Source: Nitrospirota bacterium
GTDB taxonomy: Bacteria; Nitrospirota; UBA9217
Length of the DNA stretch: 64,000 nucleotides
Direction of reading: 5' to 3'
NCBI GenBank assembly: GCA_963740085.1
Contig: CAVUCU010000004.1
Coordinates: 160,001 to 224,000 of the forward strand
Positions 1-64,000 of the stretch are shown here, piece by piece (the stretch's first letter is position 1; the number at the start of each line of letters is the position of its first letter). The position numbers and the translations under genes are program-made. The notes under the pieces were generated by a model. It saw only the letters and a list, made by a program, of their open reading frames with translations. It made no database searches and had not been told where the DNA came from.

Positions 1-24
1 TGGTGAAAAGGACGTGTGGAAATT

Positions 25-1422
25 ATGTTCGACAAATTTCATGAAGAATGCGGAGTGTTCGGGATCTTCGGCCATCCCGATGCCGCGAACCTCACCTACC
101 TGGGGCTTTATGCATTGCAGCACCGTGGCCAGGAATCGGCGGGAATCGTATCGTCCGACGGCAAGCGGCTTTATGGTGAGAAGTCCATGGGTCTCGTGGC
201 CGATATCTTCACCGAAGACCGGATCAAGAGGCTTCCCGGTCACATGGCCATCGGGCACAATCGCTATTCGACCACCGGCGACAGCGTCGCCATCAACATC
301 CAGCCCATTCTCGTGAACTTCGCGCTCGGCGGCCTCGCAATCGCCCACAACGGCAACCTCGTGAATGCCGGCATCCTCAAGGACGAACTCGAGGCCTACG
401 GCTCCATTTTCCAGTCCACCATGGACAGCGAGGTGATCGTCCATCTCATCGCCCAGTCGCGCATGTCCACCCTGCACGAGCGGATCATCGATGCCCTCAG
501 CCATGTGCAAGGCGCTTACAGTCTGCTCATTATCACCGAAGATGAACTTATCGCGGTCCGCGACCCTCACGGGTTCAGACCGCTCTCGATTGCGGAGCTA
601 GACAACGGGTATGTTGTCGCTTCAGAGACCTGCGCCTTCGATCTGATCGAGGCCACCCACATCCGCGACATCGCACCCGGCGAGATGGTCGTGATCAACA
701 GCCATGGCATCAGCTCGTCGTTTCCCTTCAAGCCCGCGGAGCCGTCCCACTGCATTTTTGAGTTCATCTATTTTGCAAGGCCCGACAGCATGGTCTTCGG
801 TCAGAACGTGTATACCATCCGGAAGAATTTCGGCAGACAGCTCGCCCGCGAGACAGGCATCGAGGCCGACGTCGTCATCCCGGTCCCGGATTCCGGCGTG
901 CCTGCGGCCCTGGGATTTGCCGAAGAGGCGGGAATTCCCTTTGATACCGGACTGATCAGGAACCACTATGTAGGACGCACGTTCATCGAGCCGCGCCAGA
1001 CCATCAGACACTTCGGGGTCAAGATCAAGCTTAATCCTGTCAAAGACGCGCTGAAAGGCAAACGAGTGGTCGTGGTGGATGATTCCATCGTGCGCGGCAC
1101 TACGAGCAAGAAGATCATCAAGATGATCAGGAACGCGGGCGCGTCGGAGATCCATATGCGCATCAGTTCCCCACCGACCGCGTTCCCCTGTTTCTACGGC
1201 ATTGACACTCCAACGAGACAGGAACTCATTGCTTCATCGCACAGTATCGAGGAGATCAGGAAGTACATAACCGCGGACACGATAGGATATATCAGCATGG
1301 ACGGCATCCAGAAGGTGGTGCCGTTCCGCATGAATTACTGCTCAGCGTGTTTTGACGGCGAGTATCCCGTGCCGTTCCCCGGCGAGAAGATGCTGCAGCT
1401 GGGATTGTTTGATAAGGAGTGA
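25..1422 (+). CDS. purF: amidophosphoribosyltransferase
   Basis: Propeptide followed by the Ntn Cys (EE/CGVFG), [13 protein letters not shown] loop [14 protein letters not shown]-terminal CSAC Fe-S motif. ATG at 25 preferred over GTG at 16. Confidence 0.97.
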
Positions 1423-1519
1423 CTTGAGGCAAGCGCGAAATTCAAAGGCATTTCGATATTTGAGATTTTGAAATTGTTTAGAGTTTCGAGCTTGGAATTC
1501 AGAACTTGCTTTGAAAGAA

Positions 1520-1595
1520 TGGTGCCGAGGCGCAGAATCGAACTGCGGACACGAGGCTTTTCAGGCCTCTGCTCTACCAACTGAGCTACCTCGGC
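1520..1595 (-). tRNA. tRNA-Phe (GAA)
   Basis: Reverse complement GCCGAGGTAGCTCAGTTGGTAGAGCAGAGGCCTGAAAAGCCTCGTGTCCGCAGTTCGATTCTGCGCCTCGGCACCA: 76-nt cloverleaf, GAA anticodon, TTCGA T-loop, encoded CCA. Confidence 0.98.
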
Positions 1596-1921
1596 GGTTT
1601 TTGACGATTGCCTGACGAGACGGTAAAATAGCAGAGTAGGGGGTTGATTGTCAAGGATTTTTCTTTTGCCCGATGATGAAGAACGTTTTCTCCATGGTCC
1701 GCCTGTTTTAACGTTACGGCTTTGACAAAAATGTTTTTTCAATGGAACCCGGACGTGTCTATCAATCAAGGTCCGTAACCTCCTGCACTATCCCTCCTCA
1801 CCGGCGAATGCTTCGGCCGGTTTCTGTTGTGATACAGGTCGTATCCAATCCATTTTCGTTTTGCCCGTTGACAGTTGTTTTGCATTTGCCGGTTGCATGC
1901 ACACCGCAGAAAAGTATTACC

Positions 1922-1951
1922 TTGACTTTAGCTGCCATTGTTTGGTAGAAT
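1922..1951 (+). promoter_or_regulatory. sigma70-type promoter of the TPR/roadblock operon
   Basis: TTGACT-N18-TAGAAT with TG extension, about 35 nt upstream of ATG 1986. Confidence 0.55.
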
Positions 1952-1985
1952 TTCGTCTATCGTTTTGATATGAAAAGCAAATTCC

Positions 1986-3689
1986 ATGGATAAAGAACCC
2001 TCTGAAATAGCCAAGTTAACGGGGCGTATTTCGAAAGACCCCAAATCAAAGCTTTTTGTTCCGCTGGCGGAAGAGTACAAAAAAACCGGGGACATTGAGA
2101 TGGCTATCTATGTGCTTTTGGAGGGGCTCAAAAGCAATCCGGATTATGTAACAGCGCGGTCATCCCTGGGCAAACTCCTGCTTGCAAAGGGAGACTTGGA
2201 GGGTGCGCAACAGGAATTTGAAGAGGTCGTGAAGACCAATCCGGACAATCTTCTGGCCCAAAAAAAACTGGGCGATCTTTTTATTCTCCGGAACAGGCCG
2301 CTTGACGCGATCCCGCATTATAAAATTGCCCTCTCTCTCAACCCCGGTGATGCGGAACTGGCCTCCCTGATACTGGATGTCGAGGAAGGCCGGGATGTCA
2401 GGTCAAAATTCCAAATGTCAAAGGCGAAGACGACTGATGACCAGGCGGTAAAACAGGAGCCACCCGCATCGGCAGCAGCCCCTGAACCGGCGCCGGGACC
2501 TGTTCCTCCCCAACCAGCGAATGTTGAACCAAGAATAACGCTTGAAGCTTCACCCGTGTCCGAGGCGGTGTCGACGGAGCCACTTACAAAGATGGCACCG
2601 GCGCCGGAGCTTTCGATGACTGAAACGGAAGAGCCGGAAGAGGTCCTCGTGGTGGAGCCGTTGGAGCCGGAGAATTCTGCGCAGGAACCGCAGGCGGCCT
2701 CCAATGATCTTCCAGGAGAACATGAACGCCCGGCAGTACCTTTGGGTGTCGCGGATGAAAGTTTTGACTTTGATTTTCAGGAAGGCGATCAACATCCGGA
2801 TGAGCCGGTTGCCAGCCAGGACATCCGTTCTGAAACGGGATTGATCGAGGTTGAGGACGGGGAAACAATCCCGACGGCTATTGCTGAGGAAACGGCTTCG
2901 GAAGAGATCATTGAGGCCGGGTTCGGCGAAGAGGTCCTTGAACCTGCGCCGGGACCATTGTCCGAAGACAGCTCGGGCAAATCAGATGATTTTACGACCG
3001 ACACGCTCGCAGAGCTTTATATTTCCCAGGGCTTCTTTGAAAAGGCCGTTGAAATATACGAACGGATGCTGGTTGATAAGCCCAACAGCCAGGGGTTGCA
3101 GGACAAACTTTCGTGGGTGAGGTCCGAATTTGCCCGAACGGTTACGCCGGCACCGGAAGAAAAAAAGGAAGAGAATATTTTCGATTCACTGGAAACGGGT
3201 GAATACGCTCCTGTTGTCGAAGACCGTGAAATTGCGGGTGAACCGCCGGAAGAGCCCCAGCCCCAGCAAAAAGACGACACCGCCGGCTTCAGACCCGATG
3301 CGGTCACTGAATCCCGGAAAGAGGTGCCGGCGATTGAGCTGGAAGAAGCGCCAATAGAAGCTGAGATTTTAGAGGAACCGGATGAAATCGGGCCGGAGAA
3401 AAAATCATCGGAGGAGAACAGTGCTGTTGAGCCCGGGGAGGATCAACCCATACCAGGGCCGAACGAGCAGACAACAGCAGGGGGAGATGCAGGGTTCGAA
3501 GTTTTGACGGATTCGCCCGCCCGGACGCAGGCCGGTTCAGAGCCAAAGCTCGAGGATTTTGAGCCGCGGGAGTACGTCCCGCCTGCCGCGGAGCCGGAAC
3601 GCACGACACGAGATCATCGCACCGGCGGGCGCAAGGAAACGATTGCTCGTTTGGAAACCTGGCTCACTACTATCAAAAAGGAGAAATAA
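1986..3689 (+). CDS. TPR protein with long acidic Pro/Glu-rich linkers
   Basis: N-terminal TPR repeats (FVPLAEEY..., ARSSLGKLLL...), internal TDTLAELYISQG TPR-like motif, short C-terminal helix (IARLETWL). Confidence 0.8.
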   Translation: MDKEPSEIAKLTGRISKDPKSKLFVPLAEEYKKTGDIEMAIYVLLEGLKSNPDYVTARSSLGKLLLAKGDLEGAQQEFEEVVKTNPDNLLAQKKLGDLFILRNRPLDAIPHYKIALSLNPGDAELASLILDVEEGRDVRSKFQMSKAKTTDDQAVKQEPPASAAAPEPAPGPVPPQPANVEPRITLEASPVSEAVSTEPLTKMAPAPELSMTETEEPEEVLVVEPLEPENSAQEPQAASNDLPGEHERPAVPLGVADESFDFDFQEGDQHPDEPVASQDIRSETGLIEVEDGETIPTAIAEETASEEIIEAGFGEEVLEPAPGPLSEDSSGKSDDFTTDTLAELYISQGFFEKAVEIYERMLVDKPNSQGLQDKLSWVRSEFARTVTPAPEEKKEENIFDSLETGEYAPVVEDREIAGEPPEEPQPQQKDDTAGFRPDAVTESRKEVPAIELEEAPIEAEILEEPDEIGPEKKSSEENSAVEPGEDQPIPGPNEQTTAGGDAGFEVLTDSPARTQAGSEPKLEDFEPREYVPPAAEPERTTRDHRTGGRKETIARLETWLTTIKKEK

Positions 3690-4046
3690 ATGTCCTTTTC
3701 CGAGATCCTGAAAGAAGTAGTCAATAGCACGGAAGGAGCCCTTGGCGCGCTGATCGTGGGTCTTGACGGCATTCCCGTTGAAGAGTACGCCGTGAACAGC
3801 GATATTGACATCCAGTCCATGACCGTTGAATTCTCGTCGCTCCTTAAGGAAATAGAGAAGGGCTCCCAAGCCGCGGAAATGGGCTCCTCCAGGGAAGTGA
3901 CGGTCATCGCGGACAAGGCCATAATCATGCTGCGCAGGCTGAACGAAGAGTATTTTATCGTTTTGATCTTAAGACCTGAGGGAAATTTCGGCAAAGGAAG
4001 GTTCCTCCTTCGAGTGTCGGCGCCCAGGCTGCTGAAAGAGTTTTGA
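3690..4046 (+). CDS. roadblock/LC7 domain protein (MglB/MglC-like)
   Basis: 118 aa; [12 protein letters not shown] and [10 protein letters not shown] patterns typical of roadblock proteins; directly follows the TPR gene stop. Confidence 0.8.
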
Positions 4047-4082
4047 GAAAATTGATTATTCTCGGCTGTGCGGTCGCTCCAG

Positions 4083-4109
4083 AAACTGCCTTGGGCAGTT
4101 TTTTATTTT
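4083..4109 (+). terminator. intrinsic terminator-like hairpin
   Basis: AAACTGCC-TTG-GGCAGTTT followed by a T-rich run. Confidence 0.6.
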
Positions 4110-4122
4110 GTGCGGGGGATAT

Positions 4123-4572
4123 ATGAAAATCCTGGTCATTCACGGGCCCAACCTGAACCTTCTCGGCAGGCGCGAACCTGACATATACGGCACGCTCACA
4201 CTCGATGAGATCAATAACAGGCTTTCCTCGCTTGCGAAGGAACTCGGCGCCGAGGTATCGTTCTATCAGTCGAATCATGAGGGAGAGCTGGTCCAGAAGA
4301 TCCAGGACGCCATGGGCGTCTACGGGGCCATCGTGATCAATCCGGGCGCGTACACGCACACCAGCGTGGCACTCCGGGACGCGATATCATCCACCGGTAT
4401 TCCGACCGTGGAAGCGCATATCTCCAATATCTATAGACGCGAGGAGTTCCGGAAGCATTCGTACATCTCCGATGTGGCGATCGGGCAGGTCACCGGCTTT
4501 GGGGCCGACAGCTACCTCCTTGCGTTCAGGGCAGCGGTCGGGTTCGGAAGGGCCGGTGCGGGCAAGAAGTGA
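4123..4572 (+). CDS. aroQ: type II 3-dehydroquinate dehydratase
   Basis: [44 protein letters not shown]. Confidence 0.96.
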
Positions 4573-5654
4573 TGCGGAGGCCGGAACAAGACCGTCTCGC
4601 CGGGCTCAGGCAGATCATGAGCGCGAACAAGCTCGACTCACTTCTCGTGACCAGACGTGAAGATGTTCGCTATCTGAGCGGGTTCACCGGTTCGTCCGGT
4701 TCCCTGCTGGTCTCTTCAAACAGGTCATGTCTGATCACTGATTTCCGATACACTGTGCAGTCCCGCAAGGAAACCGCCGGTATCGTGATCCTGATCCAGA
4801 AAAAAGATCATTTCACGGCTGTCCGGGAGGCCGGCGAGCGTATGGGCGTTGATACGCTCTGGTTCGACGAATCGGCGCTCACGGTCGAAGGACTTAAAAA
4901 TTTTAAAAAAGCGGGGTTCAAGCTCAAGGGACATGCTGACCTGATCAGGACGCTCAGGCAGCAGAAAGACAAACAGGAACTTGCGAACATAAGAACGGCC
5001 ATACGCCGTGCCGAGGAAGCGTTCCTGGAGTTAAAGGCGGACATCAAGCCGGGGGCCACGGAGCAGTGGCTCGGCTCGAAGCTTGAATATCTGATGCGGG
5101 AGAAAGGCGCTCACCGGGCGGCTTTTGATACCATTGTGGCTTCAGGCGCTCACGGGGCCATGCCCCATGCCTCGGTAACGAACCGTCGCATAAAAAAAGG
5201 GGATCTGGTGACCTTTGACTTCGGCGCTGAGGCGAACGGGTATTACAGCGATATAACGCGGACCTGCTGTGTCGGGCGGCCTTCCGCGCGGCAGAGGGAG
5301 ATCCATGATCTTGTGCTGCAAGCCCAGTCAGCCGCGATCCAGAGCATCGGCATCGGCGTTCCGTGCAGGTCTGTTGACCATGCCGCACGGGAGGTCATCA
5401 AAGGAGCGGGACACGGAAGGCACTTTGGCCATGGCACCGGACACGGCGTCGGGCTCATGATCCATGAGGGGCCGTCCGTCTCTCCGCTGTCCAGCGATAC
5501 CGTTGAAGAGAACATGGTTTTCACCGTCGAGCCAGGCGTGTATATCCCCGGCTGGGGAGGGGTCCGCATCGAAGACATGGTTCTGGTGACGGGAAAAGGC
5601 GTCAAGGTGCTGACCACGTTGCCGAGGGAGTTGGAGAGCTTAAAGAGTCTATAG
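4569..5654 (+). CDS. Xaa-Pro aminopeptidase (M24 family)
   Basis: Creatinase-like N domain; [28 protein letters not shown] metal ligands. Confidence 0.93.
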
Positions 5655-5707
5655 AGTCTATAGAGTCTAAAGAGTTTGTAGAGTTTATAGAGTTTATTGA
5701 GTCTGAT
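5636..5707. repeat. 9-nt tandem repeat (consensus GAGTYTATA), 8 units
   Basis: gagcttaaa gagtctata gagtctata gagtctaaa gagtttgta gagtttata gagtttatt gagtctgat; overlaps the peptidase stop codon. Confidence 0.9.
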
Positions 5708-5775
5708 GAGTGAAAGAGCAGAGCGGTCAAGTGGACCTGATATTATATTGCAGTACGAAAGGGAGGTAGTGCGAA

Positions 5776-6342
5776 GTGCCGGTATCCACAACAGAGTTTA
5801 GAAACGGTTTAAAAATCGAGATCGACGGCGAGCCGTACGTGATCGTGGAGTTTCAGCATGTGAAACCCGGCAAGGGCGGGGCGTTCGTGAGGACCAAGTT
5901 CAAAAGCCTCAAGTCGGGGAACGTGACCGACAAGACCTTCAGGGCGGGTGAAAAAGTAGATGTCCCCGACCTCGAGGAAAAGACGATGCAGTACCTTTAT
6001 GGCGCCGACAAGGACCGCGTGTTCATGGATACCACCAGCTATGAACAGGTATCCCTGAACGAAAAGCAGCTCGGCGACAGTATCAATTATCTTAAAGAGA
6101 ATATGGAAATCAAGGTCCTCTATCACAAGGGAATGCCGATAAACATTGAAGTTCCCATGTTTGTGGAGCTCGTGATCGCCAAGACCGATCCGGGTGTGCG
6201 GGGCGATACCGCCTCGGGGGGCTCCAAGCCGGCAACCCTCGAGACCGGCGCCATGGTCAAGGTTCCGCTTTACATGAACGAAGGCGATGTCATCAAAGTC
6301 GACACGCGCACGGGGACCTTTATCGAGCGGGTCAAGAAATAG
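5776..6342 (+). CDS. efp: translation elongation factor P
   Basis: [12 protein letters not shown] loop; PGVRGDTA; KPATLETG. Confidence 0.97.
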
Positions 6343-6384
6343 TCCTGTTCACCATCATATCAGCGACGTGAAAAAGGAGTAGTT

Positions 6385-6885
6385 ATGAACCTGAAAGAGA
6401 TCAAGGAACTGATAGAGCTGATGAAAAACACGGACATCTCGGAACTGGAGATCGAACGTTCGGGTGTGAAAGTTCGGCTCCGGAAGGGCGGTGACGTCAC
6501 CTTCCATCCTTCAATGCCGCGCATGGAATATCCGCCCGCCGCCATCGTGGCGCCGGCAGTCGCCGTGGCGCCGACGCCCGGGGCAGTTGCCGAGAAGGAA
6601 ACGGAGCCGGCCAAAACGAACGTCATCAAGGTTACGTCTCCCATTGTCGGCACGTTCTACCGGTCGAGTTCTCCGGACAAGCCGGCGTATGTGGAGGTCG
6701 GTGATGTCGTGAAAAAAGGCCAGGTGCTCTGCATCATCGAAGCAATGAAACTCATGAATGAGATCGAGTGCGAGAGCGCCGGAAAGATCGTTCAGATACT
6801 GGTGGAGAGCGGCGCTCCCGTGGAGTACGGCGAGCCGCTTTTCGTGATCGAGCAAAATGAGGACGGTAATGTGAAATTGAAGTAA
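6385..6885 (+). CDS. accB: acetyl-CoA carboxylase biotin carboxyl carrier protein
   Basis: SPIVGTFY and the EAMKLMNEI biotinylation motif. Confidence 0.97.
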
Positions 6886-7004
6886 CTGCCCGGGTGGACA
6901 GCTGAAGGTGAAGAGACTAAAGTGGGTGCAAATAGTTATTTTGAACACTTCTGTCTTCAACCTCACCGTCTGAATTGCTTCAGCTCGAATATCCGGGTAG
7001 TTCC
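6882..7004. mobile_element. MITE-like element, GTAACT-type termini, CTGAAG internal hairpin
   Basis: GTAACTGCCCGG ... CCGGGTAGTTCC (10/12 inverted match); internal inverted repeat AGCTGAAG...CTTCAGCT. Confidence 0.6.
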
Positions 7005-7019
7005 CTTTGAGGTGAGTGA

Positions 7020-8366
7020 GTGTTTAAAAAAATATTGATCGCCAACCGCGGCGAGATCGCTCTCCGTGTCATCCGGGCATGCAAGGAGATGGGCATCAAG
7101 ACTGTTGCCGTGCATTCCACCGCGGACGCAAACTCACTGCATGTGCGCTTCGCGGATGAGAGCGTCTGCATCGGTCCGCCGAAGAGCTCGGACAGTTATC
7201 TGAACGTCCCGAGCATCATAAGCGCTGCAGAGATCACGGATGCCGAGGCCATTCACCCCGGATACGGCTTCCTTGCGGAGAACGCGAGTTTCGCCGAGAT
7301 CTGCAACTCCACGGGGATCCGTTTCATCGGACCGAGCCCCGAGAGCATCAAGCAGATGGGAGACAAGGCCAGGGCCCGGGAAACGGCGCAGAAAGCGGGC
7401 GTTCCCGTTCTGCCGGGCAGCAATGGAGTAGTGACCGAGGAAAGCAGCGCTATTGAGATCGCGAGGGATATCGGCTTCCCGGTGATCGTCAAGGCCGCAG
7501 CGGGGGGAGGCGGCAAAGGCATGCGTGTTGTGCTGGAAGAGTCTGAGTTCGCCAATGCCTTTGTCATGGCCCAGACCGAGGCGCTTGCCGCGTTCAGCAA
7601 CGCCGACGTCTATATAGAAAAGTATATCCTCCAGCCGCGGCATATCGAGATCCAGCTTATCGCGGACGAAAAAGGGAACACGGTCCACCTTGGCGAACGT
7701 GAATGTTCGATCCAGCGCAGGCACCAGAAGCTGATCGAGGAAGCCCCTTCCGTCATTGTCAACGAAGCTTTGCGGAAACAGATGGGAGAGATGGCTGTTG
7801 CCATTGCAAGGTCCGTCAAGTACCGCAACGCAGGGACGATCGAGTTCCTGTTGGACGAGAGCGGAAAATATTACTTCATGGAGATGAATACCCGTATCCA
7901 GGTAGAGCACCCGGTGACGGAGATGGTGACGGGAATAGATCTGGTGAAGGAGCAGATCCGCATTGCGGCGGGACTGCCCCTCTCGTTCACCCAGGGTGAT
8001 ATCAGGATCAAGGGACACAGCATCGAATGCAGGATCAACGCCGAGGACCCGGAGAAGTTCACTCCTTCGCCGGGAACCATCACCGCGTTCAACCCCCCGG
8101 GAGGCCCCGGTGTCCGGGTGGAAACCGCTGCCTACACCCAGTACGTGATCCCGCCTTATTATGATTCGATGATCGCCAAACTGGTCGTGCACGCGGAGAC
8201 CAGGGCCGACGCGATCATGAGGATGAAGCGTGCGCTGAACGAGTTCATCATCGAGGGGGTCAAGACCACGATCCCCATGCAAAAAAAGATCCTTGACGAC
8301 CCTCAATTTCAGAAGGGCGATATTTCCACCAAGTTCATGGAGCGGTACAATAACCCGGCAACGTGA
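7020..8366 (+). CDS. accC: biotin carboxylase
   Basis: [45 protein letters not shown]. Confidence 0.98.
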
Positions 8367-8367
8367 T

Positions 8368-9015
8368 ATGAAAGGGCTCTGTCTGATCCTTGATCAGGAC
8401 CTTCTCCGCGTCAGTCCGGAGCAGGCGATGCGACAGGCGCTGGCCGCGGGGGTGAAGTTCTTCCAGTACCGGAACAAGAACGGAGCGCGGAAGGTCATCT
8501 ATGAAACCGCATTGACGCTCTCCCGGATCGCCGGGAACGCGCAGGCGTGTTTCATCGTCAATGACCATGCCGACATAGCAGCGGCTGTTGATGCGGACGG
8601 AGTGCATCTGGGGCAGGACGACCTCCCGATCGAATTCGCGCGAAGACTGCTCGGCAGGGACAAACTCATCGGAATCTCAACCCATAGTCTTGAACAGGCC
8701 CGCGCAGCAGAGGCCGCAGGCGCGGACTACATTGGGTTCGGCTCCCTCTTCAGAACTTCTACCAAGGATGCCGGACAAACGCAGGGGATACAGAACCTCA
8801 CGATCATCACAAATTCGGTTGCTATCCCGGTCATTGCCATCGGCGGCATCAATCAGGCGAATGTGCAGTTTGTTGCCCGGGCCGGCGCGGCCGGCGCGGC
8901 GGTGATATCGGCAGTGCTGGCCGCCCCTGACATCAGGTCCGCGGCGGAGCAGCTGGTCGGCATATGGACGGTAAACCGTCAAACGTTACATGAGATAGTG
9001 AGGGACAAAAAATGA
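8368..9015 (+). CDS. thiE: thiamine-phosphate synthase
   Basis: QYRNK, IVNDH, GVHLGQDD, GISTH, AIGGI; ATG at 8368 just after the accC stop. Confidence 0.93.
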   Translation: MKGLCLILDQDLLRVSPEQAMRQALAAGVKFFQYRNKNGARKVIYETALTLSRIAGNAQACFIVNDHADIAAAVDADGVHLGQDDLPIEFARRLLGRDKLIGISTHSLEQARAAEAAGADYIGFGSLFRTSTKDAGQTQGIQNLTIITNSVAIPVIAIGGINQANVQFVARAGAAGAAVISAVLAAPDIRSAAEQLVGIWTVNRQTLHEIVRDKK

Positions 9016-9028
9016 AACCGCAAGATTT

Positions 9029-9092
9029 AACCACAGAGAACACCGAGAAAAAGTCTTTTCGATATTAAACAAACCCTGTGAATTCTGTGGTT
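9029..9092. repeat. palindromic element, ACCACAGAG family
   Basis: AACCACAGAG...TTCTGTGGTT arms; relatives at 18894, 19552 and 53841. Confidence 0.7.
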
Positions 9093-9110
9093 TGATGTCA
9101 GGAGGGATAC

Positions 9111-10205
9111 ATGAAGAAAATCATATCACTTCTGTTCATGGTGGCGCTCTTCGGCTGCACCCATCAGGACGAAAACGTCATCAGGATCGGCGCCGCAGGT
9201 CCCATGACCGGGGACCAGAGCAAGATGGGCATCGACCTGAGGAACGGAGTTGAACTTGCTGCTGCTGAATGGAATGAAAAAGGCGGTCTCCTGGGGAAAA
9301 AGGTCCAGGTGGTCCCGGGTGATGATCAAGCGGACCCTAAACAGGCAGTGTCAATCGCAAACAAGTTCATAAACCAGAAGGTGAATGCAGTCGTGGGACA
9401 TTGGAATTCCAACTGCTCTATTATTGCATCGACGTATTACCATGCCGCACATATTGTCGCCATCAGCCCCGCCTCAACGAATCCCCGACTTACCCAGCAG
9501 GGATATAAGACCATTTTTCGCGTATGCGGCACCGATGACCAACAGGGAGGAGTTGCGGCGGAATTTGTTCTGAAAACGTTGAAATCGAAACGAGTGGCCG
9601 TTCTCCATGACAAGACGACATATGGTCAGGGTCTCGCGGATTATTTCAAGAAAGCCGTTGAAAACAAGGTTCGGGTGGTTTTTTACGACGGCATCCAGAC
9701 CAGGGACCCCGATTATAAAGCGGTATTGACCTCGATGAAAGAAAAGAATCCGGACGTTTATTTCTTCGGCGGCGTATATCCCGAGGCCGGCAGGCTCGTC
9801 CGTCAGGCCAAAGAGGTGGGGATGAATATCCCCATGATCACCGGGGACGGAGTGTATGACCCGACGTTCATAGCGATCGCGGGTAAATCGGCCGAAGGGA
9901 CCTATGTGACGTTCGGCAAAGACCCCTCGGGGTTGACGACGTCCAGGTCGTTCAATGAAAAATATACCGCAAAATACGGCGCCCCGGGGCCGTACTCCAT
10001 CTATGCCTATGACGCGGCCAACGTCATTCTTACCGCGATCCAACAGACGGGGACGACGGACGGCTTGAAAGTCGCGGAGTACATTTCCCGCAGCACCTTT
10101 AAAGGCGCGTTTGGCGACATATCCTTTGACAAGAACGGTGATGTGTCCAAGGCGCCTTATGTGGTGTGGAAGGTCGTTGACGGTAAATTTGTTGAAGTGA
10201 AGTAG
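9111..10205 (+). CDS. branched-chain amino acid ABC transporter substrate-binding lipoprotein (LivJ/K family)
   Basis: Lipobox LFGC; DDQADPKQAV, HDKTTYGQGLA, YAYDAA. Confidence 0.92.
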   Translation: MKKIISLLFMVALFGCTHQDENVIRIGAAGPMTGDQSKMGIDLRNGVELAAAEWNEKGGLLGKKVQVVPGDDQADPKQAVSIANKFINQKVNAVVGHWNSNCSIIASTYYHAAHIVAISPASTNPRLTQQGYKTIFRVCGTDDQQGGVAAEFVLKTLKSKRVAVLHDKTTYGQGLADYFKKAVENKVRVVFYDGIQTRDPDYKAVLTSMKEKNPDVYFFGGVYPEAGRLVRQAKEVGMNIPMITGDGVYDPTFIAIAGKSAEGTYVTFGKDPSGLTTSRSFNEKYTAKYGAPGPYSIYAYDAANVILTAIQQTGTTDGLKVAEYISRSTFKGAFGDISFDKNGDVSKAPYVVWKVVDGKFVEVK

Positions 10206-10261
10206 AAGGTAATCAGGTTCAGCGTTTAAAGTTCACGGTTCAAGGTTGGAAAGTCCACCGA

Positions 10262-10324
10262 CCTGAACCCTGAACCCTGAACCCTGAACCCTGAACCCTG
10301 AACCCTGAACCCTGAACCCTGAAC
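10262..10324. repeat. perfect heptamer tandem repeat (CCTGAAC)x9, with degenerate inverted units upstream at about 10215-10250
   Basis: Counted directly; upstream GGTTCAG/AGTTCAC/GGTTCAA units are reverse-complement-like. Confidence 0.95.
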
Positions 10325-10336
10325 CGGTGGTCTTCC

Positions 10337-11239
10337 ATGTTTACCCAGCAACTCATAAACGGTCTTGCACTCGGCGCGGTGTATGCACTCATCGCCCTCG
10401 GGTACACCATGGTATACGGCATCCTCCAACTCATCAACTTCGCGCACGGCGAGGTATACATGCTCGGAGCGTATCTCGGGATCATCGTTCTCGGCGTACT
10501 GACCCACCTCGGGTTTACGGCATACAGCCTGCCGCTGTCGCTCCTGCTCACGGTTATCATATCGATGGCATTCTGTGCAGCGTACGGGGCGGTCATTGAA
10601 CGCGTTGCCTACCGGCCTCTCAGAAATGCATCAAAACTCGCGCCGCTTATCAGCGCCGTGGGCATGTCGATCATCCTCCAGAATTTTGTGATGCTTGCCC
10701 AGGGCAAGGAATACAAGAACCTGCCGCCCATGCTCCCTTCGGAAGGTTTTACCCTCTTCGGCGCCAATGTCTCACCGGTACAGATCTTCATCCTGACCGC
10801 GTCGGTACTGATCATGGTCGGTCTCCAATTCTTTGTTAAGAGAACACGGCTTGGCAAGGCCATGCGCGCTACCTCGCAGGACAGGGTCATGGCCGGCCTC
10901 GTGGGCATCAATATTAACCAGGTCATTTCGATCACCTTCATGATCGGCTCTTCACTTGCGGCCGTGGCGGGTGTGATGGTGACGCTGTATTACGGGGTGG
11001 TGCACTTCTTCATGGGCTATCTTGCCGGCATCAAGGCCTTCACCGCTGCCGTGCTCGGCGGAATCGGCAGCATTCCCGGCGCCATGCTCGGCGGGTTCAT
11101 GCTCGGGCTTATCGAGAACTTCGGAGCGAGCTACATCTCGAATGTATATAAAGATGCCTTTGCATTTTTCGTCCTCATCATAACGCTCGTCATCCGTCCC
11201 GCGGGACTGCTGGGACAGAAGTCGATAGATAAAGTGTAA
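10337..11239 (+). CDS. livH: branched-chain amino acid ABC transporter permease
   Basis: QQLINGL, LIALGYTMVYGILQLINFAHGE, KAFTAAVLGGIGSIPGA. Confidence 0.93.
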   Translation: MFTQQLINGLALGAVYALIALGYTMVYGILQLINFAHGEVYMLGAYLGIIVLGVLTHLGFTAYSLPLSLLLTVIISMAFCAAYGAVIERVAYRPLRNASKLAPLISAVGMSIILQNFVMLAQGKEYKNLPPMLPSEGFTLFGANVSPVQIFILTASVLIMVGLQFFVKRTRLGKAMRATSQDRVMAGLVGININQVISITFMIGSSLAAVAGVMVTLYYGVVHFFMGYLAGIKAFTAAVLGGIGSIPGAMLGGFMLGLIENFGASYISNVYKDAFAFFVLIITLVIRPAGLLGQKSIDKV

Positions 11240-11335
11240 GGTGAACAAATATCAAAACACAAGCGCCAAATCACAAGCAAGCACCAATTACCAAGTCCCG
11301 GCAGGCTGTTGAAGACATCAATGAACACCAATAAG

Positions 11336-11405
11336 GTCATTCTGAGCGCAGCGAAGAATCTCGCGTTCCCTGATATTTGAGATCCTTCACTTCGTTCAGG
11401 ATGAC
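11336..11405. repeat. GTCATTCTGAG-type palindromic (REP-like) element
   Basis: GTCATTCTGAGCGCAGCGAAGAATCTC-N16-GAGATCCTTCACTTCGTTCAGGATGAC, imperfect 27-bp stem. Confidence 0.85.
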
Positions 11406-11487
11406 GGCAGAAGGGCGCTTTCCAGGACAGCCACTAAACGTTCTAGTTATTATTTGTAATTTTGGATTTCACTCAATGGAGGGTTTC

Positions 11488-12780
11488 ATGTCTGATCTCA
11501 AGAAGATGTACAAGACCATCATGTCCGACAATTTTCCACCCGAGATGACCATTACCTTCGGCGATCAGAAGCTGACATACCGCAAGCGATCATGGAAGAT
11601 CGCCGAAGAGGGGACCGGAGAGCTCATCGAGAAAGGCCTGCGCTATGGCGAGAATCCCGACCAGCAGGCCGCCATGTACCAGCTGGTAAGCGGAAATCTC
11701 CTGCTCGCGGGTGTCAAGTTCATAGGACCCGGCAACGGTCTCGTGAGCGCTATCACCGAGGAACAGATGGTCCAGGCCGGGAAACATCCCGGCAAGACAA
11801 ATTTTACCGATCTTGACAATGCCCTCAATATCCTGAAGTATCTGATGGACCGCCCCGCAGCGGCCATCATGAAGCACAATAATCCCTGCGGCGTGGCTTA
11901 TGGAAATACCGTGGCGGAGGCATACGATCGGGCAAACATGGCGGACCGCATCGCGGCGTTCGGCGGCTGTCTGGCGGTCAACAGGCCGATGGATAAGCAG
12001 ACTGCCGAGATGGCGAATGCGAACTATCTGGAGGTTGTCGCCGCGCCCGACTATGAAGACGGCGCTGTCGGGATTTTGTCGAAACGAAAGAATCTGCGCA
12101 TCATTAAACTCGAAAAGATCAACGAACTCGCAAAATACCGTGACATGAGCTTTGTGGAATTCAAGGCCCTGATCGACGGCGGCATTATCGTCCAGCAATC
12201 CCAAAAGAATGCGATCCGGAAGAAGGAGGATTTTCAGGAAGCAAAGACGCTCTCCAAAGGCAAGGAATACAGGATCGAACGGAAACCGACGGACCGGGAA
12301 TACGACGACATGCTGTTCGGCTGGAACGTGGAACAGGGGATCACCTCCAATTCGGTCATCTATGTGAAAGACGGCGTCACCGTCGGCATCGGGACCGGAG
12401 AGCAGGACCGGGTTGGTGTTGCCGAGATCGCTATCTTCAAGGCCTATACGAAATATGCGGACGCGCTCTGCTTCAAGAAATACGGGATGCCCTACAAAAC
12501 ATTCGAGTTGGAAGCAAGCCAGGGGAAACGGGACAAGGGGGCGCTCAAGGAGATCGATGATCAGACCAGGAAGGATAAGGGTGGACTGATCGGTTCCACC
12601 ATGGTCTCGGATGCATTTTTCCCGTTCCGGGACGGTGTGGACGTAGGCATCAAGGAAGGCATAACAGCGATCGTGCAACCCGGCGGATCGGACCGCGATT
12701 TCGATGTCATCACGGCCTGCAACGAAGCAAACCCCACGGTGACCATGGTGTTTACCGGCCAACGGGTGTTCAAACATTAA
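11488..12780 (+). CDS. purH: AICAR transformylase (PurH C-terminal domain only)
   Basis: LRYGENPDQ, KHNNPCG, AAFGG, SDAFFPFRDG, QPGGS, FTGQRVFKH; no N-terminal MGS-like domain; GGAGG before ATG 11488. Confidence 0.85.
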   Translation: MSDLKKMYKTIMSDNFPPEMTITFGDQKLTYRKRSWKIAEEGTGELIEKGLRYGENPDQQAAMYQLVSGNLLLAGVKFIGPGNGLVSAITEEQMVQAGKHPGKTNFTDLDNALNILKYLMDRPAAAIMKHNNPCGVAYGNTVAEAYDRANMADRIAAFGGCLAVNRPMDKQTAEMANANYLEVVAAPDYEDGAVGILSKRKNLRIIKLEKINELAKYRDMSFVEFKALIDGGIIVQQSQKNAIRKKEDFQEAKTLSKGKEYRIERKPTDREYDDMLFGWNVEQGITSNSVIYVKDGVTVGIGTGEQDRVGVAEIAIFKAYTKYADALCFKKYGMPYKTFELEASQGKRDKGALKEIDDQTRKDKGGLIGSTMVSDAFFPFRDGVDVGIKEGITAIVQPGGSDRDFDVITACNEANPTVTMVFTGQRVFKH

Positions 12781-12960
12781 TGAAGCCTTGCAAAGTTGTG
12801 CTGACGATACAACCCTCAAGCCTGGGCGGGATTTGATCTCAAACAGGCATGTGGTTCTTTATTTCAGAGGAGTATACCGTGATGCGAAAGAACGCCACGT
12901 ACGGGACACGCGTATTCCCGGGTCCCCCGAAGCGGCATAATTGTCACGGCCATCCGTGCT

Positions 12961-13740
12961 TTACTTCAACGCCCTGATCTCCGGAAGCTTTTCCTCAGCA
13001 GCCTTTTTGCCGCGCTTCAGCAATTCCTTTGATTTCGACAGATCATAGAGGGGGATTCCCCCCGCATTCACCTGAATAAGGACATCAGCAAGCTTTTCCT
13101 CTTCCCGCGCATTCCGTGACGCCCAGAGTGCAGAAAGGTGCGCCGCGATCTTTATGATATTGTCAAACTGCTCCAACTCAAGCGCTTTATGATTCACGTT
13201 TACCGCGACGACTTTTCGCAGGCCCAATTCATTCCGCACCGTCCTGACCGGTATCTGGCTGGAAACGCCGCCATCGACGAGGGTTTTCCTGTTGATCTCC
13301 GTTGGCGTAAAAATGACCGGCAGGCTGCAGCTGGCCTGGACCGCCCTGGCGATCGATCCGCTCGTGATCACGACCTTCTCACCGCTACGGAGGTCTGTGG
13401 CGACTGCGGCAAAGGGGAGGGGGAGGGAGGAGAACTTTTTAACCGGAAGGATGTCTTCCATGAACTGGAAGATCCCTTCGCTTGATATGAGGCCTGTACG
13501 GGGGACGGTAAATTTAAGCACATCCTTCCATCTGGTGCCCAGAAGAATGCGCCGGATCTCCGAGACGGACATGCCGGCGCAATAGAGAGCGCCGATGATG
13601 CTGCCGGAGCTGGTTCCGGCTATGGCGTGAATGGGCACCCCATCCTGCTCCAGGACGTCCAGTACGGCGATATGGGCGATGCCACGTGCTGCACCGCCCG
13701 AGAGGGCCAGTCCGATTCCGGGATTTGACGATGGGGTCAT
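12961..13740 (-). CDS. patatin-like phospholipase
   Basis: LSGGAARG, GTSSG nucleophile, DGG. Confidence 0.92.
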   Translation of the reverse strand: MTPSSNPGIGLALSGGAARGIAHIAVLDVLEQDGVPIHAIAGTSSGSIIGALYCAGMSVSEIRRILLGTRWKDVLKFTVPRTGLISSEGIFQFMEDILPVKKFSSLPLPFAAVATDLRSGEKVVITSGSIARAVQASCSLPVIFTPTEINRKTLVDGGVSSQIPVRTVRNELGLRKVVAVNVNHKALELEQFDNIIKIAAHLSALWASRNAREEEKLADVLIQVNAGGIPLYDLSKSKELLKRGKKAAEEKLPEIRALK

Positions 13741-13769
13741 GATATGCCTGATTGGGATCGTGGTGGTTA

Positions 13770-13950
13770 AGCAGGTGTTTAGGGTGAAGACTGAATTCAG
13801 GTTATTAGGTTGACGGCTGAAGGAAGTGCAGGTTGTTCAGATGAAGGCGGAAGGCTGACGTAACCTAAAAATCTTCCCCTTCAGTCTAACCCCTTCAGCC
13901 TACCCACCTGATTTTTCCTCTCCCCCTTCAGTCTCTCCACCTGACTGCCC
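13770..13950. repeat. long imperfect palindrome, CTGAAG/CTTCAG family
   Basis: Several GACTGAA/GGCTGAAGG units on the left, CCTTCAGTCT/CCTTCAGCC units on the right; related to 6882 and 28311. Confidence 0.6.
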
Positions 13951-13972
13951 TGCACCGAACAGGACATAGCGT

Positions 13973-14575
13973 TTATTTACTCGAAAGTCTATTAACCGCG
14001 TTTTTGATGTGCGCTCCCACGTCCTCAAATGCGTAGAGGATGCACAAATAGGTCGAAGAGGATTTGGGCGAGCATTCGCCCGTTACGAGCCTGTCTTCGT
14101 GGGCGGTTGCGAAATTGTTGGCCATGCGCTCCATGGCGTCGGCATCGGCAATCGTCGATTCGATGGCGGCCTGGGCGCCCGTAATTGCGGCCTCGGAAGA
14201 CTTTTTGAGCACGTCCCTGGTCAAGGCGAAGAGTTTGCCGGTCTCATTGACGGCTTTGTCACTGAAGAGCAGGCCTTCCCTGATCCGCGTTCGACTGCTC
14301 TCGGTGATGCGCTTGATGATGGTGGCGATCTTTTCAATATGGGAGGGAACCGTGAGGAGCATCCGCGCCTCATTGTTCGTTGAGGCCATTTTCGCGAGCG
14401 TGGCGGTCAGGACGTCTTCCCTGGCATGGATCTCCTTTACGAGCTCATCGGCCTGATCCAGGGAGGCAAGCTTGTTCTTCATGAACCCCTCTTCCACCAG
14501 TTCGAGCATCTCCTGTGCCTTGTGCATCGACAAGTATATTTCTTTTTTAAGGTCCTTTATTGTTTGTTCCGGCAT
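13973..14575 (-). CDS. PhoU domain protein (Na/Pi cotransporter C-terminal-like)
   Basis: All-helical; LLFSDKA and HEDRLVTGECSPKSS motifs; AGGAG before ATG 14575. Confidence 0.75.
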   Translation of the reverse strand: MPEQTIKDLKKEIYLSMHKAQEMLELVEEGFMKNKLASLDQADELVKEIHAREDVLTATLAKMASTNNEARMLLTVPSHIEKIATIIKRITESSRTRIREGLLFSDKAVNETGKLFALTRDVLKKSSEAAITGAQAAIESTIADADAMERMANNFATAHEDRLVTGECSPKSSSTYLCILYAFEDVGAHIKNAVNRLSSK

Positions 14576-14812
14576 ATGATGAACGCTCCTTTCGATTGAC
14601 CCTGAAACTCTCCCGCAGGTGATGTGCAAAATTTAGGAGACTATATCAGAAAAACACCGAGATGACATGTTAATTTTATTTATGACAATATATTAATGTT
14701 TAATAGATTTTGCTTTTCTGCAGGCACTCCGGGATGACCACGGCCGCGCGTTGAATCGCTTCTATGTCTATAAATATTTTAGCATATTTTGTTTTGCCCG
14801 GCGGATTTTTTC

Positions 14813-14841
14813 TTGACTTAACCAGAGGCCGCTGGTATAAC
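14813..14841 (+). promoter_or_regulatory. sigma70-type promoter
   Basis: TTGACT-N17-TATAAC upstream of ATG 14880. Confidence 0.6.
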
Positions 14842-14879
14842 CTACATCATTAAACAATATCCTTTGCAGCGGAGCGATC

Positions 14880-16145
14880 ATGCCCTTTTTCGCAGAAGAA
14901 ATCTTTATCAGCGAGGTCTATAAGAAGCCGGTACTTGACCAGACGGGTGAGGAGATCGGGAAGCTCAAGGACATTATCGTGGGCTTGGGAGAGCTTTTTC
15001 CTGCGGTAACCTCCGTGGTCATTTCATCCGGCCAGGACACCTATCTCGTGCCCTGGGACATGATCAATCTTTTCAACCGACGCGTCATTTCGGTGAATGC
15101 GCGTATGGACGCCTTGAAACCCTCCGAGATCGCCTCGTCCGACATTCTCATATTCCGGGACCTTCTTGACAAACAGATCGTCGATATTAACGGCGCCAAG
15201 CTGGTGCGTGTCAATGACCTCGAACTCGGAGAGGTGAAGGGCAGACTCTGCCTGGTTGCCGCGGACATCGGTCTCCGGGGGCTCCTGCGCAGGCTCGGCG
15301 TGGAAAAACGCGGGGAAAAATTCCTTGCACTGCTCAAGTACAAACTCCAGCATAAGCTTATTTCCTGGACCTATGTCCAGACCGTGGAACCAAAGTTGAC
15401 ACGGCTGACCCTGAGGGTCTCGCGCCAGAAAGTTTCGAGTCTTCACCCTGCGGACCTTGCCGAGATCATCAGCGAAGTTTCCCAGAAAGAGCGGACGGCC
15501 ATGTTCGGCAGCCTCGATGTGGACACGGCCGCCGAGGCGCTGCACGAACTTGAACCCCGGGTCCAGGCTGACATCATCGACGAAATGTCCAGGGAACGGG
15601 CGTCCGATATCCTCGAGCGCATGCCGCCCGACGAGGCCGCGGACGTGCTCGGCGACCTGCCCGAGGCCAAGGCGCAGGAACTCATCAACCTCATGGAGAA
15701 GGAAGAGGCCGAGGATGTCCAGGAACTCATGGAGCACGAGGACAACACGGCGGGTGGTCTCATGACCACCGAATTCCTGGCATTCCCGCCGGACATGACC
15801 GTGGAAGAGGCGATCAAGGAACTGCGGCTCGAAGCGCCGGACGTGGAGACGATCTACTATCTGTATATCGTGGACCAGGACGAGCATGTCAACGGAGTGG
15901 TGTCCCTCAAGAACCTTATCCTCGCCATGCCGCAAGCTTTGCTGGGCGATATCATGCTTACGCCGGTCAAAACGCTTCCGCTCGATGCCGAACAAGAGGA
16001 CGTGGCCGAGTTCATCTCGAAGTACAACCTGCTTGCCGCACCGGTGGTGGATGAGAACGCCGCGATCCGCGGGATCGTGACCGTGGACGATGTGCTGGAT
16101 TTCCTCTTGCCGACCGCCTCGCGAAAGAAACGAAGAAGACTGTAA
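14880..16145 (+). CDS. MgtE intracellular N-domain/CBS protein with PRC-barrel-like N-terminus, no membrane domain
   Basis: LHPADLAEI, MPPDEAADVL, TAGGLMTTE, GIVTVDDV; ends without TM segments. Confidence 0.88.
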   Translation: MPFFAEEIFISEVYKKPVLDQTGEEIGKLKDIIVGLGELFPAVTSVVISSGQDTYLVPWDMINLFNRRVISVNARMDALKPSEIASSDILIFRDLLDKQIVDINGAKLVRVNDLELGEVKGRLCLVAADIGLRGLLRRLGVEKRGEKFLALLKYKLQHKLISWTYVQTVEPKLTRLTLRVSRQKVSSLHPADLAEIISEVSQKERTAMFGSLDVDTAAEALHELEPRVQADIIDEMSRERASDILERMPPDEAADVLGDLPEAKAQELINLMEKEEAEDVQELMEHEDNTAGGLMTTEFLAFPPDMTVEEAIKELRLEAPDVETIYYLYIVDQDEHVNGVVSLKNLILAMPQALLGDIMLTPVKTLPLDAEQEDVAEFISKYNLLAAPVVDENAAIRGIVTVDDVLDFLLPTASRKKRRRL

Positions 16146-16191
16146 CCCTATTGACGCAGCATTGTCTGAGCATCGGAGCATAAAAAAAATG

Positions 16192-16325
16192 GTATCTACT
16201 CAGGTCAAAATCTAATAGCCGCGAAAGAACGCAAGGAACGCAGAAAAATATTTAAAACCGAAATTATGATTTTTGGTTTTTCTTTGAGTTCTTTGTGTTC
16301 TTTTGCGGCAAGCCTGAGCAGTTAC
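16192..16325 (-). mobile_element. MITE copy A (134 bp, GTAACTGCTCAGG terminal inverted repeats)
   Basis: Reverse complement aligns end to end with 27584-27714 and 23056-23189. Confidence 0.8.
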
Positions 16326-16382
16326 GAAAAATCACGAACATCCTGCCTTCACCAGCCGCAGGTGTCTGGAGATGAACAACCG

Positions 16383-17636
16383 GTGAAGTTTGTTGAGTGG
16401 ATAAAAAAAATAAAGGACAGACGGATCTTCCTGATCCTTGCCGTGATCGGACCTGGAGTGATCGCCGGGAACGCCGGGAACGACGCCGGCGGGATAGCCA
16501 CGTATTCCATCGTCGGCGCCCGGGAGGGCTATGGTCTTCTGTGGGTCCTGGTCCTTCTTATGGGGGCCCTGGCCGTGGTCCAGGAAATGTCATCGCGAAT
16601 GGGTGTGGTGACCGGGAAAGGGTTCGGGGACCTGGTGAGGGAGCAGTTCGGCGTCAGGGTCACGCTCGGCATCATGCTGCTGTTCATCGTCGCCAATCTC
16701 ACCGTCACGATCGCAGAATTTGCCGGCATAGCGGCCAGCATGGAGTTGTTCGGCGTGCATAAGAACATCTCCGTTCCCCTTTCTGCCTTTCTGGTATGGC
16801 TCGTGGTCGTCAAGGGGAACTTCAAACAGGTGGAGCGGTTCCTTCTCTTGATCAGCATGATCTATTTGACCTATGTGGTCTCCGGTGTCATGTCGAATCC
16901 TCCCTGGCACGAAGTTGCACGGCAGATCGCGCTCCCCCGCATCAGGATGGACAGCGACTATATTCTTCTCTTCATCACCATGGTAGGAACGACGATCACA
17001 CCATATATGCAGTTTTACCTCCAGTCGGCGGTCGTTGACAAGGGAGTGCGGATCGAAGAATACGGGTATGCCAAGTTCGATGTCTATGCCGGTGCCTTCA
17101 TGACCATATTCATCGCGTTCTTTATTGTCCTTGCCACGGGGACGATACTCCATCCGGCGGGTGTCATAGTTGATTCTGCGGAAGACGCCGCCCAAGCTTT
17201 GAGGCCTCTTGCAGGTCCGTTCGCTTCACAGCTGTTCGCCGTGGGTCTCTTGAACGCGTCTGTCCTGGCTGCTTTCGTTCTTCCTCTGGCAACGGCCTAT
17301 GGTTTATCCGAGGCATTCGGCTGGGAGTCGGGGGTCAATAAATCCTTTCGCGAAGCGCCGCAATTTCTGGGCTTCTACACAGCCTTTATCGTGATCGGAG
17401 CGGGGGTGATCATGATCCCGAATGCGCCGCTCATTAAGATCATGTTCCTGTCCCAGACCGTGAACGGCATCCTGCTGCCCTTCGTGCTCATTATCATGTT
17501 GAAACTGGTGAACGATCCGACAATCATGGGAGAATACGTCAATTCGAGGAGAATGAACATCATTGCCTGGATCACCATTTCCGTCCTTATCCTGCTGACG
17601 GTTCTGCTGCTTGTCACCAGTTTTGCGATGGACTGA
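16383..17636 (+). CDS. NRAMP-family divalent cation transporter (probable Mg2+ NRMT-type)
   Basis: GPG...GNDAGG in place of DPGN, QEMSSRMG, GTTITPY, about 11 TM helices; GTG 16383 chosen because the upstream extension reads through the MITE. Confidence 0.88.
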   Translation: MKFVEWIKKIKDRRIFLILAVIGPGVIAGNAGNDAGGIATYSIVGAREGYGLLWVLVLLMGALAVVQEMSSRMGVVTGKGFGDLVREQFGVRVTLGIMLLFIVANLTVTIAEFAGIAASMELFGVHKNISVPLSAFLVWLVVVKGNFKQVERFLLLISMIYLTYVVSGVMSNPPWHEVARQIALPRIRMDSDYILLFITMVGTTITPYMQFYLQSAVVDKGVRIEEYGYAKFDVYAGAFMTIFIAFFIVLATGTILHPAGVIVDSAEDAAQALRPLAGPFASQLFAVGLLNASVLAAFVLPLATAYGLSEAFGWESGVNKSFREAPQFLGFYTAFIVIGAGVIMIPNAPLIKIMFLSQTVNGILLPFVLIIMLKLVNDPTIMGEYVNSRRMNIIAWITISVLILLTVLLLVTSFAMD

Positions 17637-17639
17637 TAT

Positions 17640-18350
17640 TTACCGGTGCTGGTTCGGGATCTCTTCGTACGGAATCGGATCGTTCACTCCCGCCCCTTTG
17701 AATCCCTTTAACCGCAATATACAGCTTTCGCACCTGCCGCAGGCCCGGTCGTTGTTCTGGTAGCAGCTCCAGCTCAGATGAAGCGGCGCGCGGCGGTTCA
17801 TGCCTTCTTTCACGATGGCCGACTTCTTGAGATGGATGAGGGGCGTGATGATCTCGATCCGCGTTTCCGGCTTCGTTCCCATCTCAATGACCTTGTTGAA
17901 CGCCCGATAAAACACCTCGCGGCAGTCGGGATAGCCTGAGCTGTCCTCTTCGACGGCGCCGATGAAGATCTTCGTCGCGCCGATGACCTCTGCCCAGGAA
18001 ACGGCGATGGAAAGGAGATGGGCATTCCGGAAGGGGACGTAGGTCGCAGGAATTCCGGATTGGGGATTTTGGATCGCGGATTGAGAAGGGTCAACTTCAG
18101 GAACGGGGATATTTTCGTCCGTCAGGGCGGAGCCGCCGATCACCTTCAAATGCTCGATGCTGATCGTCAGGCGTTTTCCGACCTTGTAATGATCCGCTAT
18201 TTCACTGAACGCCCGCAGTTCTCTCGCTTCGGTCCTCTGCCCATAGTTCACATGCAGGAACGCCATCCGGTATTCTTCATGCGCTACTGCCGCCGTGACG
18301 CAACTGTCCATGCCGCCGCTGACGAGTACAATCGCAAGTTCGTTCTTCAT
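17640..18350 (-). CDS. queC: 7-cyano-7-deazaguanine synthase
   Basis: SGGMDS, YGQR, YVPFRN, GYPDCR, SWSCY...CGRCESC. Confidence 0.96.
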   Translation of the reverse strand: MKNELAIVLVSGGMDSCVTAAVAHEEYRMAFLHVNYGQRTEARELRAFSEIADHYKVGKRLTISIEHLKVIGGSALTDENIPVPEVDPSQSAIQNPQSGIPATYVPFRNAHLLSIAVSWAEVIGATKIFIGAVEEDSSGYPDCREVFYRAFNKVIEMGTKPETRIEIITPLIHLKKSAIVKEGMNRRAPLHLSWSCYQNNDRACGRCESCILRLKGFKGAGVNDPIPYEEIPNQHR

Positions 18351-18500
18351 GAACGTAGTCTACCAGTATCGTTCTGGAAATTCTACAGCTTTTTAGCGCG
18401 AGGTGATTGACGAGGAACGAAGGACGGGGGACAACGCGAGAGAGGTTACGTCTCTCGTCCTGCGAGCGAAGCAAACAGTTGTCCACCGTCCGTTGTTAAT

Positions 18501-18638
18501 TCAATGCGCCCCGTGTATGAGCATGGGGAGACATCGCGTGCAGACGACCTTTTCTTCACCTTCATGATAACAGGGGAGGTACACCCTGGTCTTGTCGTCA
18601 GTCCCGCACACAAAACATTTGATCTCTCTGTCTGCCAT
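18501..18638 (-). CDS. 45-aa CxxC...CxxC small metal-binding protein (absent from the ORF track)
   Basis: Manual translation MADREIKCFVCGTDDKTRVYLPCYHEGEEKVVCTRCLPMLIHGAH; ATG 1 nt after the upstream stop, with GGAGGG SD. Confidence 0.8.
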   Translation of the reverse strand: MADREIKCFVCGTDDKTRVYLPCYHEGEEKVVCTRCLPMLIHGAH

Positions 18639-18639
18639 A

Positions 18640-18855
18640 TTATCCCTCCAACGCTGCATTGACCTCGGCGACGATCTTGTTCGGGTCGAGATTGTGCATC
18701 ATCGAGCCGAAGGACAATGATTCCACATTGATCCCCGCGCAGGTGAAGCACCCGTTGCCGAAATATTTCTCGATCACCGCCTTGGCAGCCGGGCTCATGC
18801 GGATCACGTCTCCGATGAGCGTGTCCTTTGTGACTGTTTTCTTTTCCGCAAGCAT
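18640..18855 (-). CDS. DUF1858-like small protein
   Basis: VTKDTLIGDVI...FGNGCFTCAG...MMHNLD pattern; GGAGG SD. Confidence 0.8.
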   Translation of the reverse strand: MLAEKKTVTKDTLIGDVIRMSPAAKAVIEKYFGNGCFTCAGINVESLSFGSMMHNLDPNKIVAEVNAALEG

Positions 18856-18893
18856 AATTGCCTCCTTTGATATTCTGTCATAAGCCAAGACTT

Positions 18894-18957
18894 ACCACAG
18901 AGCACTCAGAGAAGGAATTAAAGGTTTTACCATGCATGCTTCTGTGTCCTCTGTGGT
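18894..18957. repeat. palindromic element, ACCACAGAG family
   Basis: ACCACAGAG...CTCTGTGGT perfect 9-bp arms. Confidence 0.75.
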
Positions 18958-19011
18958 TCGATTATTGCCGTCATTTGTTAACCATATTCTACCAGAACCA
19001 TCATCCGTGCG

Positions 19012-19029
19012 TTATGACCTGCATCATAT
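19012..19029. promoter_or_regulatory. Crp/Fnr-type operator between divergent promoters
   Basis: TATGA-N6-TCATA; extended -10 elements on both strands (TGnTAGAAT minus at 18986-18994, TGnTATAGT plus at 19041-19049). Confidence 0.65.
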
Positions 19030-19125
19030 ATCATGATCTGTGGTATAGTATGAGCCAAGTCATAGCTGTTCCGGTCCCGTTGCCCTATACTGAGGGCAAC
19101 GCATTACTCGGGGAGGTAATTCATT

Positions 19126-19539
19126 ATGGACAAGTTCGTAAAGGGGTTTATCGTCATGAGTGTCGTGTATCTCGGCGTCGCAGCCGTCATGGGGATCGTC
19201 ATGCTCGCGAACCAGGACGTGATGGCGCTCAAGTTCGTTCATTCGCATCTGAACATGCTCGGTTGGGTATCGATGATGATCTACGGGGTTGGTTATCATA
19301 TCCTGCCGCGGTTCATGGGCAGGACGCTGTACAGCAATAGGATCGGCGAGGCTCAGTTCTACCTTGCGAACATCTCTCTGGTGGCCATGCTCCTGTTCTA
19401 TGCCCTGAATGTCTACAATCCGAGCGATCTGTATCGGACCATTACCGTTGCATCCGGAGCGGTCCAGGCGCTCGCCATCTTTCTCTTCCTTTACAATATG
19501 CTGATGACGCTGCTCACCAAGGTTGAACAGCCTCATTAA
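19126..19539 (+). CDS. 4-TM membrane protein with HxH motif (heme-copper oxidase subunit I fragment-like)
   Basis: VHSHLNMLGWVSMMIYGVGYHILPRF; GGAGG SD. Confidence 0.75.
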   Translation: MDKFVKGFIVMSVVYLGVAAVMGIVMLANQDVMALKFVHSHLNMLGWVSMMIYGVGYHILPRFMGRTLYSNRIGEAQFYLANISLVAMLLFYALNVYNPSDLYRTITVASGAVQALAIFLFLYNMLMTLLTKVEQPH

Positions 19540-19551
19540 GAAAGGCACTTT

Positions 19552-19659
19552 TCTCACAGAGACGCAGAGTTTTTAGAGAAAAAATCAATAAAGGTCCTTG
19601 GTTTAAAGCAAGCTTCAGAGGTTTTAATTTACCTCTGCGTCTCCGCTCGCTCTGCGAGA
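19552..19659. repeat. palindromic element, CACAGAG/CGCAGAG family
   Basis: CTCACAGAGACGCAGAG ... CTCTGCGTCTC..CTCTGCGAG between convergent genes. Confidence 0.7.
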
Positions 19660-19668
19660 GACGCCCTT

Positions 19669-20340
19669 TTATGAAGAGAGTCTCGTCAGGCCTTCACGGT
19701 CCTTGATGATGACCTTCCCGTCAGAATCCATCACCAGTCCGTCTTTTTTGAACTTGCTGAAGGTGCGGATCGAGGTCTCGACCGTGGTCCCGACCATGTC
19801 GGCCACATCCTGTTTGGTGAGCCGCATGTCGATCAGCAGTCCTTCGCGCGTCTCCACCCCGACCTTGTTCCCCAGTTTGAGCAAAAGCGCCGCGATCCTC
19901 GCTTCAACGCGCTCGAGGGCGATGTTCTTAAGCGTGTCGAAGGAACTCTTCATCCGGTCGCCAAGCTGGAGTGCAATGAAGTACATGAGGTTGGGGAACC
20001 GGTCAACAAGCCGCATAAGGTTTTTCCGGGATATTTTCAGGATCTCCGAGTCTTCCATGGCAACGGCATTCGCCGGATAGGGGAAGTTCCGCAAGACCGC
20101 CACGCCGCCGAAGATGTCATGGGGAGAGATGATCTCGAGGATGATCTCTTTGCCGTCGTGGGAGATCTTGGTCACCTTTACCTTGCCCGTTGACACGATA
20201 TAAAACCACTCCGGCGCGTCGCCTTCCGTGAAGATATCGTCTTTTTTCCGGAACTCGACCGTGGTAATGTAAGCGGATAATTCCTTGAGTTCCTCATCCG
20301 AGAGGTTCTTGAAGAGGTCGATCTTTTTGAGATTTATCAT
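19669..20340 (-). CDS. Crp/Fnr family transcriptional regulator
   Basis: cNMP-binding fold plus HTH LTKQDVADMVGTTVETSIR; no FNR Cys cluster. Confidence 0.93.
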   Translation of the reverse strand: MINLKKIDLFKNLSDEELKELSAYITTVEFRKKDDIFTEGDAPEWFYIVSTGKVKVTKISHDGKEIILEIISPHDIFGGVAVLRNFPYPANAVAMEDSEILKISRKNLMRLVDRFPNLMYFIALQLGDRMKSSFDTLKNIALERVEARIAALLLKLGNKVGVETREGLLIDMRLTKQDVADMVGTTVETSIRTFSKFKKDGLVMDSDGKVIIKDREGLTRLSS

Positions 20341-20650
20341 TGCGTCATTATACCAAATTTGCTATTCTCATGTACAAAAAATCGTATGCATCTATTTTTT
20401 TGGGGAGCTCATCGCTCGGCCGCGCAGCATGCCGGGTATATTTACAGTACCTCCGCACTGAAATGCAGGTCTCGCATCACTCCACCCTCACCCCTTAACA
20501 AGGGTTCGGCCGTGTCTGCATTGTCTTGTTCTCGCAACTACGATCTGTGCAGCATTGCTATGCGCGTCTTTCGCGTCAGAGCTACCCGGCGCAGGGGAAA
20601 GGCAGAATCAAAAAGCTTTACCCCAACGCTGCACGTCCCCGGAGCGGCTC

Positions 20651-21065
20651 TTAAAACGATCCCTCCTCATGAGTTGCACTAAGGACAGAGAAAAGCGACC
20701 CACACAAAACCCGGCAGACCATAAAAAAGGACGAGGTATTCACTTTACGACGTCTGTTTTGGCATATTGAAACCCTATCAGCCCCGGCTGAAGGCCCCCG
20801 ACCAAACGCCGTATGGCACTGATAGCACAGCGCGGGGGGCTCCTCCGTGAGCTTAACGGTCTTTATCTTGTTCTGAGGGTGAGGGGTAAGGACCGACCCG
20901 TGGCAGGTATCGCACGGCTGGTCCGCCTGACGGATATTCTTGGTCTTTAACAGGCCCGGATGGCATTTTGCATTCACGCACCCATTGGCTGCTGTGGCAG
21001 ACCCGGACACAGGGTAAAGACAAATGGAAAATAACGTCAATAAGACGGGAAGAAGGTGTTCTCAT
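20651..21065 (-). pseudogene. truncated, frameshifted multiheme cytochrome c
   Basis: CVNAKCH, CDTCH and CYQCH motifs, then loss of cytochrome character; ATG 21065 (ATGA overlap with the GNAT stop) is out of frame with the rest of the signal peptide. Confidence 0.65.
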
Positions 21066-21532
21066 CTGGTTTTCATGGAAAGTCTCTTCCAATATATGTA
21101 TTCCGCTGCGCCGGGCCGTATGAGACCCGGCAGTTTTCCGACCCGGGTATATCCATTAGCGTTGTAAAATACAGCGGCCCTCCGGTTGAAAGACGATACG
21201 CAGAGGTAGCTGTTCGCGCATCGGCGCGCCATGACGCGCTCCGCCTTGGCAAGGAGCTTCCTGCCGATGCCTTGGCCGCGAATTTCAGGCGCCACGCCGA
21301 CGGCGCGGATATACCCGCCCCGGGCAAAGACCGGTTCAGGCGTAAAGATAATGAAACCTGCGGGCTCATCTCCGATCATGCAGACGAATGCCTGCTTCAG
21401 CGTAATGTACTTCAAGAAGTCGATCCGTTCATTCAGCGTTTTCCAGGGCTCTGAAGATGCGGTGATGGCGTTGCAGGTCCGTATATGCGGGCGCTTCATA
21501 GGCACGATTTTAAGAGCGCGGGGCGTCATCAC
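21062..21532 (-). CDS. GNAT family N-acetyltransferase
   Basis: GVAPEIRGQGIGRKLL motif A; FN...FY..NGY. Confidence 0.9.
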   Translation of the reverse strand: MMTPRALKIVPMKRPHIRTCNAITASSEPWKTLNERIDFLKYITLKQAFVCMIGDEPAGFIIFTPEPVFARGGYIRAVGVAPEIRGQGIGRKLLAKAERVMARRCANSYLCVSSFNRRAAVFYNANGYTRVGKLPGLIRPGAAEYIYWKRLSMKTR

Positions 21533-22142
21533 GAGACCTTTCAGATTCCTGCCTCACTTGTTCGAAGACCGCTTTGGTCAGGCGTTCGGTATTTTCGCGG
21601 CTGCCTGTATTGTCGATGACGTAGTCGGCGAGCCGGCGTTTCTCCGCGAGCGGCATCTGGCTCGCTATTCTGGCAAGGGCCTGTTCCCGGGTGAACTTAT
21701 CGCGGGCAAGGAGGCGATCGATCTGCTGATCCGGGTTCGCGTAGACCACGACGACCTTGTCCACATTGCGGTAATACCCCGTTTCTATCAGCAGGGCGGC
21801 ATCAAACACGATGATGGCTTCCGGTGTGCGATTTCTGATGTTGGTTACCTGCGCCGTATAAGCTGCAAAAACCTTGGGGTGCAGGCACTTGTTGAGCCAA
21901 GCCCGCTGCTCTGCGTCGTTAAATACGATATCGCCGAGCTTTCTGCGGTCGATTTCGCCATGCGGCAGCTTGATATCTTTGCCGAAGTGGTCGAGCACCT
22001 CCTGATACGCCTGCTGGTCGGGTTCGAGCAGCTCATGCACGATCCGGTCGGCATCGATGACATGGGCGCCGAGGTCTTTGAATACCCGGGCAACAAGACC
22101 TTTCCCGCTTGCGATCCCGCCTGTCAGTCCTACGATGAACAT
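21510..22142 (-). CDS. coaE: dephospho-CoA kinase
   Basis: GLTGGIASGK, IDADRIVH, LLIE, ADYVIDN. Confidence 0.95.
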   Translation of the reverse strand: MFIVGLTGGIASGKGLVARVFKDLGAHVIDADRIVHELLEPDQQAYQEVLDHFGKDIKLPHGEIDRRKLGDIVFNDAEQRAWLNKCLHPKVFAAYTAQVTNIRNRTPEAIIVFDAALLIETGYYRNVDKVVVVYANPDQQIDRLLARDKFTREQALARIASQMPLAEKRRLADYVIDNTGSRENTERLTKAVFEQVRQESERSRDDAPRS

Positions 22143-22182
22143 CGTATTGCCTTTCATCCTGAAACGTCAGTAGTGATTATTT

Positions 22183-22300
22183 GGCCGCAAAGAACACAAA
22201 GAACAAAAAAAGGGTATAAACAAAAGCAATCACCTTCCTGGTGATACAGCTTTCTTTACAAAGCGTTGATTTATCTCTCCGCTCTTTGCGTTCTGCAGCT
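22183..22300. repeat. palindromic core related to the MITE interior (GCCGCAAAGAAC...), no terminal repeats
   Basis: GGCCGCAAAGAACACAAAGAAC ... CTCTTTGCGTTCTGCAGC. Confidence 0.55.
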
Positions 22301-22344
22301 GACTGCTTTTTTCAGGTCCATCAACCATGACGCCGCTCATCCGC

Positions 22345-23028
22345 TTACCAGGTATGGATGATCGCGTATCCCTTTCTCAAAAGAGGAAGAAGCAGTTTTC
22401 CCGTTTTTATTATACCATCAGCGAGAAAATTCATGTAGTCCATGTTGTCCGCAAGGTAAACCTTCATGAGGAAAGCCGCGAAGGCGATATTGAACAAAAG
22501 GATCAGCGGATAAGAAAAAATCGCGCCTTCCTCCCTGATATCGTTCTGGTCGGCCTGAAGAAAAACGAAGGTCAGCACCAGGTGGAGCGCGAAGGTCGCG
22601 CCGGAGAGGAAAATAAGGATGCCGGTTGTCATGCCCCGGGCGTCGGCGGCGCGCGCCGTCCAGTAGAGGATGAGCGCAAGGGACGTATAAAGGGGGAAAA
22701 AGTAGGGGGCAAGCGTGATGATGAAGTTCGATTTGGTTATCGTTACGCGGCCGCCCCGGTCGCTGGCGTGGAAGGATTTCACGGAGCCTCCGAAGAGCAC
22801 GGCGAAGAGGGCGTGCGTGAGTTCATGGCCGACGACATAGGTCAAGACCGGTTTTTTGAAGAGAATATGGGCGGTGAGGTAGGTCAGCCCTCCCGCGAAA
22901 AAGTAATAGGGGGTATCCAGCCTGTACCGGACCGTGAAGACCGTGGTCGCAAACTGCCAGGCAAAACCCGCGCAGAAGGGGATCAGCGACAGGCCGAACA
23001 GGATTTTTATAAATTTTTTCCCCATCAT
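22345..23028 (-). CDS. membrane metallopeptidase (M50-like, HExxH)
   Basis: GHELTHA, LAPYFFP, several TM helices. Confidence 0.75.
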   Translation of the reverse strand: MMGKKFIKILFGLSLIPFCAGFAWQFATTVFTVRYRLDTPYYFFAGGLTYLTAHILFKKPVLTYVVGHELTHALFAVLFGGSVKSFHASDRGGRVTITKSNFIITLAPYFFPLYTSLALILYWTARAADARGMTTGILIFLSGATFALHLVLTFVFLQADQNDIREEGAIFSYPLILLFNIAFAAFLMKVYLADNMDYMNFLADGIIKTGKLLLPLLRKGYAIIHTW

Positions 23029-23055
23029 CTAAACCGGTAAAACGGAACTTTTCCC

Positions 23056-23189
23056 GTCACTATTCAGATTGACCGCAAAAGAACGCAAAGAACTCAAAGA
23101 AAAAACCTAAGACAATGTATGTTAGTTTTAGTTCTCTCTGCGATCTTTGCGTTCCTTCGCGGCTAACAGACTTTGATCCGAACAGATAC
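23056..23189 (+). mobile_element. MITE copy B (134 bp, degenerate termini)
   Basis: GTCACTATTCAG...CCGAACAGATAC; interior closely similar to 27584-27714. Confidence 0.8.
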
Positions 23190-23234
23190 CTGTCTCCTTG
23201 CAAATAGTTTGATGCAAAGATCTCAGAGACCGCA

Positions 23235-24320
23235 TCAGACCGACCGTTGCATCCGGACAAGCACAACAGCCGACGTCACCGTAAATAAAATGTTGGCAAA
23301 CCATGCCGATATCGCGGGTTGGAGGACCCCCGAGTGCCCGAGAGATATTCCGACGCTGGTGAGCAGCCAGTAGACGGCGGCGATCGCGACGGCAAGCGCG
23401 ATCCCCTTGCCGGTTCCTCCGGAACGCACCTTGTGGACACCAAAGGGGATGGAGATCATGACCATCAGCAGGCTGGCCAGCGGGTATGCCAGCTTACCTT
23501 GCAGGTCCACTTCATACCCCACAGCCTTATAGCCGCTCTGTTTGATCCTTTTAACGTAGTTCCACATCTCGGAGAAGCTCATCTCCTCCGAGTCTTTAAC
23601 GATCATGCCGAGGTCGTTGGGGTTCTCCACGATATTGAAGACCTCGTTGTCGGACGAACGGGACTGCACCACGTCGTTCACCTGGGTGAAAGTAACGCTG
23701 TCTTTCAGCCGCCATGCGCCATTCTCCCAGACCAGACTGCCGGCCTTGATCTGCTCCCGCACCGAGTAGTCCGCATTCAGCTTGTAGATGTTCAGCCCCA
23801 GCATTTCGTTCCGGTTCGGAGAGACCAGCTCAATATTGACAATGCTGTTTTCCGGTCCGCGGAGCCACAACTTGGATTGCTGGAACATGACCCGCTGCTG
23901 GCTTTTCTCGATCTCCACCTTCCGGATGTAGGTGGCACGGGAGCTGTAGACGGGCATGACAACCTCATTGTTGACGAACCCGAGGCAGGAAATCAGGAGA
24001 CCGCCGGCGAAAAGCGGCGCGACGATCCTGGCAAGGCTGACACCGCCTGCGCGCATGGCGATGATCTCATTGTGGCGCGAAAGGTTGCCCAGCGACAGGA
24101 GTGCGGCGATGAGCGTGGCCATGGGAAGGGACATTGATATCATGCCGGGCACGCTGTAGAGGAAATAGCGGGCGATCTGGGAAAGCGTTGCATGGTACTT
24201 GATCAGTTTGTCGGCCTTCTGGAGAAATTCGACGCAGAGGTACACGACGAGGATGCCGATCAGGACCCCCACCACGAGGGAGATGAACTCCTTGAAAATA
24301 TGTCTGCTCAGAATTGTCAT
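23235..24320 (-). CDS. lptG: LPS export ABC transporter permease LptG
   Basis: YjgP/Q topology; NEIIAMRAGGVS; second of a paralogous pair. Confidence 0.88.
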   Translation of the reverse strand: MTILSRHIFKEFISLVVGVLIGILVVYLCVEFLQKADKLIKYHATLSQIARYFLYSVPGMISMSLPMATLIAALLSLGNLSRHNEIIAMRAGGVSLARIVAPLFAGGLLISCLGFVNNEVVMPVYSSRATYIRKVEIEKSQQRVMFQQSKLWLRGPENSIVNIELVSPNRNEMLGLNIYKLNADYSVREQIKAGSLVWENGAWRLKDSVTFTQVNDVVQSRSSDNEVFNIVENPNDLGMIVKDSEEMSFSEMWNYVKRIKQSGYKAVGYEVDLQGKLAYPLASLLMVMISIPFGVHKVRSGGTGKGIALAVAIAAVYWLLTSVGISLGHSGVLQPAISAWFANILFTVTSAVVLVRMQRSV

Positions 24321-24422
24321 GGCCCTGTTAAAACCCTTTAGTTCAGATCATCTTAAATTCGCAAGTTCCAGCTTCCGCGTCCCTACGGTTCAATAAGTTC
24401 ATCGGTCTGAGTCGATGCCTCG

Positions 24423-25598
24423 TTAAGTCTTTCCATTCAATCGCGCCTTGGTTCTATAATAGAGCAGGCTGATGCGGTTTCCGAGCCTGAGGTTGATCTC
24501 CTGCCCTCGTTTGATGATAAAAATAAGCGCCGCGACGGTCATCAGGACGTTCGGTATCCAAAAAGCAAGAGACGCGGGGAAGGTCCCTGTCTCCGCGAGA
24601 TTGGTCGCCCCGCTCAGGATAATAAAATAAACAAGAAAGACCATGAGCGCAATGGCCACTCCCGCGGACTTGCCGGAACGGCTCCGCCTGATGCCGAGGG
24701 GTGCGCCGATCAGTCCCAGAATAATGCAGGCAAATGGTATCGACAGGCGTTTGTGCAGTTCCGTTTCATAGGTGTAAGAGGGTTTCCCTTCTCTGCGCAA
24801 CCGCTTGATCTTACGGACAAGCTCGAGGGTGTCAAAGTCGTCGACACTTTTCCCGGGCGCATTTTTTTGGAGCGCGTTGCTGATGTCGAGATTGAGCCGC
24901 GCTTTGTCGAACCCCATGAGCGAGTAGGCTTGTCCGGCGCGGGGTTGCGTGAGAATGGCGCCTGCCTCCATGGCGAGGGTGACGTTCATTGCCTGCTGGT
25001 CCGCAATGAGCCTCCCGCGTTTGGCCACGATGGCATAGGGCTCCCGGGCAGAGCGCTCGTCGGAGATAAAAACGCCTTCCAGGTTGTCGTGAGAGTCCAT
25101 CTTGTCTACATAGATGACCATGCCCTCGAAGGAATTGCTGAAGATGCCGGGTTCGATGCCGATCAGGGCGTGAGACTTCACCATGGCGAACAGGCGGGCC
25201 TTGAGCGCCGAATTTGCGCCGGGGACGAGAATGAGCGAGGTGAACGCCGTGACCAGGAAGGCGAGCAACGCGAACAGGAAGACCGGCCTGATCATGTTGT
25301 AGAGGCTGATGCGGGAGGCCTTCATGGCGGTTATTTCCGAGTCTGAGCTGAGACGGGCAAACGTGGTGAGCGACGCGACGATGAGCGACATGGGGATGGC
25401 GATGACGAGAAAGCCGGGCACGACGTAGGCGAGCACCTCGGCGGTGGAAGCAAGGGTTGCGCCCTTCGAGACGACCAGGTCCGCGAGCCGGAACAGCTTC
25501 TCAAGAAGAAGGACGAACAGGAGCACCGCTATGCTGAGGAAGAACGGGGGCAGCATCTCAAGAAATATGTAGCGGTCCAATATGCGGGGTCTGAACAT
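24423..25598 (-). CDS. lptF: LPS export ABC transporter permease LptF
   Basis: ILDRYI, RLSSDSEITAMKAS, ELHKRLSIP. Confidence 0.88.
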   Translation of the reverse strand: MFRPRILDRYIFLEMLPPFFLSIAVLLFVLLLEKLFRLADLVVSKGATLASTAEVLAYVVPGFLVIAIPMSLIVASLTTFARLSSDSEITAMKASRISLYNMIRPVFLFALLAFLVTAFTSLILVPGANSALKARLFAMVKSHALIGIEPGIFSNSFEGMVIYVDKMDSHDNLEGVFISDERSAREPYAIVAKRGRLIADQQAMNVTLAMEAGAILTQPRAGQAYSLMGFDKARLNLDISNALQKNAPGKSVDDFDTLELVRKIKRLRREGKPSYTYETELHKRLSIPFACIILGLIGAPLGIRRSRSGKSAGVAIALMVFLVYFIILSGATNLAETGTFPASLAFWIPNVLMTVAALIFIIKRGQEINLRLGNRISLLYYRTKARLNGKT

Positions 25599-25600
25599 GG

Positions 25601-27430
25601 CTATTTTCTGATCTCCTCGAGGATGTTCTTTTCGATCTTGTTCATGTCGAAGTAATCATTTTCCAGCTCTTCGATATAGAAACGGTCGAGGCCGCTGTTC
25701 AGGAGAAAATCCTCCCGCACCCGGCTGTCCCGGGACACGATGATGTGCGGCAGGAGATTGTTGAGGTAGAACGACTCCTTACGAATATCGAGAATGATCT
25801 CCTCGAAGACGGTGTGCGGGATGGGGCCTTGCACGATCCCCCGGGACTGGATCTCGCGGTTCAGGTCCTGGATGAAGATCTCCTGATCCTCCCTGGAGTT
25901 CAGCTCCGCATAGATGCTTTTGAAACGGTCCTTGATGTAGCGGTGGATGGCGGTGTAGAGCTTGTCTTCCTCGTTGATCTTGGAGATGGATTCGGCGCGC
26001 TCCCGGTAGGTGGTGTCGCCGGTCTTGATGCGAAGGAGCCCCTGAAACAGTATGTCGACTTTTTTCCGGCCGTACCGGGTCATGTAACGGTTCTCCCGGA
26101 GGGGGTCGATGAATATCTCGCGGAACAGATCCGGACCGATCTGATCGAAGACCTCCTTGTTGCCGAAGAGGCTGCGGATATTGTCTTCGCTCAGGGTCGC
26201 GTTCTCCATGAACGCGAGATTGTTGATCGTGCTCGATGCGCTGTCGTACCGGTCGAAATAGGTCAGGATTGAGCTCATCGATTCGAGCGCGGACATGTCG
26301 TTGGTGTCCCGCGCGTGCTCGTCGCAGGCCCTGACCGTATCGAGCAGAAGTCCCTCAAAGGCCTGGTCCCGCACCGCCGTGGATTTCTGCTTGGCTTTGA
26401 GGAGCTTTACGAGATCTTCCTGAGAGAGGTGTCCTCTGATCTTGTCCGTTCTGAAGAACAGCCCTTCGAAGATCGCCCGCGTGTCCTTGACATACTCCGG
26501 TTCCTCCACCTCGACGATCTTCATGTCCTTGAGAAGAAGCTCGTCGAGCGTGTCGAAGAGCGTGTGAGGGATATTGAGACGCAAACTCAGCGTGCGGAGT
26601 CGTGAGAGCTTCGCCAGCTCCGAGGGGTTCACCTGTCCTTTTTCCGATACGGTTATGAGGATGTCCTTGTATTCATCGACGATCTTTTTGTTCTCCGGAA
26701 GCTTGTACATCCCGTCGATCTTGATGCGTTCCTGCTGATAGGGAAGGATCATGTATTGGTTCGCCAGTTCGTCCAGAAGGGTGAGGGCCTCAGGGGGAAG
26801 CATCTTCTGCTCGGCATAGAACTTATTGAACGTGTTGAAATACTCCTCGTTATGCCGGTTTTGCAGGCGGAAAAGAAAAACAAGACCCCTGACGTCGCCA
26901 AAGGCCTCAAAGATCTCCCGGCAGAGACGGGTATCATCGGATGCACCCACGGTCGTGCTCCGCTTCAACTGCTTTCCGATGTACTTAAGAATATCGCGTT
27001 GTATGTCCCGGATCTCTTTCTGGAACGAGGAATGAACGAAAAAAAAGTAGTTTGAGACAGCGTTGCCGGTCAGAAATACGTGGTCGAAGGACTCATTTCC
27101 GGCCGTGGTATTGGTGAAGGTGATGTTCTCGGTGTTGTCGTAAAAGGCGCCGTACATGACCAGCCGGTTCGAAACGTCTTTGCGCAGGAGGTCCTTGAGG
27201 GGCAGATCCACGCCGAACATGTATTCGCAAAGGCTGCCGCCGGTCCCCGTATAGCTGATGCCGCCCGGAGAGATGATGAACTCGTTCCTTCCGGAAAAGA
27301 ACCGGTCCCCCTCCGGGAGCGATTCATAGCAGTACCTGCTGCTCAGGTCGGCGCCGGTGATCGTGACAAAATAGTCCATTTTTTCGTTGGCTTTGCCGTG
27401 CAGCTTGATTTCCTGAATCATATCGGGCAT
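25601..27430 (-). CDS. conserved hypothetical protein, 609 aa (resembles the TIGR04442 family)
   Basis: Long ORF with host-like codon usage; N-terminus IQEIKLHG and GGSLCEYMFG recalled from that family, not verified. Confidence 0.65.
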   Translation of the reverse strand: MPDMIQEIKLHGKANEKMDYFVTITGADLSSRYCYESLPEGDRFFSGRNEFIISPGGISYTGTGGSLCEYMFGVDLPLKDLLRKDVSNRLVMYGAFYDNTENITFTNTTAGNESFDHVFLTGNAVSNYFFFVHSSFQKEIRDIQRDILKYIGKQLKRSTTVGASDDTRLCREIFEAFGDVRGLVFLFRLQNRHNEEYFNTFNKFYAEQKMLPPEALTLLDELANQYMILPYQQERIKIDGMYKLPENKKIVDEYKDILITVSEKGQVNPSELAKLSRLRTLSLRLNIPHTLFDTLDELLLKDMKIVEVEEPEYVKDTRAIFEGLFFRTDKIRGHLSQEDLVKLLKAKQKSTAVRDQAFEGLLLDTVRACDEHARDTNDMSALESMSSILTYFDRYDSASSTINNLAFMENATLSEDNIRSLFGNKEVFDQIGPDLFREIFIDPLRENRYMTRYGRKKVDILFQGLLRIKTGDTTYRERAESISKINEEDKLYTAIHRYIKDRFKSIYAELNSREDQEIFIQDLNREIQSRGIVQGPIPHTVFEEIILDIRKESFYLNNLLPHIIVSRDSRVREDFLLNSGLDRFYIEELENDYFDMNKIEKNILEEIRK

Positions 27431-27583
27431 TATAGCAAACTAACCTGGATTTTCAAACGGAAAAATGGCTTTCGTCGCAATTAGTGCGGTTGAACCGGTT
27501 CGTCCTGCGCGCGGCAGGGTTCATGCGACATATTTCCCTTGATACCCCCTCTGGGAAATCGTATAATGCCGGACAATGCGCGG

Positions 27584-27714
27584 GTAACTGCTCAGGCTGG
27601 CCGCAAAAGAACGCAAAGAACTAAAGAAAGACCTAAGACAATGTATTTTAGTTTTAATTCTTTCTGCGATCCTTGCGATCCTTGCGGCTAACAGATTTTG
27701 ACCTGAGCAGTCAC
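27584..27714 (+). mobile_element. MITE copy C (131 bp)
   Basis: GTAACTGCTCAGG ... CCTGAGCAGTCAC (12/13 inverted match); internal hairpin of 9-nt units. Confidence 0.85.
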
Positions 27715-27736
27715 CCTGAAAGAGCAGATAATATCT

Positions 27737-28288
27737 ATGGCCATAAAGAGCGGGAGCATAAAAAAGTTCGCTTTCCTTGTTGTCCTTATCATCCTGACAG
27801 CCCTTTTCATCGCGGGCTGGTTCGTCATGGACAGGGGAACGGGCAGCAAGATCATCACCAGAGGTGATCGGGCGCCTGAGTTTCATTTGAAGACCATTGA
27901 CGGAGGATCTGTCAGCCTTGCGGACCTTCGCGGCAAGGTCGTGATGGTGCACTTCTGGGCAACCTGGTGTCCTCCCTGTGTCGGGGAACTGCCGACGCTC
28001 GACAGGCTGTACCGCACACTTACAGGCAAGGATTTCATGATGCTTGCCGTGAGCGTCGACGAGGGGGGAGCAGGGGCGGTGGCGCCCTTCATGAAGCAAA
28101 ACAAATTGAGCCTTCCCGTGCTCCTGGATCCCGGAGGTGAGGTCGCGAGACTCTACGGAACCTTTAAGTTCCCGGAGACCTATATTGTGGATCGCAACGG
28201 TGTAGTGCGATTCAAGGCGATCGGACCACGGGACTGGACCGACCCGGAGAGCCTTCAGATCGTGCTGAACAGCATCGAGGCTCAATAA
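27737..28288 (+). CDS. TlpA/ResA-family thiol-disulfide oxidoreductase
   Basis: N-terminal TM anchor, FWATWCPPC, FPETY. Confidence 0.93.
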   Translation: MAIKSGSIKKFAFLVVLIILTALFIAGWFVMDRGTGSKIITRGDRAPEFHLKTIDGGSVSLADLRGKVVMVHFWATWCPPCVGELPTLDRLYRTLTGKDFMMLAVSVDEGGAGAVAPFMKQNKLSLPVLLDPGGEVARLYGTFKFPETYIVDRNGVVRFKAIGPRDWTDPESLQIVLNSIEAQ

Positions 28289-28310
28289 TAAAACTGGGAA
28301 CATCATAGGT

Positions 28311-28376
28311 TACTAGGCTGAAGGTGGTTAGACTGAAGGAGTTGCTAAAAACCTGATCACTTCAGCCTTCAGCCTG
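28311..28376. repeat. palindromic element, CTGAAG family
   Basis: AGGCTGAAGG..GACTGAAGG ... CTTCAGCCTTCAGCCT. Confidence 0.65.
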
Positions 28377-28582
28377 AATACCGAGCAGTTGTGGCTATTA
28401 ACGCGGAGTTCATCGCATGTCGGACTTTATCACCACAGCACTGATCCTCATTGTTGTCGTACTCGCTGTCAACAGGTTAAACAGCGGAATGGGCCCGGGC
28501 TGAGGCGTGGAACCAGGGCCCCTCTGTAAGAGGGACGATGACCCCCGGCAGCAAAGCGGTGAGGAGAAAAAATAGCAGTATC

Positions 28583-29737
28583 ATGAAAAAATATCTTTTT
28601 GCCGGACTCGGAGCCCTCGTTCTCTGCGTCCTCATCATTGGCGTGTGGACCATGCGGGTCCTCTCCAACCTTCCGGATGTTTCCACCCTGAAACACTACC
28701 GCCCGGCTGCCGCTGCCGAGGTCCTTGATAAGGACGGCAACTTCCTGACCCTTTACTATGACCGCAAGTTCCGGATATGGGTCCCTATATCCGGCCTCCC
28801 CGATGTTGTTATCAATGCAGTCGTGATCGCCGAGGACGATACATTTTTTGAACATCATGGCGTGAATTACAAGGCAACGCGTGACGCCATGCTGCATGAC
28901 GTGCAGAAGCGCAGATTCTCGCGTGGCGGCAGCACGATCACGCAGCAGATGATCAAGAATGTGTTGCTCTCCAAGGAAAAGACGCTGACCCGCAAACTGC
29001 GGGAATATGTCCTCGCCAGGAAGGCGGAGGAAATCCTGACCAAACACCGGATCCTCGAGATCTACCTGAATGAGGTCGAGTGGGGAGAGAATATTTACGG
29101 GATCGAGGCCGCGAGCCGTTTTTACCTCGACAAGCATGCATCTGAACTCACCCCGGCGGAAGCCGCTCTTCTCGCCGGTATGCTCCCGAACCCCCGCTAT
29201 TATAATCCTTACAAGAGGCCGGAGAAGGCCAGGCGCCGGCAGGAACGCGTGCTGTTCAACATGCAGCAGGCAAAGGTCATCACCCAGGATGAATACGCCG
29301 CCGCGCTTCAAGAACCGCTGAAGCTGCGGCAGGAAGGCACGAACAGGAGTGACCTCTCCGCGTTTACCGCGGAGAATAATAGCCCGTGCTATCATCCGGC
29401 GCTGGAGCAGGTGCTCGTTTCCCTGATCGGAGAACAGGATCTCTACCACCGGGGGGGGACCATCCGAACGACGCTTGAGAAATCCCTGCAGAACGAACTC
29501 AATAGTCCGGAAGAGTTGATGCAGGACCGGACGGGCGAGCAATCCGGCAGTATTCCCGTTGTAACGCAGGGAAACAAGATCAGGGCGATCATTTGCGGCG
29601 AGGGAAGGGAAGCTGAAGTCCGATCAAAGCTTGAATCTCTCGGCATTCCCTACCTTGGTTATGATGTAGGCGTGATAGCTGCCGATGCGATCCAACGGGA
29701 GCAGATCATCGATGCCGTGGACGGCGGCAAGAAGTGA
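28583..29737 (+). CDS. peptidoglycan glycosyltransferase (GT51) domain protein without a transpeptidase domain
   Basis: EDDTFFEHHG, GGSTITQQ, RKLRE, ILEIYLN, YGIEAAS; no recognisable transpeptidase domain. Confidence 0.88.
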   Translation: MKKYLFAGLGALVLCVLIIGVWTMRVLSNLPDVSTLKHYRPAAAAEVLDKDGNFLTLYYDRKFRIWVPISGLPDVVINAVVIAEDDTFFEHHGVNYKATRDAMLHDVQKRRFSRGGSTITQQMIKNVLLSKEKTLTRKLREYVLARKAEEILTKHRILEIYLNEVEWGENIYGIEAASRFYLDKHASELTPAEAALLAGMLPNPRYYNPYKRPEKARRRQERVLFNMQQAKVITQDEYAAALQEPLKLRQEGTNRSDLSAFTAENNSPCYHPALEQVLVSLIGEQDLYHRGGTIRTTLEKSLQNELNSPEELMQDRTGEQSGSIPVVTQGNKIRAIICGEGREAEVRSKLESLGIPYLGYDVGVIAADAIQREQIIDAVDGGKK

Positions 29738-29864
29738 TCCCCAGGGTCGAAAGCTTCGTGAGTTCGTGAAAATAAGAAAAATAAAGTTGGCTTTTTATCC
29801 ACAGCGAAAGTTACTAAAGGTGATTAATAACAATTTGAGATGATATGCTGCCCGGAAATAGTAT

Positions 29865-29893
29865 TTGACAGTGGTGAAACCTGGTGCTATACA
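29865..29893 (+). promoter_or_regulatory. sigma70-type promoter
   Basis: TTGACA-N17-TATACA upstream of the CBS gene. Confidence 0.6.
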
Positions 29894-30036
29894 TCAATTA
29901 AGTGGCGAAACGCAATACCTGCAAGGCTGAACTTTTTGTGAGGAAGGCGCGGATGCAGGGTCGTTCGGCGGACAAAGATCTTCTGGTGCGCGGGGTTCTT
30001 TAATTTTGACCACAATAGCGGAAGGAGGTAATACCT

Positions 30037-30489
30037 ATGAATACTTCTATCACGGTCGGACAGGTGTTGAGGGCAAAGGGGTACGGTTACCACGCGATCG
30101 CGCCGGATGCAACGGCATACAGTGCATTGGAACTCATGGCGGACAAGAACATAGGCGCCCTGATGGTAATGGAGAATGAGAAACTGGTTGGCGTGTTTTC
30201 GGAGCGGGATTATGCCCGCAAGGTGATCCTGAAGGGAAAGGCTTCGAAGAGCACTACCGTGCGTGAGATTATGACCGGTTCACCGATCACCATAAGACCT
30301 TCAATGACCCTGTGGGAAAGCATGGTGCTGATGTCTCAGAATCATATCCGCCATCTGCCGGTCGTGGACAATGACATACTTCTCGGAGTCCTGAGCAACC
30401 GCGATGTGGTAAACAAGCTCATTTCGGATTATGAGTCGACGATTGAAAAACTCGAGAACTATATTTCCGGCACTGAATATACGGCCTAG
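30037..30489 (+). CDS. CBS domain pair protein
   Basis: NIGALMV, GVFSERDYARKV, HIRHLPV; GGAGG SD. Confidence 0.92.
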   Translation: MNTSITVGQVLRAKGYGYHAIAPDATAYSALELMADKNIGALMVMENEKLVGVFSERDYARKVILKGKASKSTTVREIMTGSPITIRPSMTLWESMVLMSQNHIRHLPVVDNDILLGVLSNRDVVNKLISDYESTIEKLENYISGTEYTA

Positions 30490-30747
30490 AAGAGGTGGGC
30501 TTTTTTACACTGTTCCGCATCCTCCGCATCGGATCCGGTTTTTTGCTCATGAAAGATGAATCGTCAATAAACCAGCGTTCACCAGTGAAAAAATGAAAAT
30601 AACCCCCATCACCCACTGAAAGATCACCCCCACTTTTGAATTCCTCATACATAAGAGCAGACACTCATCTTGCCGTAGCGTGAGAATGCATGATAATCGA
30701 GGAGCTTTAATGTAAGACCTGTTCGGGTGGGAAATCGAGCTGTTGTC

Positions 30748-32094
30748 TTACGGCTTTTTGCCGTCCACGCTTTGCGGCGGAGAGACGGTGTCGAGGAGGC
30801 GGAGGAACGAGTCACGCGTAGTTTCGCTGTTCAGAATGCCGACGTGCGTCTCGTTGATCCCGATGACCCTGGTGGCGCTTGTCTGCACAGAGGGGAGCAA
30901 CTGGGAACGGAGCGTGACCGAACCATCGCTGCTTTCTCCATTCTTGAAATTTGAATCATCGTTGAAGGAAAAGTAGAGATAGAAGGGCAGTTTTTTCGGG
31001 AACGGCCTGCTGACAAGATCAGTAAGAAATGCACTCGGCGCCCCGATGTCACGCCATGACGGCACCACGACCGGCGCGTTGTCTATCCACTTCTTTGCAG
31101 CCTCATCACCGCCATAGGGAGTTGAGAACGAACAGAACAGTTTGAGGGAAGCAGGAAATGCCTCTTCTGAGAGCTTGTTGATCGCAGACATCGACACAAG
31201 ACCGCCCATGCTGTGGGCCGCCAGCACGATCCTCGGGCCGCCGTTCTTCGACGTCTTGTCGATCATTTCTATCAATTGCGCCAGCACGGTCCCGAGCTTG
31301 TCCAGCGGCAGGCCTGAGGGATAATAAAAGAAAAAAGGCTGGAAACGGCTGCGGTCCAGCCCGTCAGCAAGGTACTTCCAGTCCCTTGGGGTACCCGAGA
31401 TGCCATGGACAAACAGGACCATGGTCTTCTCTTCATTGAAATCCTCGAGTCCGAAAATGAACCCCTGGGTATGGGCTATCAGTTCCGATGGATTATAGAG
31501 GCCCATGGTGCCGTATTTCGGATCAAAGAACTCGTCGTCGAGGGATCTATAGACGTAACCGGTCGGCCGCACTGTTTCACTGAGGTTAAAATCAACCTTT
31601 CCCGGATGATCGAAATCCACGGTGATCGACGGACCCTCCACGACAACCCCGCCTTTGGAATGTTCGGGGCCGATGGTCACCTTTGTTTCGCCGATCATTT
31701 CATTCCGCTCGAAGTCTCCGTTCCCGTCCAGATCCGCAAAAACAAAAAGCTCATAATTCCCCTTGGGGAGGAAGGCCATATAAGCATCCACCGACGTCTT
31801 CTGAATCTGCACCAGAGCGACTTTTTCGTTCGTCTGATATTTATTGCTCACGGCCACGAGCAGCAACGGATCCTGTCGTTTCTGCAGTCTGACGATCCGG
31901 CCTGAGAGGAACAGAGAATCCTCAGGCGCAAGTTGATTCAGCGTCGACATGCTCGGCAGGTACTCGAAGGTCTGGCGCAAGTGGGCTTTGCGCATGTAAT
32001 AGTTGCCGTAGCTGCAGCCGGAAATGGCCAGGAGACAGGATGCGAGGATGAGGATAAGTCGATGGAGCGCGGAGCTGAGACCATGATGAGACAT
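30748..32094 (-). CDS. alpha/beta-hydrolase-fold lipoprotein
   Basis: Lipobox ISGC; LFVHGISG, AHSMGG nucleophile elbow, SDGSV, late His. Confidence 0.82.
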   Translation of the reverse strand: MSHHGLSSALHRLILILASCLLAISGCSYGNYYMRKAHLRQTFEYLPSMSTLNQLAPEDSLFLSGRIVRLQKRQDPLLLVAVSNKYQTNEKVALVQIQKTSVDAYMAFLPKGNYELFVFADLDGNGDFERNEMIGETKVTIGPEHSKGGVVVEGPSITVDFDHPGKVDFNLSETVRPTGYVYRSLDDEFFDPKYGTMGLYNPSELIAHTQGFIFGLEDFNEEKTMVLFVHGISGTPRDWKYLADGLDRSRFQPFFFYYPSGLPLDKLGTVLAQLIEMIDKTSKNGGPRIVLAAHSMGGLVSMSAINKLSEEAFPASLKLFCSFSTPYGGDEAAKKWIDNAPVVVPSWRDIGAPSAFLTDLVSRPFPKKLPFYLYFSFNDDSNFKNGESSDGSVTLRSQLLPSVQTSATRVIGINETHVGILNSETTRDSFLRLLDTVSPPQSVDGKKP

Positions 32095-32129
32095 CTCGGG
32101 TTACGATCTCCTTTGCAAGAGTCGGTTTG

Positions 32130-33386
32130 TCACCGTCTGCCTCTCGACTGGGAACGGCGCTGACCGGAGGGGCGAGAGGACGTCTGACGGACCTGACGGG
32201 CCTTGTCTGCAGTGAGTTTTTCTTCTGCCGTTCTTCTGATCTCCCGGACGTACATGCTGTCTGCCGCCCAATCCACCGGGATCTTCTGCCCGATAAACTG
32301 CTCGATCTCTTCAAGAGAATACACGTATTCTTCGTCCGCGAGGCTGACCGCCTTGCCGTTCAAACCGGCGCGGCCTGTGCGGCCGATGCGATGCACATAG
32401 TCCTCGGCATCCTGGGGGAGATCGTAGTTGATCACGTGGGTCACGCTTTCGACGTGGATGCCCCGGCTCGCCACATCAGTGGCCACGAGGATGGGGAGCT
32501 TGCCCTCCTTGAAATCCGCCAGTATCCGGAGCCGTTTTTTCTGCTCTATTTCGCCGGTTATCGCCTGTGCCTTCCAGTTGTTACGGTTCAGTCGCTCGAC
32601 AACCATTTCGGCCGCGCGCCGGGTGTTCACGAATATGATCGCGCGGTCCGGCGCCTCCTTCTTGAGGATGCCGAGCAGGAGGGGTATCTTCTCATGCTTT
32701 CCAACGTGGTAAAGTACCTGTTCCACCTGCTCAACCGTGACCTTTTCCGGCGTGATCGAGATCTTTTCAGGAAGGTTCATGTGCTCGTAGGCGAGCTCCA
32801 TTACGCGGTAGGAGAGCGTGGCGGAGAAGAGCATGGATTGCCGCTTGGTGTAGGGCTGCATCTTCTTGATGATAAAACGCAGATCGTCGATGAACCCCAT
32901 GTCGAACATGCGGTCCGCCTCGTCGATGACCAGGTAGCGCGTCTTCTTGAGGCTGTACACATGCTGCTTATAGTAGTCGATGAGCCTGCCAGGCGTTCCG
33001 ACAAGCACGTCGACGCCTTTCCTGAGCGTGTCCATCTGTTTCTGGTAGTCGATGCCGCCGTACACGGCGAGAAGGCGGAAGCCGGTGAATTTTCCGAGCC
33101 GTGCGGCTTCATGGTAGATCTGGTCGGCGAGCTCGCGCGTGGGTGCGATGATCAATGCCTGGGGAGAGTCCGCAAGGTCCACTGCGGGATTTTTGATCAT
33201 GCGGGAAAAAAGCGAGATGAGAAAGGCCGCGGTCTTTCCCGTGCCGGTTTGCGCCTGAGCAGCAACGTCTTCTCCGCGCAGAGCCCGCGGGATCACCGCT
33301 TCCTGTACCGGTGTGCATATGGTAAATCCTATATGCTCGATCCCTTGTTTAACTTCATAGGGTACGTCCAATTCGTTAAAGTTCAT
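32130..33386 (-). CDS. DEAD-box RNA helicase (RhlB-like)
   Basis: AQTGTGKT, PTRELA, DEAD, SAT, HRIGRTGR. Confidence 0.95.
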   Translation of the reverse strand: MNFNELDVPYEVKQGIEHIGFTICTPVQEAVIPRALRGEDVAAQAQTGTGKTAAFLISLFSRMIKNPAVDLADSPQALIIAPTRELADQIYHEAARLGKFTGFRLLAVYGGIDYQKQMDTLRKGVDVLVGTPGRLIDYYKQHVYSLKKTRYLVIDEADRMFDMGFIDDLRFIIKKMQPYTKRQSMLFSATLSYRVMELAYEHMNLPEKISITPEKVTVEQVEQVLYHVGKHEKIPLLLGILKKEAPDRAIIFVNTRRAAEMVVERLNRNNWKAQAITGEIEQKKRLRILADFKEGKLPILVATDVASRGIHVESVTHVINYDLPQDAEDYVHRIGRTGRAGLNGKAVSLADEEYVYSLEEIEQFIGQKIPVDWAADSMYVREIRRTAEEKLTADKARQVRQTSSRPSGQRRSQSRGRR

Positions 33387-33865
33387 GCATCTCCCATCTC
33401 GGTCGCGGACATTTTGTCAACGAATTATCCCATGCAGTATACCATAAACAGCGTCACGAGAGAAAGGGAAATTATGAAAGATCCTCATCATGAGCTTCTC
33501 ACTGTTTAACCGGATGGACTTATTGACGGCATTCCTTTTTCGAAAAACAGGTCACCGGATGATCGAGGATTTCGTTACTCCTGTATCCTTGCGAGGGACG
33601 ACACGGCATATTGCGGTCACCGTGAAGAAGAAGAGCGGTTGTTTACGCGGTAAATATCCTTAAGGAATCAAGATTGGGATCGTGAAACGTTTTTTTTCTC
33701 CGTCTCGTGATATTTTTCAGCGCAGAGTCTGCGCTGAATGCAAAACCATTTAAAATGGTATTTTAGCCGTTTATACTAGTTAATATGGTGTTAATATTTT
33801 ATATGTGGATTTAACTGTTGATAAATTGTCTAACATACGGAAACATAATTTCTTTTATTTTCTTG

Positions 33866-33900
33866 TTGACAAAACATACACTCTTATAGTATATTTTGTC
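33866..33900 (+). promoter_or_regulatory. sigma70 promoter overlapped by a palindromic operator
   Basis: TTGACA at 33866, TATATT at 33890; GACAAAACATAC-N9-GTATATTTTGTC (11/12 inverted). Confidence 0.7.
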
Positions 33901-33917
33901 TACGAGGTGAATAAAAC

Positions 33918-34484
33918 GTGCTGACAAAACTCTTCTCTTCGACCAGAGCGGAGCTTTTAGGCCTGTTCTTTAATAATCCTGATGATCGCTTCTATTTGAG
34001 AGAGATAGCGCGCCATATCGGAAAAGATGCGGCGGGGATTAAACGGGAGCTCGACAAGCTGGTAAAAATAGGGCTTCTGGCAATAGAGAAACGAGGCGTT
34101 CAGAAGTACTATTTCGCAAATAAGAACTCTCCAATCTTCTCGGAGATGAAAGGGCTGATCTTTAAAACCACGGGAGTGCAGGGTGCCATGAAGACCTCGC
34201 TTTCCCGACTGAAAGGGGTCAAGACGGCATTTATCTACGGGTCCTATGCCAAGGGGGCTGAAAAAGAGGACAGCAACATTAACCTCATGGTTGTCGGCCA
34301 GGCGAACATCACGGAACTAAACGATATGGTCATGGGTCTTGAGGAGAAGTTGAAACGGGACATTGATTACCTTGTCTTCGATGAACAGGAATATAAAAAG
34401 CGCAAGGAGTTAAGGGATCCCTTTATTCGGGAATTATTGAAGGGTAAAAAGATTTTCCTGATAGGTAAGGAAGATGAACTATAA
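33918..34484 (+). CDS. winged-HTH plus minimal nucleotidyltransferase-fold protein, catalytic DxD replaced by NxN
   Basis: FYLREIAR...IKRELDKL HTH; AFIYGSYAKG...DSNINLMVVG. Confidence 0.85.
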   Translation: MLTKLFSSTRAELLGLFFNNPDDRFYLREIARHIGKDAAGIKRELDKLVKIGLLAIEKRGVQKYYFANKNSPIFSEMKGLIFKTTGVQGAMKTSLSRLKGVKTAFIYGSYAKGAEKEDSNINLMVVGQANITELNDMVMGLEEKLKRDIDYLVFDEQEYKKRKELRDPFIRELLKGKKIFLIGKEDEL

Positions 34485-34959
34485 AGAGCTCAAAGAAATG
34501 GGGATTGTCGAGGAGCGTACCGCTGATATCGCCGAGGTCATCGCCCTGGTGACAAGGGCGGAACGGGACCTGGCAACGAGCAGGGTCTTGTATGATAAAG
34601 ATGAAGAGTGGGCTTTTGCGGCCGCTTACCAGGCCATGGCCCGTTCAGGAAAGGCGCTTATCCTGTCTGAGGGATTGAGAACCAGGGGTGTCCGCGGCAG
34701 GGATGCTCAAAAGACCGTGGTGACGGCAGCGGGCGTCATCCTGGGCGAACAGTACAAGAGTCTGATCAATAAATTCGACCGAATGAGAAGGAAGTATCAG
34801 AGCTTTGTCGAGGATGCCGGCAGGATCATCTCACGATACGAGGCGGGGCAGGCGATCAAGGACGCAGAAGAATTTATTGCCCTCGTGAACGGACGGATCC
34901 GCGAGAAGTATTCACAGATGTCACTGCTGAATGATGTTCCTCAGCTTGTTTCAAGATAA
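34474..34959 (+). CDS. HEPN-fold protein lacking the RNase motif
   Basis: AERDL...WAFAAAYQAM...FDRMRRK...AIKDAEEFI helical pattern; overlaps the upstream gene by 11 nt. Confidence 0.8.
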   Translation: MNYKELKEMGIVEERTADIAEVIALVTRAERDLATSRVLYDKDEEWAFAAAYQAMARSGKALILSEGLRTRGVRGRDAQKTVVTAAGVILGEQYKSLINKFDRMRRKYQSFVEDAGRIISRYEAGQAIKDAEEFIALVNGRIREKYSQMSLLNDVPQLVSR

Positions 34960-35007
34960 GGCCGCTTGGGTCAAAAACGCGGTATGCCGAAAGGGGGTGG
35001 GCAAATA

Positions 35008-35073
35008 ATGGCAGCTAAGAAGAAAGCAGCTAAGAAGAAAGCGACCAAGAAGAAAGCAACCAAGAAGAAGTAG
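35008..35073 (+). CDS. 21-aa Lys/Ala-rich micropeptide MAAKKKAAKKKATKKKATKKK
   Basis: GAAAGGGGGTG SD; ATG...TAG; four 15-nt units with third-position variation. Confidence 0.75.
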   Translation: MAAKKKAAKKKATKKKATKKK

Positions 35074-35221
35074 CTTTTTTTGAAGTCCCTGGAGTGGGAC
35101 TGCCGGGGGCATGAATGCCCCCGGCGTATTTACTGCAAGCGATTGTGCTGCCGGCATGTCCGGCCTCATGCATCTTTTTATAATGGGTCGATTTCCTGCG
35201 AGTGAAAGGGGGTGAAAATCC

Positions 35222-35281
35222 ATGGCTGCAAAGAAGAAGGCCCCGGCAAAGAAGGCGAAAAAGACGACCAAAAAGAAATAA
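35222..35281 (+). CDS. 19-aa Lys/Ala-rich micropeptide MAAKKKAPAKKAKKTTKKK
   Basis: Same GAAAGGGGGTG SD; same MAAKKKA start written with different synonymous codons. Confidence 0.75.
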   Translation: MAAKKKAPAKKAKKTTKKK

Positions 35282-35324
35282 GGTGATAGATGGAGATTCA
35301 TTATTATTAATGATTGAAACTCTG

Positions 35325-35355
35325 CCACGAAGAAAATCTTCGTGGTTTTGTTTTT
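35325..35355 (+). terminator. intrinsic terminator
   Basis: CCACGAAGA-AAA-TCTTCGTGG followed by TTTTGTTTTT. Confidence 0.8.
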
Positions 35356-35893
35356 CCACAAGAAGACGAGCATGTTTTCCTTTATTAAAACAGATGCAAT
35401 ATATACTGACACTGTTCTGTCCCTCACCCCCTCGTCATTGCGGCTCGACTGAGCGAGTCGAAATCTCAATGCAGCGTTATTCTCTCCCCGGTGGCGAGAG
35501 GGGAATTCCGCAGGAACGCAGCAATTATTGCTGATCTCATTAAAAGTCATGATCGAGCGCCGGGACACGGAGAATGCCCTTTGAAACAATATGGATTTTT
35601 TCTGCGCCCTCCGGGCCTCTGCGGTAAAATTTGACTCATTGCGAATGGAGCCGTTATTCTTTTTTCTATTATTTCCTTTGTAATAGGTCCGGGATGGGCG
35701 CATCGGCCGGGGATGAAACTAAGAGGGACATTTACACATGGAAGCCCCGGATTTATCATGGGATAAAAACGGATGAAAAAAGAGTCAATATTCGTTATAA
35801 TCCGTCAGCCAAAGGGTAAACTGCATTCCCGGAATAAAGACGACCTTATCCGGGTCTTCTCTGCGTTAATCCGCGGCAATTTCTTTTTAACTC

Positions 35894-36232
35894 ATGACGG
35901 TATCAATGCGTAAACGCAACTATTTAAAGACAGAGCGGAGTTCCCGGAGAGCCCGTTGGAAAGCGCCCCTTATTGCCGCAGGCGTTCTCCTCGTGCTCTA
36001 CTTTCTGGTCACGCGCGTCATGGGTGAGATGGGAGTGGTAAAATACTATCGGATGAAGGCTCAATACACCGCACTGACGAATGATATCGCCAAACTCAAG
36101 CAGGACAACGGCAAACTCAGGAAGGAAGTCTTCTCTCTCAAAAGCGATTCCGCCTATCTCGAAAGGGTGGCCCGTGATAAACTGGGGCTTGCGCGTCCGG
36201 GAGAGATAGTGTACTATTACGGTGAACCGTGA
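35894..36232 (+). CDS. ftsB: septum formation initiator (FtsB/DivIC family)
   Basis: TM helix, coiled coil, YLERVARDKLGLARPGE. Confidence 0.85.
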   Translation: MTVSMRKRNYLKTERSSRRARWKAPLIAAGVLLVLYFLVTRVMGEMGVVKYYRMKAQYTALTNDIAKLKQDNGKLRKEVFSLKSDSAYLERVARDKLGLARPGEIVYYYGEP

Positions 36233-36377
36233 GAGTTGCAAATCCGAATTTCTCATCCCCAAAATTCCAACCGCAGGACCGGAATTCAAATGATGAAATC
36301 TGTTTTCTGCCCGGTTCGTCGGGATGTTGAACGCTGGGAACCTTGGACTACTCATTTGACTTCGTCTGTATGTATCT

Positions 36378-38582
36378 ATGTCTGACCATCCTCTCTATAT
36401 AGCCTTCGTCTGGCACATGCACCAGCCTTACTATAAGGACGACAACACAGGTTCCTATATCCTGCCCTGGGTGCGATTGCACGGAATCAAGGACTACTAC
36501 GACATGCCGGCCCTTCTGAACGATTTCCCCGATATTCACCAGACGTTCAATCTTGTTCCTTCCCTGCTCAAGCAGATTCAGGACTATGTGGAGAATAATG
36601 CCCGGGACAAGTCTCTTAGCCTGACGCTCAAGCCGGCCTCGGAACTTGATCAAGACGATAAAATGTATCTGCTGAGGAACTTTTTCATGGCAAACTGGGA
36701 CACCATGATCAGGCCTTATCCCGCCTACTGGCAGCTGCTCGACCGCAGGGGCTACAGTGTTTCACCGAATGACCTAATAAACGCTACTCGCTACTACACC
36801 ACCCGGGACTATCTCGATCTCCAGGTCTGGTTCAATCTCACCTGGTTCGATCCGCTTTTTATTAACAAAGACCCGTTCCTCAAGGGGTTGGTGAAGAAGG
36901 GATCGGGCTTCACCGAGAATGAGAAGGCGCTTCTCATCCAGAAGCAGCATGAGGTCATGGCGCTCATCATCCCCGAGTACAGGCGGCTCGCCGGGATCGG
37001 CAGGATAGAGCTTACGACCACACCCTTTTATCACCCGATCCTGCCGCTCCTCTACGACACTGATCTTGCGAAGGCCGCAATTCCCGATATTCATCTCCCG
37101 GTCAACCGTTTTTCGCATCCTGAGGACGCCAAGGTCCAGATCGACAGGGCGATGGCCTACCACGAGAAGCTCTTCGGTTCAAGGCCCAGGGGCATGTGGC
37201 CTTCCGAGGGCGCGGTGGCCGAGGAAATCGTGCCGCTCCTTGCCGACGCAGGGATCCAGTGGATCGGCACGGACGAGGGAGTGCTTGCCCGTTCGCTCGG
37301 CATCCACATCGATCGCGATTTCGACGGCGTCATGAAAAATCCAGAGGTGCTTTACAAACCCTACCGTGTGGGCAAAGGCGATAAACGCCTTTCCATCGTG
37401 TTTCGGGACCACACCCTCTCCGACCTTATTGGTTTTGTGTATTCCAAATGGGACACCAAGAACGCTGTTCATGATCTGGTCGATCGCCTGCATCGCGTGC
37501 GACGCGGACTTTCTGACGGGCCACACCTGGTCTCGATCATTCTGGACGGCGAGAACGCATGGGAATATTACCAGAATGACGGCAGGGATTTCTTCCTCAG
37601 GCTCTATGAACGGCTCAGCGGCGAGCAGGGTCTCCGGTGCGTGACTGTCGGAGAATACCTCAAGTTGAATCCCGCACAGACGAACATTGAACATCTCCAT
37701 GCAGGCTCGTGGATCAATGCGAATTATCGCATCTGGATCGGTCACGAGGAGGACAACCGGGCATGGGACCTCCTCACGCAAACGCGTGAGGCGCTGACGG
37801 AGTATGCGTCCCGGGACGGCGATGCGGACAGGATCTCGAGGGCATGGGAGGAGATCTACATCGCTGAAGGGAGCGACTGGTGCTGGTGGTACGGCGACGA
37901 CCACTTCTCCGAGAACGATGAGGAGTTTGACCTTCTCTATAGAACACATTTAATGAACGTTTACCGCATCCTCGGCCTTGATGTACCCGACGAACTTCAG
38001 ATATCGATCCTTCGCGAGGACAGGCAGGCGCTGCCGACGGTGGAGCTTACAGCATTTATCACGCCGACCATCGACGGCCAGATCACGAATTACTTTGAAT
38101 GGCTGCCCGCGGGTTTCTATGATGTGAGCCAGGGAGGAGGGGCCATGCACCGCGGTGCGTCCATTATTACGCACATCTACTACGGCTTCGACCTCAAAAA
38201 CATGTTCATACGCCTCGACCCGAGCGGAGATCTCAGGGAAGAAAAGGTCGCCGATCTGGCGTTCTTCGTCAATTTTCTGGATCCCAAGGGCTTTGACGTG
38301 GAAATGCGTGTTGTTCCGCACGATCGACGGGTCAGCGCAGCGCTTTCCCGCGGTCAGAGCGGCGCCCGGCGCCAGATCGCCGTGATACACACCGTTGCCG
38401 CGAACGAGATCATTGAACTCGCCGTGCCCTTCGACCTGCTCGGTGTAAAGCCGAACGATGAGATACATTTTTTTGTCACGGTTGAGCGCTCGGGTTCGGA
38501 GGTGGAAAAGTGGCCTTCCCGCGGGTATATCCAGTTCAAGGTACCGACCGACGATTTCGAGGCGACGATGTGGCAGGTGTAG
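36378..38582 (+). CDS. glycoside hydrolase family 57 (amylopullulanase-like)
   Basis: WHMHQPYY, HPILPL, GMWPSE, LDGENAWE, AEGSDWCWW. Confidence 0.94.
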   Translation: MSDHPLYIAFVWHMHQPYYKDDNTGSYILPWVRLHGIKDYYDMPALLNDFPDIHQTFNLVPSLLKQIQDYVENNARDKSLSLTLKPASELDQDDKMYLLRNFFMANWDTMIRPYPAYWQLLDRRGYSVSPNDLINATRYYTTRDYLDLQVWFNLTWFDPLFINKDPFLKGLVKKGSGFTENEKALLIQKQHEVMALIIPEYRRLAGIGRIELTTTPFYHPILPLLYDTDLAKAAIPDIHLPVNRFSHPEDAKVQIDRAMAYHEKLFGSRPRGMWPSEGAVAEEIVPLLADAGIQWIGTDEGVLARSLGIHIDRDFDGVMKNPEVLYKPYRVGKGDKRLSIVFRDHTLSDLIGFVYSKWDTKNAVHDLVDRLHRVRRGLSDGPHLVSIILDGENAWEYYQNDGRDFFLRLYERLSGEQGLRCVTVGEYLKLNPAQTNIEHLHAGSWINANYRIWIGHEEDNRAWDLLTQTREALTEYASRDGDADRISRAWEEIYIAEGSDWCWWYGDDHFSENDEEFDLLYRTHLMNVYRILGLDVPDELQISILREDRQALPTVELTAFITPTIDGQITNYFEWLPAGFYDVSQGGGAMHRGASIITHIYYGFDLKNMFIRLDPSGDLREEKVADLAFFVNFLDPKGFDVEMRVVPHDRRVSAALSRGQSGARRQIAVIHTVAANEIIELAVPFDLLGVKPNDEIHFFVTVERSGSEVEKWPSRGYIQFKVPTDDFEATMWQV

Positions 38583-38854
38583 TCGTCAGGAACGGCACGG
38601 GGATCGCACAAGACAAACGCAGCATTTGAACCTGTTACGCGCTTGCCCCTCAACCCCGCGTCACTGGTCAGGAACAGTCCTCATCCTTTCCCGTGAGGAG
38701 AGGCGGGTCCCGCAGGAATTCGCGGGAACACGGGCCCGACCTTTCAATGATGACCTTTCCCTCTGCAATGGAATGCCAACAGGAACGGGCTCCCGTCACC
38801 GTAATCCGTTTTAATAATTGACTTCCACCACTCACCTTGTTAATATACGCATTA

Positions 38855-39781
38855 ATGTTAGGAGTTTTTGCGAGAAAGCCCCGGCTGGGGATCGAGATAA
38901 CTGCCACGGCGGTGAGGGTTGCGGTGTTATCGGGTTTCGGTGCGAACCTTTCCGTATTGTTTACGAAGACGGTTGATGTCCCTGACGGGGTGGTGAGCGA
39001 GGCTTACGCATCACTGAACGTTGTCGACCGGTCACGTTTGAGCGCCGTGCTGCAGGAGGGACTGAACGGTGTGCCGGCAGGCATCCGCCGGGCCGGCTTG
39101 AGCCTTCCTGACAGTGTGTTCCGCGTACAGATGATCGAATTCGATGAGCTTCCGGGAAAGGACGAGGACCGGCAACGGCTGATCCACTGGCGGCTCGAGA
39201 AGGGGGCCGCCTTTGATATTGCCGATACGGTCCTCCGGTATCAGGTACGCGGACGGCAGGACAACGGGTTCACCGTACTGTCCTGTGTTGCCAAGCAGTC
39301 CGTGATCGCGCAGTATGAGACGCTCTTTACCGAACTGGGACTTGAGCCATGGGCCATTGGTCCTTCGTCATTTTATACCTTCAGCTTTTATTCTTCGTAT
39401 CTCGCGAAAAAATCCGCAGTCTCGGCACTGACTCACCTTTCCAAGGATTCCTTTGCTACGATCATTATGGAACATGGCGGGGTGAGGTTTTACCGTTACA
39501 AGGACGTGAAGCGGACCAGCACGGAGGATATCCGCGATAAACTCATGCGGGAGATCGACGATTCGCTCCATTTCTATGCCCATATGGACCGCTTGCAGCA
39601 GTCCGAGGTCAAGGACCTCTATCTCACCGGTGAGTCCGATGTGTCCGCTGATCTGGTCGGAGCTCTCAGGACCGTGATGTCGCTCAACGTGGAGGTGCTT
39701 TCGCCCGCAGATTCCGCCCTGCCCGGTGTAAACATCGGACCGGAGATGACCGCAGCGTTGGGCGCCGGGAGCGCTCCATGA
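38855..39781 (+). CDS. PilM/GspL-like actin-fold assembly protein
   Basis: LGIEI N-terminus, LSLPD, LYLTG; first gene of a PilMNO-secretin operon; TTGACT-N17-TAATAT directly upstream. Confidence 0.75.
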   Translation: MLGVFARKPRLGIEITATAVRVAVLSGFGANLSVLFTKTVDVPDGVVSEAYASLNVVDRSRLSAVLQEGLNGVPAGIRRAGLSLPDSVFRVQMIEFDELPGKDEDRQRLIHWRLEKGAAFDIADTVLRYQVRGRQDNGFTVLSCVAKQSVIAQYETLFTELGLEPWAIGPSSFYTFSFYSSYLAKKSAVSALTHLSKDSFATIIMEHGGVRFYRYKDVKRTSTEDIRDKLMREIDDSLHFYAHMDRLQQSEVKDLYLTGESDVSADLVGALRTVMSLNVEVLSPADSALPGVNIGPEMTAALGAGSAP

Positions 39782-40323
39782 TCACGATCAACTTTGCGAG
39801 CAGGAATTACCGGCTTATCGAGCGGATCCGTTTCGGGCTGACCGTGGGGAGCATCCTCCTGATCGCGATAACGGTTGGAATGCTCTGGCTCTGCCTCTCC
39901 CTTCGCGCGAACATTTCTTCCATGGATAGAAAACTGGAGGAGCTTAAGGCGGCGGACGAACGGTTGCGGCCCGCGCTATTGGAGCGCGAACGGCTCGTAA
40001 AGGACCTGTCCGCCATGTCCGGCCTCATGGACGCGAGAAAAATTTCATGGACACGACTCCTGACGAGCGTTGAGGCTTCCGTGCCGGTGGGTGTTGCGCT
40101 CAAGCACGTGGAATTCGAGCCCAAGGACTCCACCCTGACACTGAACGGCAAGGCGCGGTCCCCTGAGTCGCTGCGCAATCTGGTTGTGGCGATGGAAAAG
40201 TCCTCGTCGTTCAAAGATCCATTTCTCAAACACCAGTCTCTGGAAAAGGGGAATATCTCATTCAATGTGGTTGCCGTCTATCGGGAAGACAGAAGTCGCG
40301 CCGTGGCTCAGGGAAAACGGTAA
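39778..40323 (+). CDS. PilN-like protein
   Basis: ITINFA N-terminus, TM helix, coiled coil, SWTRLL...LTLNG. Confidence 0.8.
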   Translation: MITINFASRNYRLIERIRFGLTVGSILLIAITVGMLWLCLSLRANISSMDRKLEELKAADERLRPALLERERLVKDLSAMSGLMDARKISWTRLLTSVEASVPVGVALKHVEFEPKDSTLTLNGKARSPESLRNLVVAMEKSSSFKDPFLKHQSLEKGNISFNVVAVYREDRSRAVAQGKR

Positions 40324-40810
40324 GCAGCTAAGGACGTATGCGGTCGTATTCGCTGTCCTTGCCTGCATCAACCTGGCGCTGTATTTTTTTCTCATTGCTC
40401 CTTCTTCAGCCCGGCTGAAGGCAGGGGAGGGAAAGTTTGCCGAACTCAGGATGCGGCATGCCTCCGCCGTGTTGTTCAATGATCAGAAACCGCTGTTTGC
40501 CGATCTCCTGAACGGGATACCGGCGCAAAAAGACATGCCTCTGCTCGTAAAGGAACTTGAGCAGAAGGCGAAGAGACTGAACCTGGCCGTGGCCGCGGTC
40601 AATTACGACATCCCGCGGCGTGAGAGCGGGGAACTCGCCATGCTGTCATTTTCATTTCCCGTTGAGGGCAGGTATCCTGACATCAAACGATTCATCTACG
40701 AGGTGGAGACTTCCGGCCGGCTCATCGGGATACAGGACGTGGACCTGGCGTCGGACAAGGGAAGGATAAAGCTGCAGATGAAACTGATGACGTATGTGAG
40801 AGGGAACTAA
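40265..40810 (+). CDS. PilO/GspM-like protein
   Basis: TM helix plus VEGRYPDIKRFIYEVE; start uncertain. Confidence 0.78.
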   Translation: MWLPSIGKTEVAPWLRENGKQLRTYAVVFAVLACINLALYFFLIAPSSARLKAGEGKFAELRMRHASAVLFNDQKPLFADLLNGIPAQKDMPLLVKELEQKAKRLNLAVAAVNYDIPRRESGELAMLSFSFPVEGRYPDIKRFIYEVETSGRLIGIQDVDLASDKGRIKLQMKLMTYVRGN

Positions 40811-40820
40811 GGCGTATCCG

Positions 40821-41453
40821 ATGAAGCTCACAAAGGCTCAGCAACAGATAGTCCTTGCCGCGCTGATTGCGCTGCTCGTGCTCATCAACGGATACTCTTA
40901 TCTGGCCGGACAGAAGCCGAAGACCGTGCCGCTCACGTACACGCGCGGGGCTACGGCCGTCTCCCCGGTCCGGCAGGGGACGTCTTCCCGGGTGGCAGGC
41001 GCGGACCCCTTGAACATCTTTCTGGAGCGGCGAAGGGAAAAATTCCCGGGTGTGGTCCGCTATATTTTCCAGATGCAGAACCCGGCCCCCAAACCGGTGG
41101 CGTCTCATAAAAAGGCGCCTCCGGTGCACGTGAAAACGCCGGAAGAGCTTGCCGCCGAGGCGGCCCAGGCGGCCGCACAGGCGGCCAGGGCTGCTGCTGA
41201 GGCGGCGGCCCAGGCGGCCCGGGCGGACCTGATGAAGTTCCAGTTGGTCGGATATCTGACCGAGAAGGAGAGCACGCTCTTCCTGTCCAAGGAGGGAGAG
41301 CTGTTCATCGTGAAGAAAGGGAGCAAGCTTCTCAAGAGCTATAAGGTCAAGGAGACGGGCAAGAATTTCGTGATCCTGCTCGACACCATTACCGGCGTCG
41401 AGGTGCAGTTGGAACTTCCGGGCGGAGAGATGCAGCCTCAACAGAACCGCTGA
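40821..41453 (+). CDS. PilP/GspC-position membrane-anchored protein with Ala-rich linker
   Basis: Position between PilO-like and secretin genes; N-terminal TM helix; C-terminal beta domain. Confidence 0.6.
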   Translation: MKLTKAQQQIVLAALIALLVLINGYSYLAGQKPKTVPLTYTRGATAVSPVRQGTSSRVAGADPLNIFLERRREKFPGVVRYIFQMQNPAPKPVASHKKAPPVHVKTPEELAAEAAQAAAQAARAAAEAAAQAARADLMKFQLVGYLTEKESTLFLSKEGELFIVKKGSKLLKSYKVKETGKNFVILLDTITGVEVQLELPGGEMQPQQNR

Positions 41454-41582
41454 CACCGAAGAGGGATCATTCATTTCCTGTCTTCCCCGTGCATTTTTGC
41501 TCTCCGTTTTTCCCTACTAATAGGTGATGTGTCGGTTACGGTGTATCCCGTTCGGGGCAACCCGTGTGAGGTGAGGAGGAGG

Positions 41583-43943
41583 ATGATGAAAAGGATTGTA
41601 CTGTTGCTTATGACCGTTTTTCTGTCAGCGACGTTCATGAGTTGCGCCGGCTCTCAGGCGTTCCAGCGTGGCGAGCGTTATGCTCACAGCGACGAGTGGG
41701 ACCTCGCAGTAAAGGAATACCGGGAGGCCAACCATCGGAATCCACGAGACATCGAATACCGCTCAGCCCTGCTCAGGGCAGAGGAGACGGCCGCGAACCA
41801 TCACTACAAAAAGGCGCGCAGTTTCGTGAAGGAGCGAAAGCTTGACCAGGCGATAACCGAGCTCCAGCAGGCCATCTACCTGAACCCGACCAATGTCGCT
41901 ATTCAGAGCGCACTCAGGTCCGTCCTCGATATGAAACAGGCGGAAGAGCACTACCGCGCATCGCTTACCTTCACCGAGCTGGGGCGGCTTGGAGAAGCCG
42001 TGAATGAACTGAACCAGGCGGTGGAACTCGATCCTGATAACATGAAATACCATGATTCCCTCGAGAAGCTCCGGAAAGAGAAGACCGAGGTAGAGCCCGA
42101 AGAAGCTCTCACCCTTGCTTCGGAAAAACCCATTTCGCTGAACTTCAAGAACACGAACATTAAAGATGTCTTCGAGTTCCTGTCCAAGCTGTCTGGCATC
42201 AACATCCTGTTCGATGACGAAGTGAAGGCCCAGCCGGTGACGGTTTTCGTCAAGGACGTGTCGTTCCAGTATGCCCTGAACCTGCTGCTCTCGACGAACA
42301 AGCTCTTCATGAAGAAGGTCAGCGCTGACACTATCATTATCATCCCCAAGAACAAGGCAAAGTCCGACCAGTATGAGGACCTTATGGTCAGGACCTTCTA
42401 CATCAACAACGCAAAGGCGAAAGAGATCGTCAACCTGCTCCGGACCATGCTCGACATTAAAAAAGTGTATGTGAACGAGGTGCTGAATGCGCTTACGGTT
42501 CGCGATACCCCTGAAAAGCTGAAACTCGTGGAAAAGGTGATCGCCGCGAACGACCTCAAGGAGGCGGAGATCATTCTTGACGTCGAGATCCTTGAGATCT
42601 CACGGACCAATGCGCTGAAATACGGGTGGAACTTCACACCCGGCGGCCTTTCCGCCACCGCAGCGGTCCAGAGCACAGCGCCCACGACTGCCGGCAACAG
42701 CGGCGGCATAGCGCTGAGCGAGCTCAGGAACCTGACAAAGGATAACATCTTCGTAACGCTTCCCGGCCTGGTCGTGAACCTGATCAAACAGGATTCCGAT
42801 GCCCAGACCCTTGCGAACCCGCGGGTGCGCGTGTTAAATAATAAAAAAGCTACGTTCCATGTCGGTGAGAGGATACCGATACAGACCTCCATCGCGCAGA
42901 CATCAGCCGTGGTGGGGTATCTGCCGACGTCGACCTTCGATTACAAGGATGTGGGCATCAAACTCAACATCGAACCGACGGTCCATCTCAACAATACGGT
43001 TACGCTTAATTTGAAGCTGGAGATCAGCACGCTCGGAGACGCCTTGAATTTCGGCAATGGACAGGTACAGTACAAGTTCGGCACCCGGACAACAGAGACG
43101 ATCATCAATCTGAGGGACGGCGAGACCGTGATCATCGGGGGGCTCATCAAGGACGAGGAGCGAAAGAGCAGGTTTAAGATCCCGATCCTCGGAGACATTC
43201 CGCTCCTGGGCAAACTCTTCGCCTCGGCGGACGACGGTACGATCAAGACAGACATCCTCATGTCCATTACGCCGAACATCGTTCGCGGTATGGAACTTCC
43301 GGACAAGGATTCCCAGGCATTCTGGTCGGGAACAGAACGCGACTATGATACGAAACCGCTCTTCGTCAGTGATGGCAAGAGCTCCAAACGATCGGCCAAG
43401 TCGCTCGATAAAGCGGCGGTGCTCGATTCCCTGGCAAAGAGGGAAGCGGTTGCGCCACCGCCATCCGGCGAGACGGCCAAGCCGGTTTCAGCGCCATCCG
43501 CGACAACGGGCCAGCCTCTCACCACGTCCGCGGCCATTATAGAGATCAGGCCCACGGAGGCTTCGGTCAGCATCGGCCAGGAGACCCGGTTCGAATTGCT
43601 CGCAGGGAACATAAAAGATCTTTACGGGGCGATCGTAACGCTTACGTACGACCCCAAGGTCGTCGAGTTCAAGACGGCGAGCGAAGGTCCAATCCTTAAA
43701 AAAGACGGCCAGCAGACCTCGTTCCTGTTCTCAAACAACATAAAGGGAGGAACCGTTGACATCTACATGACCCGCATAGGTGATGTCGGCGGTGTTCAAG
43801 GCGCTGGAAGTCTGGGCACGCTTGTATTTCAGGCGAAAGCAGGAGGGACGACAGAACTGACGATGAAGGGCGTGAAATTGACGAATTTCAACCGGGAGCA
43901 GATCAAGACCGAGCTGAAAGGCGCAAAGGTGGTCGTGAAATAG
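41583..43943 (+). CDS. secretin (GspD/PilQ family) lipoprotein with N-terminal TPRs and a C-terminal cohesin-like domain
   Basis: Lipobox FMSC; LANPRVRV, DVGIKL, DGETVIIGGLI, KIPILGDIPLLGKLF, ITPNIV; C-terminal beta-sandwich. Confidence 0.92.
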   Translation: MMKRIVLLLMTVFLSATFMSCAGSQAFQRGERYAHSDEWDLAVKEYREANHRNPRDIEYRSALLRAEETAANHHYKKARSFVKERKLDQAITELQQAIYLNPTNVAIQSALRSVLDMKQAEEHYRASLTFTELGRLGEAVNELNQAVELDPDNMKYHDSLEKLRKEKTEVEPEEALTLASEKPISLNFKNTNIKDVFEFLSKLSGINILFDDEVKAQPVTVFVKDVSFQYALNLLLSTNKLFMKKVSADTIIIIPKNKAKSDQYEDLMVRTFYINNAKAKEIVNLLRTMLDIKKVYVNEVLNALTVRDTPEKLKLVEKVIAANDLKEAEIILDVEILEISRTNALKYGWNFTPGGLSATAAVQSTAPTTAGNSGGIALSELRNLTKDNIFVTLPGLVVNLIKQDSDAQTLANPRVRVLNNKKATFHVGERIPIQTSIAQTSAVVGYLPTSTFDYKDVGIKLNIEPTVHLNNTVTLNLKLEISTLGDALNFGNGQVQYKFGTRTTETIINLRDGETVIIGGLIKDEERKSRFKIPILGDIPLLGKLFASADDGTIKTDILMSITPNIVRGMELPDKDSQAFWSGTERDYDTKPLFVSDGKSSKRSAKSLDKAAVLDSLAKREAVAPPPSGETAKPVSAPSATTGQPLTTSAAIIEIRPTEASVSIGQETRFELLAGNIKDLYGAIVTLTYDPKVVEFKTASEGPILKKDGQQTSFLFSNNIKGGTVDIYMTRIGDVGGVQGAGSLGTLVFQAKAGGTTELTMKGVKLTNFNREQIKTELKGAKVVVK

Positions 43944-44058
43944 AGACAAGCATCGAGCACCGGATTACAAGCTCAGATACGTGTTCAATGACCCAGGTTC
44001 AAACAGCGGCCAAAACGCGCTCGAAGATTAATCATTGAGAGATTTGGGATTTCATGCC

Positions 44059-44550
44059 ATGCACAAGGGGATTACCCTTATTGAACTTCTCGTGGTCATC
44101 GTGATCGTCGGTATTCTCGCCTCGGCGGCAATGCCGTTTTCGCGTATGGCCATTAAGCGGACAAGAGAGATCGAGCTCAGACAAAATATCAGGGCCCTGC
44201 GCACGGCGATCGACGAATTCAAGAAGGACTGTGATACGAGGAAGCTTTCGGCGGTCGAAGGCTACTGCAAGCCCGAACAATTCAACTACCCGGAGTCCCT
44301 TGAGCAGTTGACGGAACCGCTGAGGTTGGCAGGCGCCGCTGACACGACCAAGAAATACCTTCGCAGGATACCCCGGGACCCCATGACCCCGCTCGAAGCA
44401 CCGGACAAACCGAACAACTGGGGGCTGCGCTCATACGGCGACGAGCCGGACTCCCGTGATTGGGGCGGCGGAAACGTGTATGACATCTATTCAAAGAGCG
44501 ATAAGGTGTCCCTGGACGGGATCGACATACAATACATGGTGATTATGTGA
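44059..44550 (+). CDS. GspG-like pseudopilin, +1 frameshift near the C-terminus (restored stop at 44540-44542)
   Basis: GITLIELLVV prepilin motif; YLRRIPRDPMT; the +1 frame gives ...DG-x-TYNTW*, matching the paralogue. Confidence 0.88.
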   Translation: MHKGITLIELLVVIVIVGILASAAMPFSRMAIKRTREIELRQNIRALRTAIDEFKKDCDTRKLSAVEGYCKPEQFNYPESLEQLTEPLRLAGAADTTKKYLRRIPRDPMTPLEAPDKPNNWGLRSYGDEPDSRDWGGGNVYDIYSKSDKVSLDGIDIQYMVIM

Positions 44551-45008
44551 GAAGAGAGATGACGGACGACAGAGGGAAGATTGCTGCAGAGAAAGGTTCA
44601 GACCGATCGGGGGGATTCACGCTCATAGAGCTCATGATCGTGGTTGCGATCATGGGGGTCCTTCTTTCCATTGCCGCGCCGAACCTCAAGCAAGCCGTTG
44701 TAAGGGCGCGGGAGGCCGTTCTCAGGGAGGATCTGTTCCAGATCAGAGAGGCTATTGATCAGTATTATGCCGACAACGACAGGTACCCCGCAGCGCTCAG
44801 CGACCTTGTCAACGCGCAGGAAAAGGCCAAGAGCTATCTGCGCGCCATACCCAAAGACCCCTTTACGACCGCCGAGGACTGGATCACCGTCACGCTGGAG
44901 GGCAGCGGGGACAGCAGCGGGGACAGCAGCGGGGAGTCCGGCATATTTGACGTACACAGCGCCAGCCCGCTCGTCGCATTGGACGGCACTGCGTACAATA
45001 CCTGGTGA
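44547..45008 (+). CDS. GspG-like pseudopilin
   Basis: GFTLIELMIV; YLRAIPKDPFT; ends ALDGTAYNTW; internal 12-nt repeat encoding GDSS x2. Confidence 0.9.
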   Translation: MRREMTDDRGKIAAEKGSDRSGGFTLIELMIVVAIMGVLLSIAAPNLKQAVVRAREAVLREDLFQIREAIDQYYADNDRYPAALSDLVNAQEKAKSYLRAIPKDPFTTAEDWITVTLEGSGDSSGDSSGESGIFDVHSASPLVALDGTAYNTW

Positions 45009-45141
45009 ATGTGCACCAGAGAGCAAAATCGCCGTTTCAATAAAGATCACCGATCTCCGCCCGGCGATGATACGAGCGTTACCATGGAGATGATACCCTT
45101 CCCGTTCTGGCTGCCATAACTCACCGTGATGATACATTAGG

Positions 45142-45170
45142 CCTTCCGTCTCTCGGAAGGACTTTTTTTT
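45142..45170 (+). terminator. intrinsic terminator
   Basis: CCTTCCG-TCTCT-CGGAAGG, then AC and T8. Confidence 0.75.
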
Positions 45171-45237
45171 GTTCATGCCTCTTCGTGTTTCTGAAAAAAA
45201 GCTTGCAACAGCTCAATAAAATCAGTAATATAACGAC

Positions 45238-45873
45238 GTGAAAAAATTAAGAGATTCCTTTAAAAAATATTTTATCACCGGTCTGCTTGTGATCATCCCG
45301 ATCTGGGCGACGTACTATGTGCTGTCCGGCATGCTCAGGATCATTGACAACATGCTCGGTGACCTGCCGGAGTATCTTTTGGGCCTGAAGTTCCCGGGCC
45401 TCGGGATAATCACCCTGATCCTCTTCGTGCTTCTGGTCGGCATCCTCTCCGCGAACTATATCGGCAAAAATGTGGTCCTCTACGGTGAAACACTCATGCA
45501 GCGGGTCCCGCTCGTGCGGGGTGTCTATTCCACGATGAAAAAGATCATGGGTACTTTTTCCATGAAGCATAATTTTCACGGTGTCGCGCTTGTCGAGTAC
45601 CCGCGCAAGGGTTGCTACAGCGTGGGGTTCATGACCGGCGACATACAGGGGGAGTCACTGGGGCTGGCAGGCAGGTTTATCACGGTCTTTGTCCCCACCA
45701 CTCCGAACCCCACGGCGGGATTTCTCCTTATTCTTCCCGAGGCAGAGGTCAGACGCCTCGACATGACCGTAGAACAGGGCATGAAATTCATCGTATCTGT
45801 CGGGCTTGTATCAATGAGCGATATTCAGGCCGGTAAACTGAAACACTCGGAGATCGGAGAGTCTCGATCATGA
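45238..45873 (+). CDS. DUF502 family membrane protein
   Basis: YFITGLLVIIP, LVEYPR, VFVPTTPNPTAG. Confidence 0.9.
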   Translation: MKKLRDSFKKYFITGLLVIIPIWATYYVLSGMLRIIDNMLGDLPEYLLGLKFPGLGIITLILFVLLVGILSANYIGKNVVLYGETLMQRVPLVRGVYSTMKKIMGTFSMKHNFHGVALVEYPRKGCYSVGFMTGDIQGESLGLAGRFITVFVPTTPNPTAGFLLILPEAEVRRLDMTVEQGMKFIVSVGLVSMSDIQAGKLKHSEIGESRS

Positions 45874-47277
45874 AGCCAACAGTAACAGTGGTCATTCTTG
45901 CCGCGGGACTGGGCACGCGTATGAAGTCCGATCTGGCAAAGGCGCTCCATCCGCTGGCAGGCCGTCCGCTCGTGCAGTATGTCCTGGAGGCCGCCGCGGG
46001 CGTGGGACCGGAAAAGATCGTGCTCGTGCTCGGACATCAGGCAGACAAGGTGCGGAGCGTGGTAGGAGGATTGCGCCTGGAGATCGTGCTTCAAGCCGAG
46101 CAGCTCGGCACCGGCCACGCCGTTCAACAGGCCGGGGAGGCGATTTCCAGGGGGACCGGGCCGGTCCTCGTTCTCTGCGCCGATACGCCGCTGGTCACCA
46201 CGAAAACGCTGCAGGACCTCATCGAACTTCATCGGAAGTCCCGTGCAGCGATGACATTCATCACGACGACGCTGGCCGACCCCTTTGGATACGGCAGGGT
46301 GGTGCGCGGAAAAACGGGGGTCATGCGCGTAGTCGAAGAAAAAGACGCCACCGCACCGCAGAAGAAAATTCAGGAAGTGAACGCGGGTATCTACTGCTTT
46401 GACCGGAAGTTCCTTCTTTCTTCACTCACGCTCCTCGGCAAGAACAATGCTCAAAAAGAGTACTATCTTCCCGACATCGTAGAACTTGCGAGAAAGAAAA
46501 AACTGCGCGTTTCGGCGTTTCGCTGTGGAGATCCGAATGAGATCATGGGCGTGAATTCCCGGTTCGATCTGAGCCAGGCCGAAGCGATCGTGAGACGACG
46601 GATCAACCGCCAATGGATGCTCGAAGGCGTTACCATGCCTGATCCGGAAACGGTCTTCGTCGGGAACGAGGTCCGTCTGGGGCGGGATGTTGTTCTCTAC
46701 CCCAACACAAGGATCGAGGGAACGACCAGGATCGGCCCGGCCTGTGTCATCTATCCGGGGTCGAGGATCGTTGACAGCGTGATCGCGGACAACGTGACCG
46801 TAAAGGACAGCTCGGTGATCGAGGAGAGCGATATCGCCGCTGGCGCAGTCGTGGGACCCTTCGCGCATTTACGTCCCGGTTCTAAGATCGGAGCGCGGGC
46901 CAAGATCGGGAACTTCGTTGAAGTGAAGAAATCGACCATCGGCGATGGAAGCAAGGCGAGCCACCTCTCGTATATCGGGGATACGACCGTGGGCCGGGAC
47001 GTGAACATCGGAGCAGGCGTGATCATTTGCAATTATGATGGATACGTCTAAATATCCCACGGTGATCGGGGACAACGTGTTCGTGGGCAGCGATTCTCAA
47101 CTTGTGGCGCCGGTCAACATCGGGCGCGGCGCGCTTATCGCCGCCGGCTCGACGATCACCCGAGACGTGCCGGCTGACGCGCTTGCCATCAGCCGCGTCC
47201 CTCAGGACACCCGGGAAGGGTTTGCGAGCCGAAGAAGACGATTGAAACAAAAAAGCAAAACAATAATTGAAAATTGA
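45870..47277 (+). CDS. glmU: bifunctional UDP-GlcNAc pyrophosphorylase/acetyltransferase, split by a +1 frameshift at about 47049
   Basis: [19 protein letters not shown], hexapeptide repeats, NYDG; the C-terminus ([15 protein letters not shown]) continues in ORF 47035..47277. Confidence 0.93.
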
Positions 47278-47356
47278 CGGATTGGAAATTGGAAAATGAA
47301 GGCATATAATTTATGGCTTTTCAATTTAAAATTTCGCAATTTGCAATTTTCAATTT
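47265..47356. repeat. heptamer-built palindrome (AATTGAA units ... TTCAATT units)
   Basis: About five left units and five inverted right units between glmU and glmS; contains the glmU stop. Confidence 0.75.
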
Positions 47357-47378
47357 GAAATGGAGCGTGAGCGAACTT

Positions 47379-49209
47379 ATGTGCGGAATTATCGGATATA
47401 TCGGGAAAGAACCGGCAGTCCCCATCCTGATCGAGGGGCTCAAGAAACTTGAGTACCGGGGATACGACTCATCCGGTGTTGCCGTGCTTCAGGACGGGAA
47501 GATCGTGCTGCGCAGGGCGGTGGGCAAGCTGCAAAACCTGGAGACGCTGCTCAGGACGGAAACACTGAGCGGCAGCATCGGAGTTGGCCATGTCCGCTGG
47601 GCCACGCACGGGAGGCCGTCTGAAGAGAACGCGCATCCCCATCGCGCGGGCGGCACCGTGGTGGTCCACAACGGCATAATCGAGAACTACCTGGCGCTGA
47701 AGCAGAAGCTTTCTGCGCAGGGGTGTGTGTTTAAGTCAGAGACGGACACTGAAGTGATAGCCCATCTGATCGACAGCATCGTCCAAAAGGGGCTGTCCCT
47801 TGAAGACGCGGTGCGCGAGGCGGCCCGGCATCTGGAAGGCGCCTACGCGATCGCAGTGATCGATGAGCGAAATCCCGAGGTCGTGATCGGCGCGCGCAAG
47901 GGAAGCCCCCTTGTGGTAGGGCTCGGCCAGGGAGAATTCTTTCTCGCCTCCGATATCCCTGCGATCCTGCACCGAACCCGGGATGTGCTGTTCCTGAACG
48001 ACGATGAAATGGCGATCCTGTCCAATGAGGGAGTAAAGATCACCGATCTCAAGGGCGCGGAAATCCAGCGGGAGATCACCCGCGTGATGTGGAACCCGGT
48101 CATGGCAGAGAAGGGCGGTTACCGCCACTTCATGCTCAAGGAGATCTACGAACAGCCGCGCGCCATCATGGATACCATCCGGGGCAGATTTTCGCAGGAA
48201 ACGGGGACCATTCATCTCGAAGAGATCGGCCTTGCACACGAGCGGCTTCTCAGGGTAAAGAAAAATATTCATTGTCGCATGCGGCACGTCGTGGCATGCG
48301 GCGCTGGTTGGCAAGTACATGTTCGAGGAGCTCGCATCCATCCCGACCGAAGTCGATATCGCCTCCGAATTCCGCTACCGCAGCCCGCTGGTCGGCAAGG
48401 ATGACCTTTTCATCGCCATCACCCAGTCCGGCGAGACTGCCGATACGCTCGCGGCTATGCGCGAGGCAAAGAAGCGCGGCGCTACCGTCATTACAATCTG
48501 TAATGTCGTGGGCTCCACGGCGAGCCGCGAGGCTGATGGCGTGGTGTATACCCACGCGGGGCCCGAGATCGGGGTGGCTTCGACCAAGGCCTTTACCGCC
48601 CAGCTTGCGGCGCTCTACCTCTTCGGACTTTTTTTCGCATCGCTGCGAGGCAAACTGTCGGTTGATGAGATAAAACAGCGGCTCACCGATCTGGTGCACA
48701 TTCCCTCTCTGGTGGAACGCTGTCTTGAAGGGGATGCCGAGATCGAGGGGATCGCAAAACACTACTTCAAGTCCAGCGACTTTCTCTATCTCGGGCGGGG
48801 CCCCAACTTTCCCGTGGCGCTCGAGGGAGCGCTCAAACTGAAGGAGATCTCATACATCCACGCGGAAGGTTATCCCGCGGGTGAAATGAAGCACGGGCCG
48901 ATCGCCCTCATCGACGAGAACATGCCTGTTGTGGTGCTCGCGGGCAAGAACGGCGTATACGACAAGATCCTGTCGAATATTGAAGAGGTGAAGGCCAGGG
49001 GCGGGATCGTGATCGGGGTCATAACCGAGGGAGACAGGGAGATCATAAAGAAGATCAACCATTCGATACCAGTGCCGGCGACCAACCAGCTGCTCATGCC
49101 GATCCTCCTGACCATACCGCTTCAACTTCTGGCGTATCACGTCGCGGTGCTGCGCGGCGCGGATGTGGACCAGCCGAGGAACCTGGCAAAGAGCGTAACA
49201 GTGGAGTGA
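47379..49209 (+). CDS. glmS: glutamine-fructose-6-phosphate aminotransferase, split by a +1 frameshift in the A5 run at 48261-48265
   Basis: [23 protein letters not shown]; second frame IFIVACGTS...SQSGET-like TQSGET...[11 protein letters not shown]. Confidence 0.95.
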
Positions 49210-49225
49210 CGGCGGACTGGAGTGA

Positions 49226-49332
49226 TTGCAAAATGCAAAAGGTAAAATGCAAAGTGCAAAATGGGGAGGCTTGTTCCAATTCTGAATATAAAATTTCGAA
49301 TTTCAGTTTCCAATTTGACATTCGCATAATTT
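49226..49332. repeat. heptamer-built palindrome (AAAATGC units)
   Basis: TGCAAAA TGCAAAA GGTAAAA TGCAAAG TGCAAAA, then degenerate ATTTCGA/ATTTGAC units. Confidence 0.7.
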
Positions 49333-49340
49333 GACTTACT

Positions 49341-51568
49341 ATGGATTATCTTGACAATTTGAACCCTCCTCAGCTCGAGGCGGTCCTGTATGGAGATGGG
49401 CCGCTGCTGATCCTTGCGGGCGCCGGGAGTGGAAAGACGCGGGTGATCACGTGCCGGATCGCACACCTGATCCGCGAGCGGGGCGTTGACGCCGGAAATA
49501 TCCTCGCGGTCACATTCACGAACAAGGCTGCCAACGAGATGAGGGGGCGGGTGGAGCGGATGCTTGATGTCCCGCTTAACCGGCTCTGGATCAGCACGTT
49601 CCATTCGGCCTGTGTCAGGATCCTGCGGCAGCACATTGACCGTCTGGGGTATAAGCGGTCGTTCGTGATCTACGACGAGACCGATCGTTCATCCTTGATC
49701 AGGGCCTGCATGGCCGATCTGCGGATCGACACCGAGCAGTACCAGCCGCGGGCGATCGGAGCCCGCATCAGCGCCCTCAAGAACAATCTGACCGATGCAG
49801 AGCAATTCGAAAAAGCGAGCGCTCATTTCGGGTTTGAGGAGGCCGTTTCACGGACGTACTCGCTGTATCAGGAGCAGCTCAGAGGATCAAACGGCCTTGA
49901 CTTCGACGACCTGCTCATGCTGAGCGTAAGGCTTTTTGAACAGCATCAGGATGTGCTCGGTTACTATCAGGGTCTGTTTCACCATATCCTGATCGATGAA
50001 TATCAGGATACGAACCATGCCCAGTACCGGCTTGTCCGGCTTTTAACCATGCGGCGAATAGAATCTCTGCGTCGTGGGGGACGACGACCAGAGCATTTAC
50101 AAGTTTCGCGGCGCCGATATCGCGAATATCCTGAATTTTGAAAAGGATTATCCTGCTGCAAAGGTCATCAAGCTCGAACAGAACTACCGCTCCACCGGAA
50201 ACATCCTTGGCGCGGCAGGCGCGGTGGTTGCGCGAAACCTCGGCAGAAAACCAAAGGAGCTCTGGACCCAAAAGCCCGGCGGCGACAAGATCCTCTGCTA
50301 CAAGGCCATCGACGAGAAGGACGAGGCCCGTTTCATCTGCCGGACCATCCAGCAGGAAGTGGACGAAGGCCGAAGCCTGCGCCAGATCGCGGTGCTCTAT
50401 CGCACGAACGCCCAGTCACGCGCTCTCGAAGACGCGCTGCGCAATTGGGGAACGCCGTACCGGATCTTCGGCGGCCTGCGGTTCTACGATCGCAAAGAGA
50501 TCAAGGACATCATCGCCTATTTGCGGGTGCTGCAGAATCCCGCGGACATTGTCAGCCTGCGAAGGATCATCAATGTCCCTGCGCGCGGCATCGGCGATAC
50601 CACGGTGGACAAACTGGAGCGCGCGGCAGCGGCAGCCGGGGTGTCATTGTATCAGGCCGCACGGGATGCGGATACCACCGATATCACTCCGGCGGCGAAG
50701 AAAAAGCTCCGGGCGTTCGTCGTCATGATGGACCGGATGCGAGATGATCTCGGGACGATGACGCTCACGGAGCTGGTCAGGAGGGTAATCCTCGAAGCCG
50801 GATATGGCGCGGCGCTCGATCAGGAGAAAACCATTGAGTCCCGCATCAGGCTTGAGAACCTGAACGAGCTCATGACTGCAACCGAGGACTTCCAGGAACA
50901 GAACCACGATGGATCGTTGCCGGCTTTTTTGGACCAGGTGGCGCTTATCACCGATCTGGAACAGCAGACCGCGGTTGATGGCAAGCGCGTAAACACCGAT
51001 ACAGTGACGCTCATGACCCTGCATAATGCCAAGGGTCTTGAGTTCGCACTGGTGTTCCTTGCCGGCATGGAAGAGGGGTTGTTCCCTCATTCCCGGTCAG
51101 CCGAGAGCGAGGAAGAGCTTGAAGAAGAACGCCGGCTCTGCTATGTCGGCATCACCCGGGCCAAGGAACGGCTGATCCTCACTCACGCCGTGGAGCGCAG
51201 GCTCTACGGTTATCCGCAGGCCAATCTCGTTTCGCGGTTTGTCCAGGAGATCCCGGAGCGAGGCAATGGACTTTGCGGGCATTGAACGATCAACACTCTC
51301 TGTATCGCGGGACCGCGCTCCATGGAACGCTGCTTTGTACGGCACTGCCCCGGTCGCACACGAGTTGATCCCCTCGTCTCCTCCGTCGCCGAAATCCGGT
51401 GTCGCCGGATCTTACTACAAAGGGGCGGTAGTGAAGCATGCCAAGTTCGGACTTGGCACGATACAGCGGTCCGAGGGAGAGGGAGACGACCTGAAGATAA
51501 GCGTGAGCTTTCCCGGGTATGGAGTAAAGACGCTGGCGGTGAAGTTCGCAAAATTGGAAGTAGTTTAA
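49341..51568 (+). CDS. pcrA: ATP-dependent DNA helicase PcrA/UvrD, two +1 frameshifts (about 50059 and 51255)
   Basis: AGAGSGKT, TFTNKAA, DEYQDTN | NLCVVGDDDQSIY, QNYRS, TLHNAKGLEF, EERRLCYVGITRA | C-terminal HAKFGLG domain. Confidence 0.92.
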
Positions 51569-51611
51569 ATGCAGGAGTCAGTAGTCAGGTGACAGGGGTC
51601 AGGAGCAACGA

Positions 51612-51899
51612 ATGAAGATCACAAAACAGGAAGTCGAACACGTGGCGAAGCTTGCCCGGCTGGAGCTTTCGGAACAGGAAAAAGAGAAACTCACTGATCA
51701 GCTTTCGAACATTCTTACCTATGTCGAGAAACTGAACGAGCTTGATACCACTGGTGTGGAACCCACGTCCCATGTTCTTGATATCAACAACGTGATGCGC
51801 GACGATGCAGTGGAAGAGAGCTTGACCCAGGAGAGGGCGCTGGCTAATGCCCCGGAAAAGGCCGCAGGGCATTACAAGGTGCCGAAGATCATTGAATAG
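51612..51899 (+). CDS. gatC: Asp/Glu-tRNA amidotransferase subunit C
   Basis: VEHVAKLARL, LDTTGVEPT, MRDD, VPKII. Confidence 0.96.
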   Translation: MKITKQEVEHVAKLARLELSEQEKEKLTDQLSNILTYVEKLNELDTTGVEPTSHVLDINNVMRDDAVEESLTQERALANAPEKAAGHYKVPKIIE

Positions 51900-51994
51900 C
51901 GCATTACGTCGGGATGAGTGAGAGTCGAGAGGAGTAAGGAGTGAAGTGCTTTTTCTGAACCCTGAATCCTGCCCCCTGTTATTAAAGGAGAACC

Positions 51995-52372
51995 ATGTTC
52001 AGATTGATGCTTCGTTCAAAGATTCACCGCGCAACCGTGACGGACGCGAACCTTGAGTACGAAGGCAGCCTGACCGTCGACCCCATCCTTCTCGAGGCTG
52101 CCGACATGCTTCCCTACGAGCAGGTGCGGGTTTCGAACCTCAATAACGGAGAACGCTTCGAGACGTACCTTATCCCGGGCAAGCGTGGTTCGGGAGATAT
52201 GTGCCTGAACGGGCCGACGGCACGGAAAGGCGCGAAAGGAGACAAGATCATCGTCTTCTGTTACGAATATTATAATGAGCAGGAGCTCAAGGCCTTCAAA
52301 CCGAATATTGTGTCGGTGGATGAACGGAACAACATCGTTTCCGTCGGCCATACCATTAAGGCCAAGGAGTAA
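51995..52372 (+). CDS. panD: aspartate 1-decarboxylase
   Basis: [12 protein letters not shown] cleavage site, NGERFETY. Confidence 0.95.
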
Positions 52373-52374
52373 GC

Positions 52375-53835
52375 ATGGAGTTATACGACCTCACCATTCA
52401 TGAACTGCAGGACATGCTGAAGAAGGGCGAGACCACCGCCAGTACCGTGACCGAGTCCGTTCTGGACAGGATACGGTCCGTCGACGACAAGGTCAAGGCA
52501 TACATCTCCGTGACCGGTCGAGCTTTGGCGCTGGCCGAGGCCGCTGAGGCCGACACCCGGAGAAAATCCGGGAACACCGCAGCGCTCCTCGGCATTCCCC
52601 TCGCGATCAAAGACAACATGTGCACCGAGGGGATCAAGACGACCTGCGCTTCGAAAATTCTTGCTAATTTCATACCGCCCTATGACGCAACCGTGGTCCG
52701 AAAGCTGAAGCAAGCCGGGTCCCTGATCTGCGGCAAACCGAACATGGATGAATTTGCAATGGGATCTTCGACCGAGAACTCGGGCTTTTTCGTTACCAGG
52801 AATCCCTGGAATCTCGAACATATTCCCGGAGGTTCGAGTGGAGGATCTGCCGCCGCCGTGGCGGCGGGCGAGTGTATCGCGGCGCTCGGTTCGGACACGG
52901 GCGGGTCAATCCGACAGCCGGCCGCGTGCTGCGGGGTCGTGGGACTCAAACCGACCTACGGGCGGGTGTCCCGGTACGGTCTCGTGGCATTCGCGTCATC
53001 GCTCGACCAGATCGGCCCTATCGCCAAAGACGTGACGGATGCGGCGATCCTCATGAACATCATCGCCGGGCATGATCCCCGGGATTCCACCTCCGCGAAC
53101 ATCGCGGTGCCGGATTTTACCCTGGCGCTCAAAAGGGACGTCACGGGGATGAAGGTCGGCATTCCGAGGGAATATTTCATCGAGGGCATGGACCCCGAGG
53201 TGGACCAGGCAGTGCGGGACGCGGTAAAGACGTTGGAAGGACTCGGCGCTACGGTCAAGGAAGTCACGCTTCCGCATACCGCTTATGCCGTGGCGACCTA
53301 CTATATCCTCGCGACATCCGAGGCAAGCTCGAACCTCGCACGCTACGACGGCGTGAAATACGGGGTCCGCGCTGAAGGCGCAAAGGACCTTCTCGATATG
53401 TATATGAAGTCGCGCAGCCAGGGATTCGGACCGGAGGTCAAGCGCAGGATCATGCTCGGGACCTACGCGCTTTCAGCCGGATATTACGACGCCTACTATA
53501 AAAAAGGCCAGCAGGCGAGGACGCTCATCAAACGCGATTTCGACGAGGCATTCAAGTCCGTGGACATCATTGCCACGCCCACTGCGCCGACCGCGGCGTT
53601 CAAGATCGGCGAGAAGTCGGCTGATCCTCTCCAGATGTACCTGTCGGACATCTTCACGATCAGCGTGAATCTGGCGGGCATCCCGGGGATCTCGATACCC
53701 TGCGGGTTCACGAAGAACAATCTCCCCGTCGGGCTTCAGCTGCTGGGACGGCATTTTGATGAGGAGTCTGTCCTGCATGCGTCATTCGCGTATGAACAGG
53801 CGACGGAGTGGCACATGCGAAGGGCGAAGCTTTGA
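52375..53835 (+). CDS. gatA: Asp/Glu-tRNA amidotransferase subunit A
   Basis: Amidase signature [31 protein letters not shown]. Confidence 0.97.
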
Positions 53836-53840
53836 TTTTT

Positions 53841-53935
53841 ACCACAGAGACACTGAGGACACGGAGAAATACAGAGGAGCAGCAGGTGGGAATATCAAAG
53901 GATGTTTTTGCTCCGTGTCTCTGTGCCTCCGTGGT
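53841..53935. repeat. palindromic element, ACCACAGAG family (three 9-nt units per arm)
   Basis: ACCACAGAGACACTGAGGACACGGAG ... CTCCGTGTCTCTGTGCCTCCGTGGT. Confidence 0.8.
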
Positions 53936-53959
53936 GGAATTTTCTGAAAGGATGTTGCA

Positions 53960-55396
53960 ATGAAATACGAGTCGGTCATCGGTCTGGAAGTGCATGCACA
54001 GCTCCAGACCAATACGAAAATATTCTGCGGATGCGAGACAAAATTCGGCGAGGAGGCGAACACGAGGACGTGCCCGGTCTGCATCGGCATGCCCGGGGTG
54101 TTGCCGGTATTGAACGGGAAGGCCGTGGAATACGCGGTCAAGACGGGTCTTGCCACTCACAGCACCATCAGCACGTTCAGCCGGTTCGCGCGAAAGAACT
54201 ATTTCTACCCCGACCTCCCCAAGGGCTACCAGATATCCCAGTACGAATTGCCGATCTGTGAGCATGGGTATGTCGAGATCGTCGTCGATGGAGCGGTCAA
54301 GCGCATCGGGCTTACGCGCATCCATCTCGAAGAGGATGCCGGGAAGAACCTTCATCAGGCCGAGAGCGGGGCGAGTCTTGTGGACCTGAACCGCGCGGGC
54401 ACGCCGCTGATGGAGATCGTGTCCGAACCGGATATCCGGACGCCGGAAGAAGCGTCCGAATATCTTCAGAAACTCCGCGCGATCCTGCGTTACATCGAGG
54501 TCTCGGACGCCGACATGGAGAAGGGGAACTTCCGGTGCGATGCCAACGTCTCGATCCGTCCGGTCGGCGCAAAGGAATTCGGAACCCGGGCGGAGATCAA
54601 GAACGTAAACTCCTTCAAGTTCGTGCAGAAGGCGATCGAATACGAGATCAAACGGCAGGCACAGATCCTTGATGAAGGGGGCAGGGTGGTGCAGGAGACC
54701 CGGCTCTTCGACTCGAACAAGGGGGTCACCTTCTCGATGCGAAGCAAGGAGGAGGCGCACGATTATCGCTATTTCCCGGAGCCCGATCTCGTGCCGGTTG
54801 TCGTTTCCCGGGCCGCGATCGAAGAGATCCGCAAGACGATACCGGAACTGCCTGATGCGCGTCGCGGGCGGTTTGTCAAAGAATATCATTTGCCGGAGTA
54901 TGATGCGGACATGCTGACCCAGTCACGCGCAATGGCCGGCTATTTTGAAGATACGGTAAAAATCACCGGCGGGAATCACGCAAAAGAAGTATCTAATTGG
55001 ATATTGGGTGAGCATTTAAGATTGCTCAATATGGACAATAGAGATATCAGTAATTCTCCCGTGACGCCTTCCATGAGCGCAGGCGTCATCGATCTAATAA
55101 TAAAGGGAACGATAAGCAATAAGATAGCCAAGACTGTTTTCGAGGAGATGTACAAGAGTGGTAAGGATGCCTGGTCGGTCGTGCAGGAGAAAGGTCTCCT
55201 CCAGGTGTCCGACACCGGTGCCATCGATACGATCATCGATGAGGTGATCAAAGCGAACCCCGCGCAGTACGCCGACTACAAGGCAGGCAAGGATAAGCTT
55301 TTCACTTTTTTCGTGGGGCAGGTGATGAAGGCCAGCAAGGGCAAGGCTAATCCGGATAAGGTGAATCAGCTGCTCAAAAAGAAACTGAGCGAATGA
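53960..55396 (+). CDS. gatB: Asp/Glu-tRNA amidotransferase subunit B
   Basis: [45 protein letters not shown]. Confidence 0.97.
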
Positions 55397-55447
55397 AGGG
55401 TTCCAAAAGAGTGAATCCAAAATAAAAATTTACAGGGGGATTTTGAG

Positions 55448-56140
55448 ATGCTTGAATCAATTCACAAACACATGAGCTGGATAATGTGGGCCATCGTGGT
55501 CCTGATCACCGTGACCTTTCTTTTCTTCGGGATCTATCCATCTGATATCGGCGGCAGGTCGGTAGCAAAGGTCGACGGGGACGTGATCACTGCCGATGAA
55601 CTCAACAGGGTATATCAGACCATGTATGATAATTATAAGCAGCTGCTCAAGGACCAGTTCAACGCGTCATTTGCCAAAACCCTGAAGTCGCAGGCCCTGC
55701 AGGAACTGATCGGGGGAAAACTGCTTGTTCAGGAGGCCGAACGCATCGGTCTGCGGGTCAGCGATCAGGAGCTTCAGAACGCGATCATGAAGACGCCTTC
55801 CTTTATCAGGGACGGCAGGTTCGATAAGAAAATCTATGAACGCATCCTCGATCAGATCAATATGAAGCCGGCCGCTTTTGAGGCAAGCCAGCGGGAGTTC
55901 CTGCTCAGGCAGAAACTGGAGCGGCTCGTGAGAGACAGTGTCATGGTAACTGACGCTGAACTGGCCGCTGCCTATCGGCAGAAATATCCCAAGGCAAAGC
56001 CCGGCGATTTCGAGAAGAACAGGGAAACATTCAAAGAGACGCTCCTTGCGGAAAAGCAGAGAGACGAGATGACTGCGTATCTGAGGGGGATCCAGAGCAG
56101 GACGCCGATCAAGATCTACGATAAAGCTGCTTCATTATAA
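55448..56140 (+). CDS. SurA N-terminal domain membrane chaperone (PpiD-like, no PPIase domain)
   Basis: N-terminal TM helix, VAKVDG, LLVQEAERIGL.VSD. Confidence 0.82.
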   Translation: MLESIHKHMSWIMWAIVVLITVTFLFFGIYPSDIGGRSVAKVDGDVITADELNRVYQTMYDNYKQLLKDQFNASFAKTLKSQALQELIGGKLLVQEAERIGLRVSDQELQNAIMKTPSFIRDGRFDKKIYERILDQINMKPAAFEASQREFLLRQKLERLVRDSVMVTDAELAAAYRQKYPKAKPGDFEKNRETFKETLLAEKQRDEMTAYLRGIQSRTPIKIYDKAASL

Positions 56141-56243
56141 GGTGCGGCATTTGAGGGGGCCGGAGGGTTGGATGGCCGGGGGGCGTGAACGCCTTCTCAG
56201 CGTCTGACCCTCCCTTCCGCAGACATTTAAATCATCTCCCCGC

Positions 56244-56972
56244 TCAAATATTCGAATTCCATTCCAGGTCTCCTGTCACTTCCCATTGAATGAAATTTCT
56301 GATCTTCAGCAGGGCGTCTTCCCGGATGTCGACAAAACGAAGACCCATGCCCGGTTCACACTCGAACTGGGTGCCGAGCGGCAGGGCGCGGACCACTTTC
56401 GCAGAGAGTTCTATCGTCTCGGTATCATGGGGGAGCGTAAACTTGATATGAATGAGCGAGTCTTCCGGCAGCGGTTGCAGAGTACGAAGATACATCCCGC
56501 TTTCCGACAGATTCACACTGGCCAGCACATTTTCCGGCGTTCCTTCCGTTATTTCCACGTGTACGCGCATCTTGACGGTGACGCGCGGTGTCGTCCTCGG
56601 CTGTCCGCTGAGACGCGCCATCACCCCGTACATGATCGCCAGGTCCAGTGGTTTCGTCAGTACGGCCGAGCAGCCCCTGTCCAGCAGCTTCTGGTTGATC
56701 CCTGGATCATCATCGGTTATAAAAACGACCAGAGGCAGGTCTTTCAGTTCAGGGTCGGACCTGAGCAGGGTGATGGCGGTATATAATTCAGGTTCCGCCA
56801 CGTCTCCGTCAAAAAGGATCAGATCGAAGGGCTCCTTCCGGGCAATGCGGATCCCTTCATCCGGGGTCGCGGCAAGGACGGGGGAGAACCAGATACGGTT
56901 CATGAGAATGCCCAAATACATCTGACCTGCGGCAGTATGGCAGATTATGAGGACCTGTTTTTTTTCAGACAT
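56244..56972 (-). CDS. receiver plus PilZ domain protein
   Basis: REC (DLILFD...KP) followed by RTTPR and NLSESG c-di-GMP motifs, GMGLRF. Confidence 0.85.
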   Translation of the reverse strand: MSEKKQVLIICHTAAGQMYLGILMNRIWFSPVLAATPDEGIRIARKEPFDLILFDGDVAEPELYTAITLLRSDPELKDLPLVVFITDDDPGINQKLLDRGCSAVLTKPLDLAIMYGVMARLSGQPRTTPRVTVKMRVHVEITEGTPENVLASVNLSESGMYLRTLQPLPEDSLIHIKFTLPHDTETIELSAKVVRALPLGTQFECEPGMGLRFVDIREDALLKIRNFIQWEVTGDLEWNSNI

Positions 56973-57033
56973 GAACTGCTCCCTTCGGCGCATGGGTAAT
57001 CAGCCTAGATTAAACCATGGATGGGTACTGATG

Positions 57034-58428
57034 TCAACCTTTCAAATCGGCAAGTTCCGCTAAAAGCAGGATAAGACTGCGGCAGCCTTTTTCCCAATCA
57101 GAGATCAGCAGGCTTTCGTTTTCCGAATGGGCAGCGGAGCCGGGATCGCCGACCCCGAAGAGCAGGGCAGGCGCGCCGCCGAGCGCATCGGTGATGGTCC
57201 GGACAAACGGGATCGATCCGCCGGCGCCAACCACCGCGGGCGTTTCTCCATAGCCTTTTTCGAGTGCCCTCCGCGCTGCTATAAATGCGGGACCGGTCGT
57301 ATCTGTTCTCCACCACCGGGAGGGCGTCTCGGGCTCGATCGTGACGTGTACACCCCAGGGCGCTTGTTTCAGCAGATGTTCTTTGAGCAGTCCCAGTGTT
57401 TCGTCGGGGTCCATATCGGGAACCGTGCGGATGCCGACACGCGCCCAGGCCGCGTCGTTGATGATGTTTGCCGCCTGTTTGCGGCTGCTGGCTTCGATCG
57501 CATTGACGGAGATGGACGGTTGATGCCACATTTTATCATATACCGATCGTTCGTTGCCGATGATCCGCACACCTTCAAGGAGCTTCGCCTGTTCCCGGTA
57601 TGTTGATTCCGCAAAGGGAAGGTTGTTCAGGTCCGCTTGTTCCTGCGGAGACCGGGCGCGCACCTTGTCTACTATCCCGGCGATTGCGGGTTTCCCCTGG
57701 TCGTCCACGAGGGACGCAAGCATTTTTGAGAGGGCGAGCACCGGATCGGGCAGCGGGCCGCCCCAGGTGCCTGAATGGACGCTTGATAAAAGCGAGCGAA
57801 CCTCCACGTTCACGGTCACGATGCCCCGGAGCGACGCGGTGAGTGAAGGAATGCCGCTGTCGAAATTCTCGCTGTCGGCGATCAGGACCACATCTGCGGA
57901 CAAAAGCCCCCGGTGTCTCTCAATCAGCTTGTTCAGATTCGTTGACCCCACCTCTTCTTCTCCTTCGATCAGGACCTTGACGTTGATCGGCAGGCTGTTG
58001 CCAGCAGCGAGGCTGGACGCTATTGCAGCGGCGTACATCACCACGCCCCCTTTGTCGTCTGATACACCCCGACCATAGAGCCTTCCCTCCCGCTCCGATG
58101 GTTCGAAGGGCGGTGTGGTCCAGAGTTTTTCACGGCCGACGGGCTGGACGTCGTAGTGGGCGTACAGGAGGATGGTGGGTTTGCCCGGGGCGCCGATCCA
58201 TTGACCGAACACGGCGGGAGAACCGGCGCCCGAATCGAGGATGCGCACGTCCGCAAGGCCGCATTTCATCAGGAGCGCCCTGACAACCTCGGAGCAGCGC
58301 TTCAGCGGCGCCGGGTCGAATCCGGGGAAACTGATGCTGGGAATGCGAACGAGGTCTTTGAGGTCGTTCAGATGTTCCGGGGCATGAACCTTAAAATGTT
58401 CCAGTGCAGCTGCAGGGAAATTATCCAT
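57034..58428 (-). CDS. M20 family metallo-dipeptidase
   Basis: YAHYDVQP, GRGVSDDKG, EGEEEVGS, GGSIP, AHSENES. Confidence 0.93.
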   Translation of the reverse strand: MDNFPAAALEHFKVHAPEHLNDLKDLVRIPSISFPGFDPAPLKRCSEVVRALLMKCGLADVRILDSGAGSPAVFGQWIGAPGKPTILLYAHYDVQPVGREKLWTTPPFEPSEREGRLYGRGVSDDKGGVVMYAAAIASSLAAGNSLPINVKVLIEGEEEVGSTNLNKLIERHRGLLSADVVLIADSENFDSGIPSLTASLRGIVTVNVEVRSLLSSVHSGTWGGPLPDPVLALSKMLASLVDDQGKPAIAGIVDKVRARSPQEQADLNNLPFAESTYREQAKLLEGVRIIGNERSVYDKMWHQPSISVNAIEASSRKQAANIINDAAWARVGIRTVPDMDPDETLGLLKEHLLKQAPWGVHVTIEPETPSRWWRTDTTGPAFIAARRALEKGYGETPAVVGAGGSIPFVRTITDALGGAPALLFGVGDPGSAAHSENESLLISDWEKGCRSLILLLAELADLKG

Positions 58429-58568
58429 ATCCAGAGCAACCCTTCGTAAGCAAACTGACGCCGTGATCATGAGTTTCCGAACACGCCAACGATGACATTA
58501 TACCGGACAGGAATGTGTTGTCAACGGATGTTTGAACCCGGCATGCCGGATGTCTGATAAACGATGCG

Positions 58569-58597
58569 TTGACGAAATCGGAAAATCACGCTATACT
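58569..58597 (+). promoter_or_regulatory. near-consensus sigma70 promoter
   Basis: TTGACG-N17-TATACT. Confidence 0.65.
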
Positions 58598-58636
58598 CAG
58601 CGGCAATCGGTCATCAGGAAGCGGAGGGGTCATCGC

Positions 58637-58903
58637 ATGGAACGGAAGGCGCCGAATTCTTCCCGGGGTTATCAAAAGAAGATCCACAAAAACATCCGGC
58701 TGCCGTTCCCCTCTGAAAAAAAAGCTCACGATTATTCATCAGCGATCGCAAAGAAGATACCTCTTGTCATGGACGCGTTATCGAGAGCAGACAGCGGCGT
58801 TGTGCAGAAGTTCATCGAAGACAAGAGGCGGGGAAAAATCGTTTCGCTCTTGTTGTGCAGGACAAGTCGGTCACCATTCTTCCGTAAAATGCATCGTGAT
58901 TGA
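58637..58903 (+). CDS. hypothetical basic protein, 88 aa
   Basis: GGAGG SD and ATG directly downstream of the promoter; no recognised motif. Confidence 0.4.
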   Translation: MERKAPNSSRGYQKKIHKNIRLPFPSEKKAHDYSSAIAKKIPLVMDALSRADSGVVQKFIEDKRRGKIVSLLLCRTSRSPFFRKMHRD

Positions 58904-59089
58904 TCTATCCTCATTCGGAATTGTGTGTCCTGCATCTATTCAGCAAGCGATGTCGTTTTAGCCGTGTTTTCTACTTTGAACCCCGACCTTTGACCCGTGA
59001 CCCTCTGGAGTTAAATTAAGGTTGCTTCTTCAACGGATTTATGACGGCGTTATCTTGTCAAACGCACTGAAGAGAAAGAGTTGCTCATC

Positions 59090-59713
59090 ATGCCTGTTTG
59101 GATCATTACCGTACAGTGGCTTTCCCGCTCTATTCTGGTGCTGCTGTTCATCCTGTCGATGTGGTCCGTGGCAACCATGCTCCGTTGTTCACGCCTGCTG
59201 AAAAAGGCCGGTGGATCGTCCGGGGGAGCAAAGAACGAAATGGAGAAGACATCGCAGTGGATTGAAACACGCCAATGGGCCCCCTTTAAGGAATGGGCGT
59301 CGCAGGGGGACACGCTCCATGCCGGCACCGCGCGCGTGATGTTACAGACGGCCTCGAACGAACCATCCCAGGTCGATCGGGCGGTCAAGAGCTATCTCAG
59401 CCTGGAGCGCAGCCGTCTCGAGGAAGGCCTCACCATCCTGGCGACGCTCGGATCGAACGCTCCCTTTATCGGTCTTTTCGGCACCGTACTTGGTATCATT
59501 CAATCCTTCGGCGCGTTGGGCGCCCACCGGACCGATGCAGCCGACATCATGGTCGGTATCTCGGAGGCCCTGGTAGCGACCGCGCTCGGGCTTTTCGTGG
59601 CCATCCCCGCTGTTGTCGCGTTCAATGTCTTTTCAAGGAGGCTGAAGGGCATCATCGTCAAGGCCGAGGCGCTCAAGGATCTCTATCTTTCCAGGATACA
59701 GGGAGGTCAATGA
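59090..59713 (+). CDS. ExbB/TolQ/MotA family proton channel
   Basis: LATLGSNAPFIGLFGTVLGII, ISEALVATALGLFVAIPAV. Confidence 0.93.
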   Translation: MPVWIITVQWLSRSILVLLFILSMWSVATMLRCSRLLKKAGGSSGGAKNEMEKTSQWIETRQWAPFKEWASQGDTLHAGTARVMLQTASNEPSQVDRAVKSYLSLERSRLEEGLTILATLGSNAPFIGLFGTVLGIIQSFGALGAHRTDAADIMVGISEALVATALGLFVAIPAVVAFNVFSRRLKGIIVKAEALKDLYLSRIQGGQ

Positions 59714-60135
59714 TCATGGCATCCGACCTTTATTCATCGAACACAGAGGACGACAACGCGCCGATATCGTCCATCAACGTAACGCCATTTGTCGATGTCG
59801 TCCTGGTGCTGCTTGTCATCTTCATGGTTACGGCGCCTTTATTGATGCAGGACAGCATCGGCATCCATCTTCCCAAGGCGTCAAGTGCGGACAAGAAACT
59901 TACTTCAAAGATGGGGGTAGCGGTCACCAGGCAGGGACAGATCCTGCTGAACGGCGTACTTGCTTCTCCGGAAGCGATCTCCGCTCGCGTCAAAGAGGCA
60001 CTGGCAAAGGACCCCGAGACCCAGGCGCTTATCAGCGCGGACGGGGATGCACGACATGCCGATGTCGTTCGCGCGATCGATCTTATCAAATCAGCGGGGA
60101 TGAACCGTTTTGCAATCCAGATCGAAAAACAATAG
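59710..60135 (+). CDS. ExbD/TolR family protein
   Basis: INVTPFVDVVLVLLVIFMVTAP. Confidence 0.93.
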   Translation: MIMASDLYSSNTEDDNAPISSINVTPFVDVVLVLLVIFMVTAPLLMQDSIGIHLPKASSADKKLTSKMGVAVTRQGQILLNGVLASPEAISARVKEALAKDPETQALISADGDARHADVVRAIDLIKSAGMNRFAIQIEKQ

Positions 60136-60760
60136 CTCATTTACTCTTGATGACCCGTGGATCGTATCTTCGGCCCTCCACGGGATTGTACTCATCTCGA
60201 TCGCTGCGGTGATTCTTCTCGGACATCATCGGAAGCCGGTCGAAGTGGATATCCAGATACTGGAGACGCCGAAGGTCGCCCAGATGCCGATCCGCGTGAT
60301 TGAGCCGAAGGTCCAGCCGCAAAAAACACAGGGCCGTGAAGTGTTCGGCATCAGCCCCAGGTCGGTGACGTCTGAGGAGCAGGGGGAAGACGTAAAAGTC
60401 GGGAACACCGTTGCCAAGGCCCCTGATCAGGAACAATTGAAACCCGGTGATTCTGACCTGCTTCCCGTTCCCTCGGAAGAGTATCTGGTCACGAGCATGC
60501 CGGAGTTGAAGTCCGACGTTCGGGTTCCCTATCCTCCTGAAGCTCGAAAGCGGGGGGTCCAGGGCGCCGTGATCATGAACCTGCTGATCGATGATACGGG
60601 AAAAGTCCGTGAAGTCTCTCTGATCGAGGGCCCCGATGCGGAACTGAACGCGGCAGCAATGACAGCGGCCCGGGGTTTTCAATTCACCCCTGCAATGATC
60701 CAGAAAAAACCGGTGGCCGTGCGCATTCGCTACATCTATAGATTTGTTTTGGAACGTTAA
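60110..60760 (+). CDS. TonB family energy transducer
   Basis: SxxxH TM anchor (SSALH), YPPEAR...G.V...F.PA C-terminal domain; start uncertain. Confidence 0.88.
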   Translation: MQSRSKNNSSFTLDDPWIVSSALHGIVLISIAAVILLGHHRKPVEVDIQILETPKVAQMPIRVIEPKVQPQKTQGREVFGISPRSVTSEEQGEDVKVGNTVAKAPDQEQLKPGDSDLLPVPSEEYLVTSMPELKSDVRVPYPPEARKRGVQGAVIMNLLIDDTGKVREVSLIEGPDAELNAAAMTAARGFQFTPAMIQKKPVAVRIRYIYRFVLER

Positions 60761-60775
60761 CTGGAGCATACACCC

Positions 60776-63184
60776 ATGGACCACTCATTGCGCCGAAACA
60801 TGCGCAGGGCTTCGCTTCTCCCGGCGCGCATTGCAGGCCTGTTGAGCATTTCCTTTCTTGTCGTCTGTCTCGCTCATTCCAACGGCTCAGCGGAAGAACC
60901 TCACCTCGCCGTCCCTCTATCCGAGCTGAGCTCAACGCTTAGCTCAACACTGATCACGACACTTACGCCGACAGTTGCTCCAACAGTGAAGGTCACCGGC
61001 TCCCTCCTTGAACGAGGGACGAAACGGCCGCTTGCAGAGGTTAACATCTACTGTTTTCCCGCGTCGCATCCTGAAAGCCCGGTTAAGAGCACGACGGACA
61101 GGGCCGGTGCATTTACGATCGAAGTCCCGGAAGGAAGAATGAAATGGGTCATATCGGCCTCTGGTTACAATCGCCTGGAACTTGAAGACGAACAGCAGGA
61201 CGGAGCAAAGATCAATCCGCGCATTTTTTATCTGGAAAAGAAAACCTATCTCGCGTATGAAACAACGGTATACGGAGAAACGGAAAAAAGAGACGATAAA
61301 ACCCGATCTCTTGATCAGGCGCAGTTTGCGACCGTCCCGGGCGCAAACGGCGATCCGGTCAAGGCTGTCCAGAATCTTCCGGGCGTGAACCGTCCGGGGG
61401 CGTTCAGCTCCCAGATCATCATTGAAGGATCCTCACCGAACGATACGCGCTATAACATTGATAATCAGCCTATCCCGATCATCTTTCATTTCGGAGGGCT
61501 TTCCTCGGTTGTCATGTCGGAGGCCGTGGACCACGTGGATTACCTTTCTGCAGGCTTCGGACCCGAGTTCGGTCAAACCATAGCCGGACTCGTAAATCTA
61601 ACGGTAAAAGATCCGCAAACAGACCGCAGACACGGCTTTATCTATGCCGACACCATGAATGCAGGCGGCATGGTGGAAGGCCCGATCAATGATCATTCTT
61701 CCTATTTGTTCGGGATAAGACAGAGCTATATCGGTTATGTGCTGCGGGCGGTGGTCGGCAAAGATAACAAGGATTTTAATTTAACGGCAGTCCCGGAGTT
61801 TCGGGATCTTATTTTTGAATACAAAAACCAGGTGTCGCCGGATGATACCTTTAAACTCGTCACGGTCGGGTCGCAGGATACCTTTGCATTTCTGCTGAAG
61901 CATCCCGTGGACCAGGACCCCGCCATTCGGGGGAATTTCAAGCTTGATACGAAGTTTTTCCGTATCATTCCCGAGTGGACTCACCGTTTCAGCCCGGAAG
62001 CCGTCGGCCGCTTCAGTCTCGGCATGGGCAAGGACTGGGTGCTGTTCGATCTCGGGGACTATTATGTTCATAACGATCAAACGTCCCTGAGCGGCAGGGC
62101 TGAAATCGAGAACCATATCGGCAATTCCTGGAAAAGTTATCTCGGCACGGATTTTCAGTACTACCGGACGACCGTCGAGTATCAGCTGCCGATCGTCTAC
62201 AGCCAGGGAGGTATCTCGAGTCCCGTCGGGTCAGGCAATCTCGCCGTTGTCTCGAAAAGCTATGATTCCGATTTTGCCGGACTGTATTGGAGAATCAATT
62301 ACCATGAGCAGGATTCACGGTGGACCTTCATTCCCGGTGTACGGGTGAGTTACTTTAACTTGACGAAAGAGGTCATGCCGGAGCCGCGGGTCGGTGTACG
62401 GTACGCCCTCGACCACGGCCTGACCCTGCGGGCCGCGTCCGGTCTCTACAACGAAGCCCCGCCGGTGCAGGACCTCGATAAGACCTACGGAAATCCCGAC
62501 CTCAAGTCTCAGCGGGCCGTTCACTATACGGCGGGGTTCGAGAAGGATTTCCGTGAAGGTTCGGCCACCGGCTGGTCCCTTTCGAACGATTTTTTCTACA
62601 AGCATGTATATGATCTCGTGGCGCGCACAACAGCCATGATCAACCCGTCGCGGCCGCAGTATTATGACAACTCCGGATACGGACATATCTACGGTCTTGA
62701 GTTCATGGGAAAGTATAAAGCTTCACAGTGGCAGGGTTGGATTGCCTACACACTTTCACGAAGCCGGAGAGGTGACGCACTCACGCCGGAAACCATATCT
62801 CAGTACGACCAGACGCATTTGCTCACGGCTGTAGCGGAAAGGGAGCTTGGGCGGAACTGGAAGCTCTCGGCCCGCGTGCGCTACACGACAGGCAATCCGT
62901 ACACTCCCATCGTCGGCGCCTCGTATGATGTCAATAATGATGTCTATGATCCGATCCGGGGCGACATCTATTCCCAGCGCATGGGCGCTTTTTTCCAGGC
63001 CGATGTGCGCGTCGACAAGAAATGGGTGTTCGACCGGTTGATCCTTACGGGCTACCTCGACGTAGAAAATATTACGAATCAGAAAAACCCGCAGGAGATC
63101 CGTTATTCGTATGACTATCGGCAATCGGAAAAGGTCACGGGGCTGCCGGTTTATCCGACGCTCGGCATCAAAGCGGAGTTTTGA
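60776..63184 (+). CDS. TonB-dependent receptor with N-terminal carboxypeptidase-regulatory-like domain
   Basis: Plug (DPVKAVQNLPGV), beta-barrel strands, C-terminal Phe (GIKAEF). Confidence 0.9.
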   Translation: MDHSLRRNMRRASLLPARIAGLLSISFLVVCLAHSNGSAEEPHLAVPLSELSSTLSSTLITTLTPTVAPTVKVTGSLLERGTKRPLAEVNIYCFPASHPESPVKSTTDRAGAFTIEVPEGRMKWVISASGYNRLELEDEQQDGAKINPRIFYLEKKTYLAYETTVYGETEKRDDKTRSLDQAQFATVPGANGDPVKAVQNLPGVNRPGAFSSQIIIEGSSPNDTRYNIDNQPIPIIFHFGGLSSVVMSEAVDHVDYLSAGFGPEFGQTIAGLVNLTVKDPQTDRRHGFIYADTMNAGGMVEGPINDHSSYLFGIRQSYIGYVLRAVVGKDNKDFNLTAVPEFRDLIFEYKNQVSPDDTFKLVTVGSQDTFAFLLKHPVDQDPAIRGNFKLDTKFFRIIPEWTHRFSPEAVGRFSLGMGKDWVLFDLGDYYVHNDQTSLSGRAEIENHIGNSWKSYLGTDFQYYRTTVEYQLPIVYSQGGISSPVGSGNLAVVSKSYDSDFAGLYWRINYHEQDSRWTFIPGVRVSYFNLTKEVMPEPRVGVRYALDHGLTLRAASGLYNEAPPVQDLDKTYGNPDLKSQRAVHYTAGFEKDFREGSATGWSLSNDFFYKHVYDLVARTTAMINPSRPQYYDNSGYGHIYGLEFMGKYKASQWQGWIAYTLSRSRRGDALTPETISQYDQTHLLTAVAERELGRNWKLSARVRYTTGNPYTPIVGASYDVNNDVYDPIRGDIYSQRMGAFFQADVRVDKKWVFDRLILTGYLDVENITNQKNPQEIRYSYDYRQSEKVTGLPVYPTLGIKAEF

Positions 63185-63204
63185 TCACTACGGGGAGAGC
63201 CGAT

Positions 63205-64000
63205 ATGAAGAAGCAGATATCACGATTTATACTTGCGCTTATCGTGGCGTCCGTGACGACGCAATGCGGCAATACCAATGACCTGCCGAAGTATCAGACA
63301 CTCGGTGATCTGCGCATTTTGACGATCCTCGTGGACAAACCCGAGGCCAACCCCGGAGAGTTGGTTACCTTCACGCCGGTCCTGAGCGATATCAACGGTC
63401 AGGGACGGACGATCGATTTTGCGGTCCAGGCGTGCATCGATCCCGGCGTGGGCAATGGGGCGGACCCGACCTGCCCGAACCCCGATCCCGCAAGCATACA
63501 GACCGGAACCATCACGATCCCGGCTGGCGCAAGCCAAACATATACCGGTCCGGTTATGCCGTTCTCCCTGACCATGCCCGATGCAAACACCCTATTTGCC
63601 AATAGAAGCGTTGTGGACCAGTACAATGGAGTGATCTACCTTGTTCAGTATAATATCAGCATCCCGGATGGCCCGGCCATCAACGCCTTCTTGAGAGTCT
63701 TCGTATCGACCACGGCTAAAACGCAGAAGAACCAGAATCCATCGATCGCCTCAGTAGACCTCAACGACAGTCCCATTCCGGACACGATCCCGATGCCGGC
63801 TTCGGACTCGAATTTTCGCGCGATCTCGCCGGCAAGCTCCTCAGAGACCTACCAGGTCATGCAATTCGATGGGAGCCTCCTGACCCGGACAGAGGAAATG
63901 CTGAACACCTGGTTCGTTTCCGATGGCGAGTTTGATTTCAGCAGGACGATCGGCAGCATTGAGAATCTTTGGACCCCTCCGGGATCAAAACCGACGAGTC
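63205..64000 (+). CDS. putative lipoprotein, runs off the window end (absent from the ORF track)
   Basis: Manual translation MKKQISRFILALIVASVTTQCGNTNDLPKYQTLGDLRIL...; GGGGAG SD; no stop seen before the window end. Confidence 0.75.
   Translation, partial: MKKQISRFILALIVASVTTQCGNTNDLPKYQTLGDLRILTILVDKPEANPGELVTFTPVLSDINGQGRTIDFAVQACIDPGVGNGADPTCPNPDPASIQTGTITIPAGASQTYTGPVMPFSLTMPDANTLFANRSVVDQYNGVIYLVQYNISIPDGPAINAFLRVFVSTTAKTQKNQNPSIASVDLNDSPIPDTIPMPASDSNFRAISPASSSETYQVMQFDGSLLTRTEEMLNTWFVSDGEFDFSRTIGSIENLWTPPGSKPTS

Follow-up and report, generated by a model that had tools for sequence, protein, structure and literature searches.

Lysine-rich micro-ORFs beside a winged-helix/MNT gene of Nitrospirota are candidate genes for free-standing histone-tail-like polycations

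The window, a stretch of 64,000 nucleotides from a Nitrospirota genome, holds two very short lysine-rich reading frames, each behind the same Shine-Dalgarno sequence. Are these micro-ORFs genes and, if so, what would such small and extremely basic peptides do in the cell?

Two micro-ORFs and their signals

The two ORFs and their Shine-Dalgarno sequences are located as follows.

34989-34999, plus strand: Shine-Dalgarno sequence of ORF1, GAAAGGGGGTG, 8 nt 5' of the ATG, kept in relatives
35008-35073, plus strand: ORF1, MAAKKKAAKKKATKKKATKKK, 21 aa, starting with ATG GCA GCT AAG AAG AAA, TAG stop
35204-35214, plus strand: Shine-Dalgarno sequence of ORF2, GAAAGGGGGTG, 7 nt 5' of the ATG
35222-35281, plus strand: ORF2, MAAKKKAPAKKAKKTTKKK, 19 aa, starting with ATG GCT GCA AAG AAG AAG, TAA stop

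ORF1 has 12 Lys among 21 residues and ORF2 10 among 19; Asp and Glu are absent from both, the net charges are +12 and +10, and the second codon of each is Ala. The original prediction had described two such ORFs with identical Shine-Dalgarno sequences, with exactly these compositions and with MAAKKKA starts written in differing synonymous codons, and all of this is found at these positions.

With one mismatch permitted, GAAAGGGGGTG matches only twice in the window. It forms 11 pairs, one G.U among them, with the 3' end of the 16S rRNA of this genome (GGATCACCTCCTTTCT). By itself the Shine-Dalgarno word is not significant, since two or more matches with at most one mismatch occurred in 41 of 100 shuffled windows. 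The whole ORF/Shine-Dalgarno arrangement is far beyond chance, because the suggested pattern search in related genomes found ATGSCNGCNAARAARAARGC in 85 of 401 Nitrospirota genomes (in 57 of the 63 of the window's own family) and only 2 matches altogether for a reversed control pattern. The genome contains 28 AAGGGGGTG words, only eight of which are followed by a start codon 4-10 nt downstream, and three of these eight belong to the three Lys-rich micro-ORFs. The third is a paralogue elsewhere in the genome and ends, like ORF2, in an ordinary terminator; neither this paralogue nor the constant link to an upstream winged-helix/MNT(-HEPN) unit had been part of the original prediction.

ORF1 did not match any family in Pfam or NCBIfam at E values up to 1, a result that covers ORF1 only, as ORF2 (19 aa) is under the 20-aa minimum of the family scan. 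Eleven exact Lys-rich peptides, three short and eight long, were absent from a collection of 15 billion proteins. Since all eleven are missing, no gene caller supports the peptides; for the long ones a differing called start could account for the absence. A description of the peptides or of the module was not found in the literature text reached by a full-text search.

Conservation of the peptides across the phylum

Related uncultured Nitrospirota provided 66 distinct DNA sequences of ORF1 that encode 31 peptides, and one of these, MAAKKKAKKKATKKKATKKK, is encoded by 15 different DNA sequences. Among the 17 ORF1 sequences of 63 nt, variable sites fall on the three codon positions in the proportion 4/3/14, with 53 synonymous against 6 non-synonymous changes, as compared to 3:57 and 0:58 in the other two frames. 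The same holds for ORF2, for which 33 distinct DNA sequences encode 18 peptides; the 12 sequences of 57 nt gave 7/6/16 for the codon positions and 39 synonymous versus 9 non-synonymous changes. Length changes in ORF1 and ORF2 keep the reading frame, and both ORFs and their Shine-Dalgarno sequences align well, whereas the spacer between them aligns poorly. The synonymous and third-position excess, the frame-keeping indels and the lack of conservation in the spacer indicate that ORF1 and ORF2 are under protein-level selection. The original prediction had argued for such selection from the codon usage of the two starts; frame-preserving conservation in relatives, on which it made its case depend, was looked for and is present.

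Of 58 loci located through the upstream gene, 53 have ORF1; among the other five, four end too early and one is from another phylum. A peptide of the ORF2 type (…KKAPAKKAKK…) is present in 50 of the 58. One locus of the window's own family (L081) had no ORF2 within the searched stretch, and no Lys-rich ORF accompanies an MNT homologue (34% identity) of another phylum (L082). For a wider survey, 77 loci were chosen by the winged-helix/MNT gene alone (30 best matches, 40 hand-picked across families and 7 via HEPN matches). In 76 of them one to three copies of a Lys-rich ORF of 13-142 aa, composed of Lys, Ala, Thr and Pro, follow downstream of this gene; the single miss is a contig end. The relatives are built from units such as (AKKK)n, (KKKTTA)n or (PAKKA)n. 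Between families, length and tandem copy number vary over this whole range and the composition is kept, as expected for a charge-based function. ORF1 and ORF2 represent, at this locus, a module that spans the phylum, with the reservation that some of the synteny may reflect an inherited place beside lpxC and not functional coupling.

Nitrospira-type genomes have a micro-ORF before lpxC as well, with the same Shine-Dalgarno sequence and an M-A-T-K-K start, but there it comes after a different winged-helix gene, encoding a HARE-HTH protein (PF05066, 39.7 bits). Homology of the HARE-HTH protein to the MNT protein was not found (hhalign probability 1%). An 83-aa N-terminal piece used as query gave no match in five genomes of families f9, f17, f10 and f16.

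The operon around the micro-ORFs

The two ORFs lie at the end of a gene cluster with the following features.

33815-33834, plus strand: upstream box CTGTTGATAAATTGTCTAAC, a candidate operator, some 30 nt before the -35 box
33866-33895, plus strand: sigma-70-like promoter found by eye, TTGACA (33866-33871), 18 nt, TATATT (33890-33895)
33918-34484, plus strand: winged-helix/MNT gene, 188 aa, GTG start, ArsR/SmtB-type winged helix with a C-terminal minimal nucleotidyltransferase (MNT) fold
34474-34959, plus strand: HEPN gene, 161 aa (PF05168, 36.8 bits, above its cut-off; named UPF0332 in the source), 11-nt overlap with the MNT gene
35084-35101, plus strand: hairpin 1, AGTCCC, loop TGGAGT, GGGACT
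35101-35126, plus strand: hairpin 2, GC-rich stem GCCGGGGGC / GCCCCCGGC, then only GTATTT
35324-35356, plus strand: intrinsic terminator after ORF2, GCCACGAAG, loop, CTTCGTGG(T), then TTTTGTTTTT

By eye, CTGTTGATAAATTGTCTAAC is nearly invariant among the distinct upstream sequences of the window's own family, and a T-rich tract, GTTGACAAA and a TATAAT-like box are kept upstream of the winged-helix gene in this family and at most loci of other families. An inverted repeat, GACAAAA (33868-33874) / TTTTGTC (33894-33900), overlaps the promoter. Further upstream, the opposite strand carries a gene for a DEAD-box helicase.

The winged-helix/MNT protein is recognised by PF18765 (34.8 bits, above its cut-off) and PF01909 (25.4 bits), along with weak HTH matches in Pfam. 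Its AF2 model has a pLDDT of 86.5, and Foldseek retrieved ArsR/SmtB repressors and MNT domains of the MntA/HI0073 type (7bxo, 8xeh, 1no5). The first catalytic Asp of the MNT domain is missing in all 44 aligned homologues: the motif in the window reads GS...S-N-I-N, where 2rff has S-D-I-D, and the Ser after the Gly is kept in only 6 of the 44. From this motif the MNT domain is predicted to be catalytically dead, a pseudo-enzyme. Of the 401 phylum genomes, 172 gave a match to the winged-helix/MNT profile; the gene occurs as a single copy and its inheritance looks vertical. In this clade the HEPN gene is placed between the winged-helix gene and the Lys-rich ORFs, and the HEPN query gave matches only in families f1, f2, f6 and f14 and a few others. 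The HEPN protein does not have a single His and, because of this, does not have the Rx4-6H RNase motif. Overlapping MNT and HEPN genes are also found in type VII HepT-MntA and in HI0073/HI0074, but here the MNT domain, which forms one protein with an ArsR-type winged helix, is without the first catalytic Asp, and its HEPN partner has no His; moreover, unlike HepT-MntA, these are single-copy genes with strong conservation and apparently vertical inheritance. An active HepT-MntA toxin-antitoxin system was rejected, as the G[GS]...DxD and the Rx4-6H motifs are both missing. The proteins are basic, with a pI of 9.5 for winged-helix/MNT and 9.1 for HEPN, and we do not favour them as an acidic chaperone or antitoxin of the peptides.

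Downstream of ORF2 are ftsB and a GH57 gene, and no lysine genes. Outside this clade, the Lys-rich ORF is the final gene ahead of a convergent lpxC in the sampled loci (six loci from other families that were checked for flanking ORFs, and three Nitrospira-type loci).

Two hairpins between the ORFs, AGTCCC/GGGACT and GCCGGGGGCAT/ATGCCCCCGGC, had been predicted, and both are there: they begin 11 nt past the ORF1 stop, the second inverted repeat being contained in 35101-35126. A GTCCC...GGGAC-type hairpin with a varying loop occurs at the site of hairpin 1 in relatives, and hairpin 1 is absent from the RNAalifold consensus. For hairpin 2 the consensus is a 10-pair stem across 44 sequences, with compensatory double changes at 5 pairs; the genome holds only one other hairpin of this type. 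It may act as a partial terminator or 3'-end stabiliser without a U-tract. The hairpin after ORF2 (35324-35346), in contrast, has the canonical form of a terminator followed by TTTTGTTTTT, and the motif CCACGAAG...CTTCGTGG TTTTGTTT is also visible in alignments of relatives.

Possible function of the peptides

What could these peptides do? The reading to which we give a little more than even odds (about 55%) is that ORF1 and ORF2 encode free-standing histone-tail-like polycations that probably act on chromosomal DNA beside the winged-helix protein. ORF1 and ORF2 would be the last cistrons of an operon consisting of strong promoter, winged-helix/dead-MNT, HEPN, Lys-rich ORF 1, ORF 2 and terminator, and each would be translated off its unusually long Shine-Dalgarno helix. 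The initiator Met before Ala is likely removed, which would leave unstructured polycations of about 2.0-2.3 kDa with charges of +10 to +12. AKKK and PAKKA-like units give them the chemistry of the Lys/Ala tails of Hc2 and AlgP in bacteria and of HupB and Ku in mycobacteria, and of the C-terminal tail of linker histone H1. Through non-specific electrostatic contacts they would attach to a polyanion, with chromosomal DNA as the most probable target, neutralise its charge and condense or bridge it. The basic winged-helix protein, encoded on the same transcript, would act beside them or as their partner. Unless very abundant, peptides as short as 13-21 residues may have too little affinity for DNA to matter.

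The closest parallels in composition are the bacterial H1-like proteins, that is, chlamydial Hc2/HctB (PF07382/NF038052), the Burkholderia-type proteins (NF038053) and AlgP of Pseudomonas. Proteins of the Hc2/AlgP type have about 100-350 aa. They, too, consist of Lys/Ala(/Pro/Thr) repeats without acidic residues and vary in repeat number, whereas the peptides here are unannotated, have 13-23 aa, stand alone and in tandem and are encoded in a winged-helix/MNT operon. Long relatives (up to 138 aa) matched NF038052 and NF038053 with E values of 1e-9 to 1e-5 and 13.6-38.4 bits, under the cut-offs of 80 and 135, and gave 18.1 bits with PF07382 (cut-off 40); such sub-threshold matches may reflect composition only. 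Neither ORF1 nor the long relatives reach the curated cut-offs of these profiles. A histone-tail-like or protamine-like polycation, as in the original prediction, is still the reading that fits best. For Hc2, variation in repeat number is reported (PMC2848022).

KKAPAKKA-type units occur in ORF2 and many relatives as well as in the tails of HupB (MDP1) and Ku from actinobacteria. The actinobacterial tails extend a folded DNA-binding domain within one polypeptide, whereas the peptides here have genes of their own, beside the gene for a DNA-binding protein. Some protists have a tail-only H1. Eukaryotic linker histone H1 combines a winged helix and a Lys-rich tail, which here are two products of one operon, but this is an analogy only: the winged helix of H1/H5 is of the H15/GH1 type, the one here is of the ArsR/SmtB type according to Pfam and Foldseek, and there is no sign of common descent. 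For the lysine-rich PAKKA repeats of Ku from M. smegmatis, a modulation of DNA binding is reported (PMC3553676).

It is tempting to speculate further, at clearly longer odds, that Nitrospirota have a 'split linker-histone-like' chromatin module, in which a single transcript would yield a winged-helix protein together with oligolysine 'tails' from one to three genes of their own, all acting jointly on DNA. The partner would have been swapped in evolution, being an ArsR-wHTH/dead-MNT protein in one part of the phylum and a coiled-coil/HARE-HTH protein in Nitrospira-type genomes, with the micro-ORF, its Shine-Dalgarno sequence and its place kept. If this were true, the peptide would be a detachable, dosage-tunable tail and the ancient core of the system, and one case of widespread, unannotated gene-encoded polycations of 12-30 residues.

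ORFs this short are skipped by gene callers and their products are destroyed by trypsin; for these reasons a conserved and probably abundant class of polycations may escape today's annotations and proteomes. If made, the peptides would rank among the smallest known gene-encoded proteins that bind the nucleoid or a polyanion. A whole lineage of Nitrospirota, mostly uncultured and important in the environment, would have them as a fixed trait, linked to a conserved winged-helix protein with a pseudo-enzyme nucleotidyltransferase domain. With synthetic peptides and only two small recombinant proteins, the locus offers a concrete and cheap test system from which the working of free 'histone tails' in bacteria could be learnt, and it argues for composition-aware calls of micro-ORFs in annotation pipelines.

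Among the alternatives, the one that survives best, though we consider it unlikely, is that the peptide works specifically with the winged-helix/MNT(-HEPN) proteins and is no general polycation, be it a basic tail that tunes DNA binding by the regulator in trans, a ligand of the dead nucleotide pocket or the harmful part of a domesticated toxin-antitoxin-like unit, restrained by its neighbours. The two adjoin in 76 of the 77 anchored loci, in many families and with differing flanks; the 11-nt overlap of the MNT and HEPN genes recalls type VII toxin-antitoxin pairs; identity across the family is higher for MNT (81-99%) and HEPN (71-100%) than for FtsB (55-100%); and the inverted repeat in the promoter suggests autoregulation. 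However, HepT-MntA chemistry is unavailable to an MNT domain without the Asp and a HEPN protein without His, proteins with pI values above 9 would be poor binders of a +12 peptide, and Ser, Thr and Tyr, as residues open to modification, are absent from some ORF1 variants. Furthermore, the gene is single-copy and apparently vertical, and in Nitrospira-type genomes the micro-ORF holds its place after an unrelated winged-helix gene.

Slightly less probable still are tiny ribosome- or RNA-associated peptides that would not bind DNA but sit in grooves of the rRNA, or else chaperone or condense RNA. Size, extreme basicity, the very strong Shine-Dalgarno sequence and the neighbouring helicase gene would fit, and tiny basic ribosomal peptides are known: eL41, bTHX, bS22 and bL37 have 20-35 aa, are Lys/Arg-rich and bind RNA. 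These have a fixed length and sequence, whereas the Lys-rich ORFs have 13-142 aa and occur in one to three copies, and they are of low complexity without a fixed motif; this variability makes the ribosome-binding role named in the original prediction less likely. In addition, they lie outside ribosomal-protein operons, and the module was found in 172 of the 401 sampled genomes. A replacement of a missing bS21 was rejected: bS21 is present in two copies, and there is no obvious vacancy.

Binding or organising another polyanion, for instance polyphosphate granules, appears improbable to us. Conservation of charge only would agree with it, as would the chemistry shared with AlgP, a histone H1-like protein of Pseudomonas that is reported to bind or organise polyphosphate granules (PMC9239181). 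Against it, the operon contains no ppk or other polyphosphate gene, and the constant neighbour has a DNA-binding fold. A gene-encoded substitute for polyamines was rejected as a replacement, speD and speE being present and adjacent.

The original prediction had also considered a Lys-codon-sensing leader. Such a cis-acting translated leader would sense lysyl-tRNA or stalling at its Lys codons and thereby set how often transcription ends at the hairpins or how stable the operon mRNA is; the peptide would have no role of its own. Twelve Lys codons with two hairpins close behind the stop, the compensatory changes in hairpin 2 and a region that folds better than shuffles (z = -3.9) are what one would look for in a leader. 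This was not borne out, and we regard it as very improbable. In the sampled loci outside the clade the Lys-rich ORF is the last one before the convergent lpxC, which leaves nothing downstream to regulate and argues against a leader function; in the window, the next genes are ORF2 and ftsB and none is a lysine gene. An ORF that reaches 142 aa in some families, and ordinary terminators behind ORF2 and the third paralogue, do not fit either. A single-sequence fold gave weak pairing of the Lys codons with a U-run past the stop, and a conserved alternative pairing was not seen. A search of Rfam over 33400-36400 with E values up to 1 returned only a chance-level match to PK-repBA on the other strand (19 bits, gathering cut-off 45).

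Least probable of all is a purine-rich untranslated RNA element or a chance occurrence of ORFs, for which the lack of protein-database and gene-caller support speaks but against which stand third-position variation and a synonymous excess confined to the ORF frame, in-frame length changes over 66 and 33 distinct sequences, and a Shine-Dalgarno sequence and start codon kept across the phylum.

Two ORFs of 250 and 109 aa run across the locus on the minus strand. They are Phe/Leu-rich and span the non-conserved spacer with its indels, and for this reason we treated them as antisense artefacts of the Lys codons.

ORF1, ORF2 and their conservation as coding sequence

The two Lys-rich micro-ORFs, ORF1 (21 aa) and ORF2 (19 aa), and their pair of Shine-Dalgarno (SD) sequences agreed letter for letter with the original prediction when 34700-35600 was read. 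The features of this region are:

34989-34999, plus strand: SD GAAAGGGGGTG of ORF1, 8 nt before the ATG
35008-35073, plus strand: ORF1, ATG GCA GCT AAG AAG AAA ..., MAAKKKAAKKKATKKKATKKK, TAG stop
35084-35101: hairpin 1, 3' of ORF1
35101-35126: hairpin 2, GC-rich, 3' of hairpin 1, followed by GTATTT only
35204-35214, plus strand: SD GAAAGGGGGTG of ORF2, 7 nt before the ATG
35222-35281, plus strand: ORF2, ATG GCT GCA AAG AAG AAG ..., MAAKKKAPAKKAKKTTKKK, TAA stop
35324-35346: canonical terminator-like hairpin with T-run, 3' of ORF2

The 16S rRNA 3' end of this genome is GGATCACCTCCTTTCT, and thus the SD can form 11 pairs, one of them G.U. Taken alone, the two SD words in the window are not significant: at least two matches at one mismatch or fewer were also found in 41 of 100 shuffles. 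Throughout the 3.46-Mb genome AAGGGGGTG occurs 28 times, with a start codon 4-10 nt on in only eight cases, and three of these eight are Lys-rich micro-ORFs, namely ORF1, ORF2 and a third on another contig. Hairpin 2 has a 10-pair consensus stem (44 sequences) with compensatory double changes at five pairs; since the T stretch after it is only about three T, it is treated as a putative partial terminator or 3'-end stabiliser.

The pattern search across relatives proposed with the original prediction was run in two forms. Among 41 relatives, 21 matched pattern ATGGCNGCNAARAARAARGC, including 18 of the 24 that belong to the same family; its reversed control had no match. A slightly wider pattern was run on 401 genomes of the phylum and matched in 85, among them 57 of the 63 own-family genomes, against two matches in total for the reversed control; some of the out-of-family matches were ordinary long proteins or ORFs that are not Lys-rich (loci L001, L085-L090, L095). 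Both frames and both SDs are retained across the relatives' loci, and the 150-nt spacer between the ORFs is poorly alignable. Over all loci fetched, 66 distinct DNA sequences encode 31 ORF1 peptides and 33 encode 18 ORF2 peptides; the single peptide MAAKKKAKKKATKKKATKKK is encoded by 15 different DNA sequences. In the 63-nt set of ORF1 (n = 17), variable sites at codon positions 1/2/3 number 4/3/14 and the synonymous:non-synonymous ratio is 53:6, versus 3:57 and 0:58 in the other frames; the 57-nt set of ORF2 (n = 12) gives 7/6/16 and 39:9 (other frames 3:46 and 0:48). Peptide types are mixed in the 60- and 66-nt sets, which are less clean (50:31, 20:14, 69:32) but have the same contrast between frames. 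The selection on the peptide that had been claimed for both ORFs is thus borne out by a synonymous excess in the coding frame only, and the codon pattern indicates that it acts at the protein level.

On the opposing side, a family-model scan gave no family match for ORF1 (ORF2 is below its minimum length), and no exact copies of 11 queried peptides were present in a collection of 15 billion proteins. Two antisense open frames on the minus strand, 34951-35703 (250 aa) and 35030-35359 (109 aa), run across the micro-ORFs. They are most likely not genes, being Phe/Leu-rich mirrors of Lys codons over a non-conserved spacer; frames of this sort could mislead gene callers.

The locus in the own family and across Nitrospirota

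In the own family the order is kept: the gene of a winged-helix protein with a nucleotidyltransferase (MNT) domain (33918-34484), a HEPN gene (34474-34959), ORF1, ORF2, ftsB (35894-36232) and a GH57 gene. Compared over these loci, FtsB varies more (55-100% identity) than MNT (81-99%) or HEPN (71-100%). The close loci are labelled Nitrospirota, Nitrospirae, Nitrospiria or Nitrospiraceae bacterium, nearly all of them as MAGs, the exceptions being one labelled Betaproteobacteria and one distant Gracilibacteria. ORF1 is present in 53 of 58 MNT-anchored loci from a species-representative genome collection; four of the others end too early, and the fifth, that of a 34%-identical Gracilibacteria homologue of the MNT protein (L082), has no ORF1. 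An ORF2-type peptide is present in 50 of the 58, six loci ending too early, L082 belonging to the other phylum and L081 showing no such peptide in the stretch searched. Three loci of the 58 carry three Lys-rich ORFs each. The ORF2 terminator is separated from ftsB by 547 nt, and in this gap lies a dispersed repeat roughly 100 nt long (35520-35645), with three further copies in the genome (71-79% identity) and none in the corresponding gap of the relatives' loci compared.

When 401 sampled Nitrospirota genomes were searched with a profile of the MNT protein, 172 proved to have it. By family it is present in f1, the own family (58/63), f11 (35/35), f26 (13/13), f24 (13/14), f4 (7/7) and f27 (7/9), and was not found in f9 (0/76), f17 (0/40), f10 (0/28) and f16 (0/14). 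Downstream of the MNT gene, 70 loci were inspected (30 best matches and 40 hand-picked to cover families), and 69 have an ORF rich in Lys/Ala/Thr/Pro, the sole miss being a locus cut off by its contig end. It starts 13-115 nt past the MNT stop or, in the own family, past HEPN. In each of seven further loci (f2, f6, f14, f38), MNT and HEPN are accompanied by one to three Lys-rich ORFs, 15-19 aa long; with the query used, HEPN was found in f1, f2, f6, f14 and a few other families only. The shortest Lys-rich ORF has 13 aa (MAAKKKAAKKKKK), the longest have 138-142 aa with (KKTVAKKAAT)-like repeats, and in f11 two stand in tandem, so that the composition of the peptide, not its length, is conserved. 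Outside the HEPN-bearing group lpxC follows directly and convergently, which places the Lys-rich ORF at the end of its unit, and MNT has different upstream neighbours in different families; the pairing with the winged-helix gene thus outlasts a changed neighbourhood.

A search for five Lys codons followed by a stop revealed a Nitrospira-type counterpart, with one match each in three of five f9 genomes (L211:910-1560, L212, L213). These ORFs begin with TTG and encode 12-13-aa peptides of the ATKKAA(A)KKKKK type; each is preceded by GAAAGGGGGTGA or GAAGGGGGGTGA, and after it come a GCGCCGGGGG hairpin arm and then convergent lpxC. On the 5' side of each lies the gene of a 173-aa protein that combines a coiled coil with a winged helix of the HARE-HTH type (PF05066, 39.7 bits). 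No relationship between this protein and the MNT protein was found (hhalign probability 1%), and a search with the 83-aa N-terminal piece turned up nothing in five genomes of f9, f17, f10 and f16. Both partners are winged-helix proteins, and since the same micro-ORF, SD and place beside lpxC occur behind two unrelated proteins, they appear to be older than either partner. This placement is compatible with a functional pairing, and also with mere positional inheritance.

The upstream proteins and their promoter

For the 188-aa winged-helix/MNT protein, Pfam gives matches to two nucleotidyltransferase families, PF18765 (34.8 bits) and PF01909, and weak ones to HTH families. In its AlphaFold model (pLDDT 86.5, 44-sequence alignment) a winged helix forms the N-terminal part and an alpha/beta domain the C-terminal part, and Foldseek returned ArsR/SmtB-type repressors and MntA/MNT/HI0073 chains, each covering about half of the protein. 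The nucleotidyltransferase motif, S-D-I-D in the solved protein 2rff versus S-N-I-N here, is by its alignment degenerate: the first Asp is missing in all 44 homologues, 27 have Asp and 15 have Asn at the second position, and only six keep the Ser that follows the invariant Gly. The 161-aa HEPN protein (PF05168, 36.8 bits) contains no histidine and therefore no Rx4-6H motif. Because of the degenerate motif and the lack of histidine, the pair has the appearance of an MNT-HEPN module that has been domesticated, is non-catalytic and is fused to a DNA-binding domain. Both proteins are basic (pI 9.5 and 9.1); their source names are 'predicted nucleotidyltransferase / transcriptional regulator with HTH domain' and 'UPF0332 family'. 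The winged-helix/MNT protein, a pseudo-enzyme, is highly conserved and occurs as a single copy.

Its gene has a near-consensus promoter, read by eye (TTGACA at 33866, 18 nt, TATATT), straddled by the inverted repeat GACAAAA/TTTTGTC. Together with this repeat, 33815-33900 holds a conserved box, CTGTTGATAAATTGTCTAAC; box and repeat are candidate operators for autoregulation. A T-run plus GTTGACAAA upstream of the gene is, by eye, kept in most loci of other families too.

Possible function and other Lys-rich genes of the genome

The simplest reading, to which we give a probability of roughly 55%, is that the peptides, with charges of +12 (ORF1) and +10 (ORF2), are abundant unstructured polycations that would bind polyanions non-specifically, in the manner of H1 or PAKKA tails. 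DNA would be the most likely target because the constant neighbour is DNA-binding. Lys/Ala-rich histone H1-like proteins of bacteria are already known, and the long Lys-rich members give weak, sub-threshold matches to histone H1-like models; the peptides described here share that composition but are free-standing and only 13-23 aa long. In the parts of the literature that our search returned, we found neither free-standing H1-like versions of this size nor conserved micro-genes in tandem whose fixed place is downstream of a winged-helix pseudo-nucleotidyltransferase.

That the peptides are specific partners of the winged-helix/MNT/HEPN proteins seems unlikely. Binding to ribosomes or RNA is rather improbable, given the variable length and copy number and the presence of bS21 in the genome, and there is only a slight chance that polyphosphate or another polyanion is the target of these highly charged peptides. 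The translated leader offered by the original prediction does not hold up well: in most families the Lys-rich ORF is last in its unit, with lpxC convergent, and there is no downstream gene to regulate, which makes this role very improbable. That ORF1 and ORF2, with their frame-specific synonymous excess, are untranslated is scarcely credible. A substitute for polyamines is unsupported, as speD and speE are both in the genome.

The third micro-ORF, MACGKKCGTKKAVKKKATKKK (21 aa; G000:C5:104581-104646, minus strand of another contig of this genome), has the SD AAGGGGGTG and a hairpin of its own after it, and sits downstream of a ribF-like gene (identified by eye from its translated end). Its MACGKKCGT start, which has two Cys, is shared by 19 of 64 family genomes (8 of 19 genera) and written there with synonymous changes, and in the 12 loci read a hairpin follows, mostly with a T-run. 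A 113-aa protein (G000:C1:934105-934446, minus strand) joins an N-terminal Cys-rich, zinc-ribbon-like part (CxxC ... CC) to a 65-residue KKKPAKKK/AKKK tail and is followed by a GC-rich terminator; it can be seen as the fused equivalent of the free Lys-rich peptides. A 114-aa protein (G000:C1:274514-274858, plus strand) combines a membrane anchor and a coiled coil with a KPKPKP...KKTPKKKVTKK tail.
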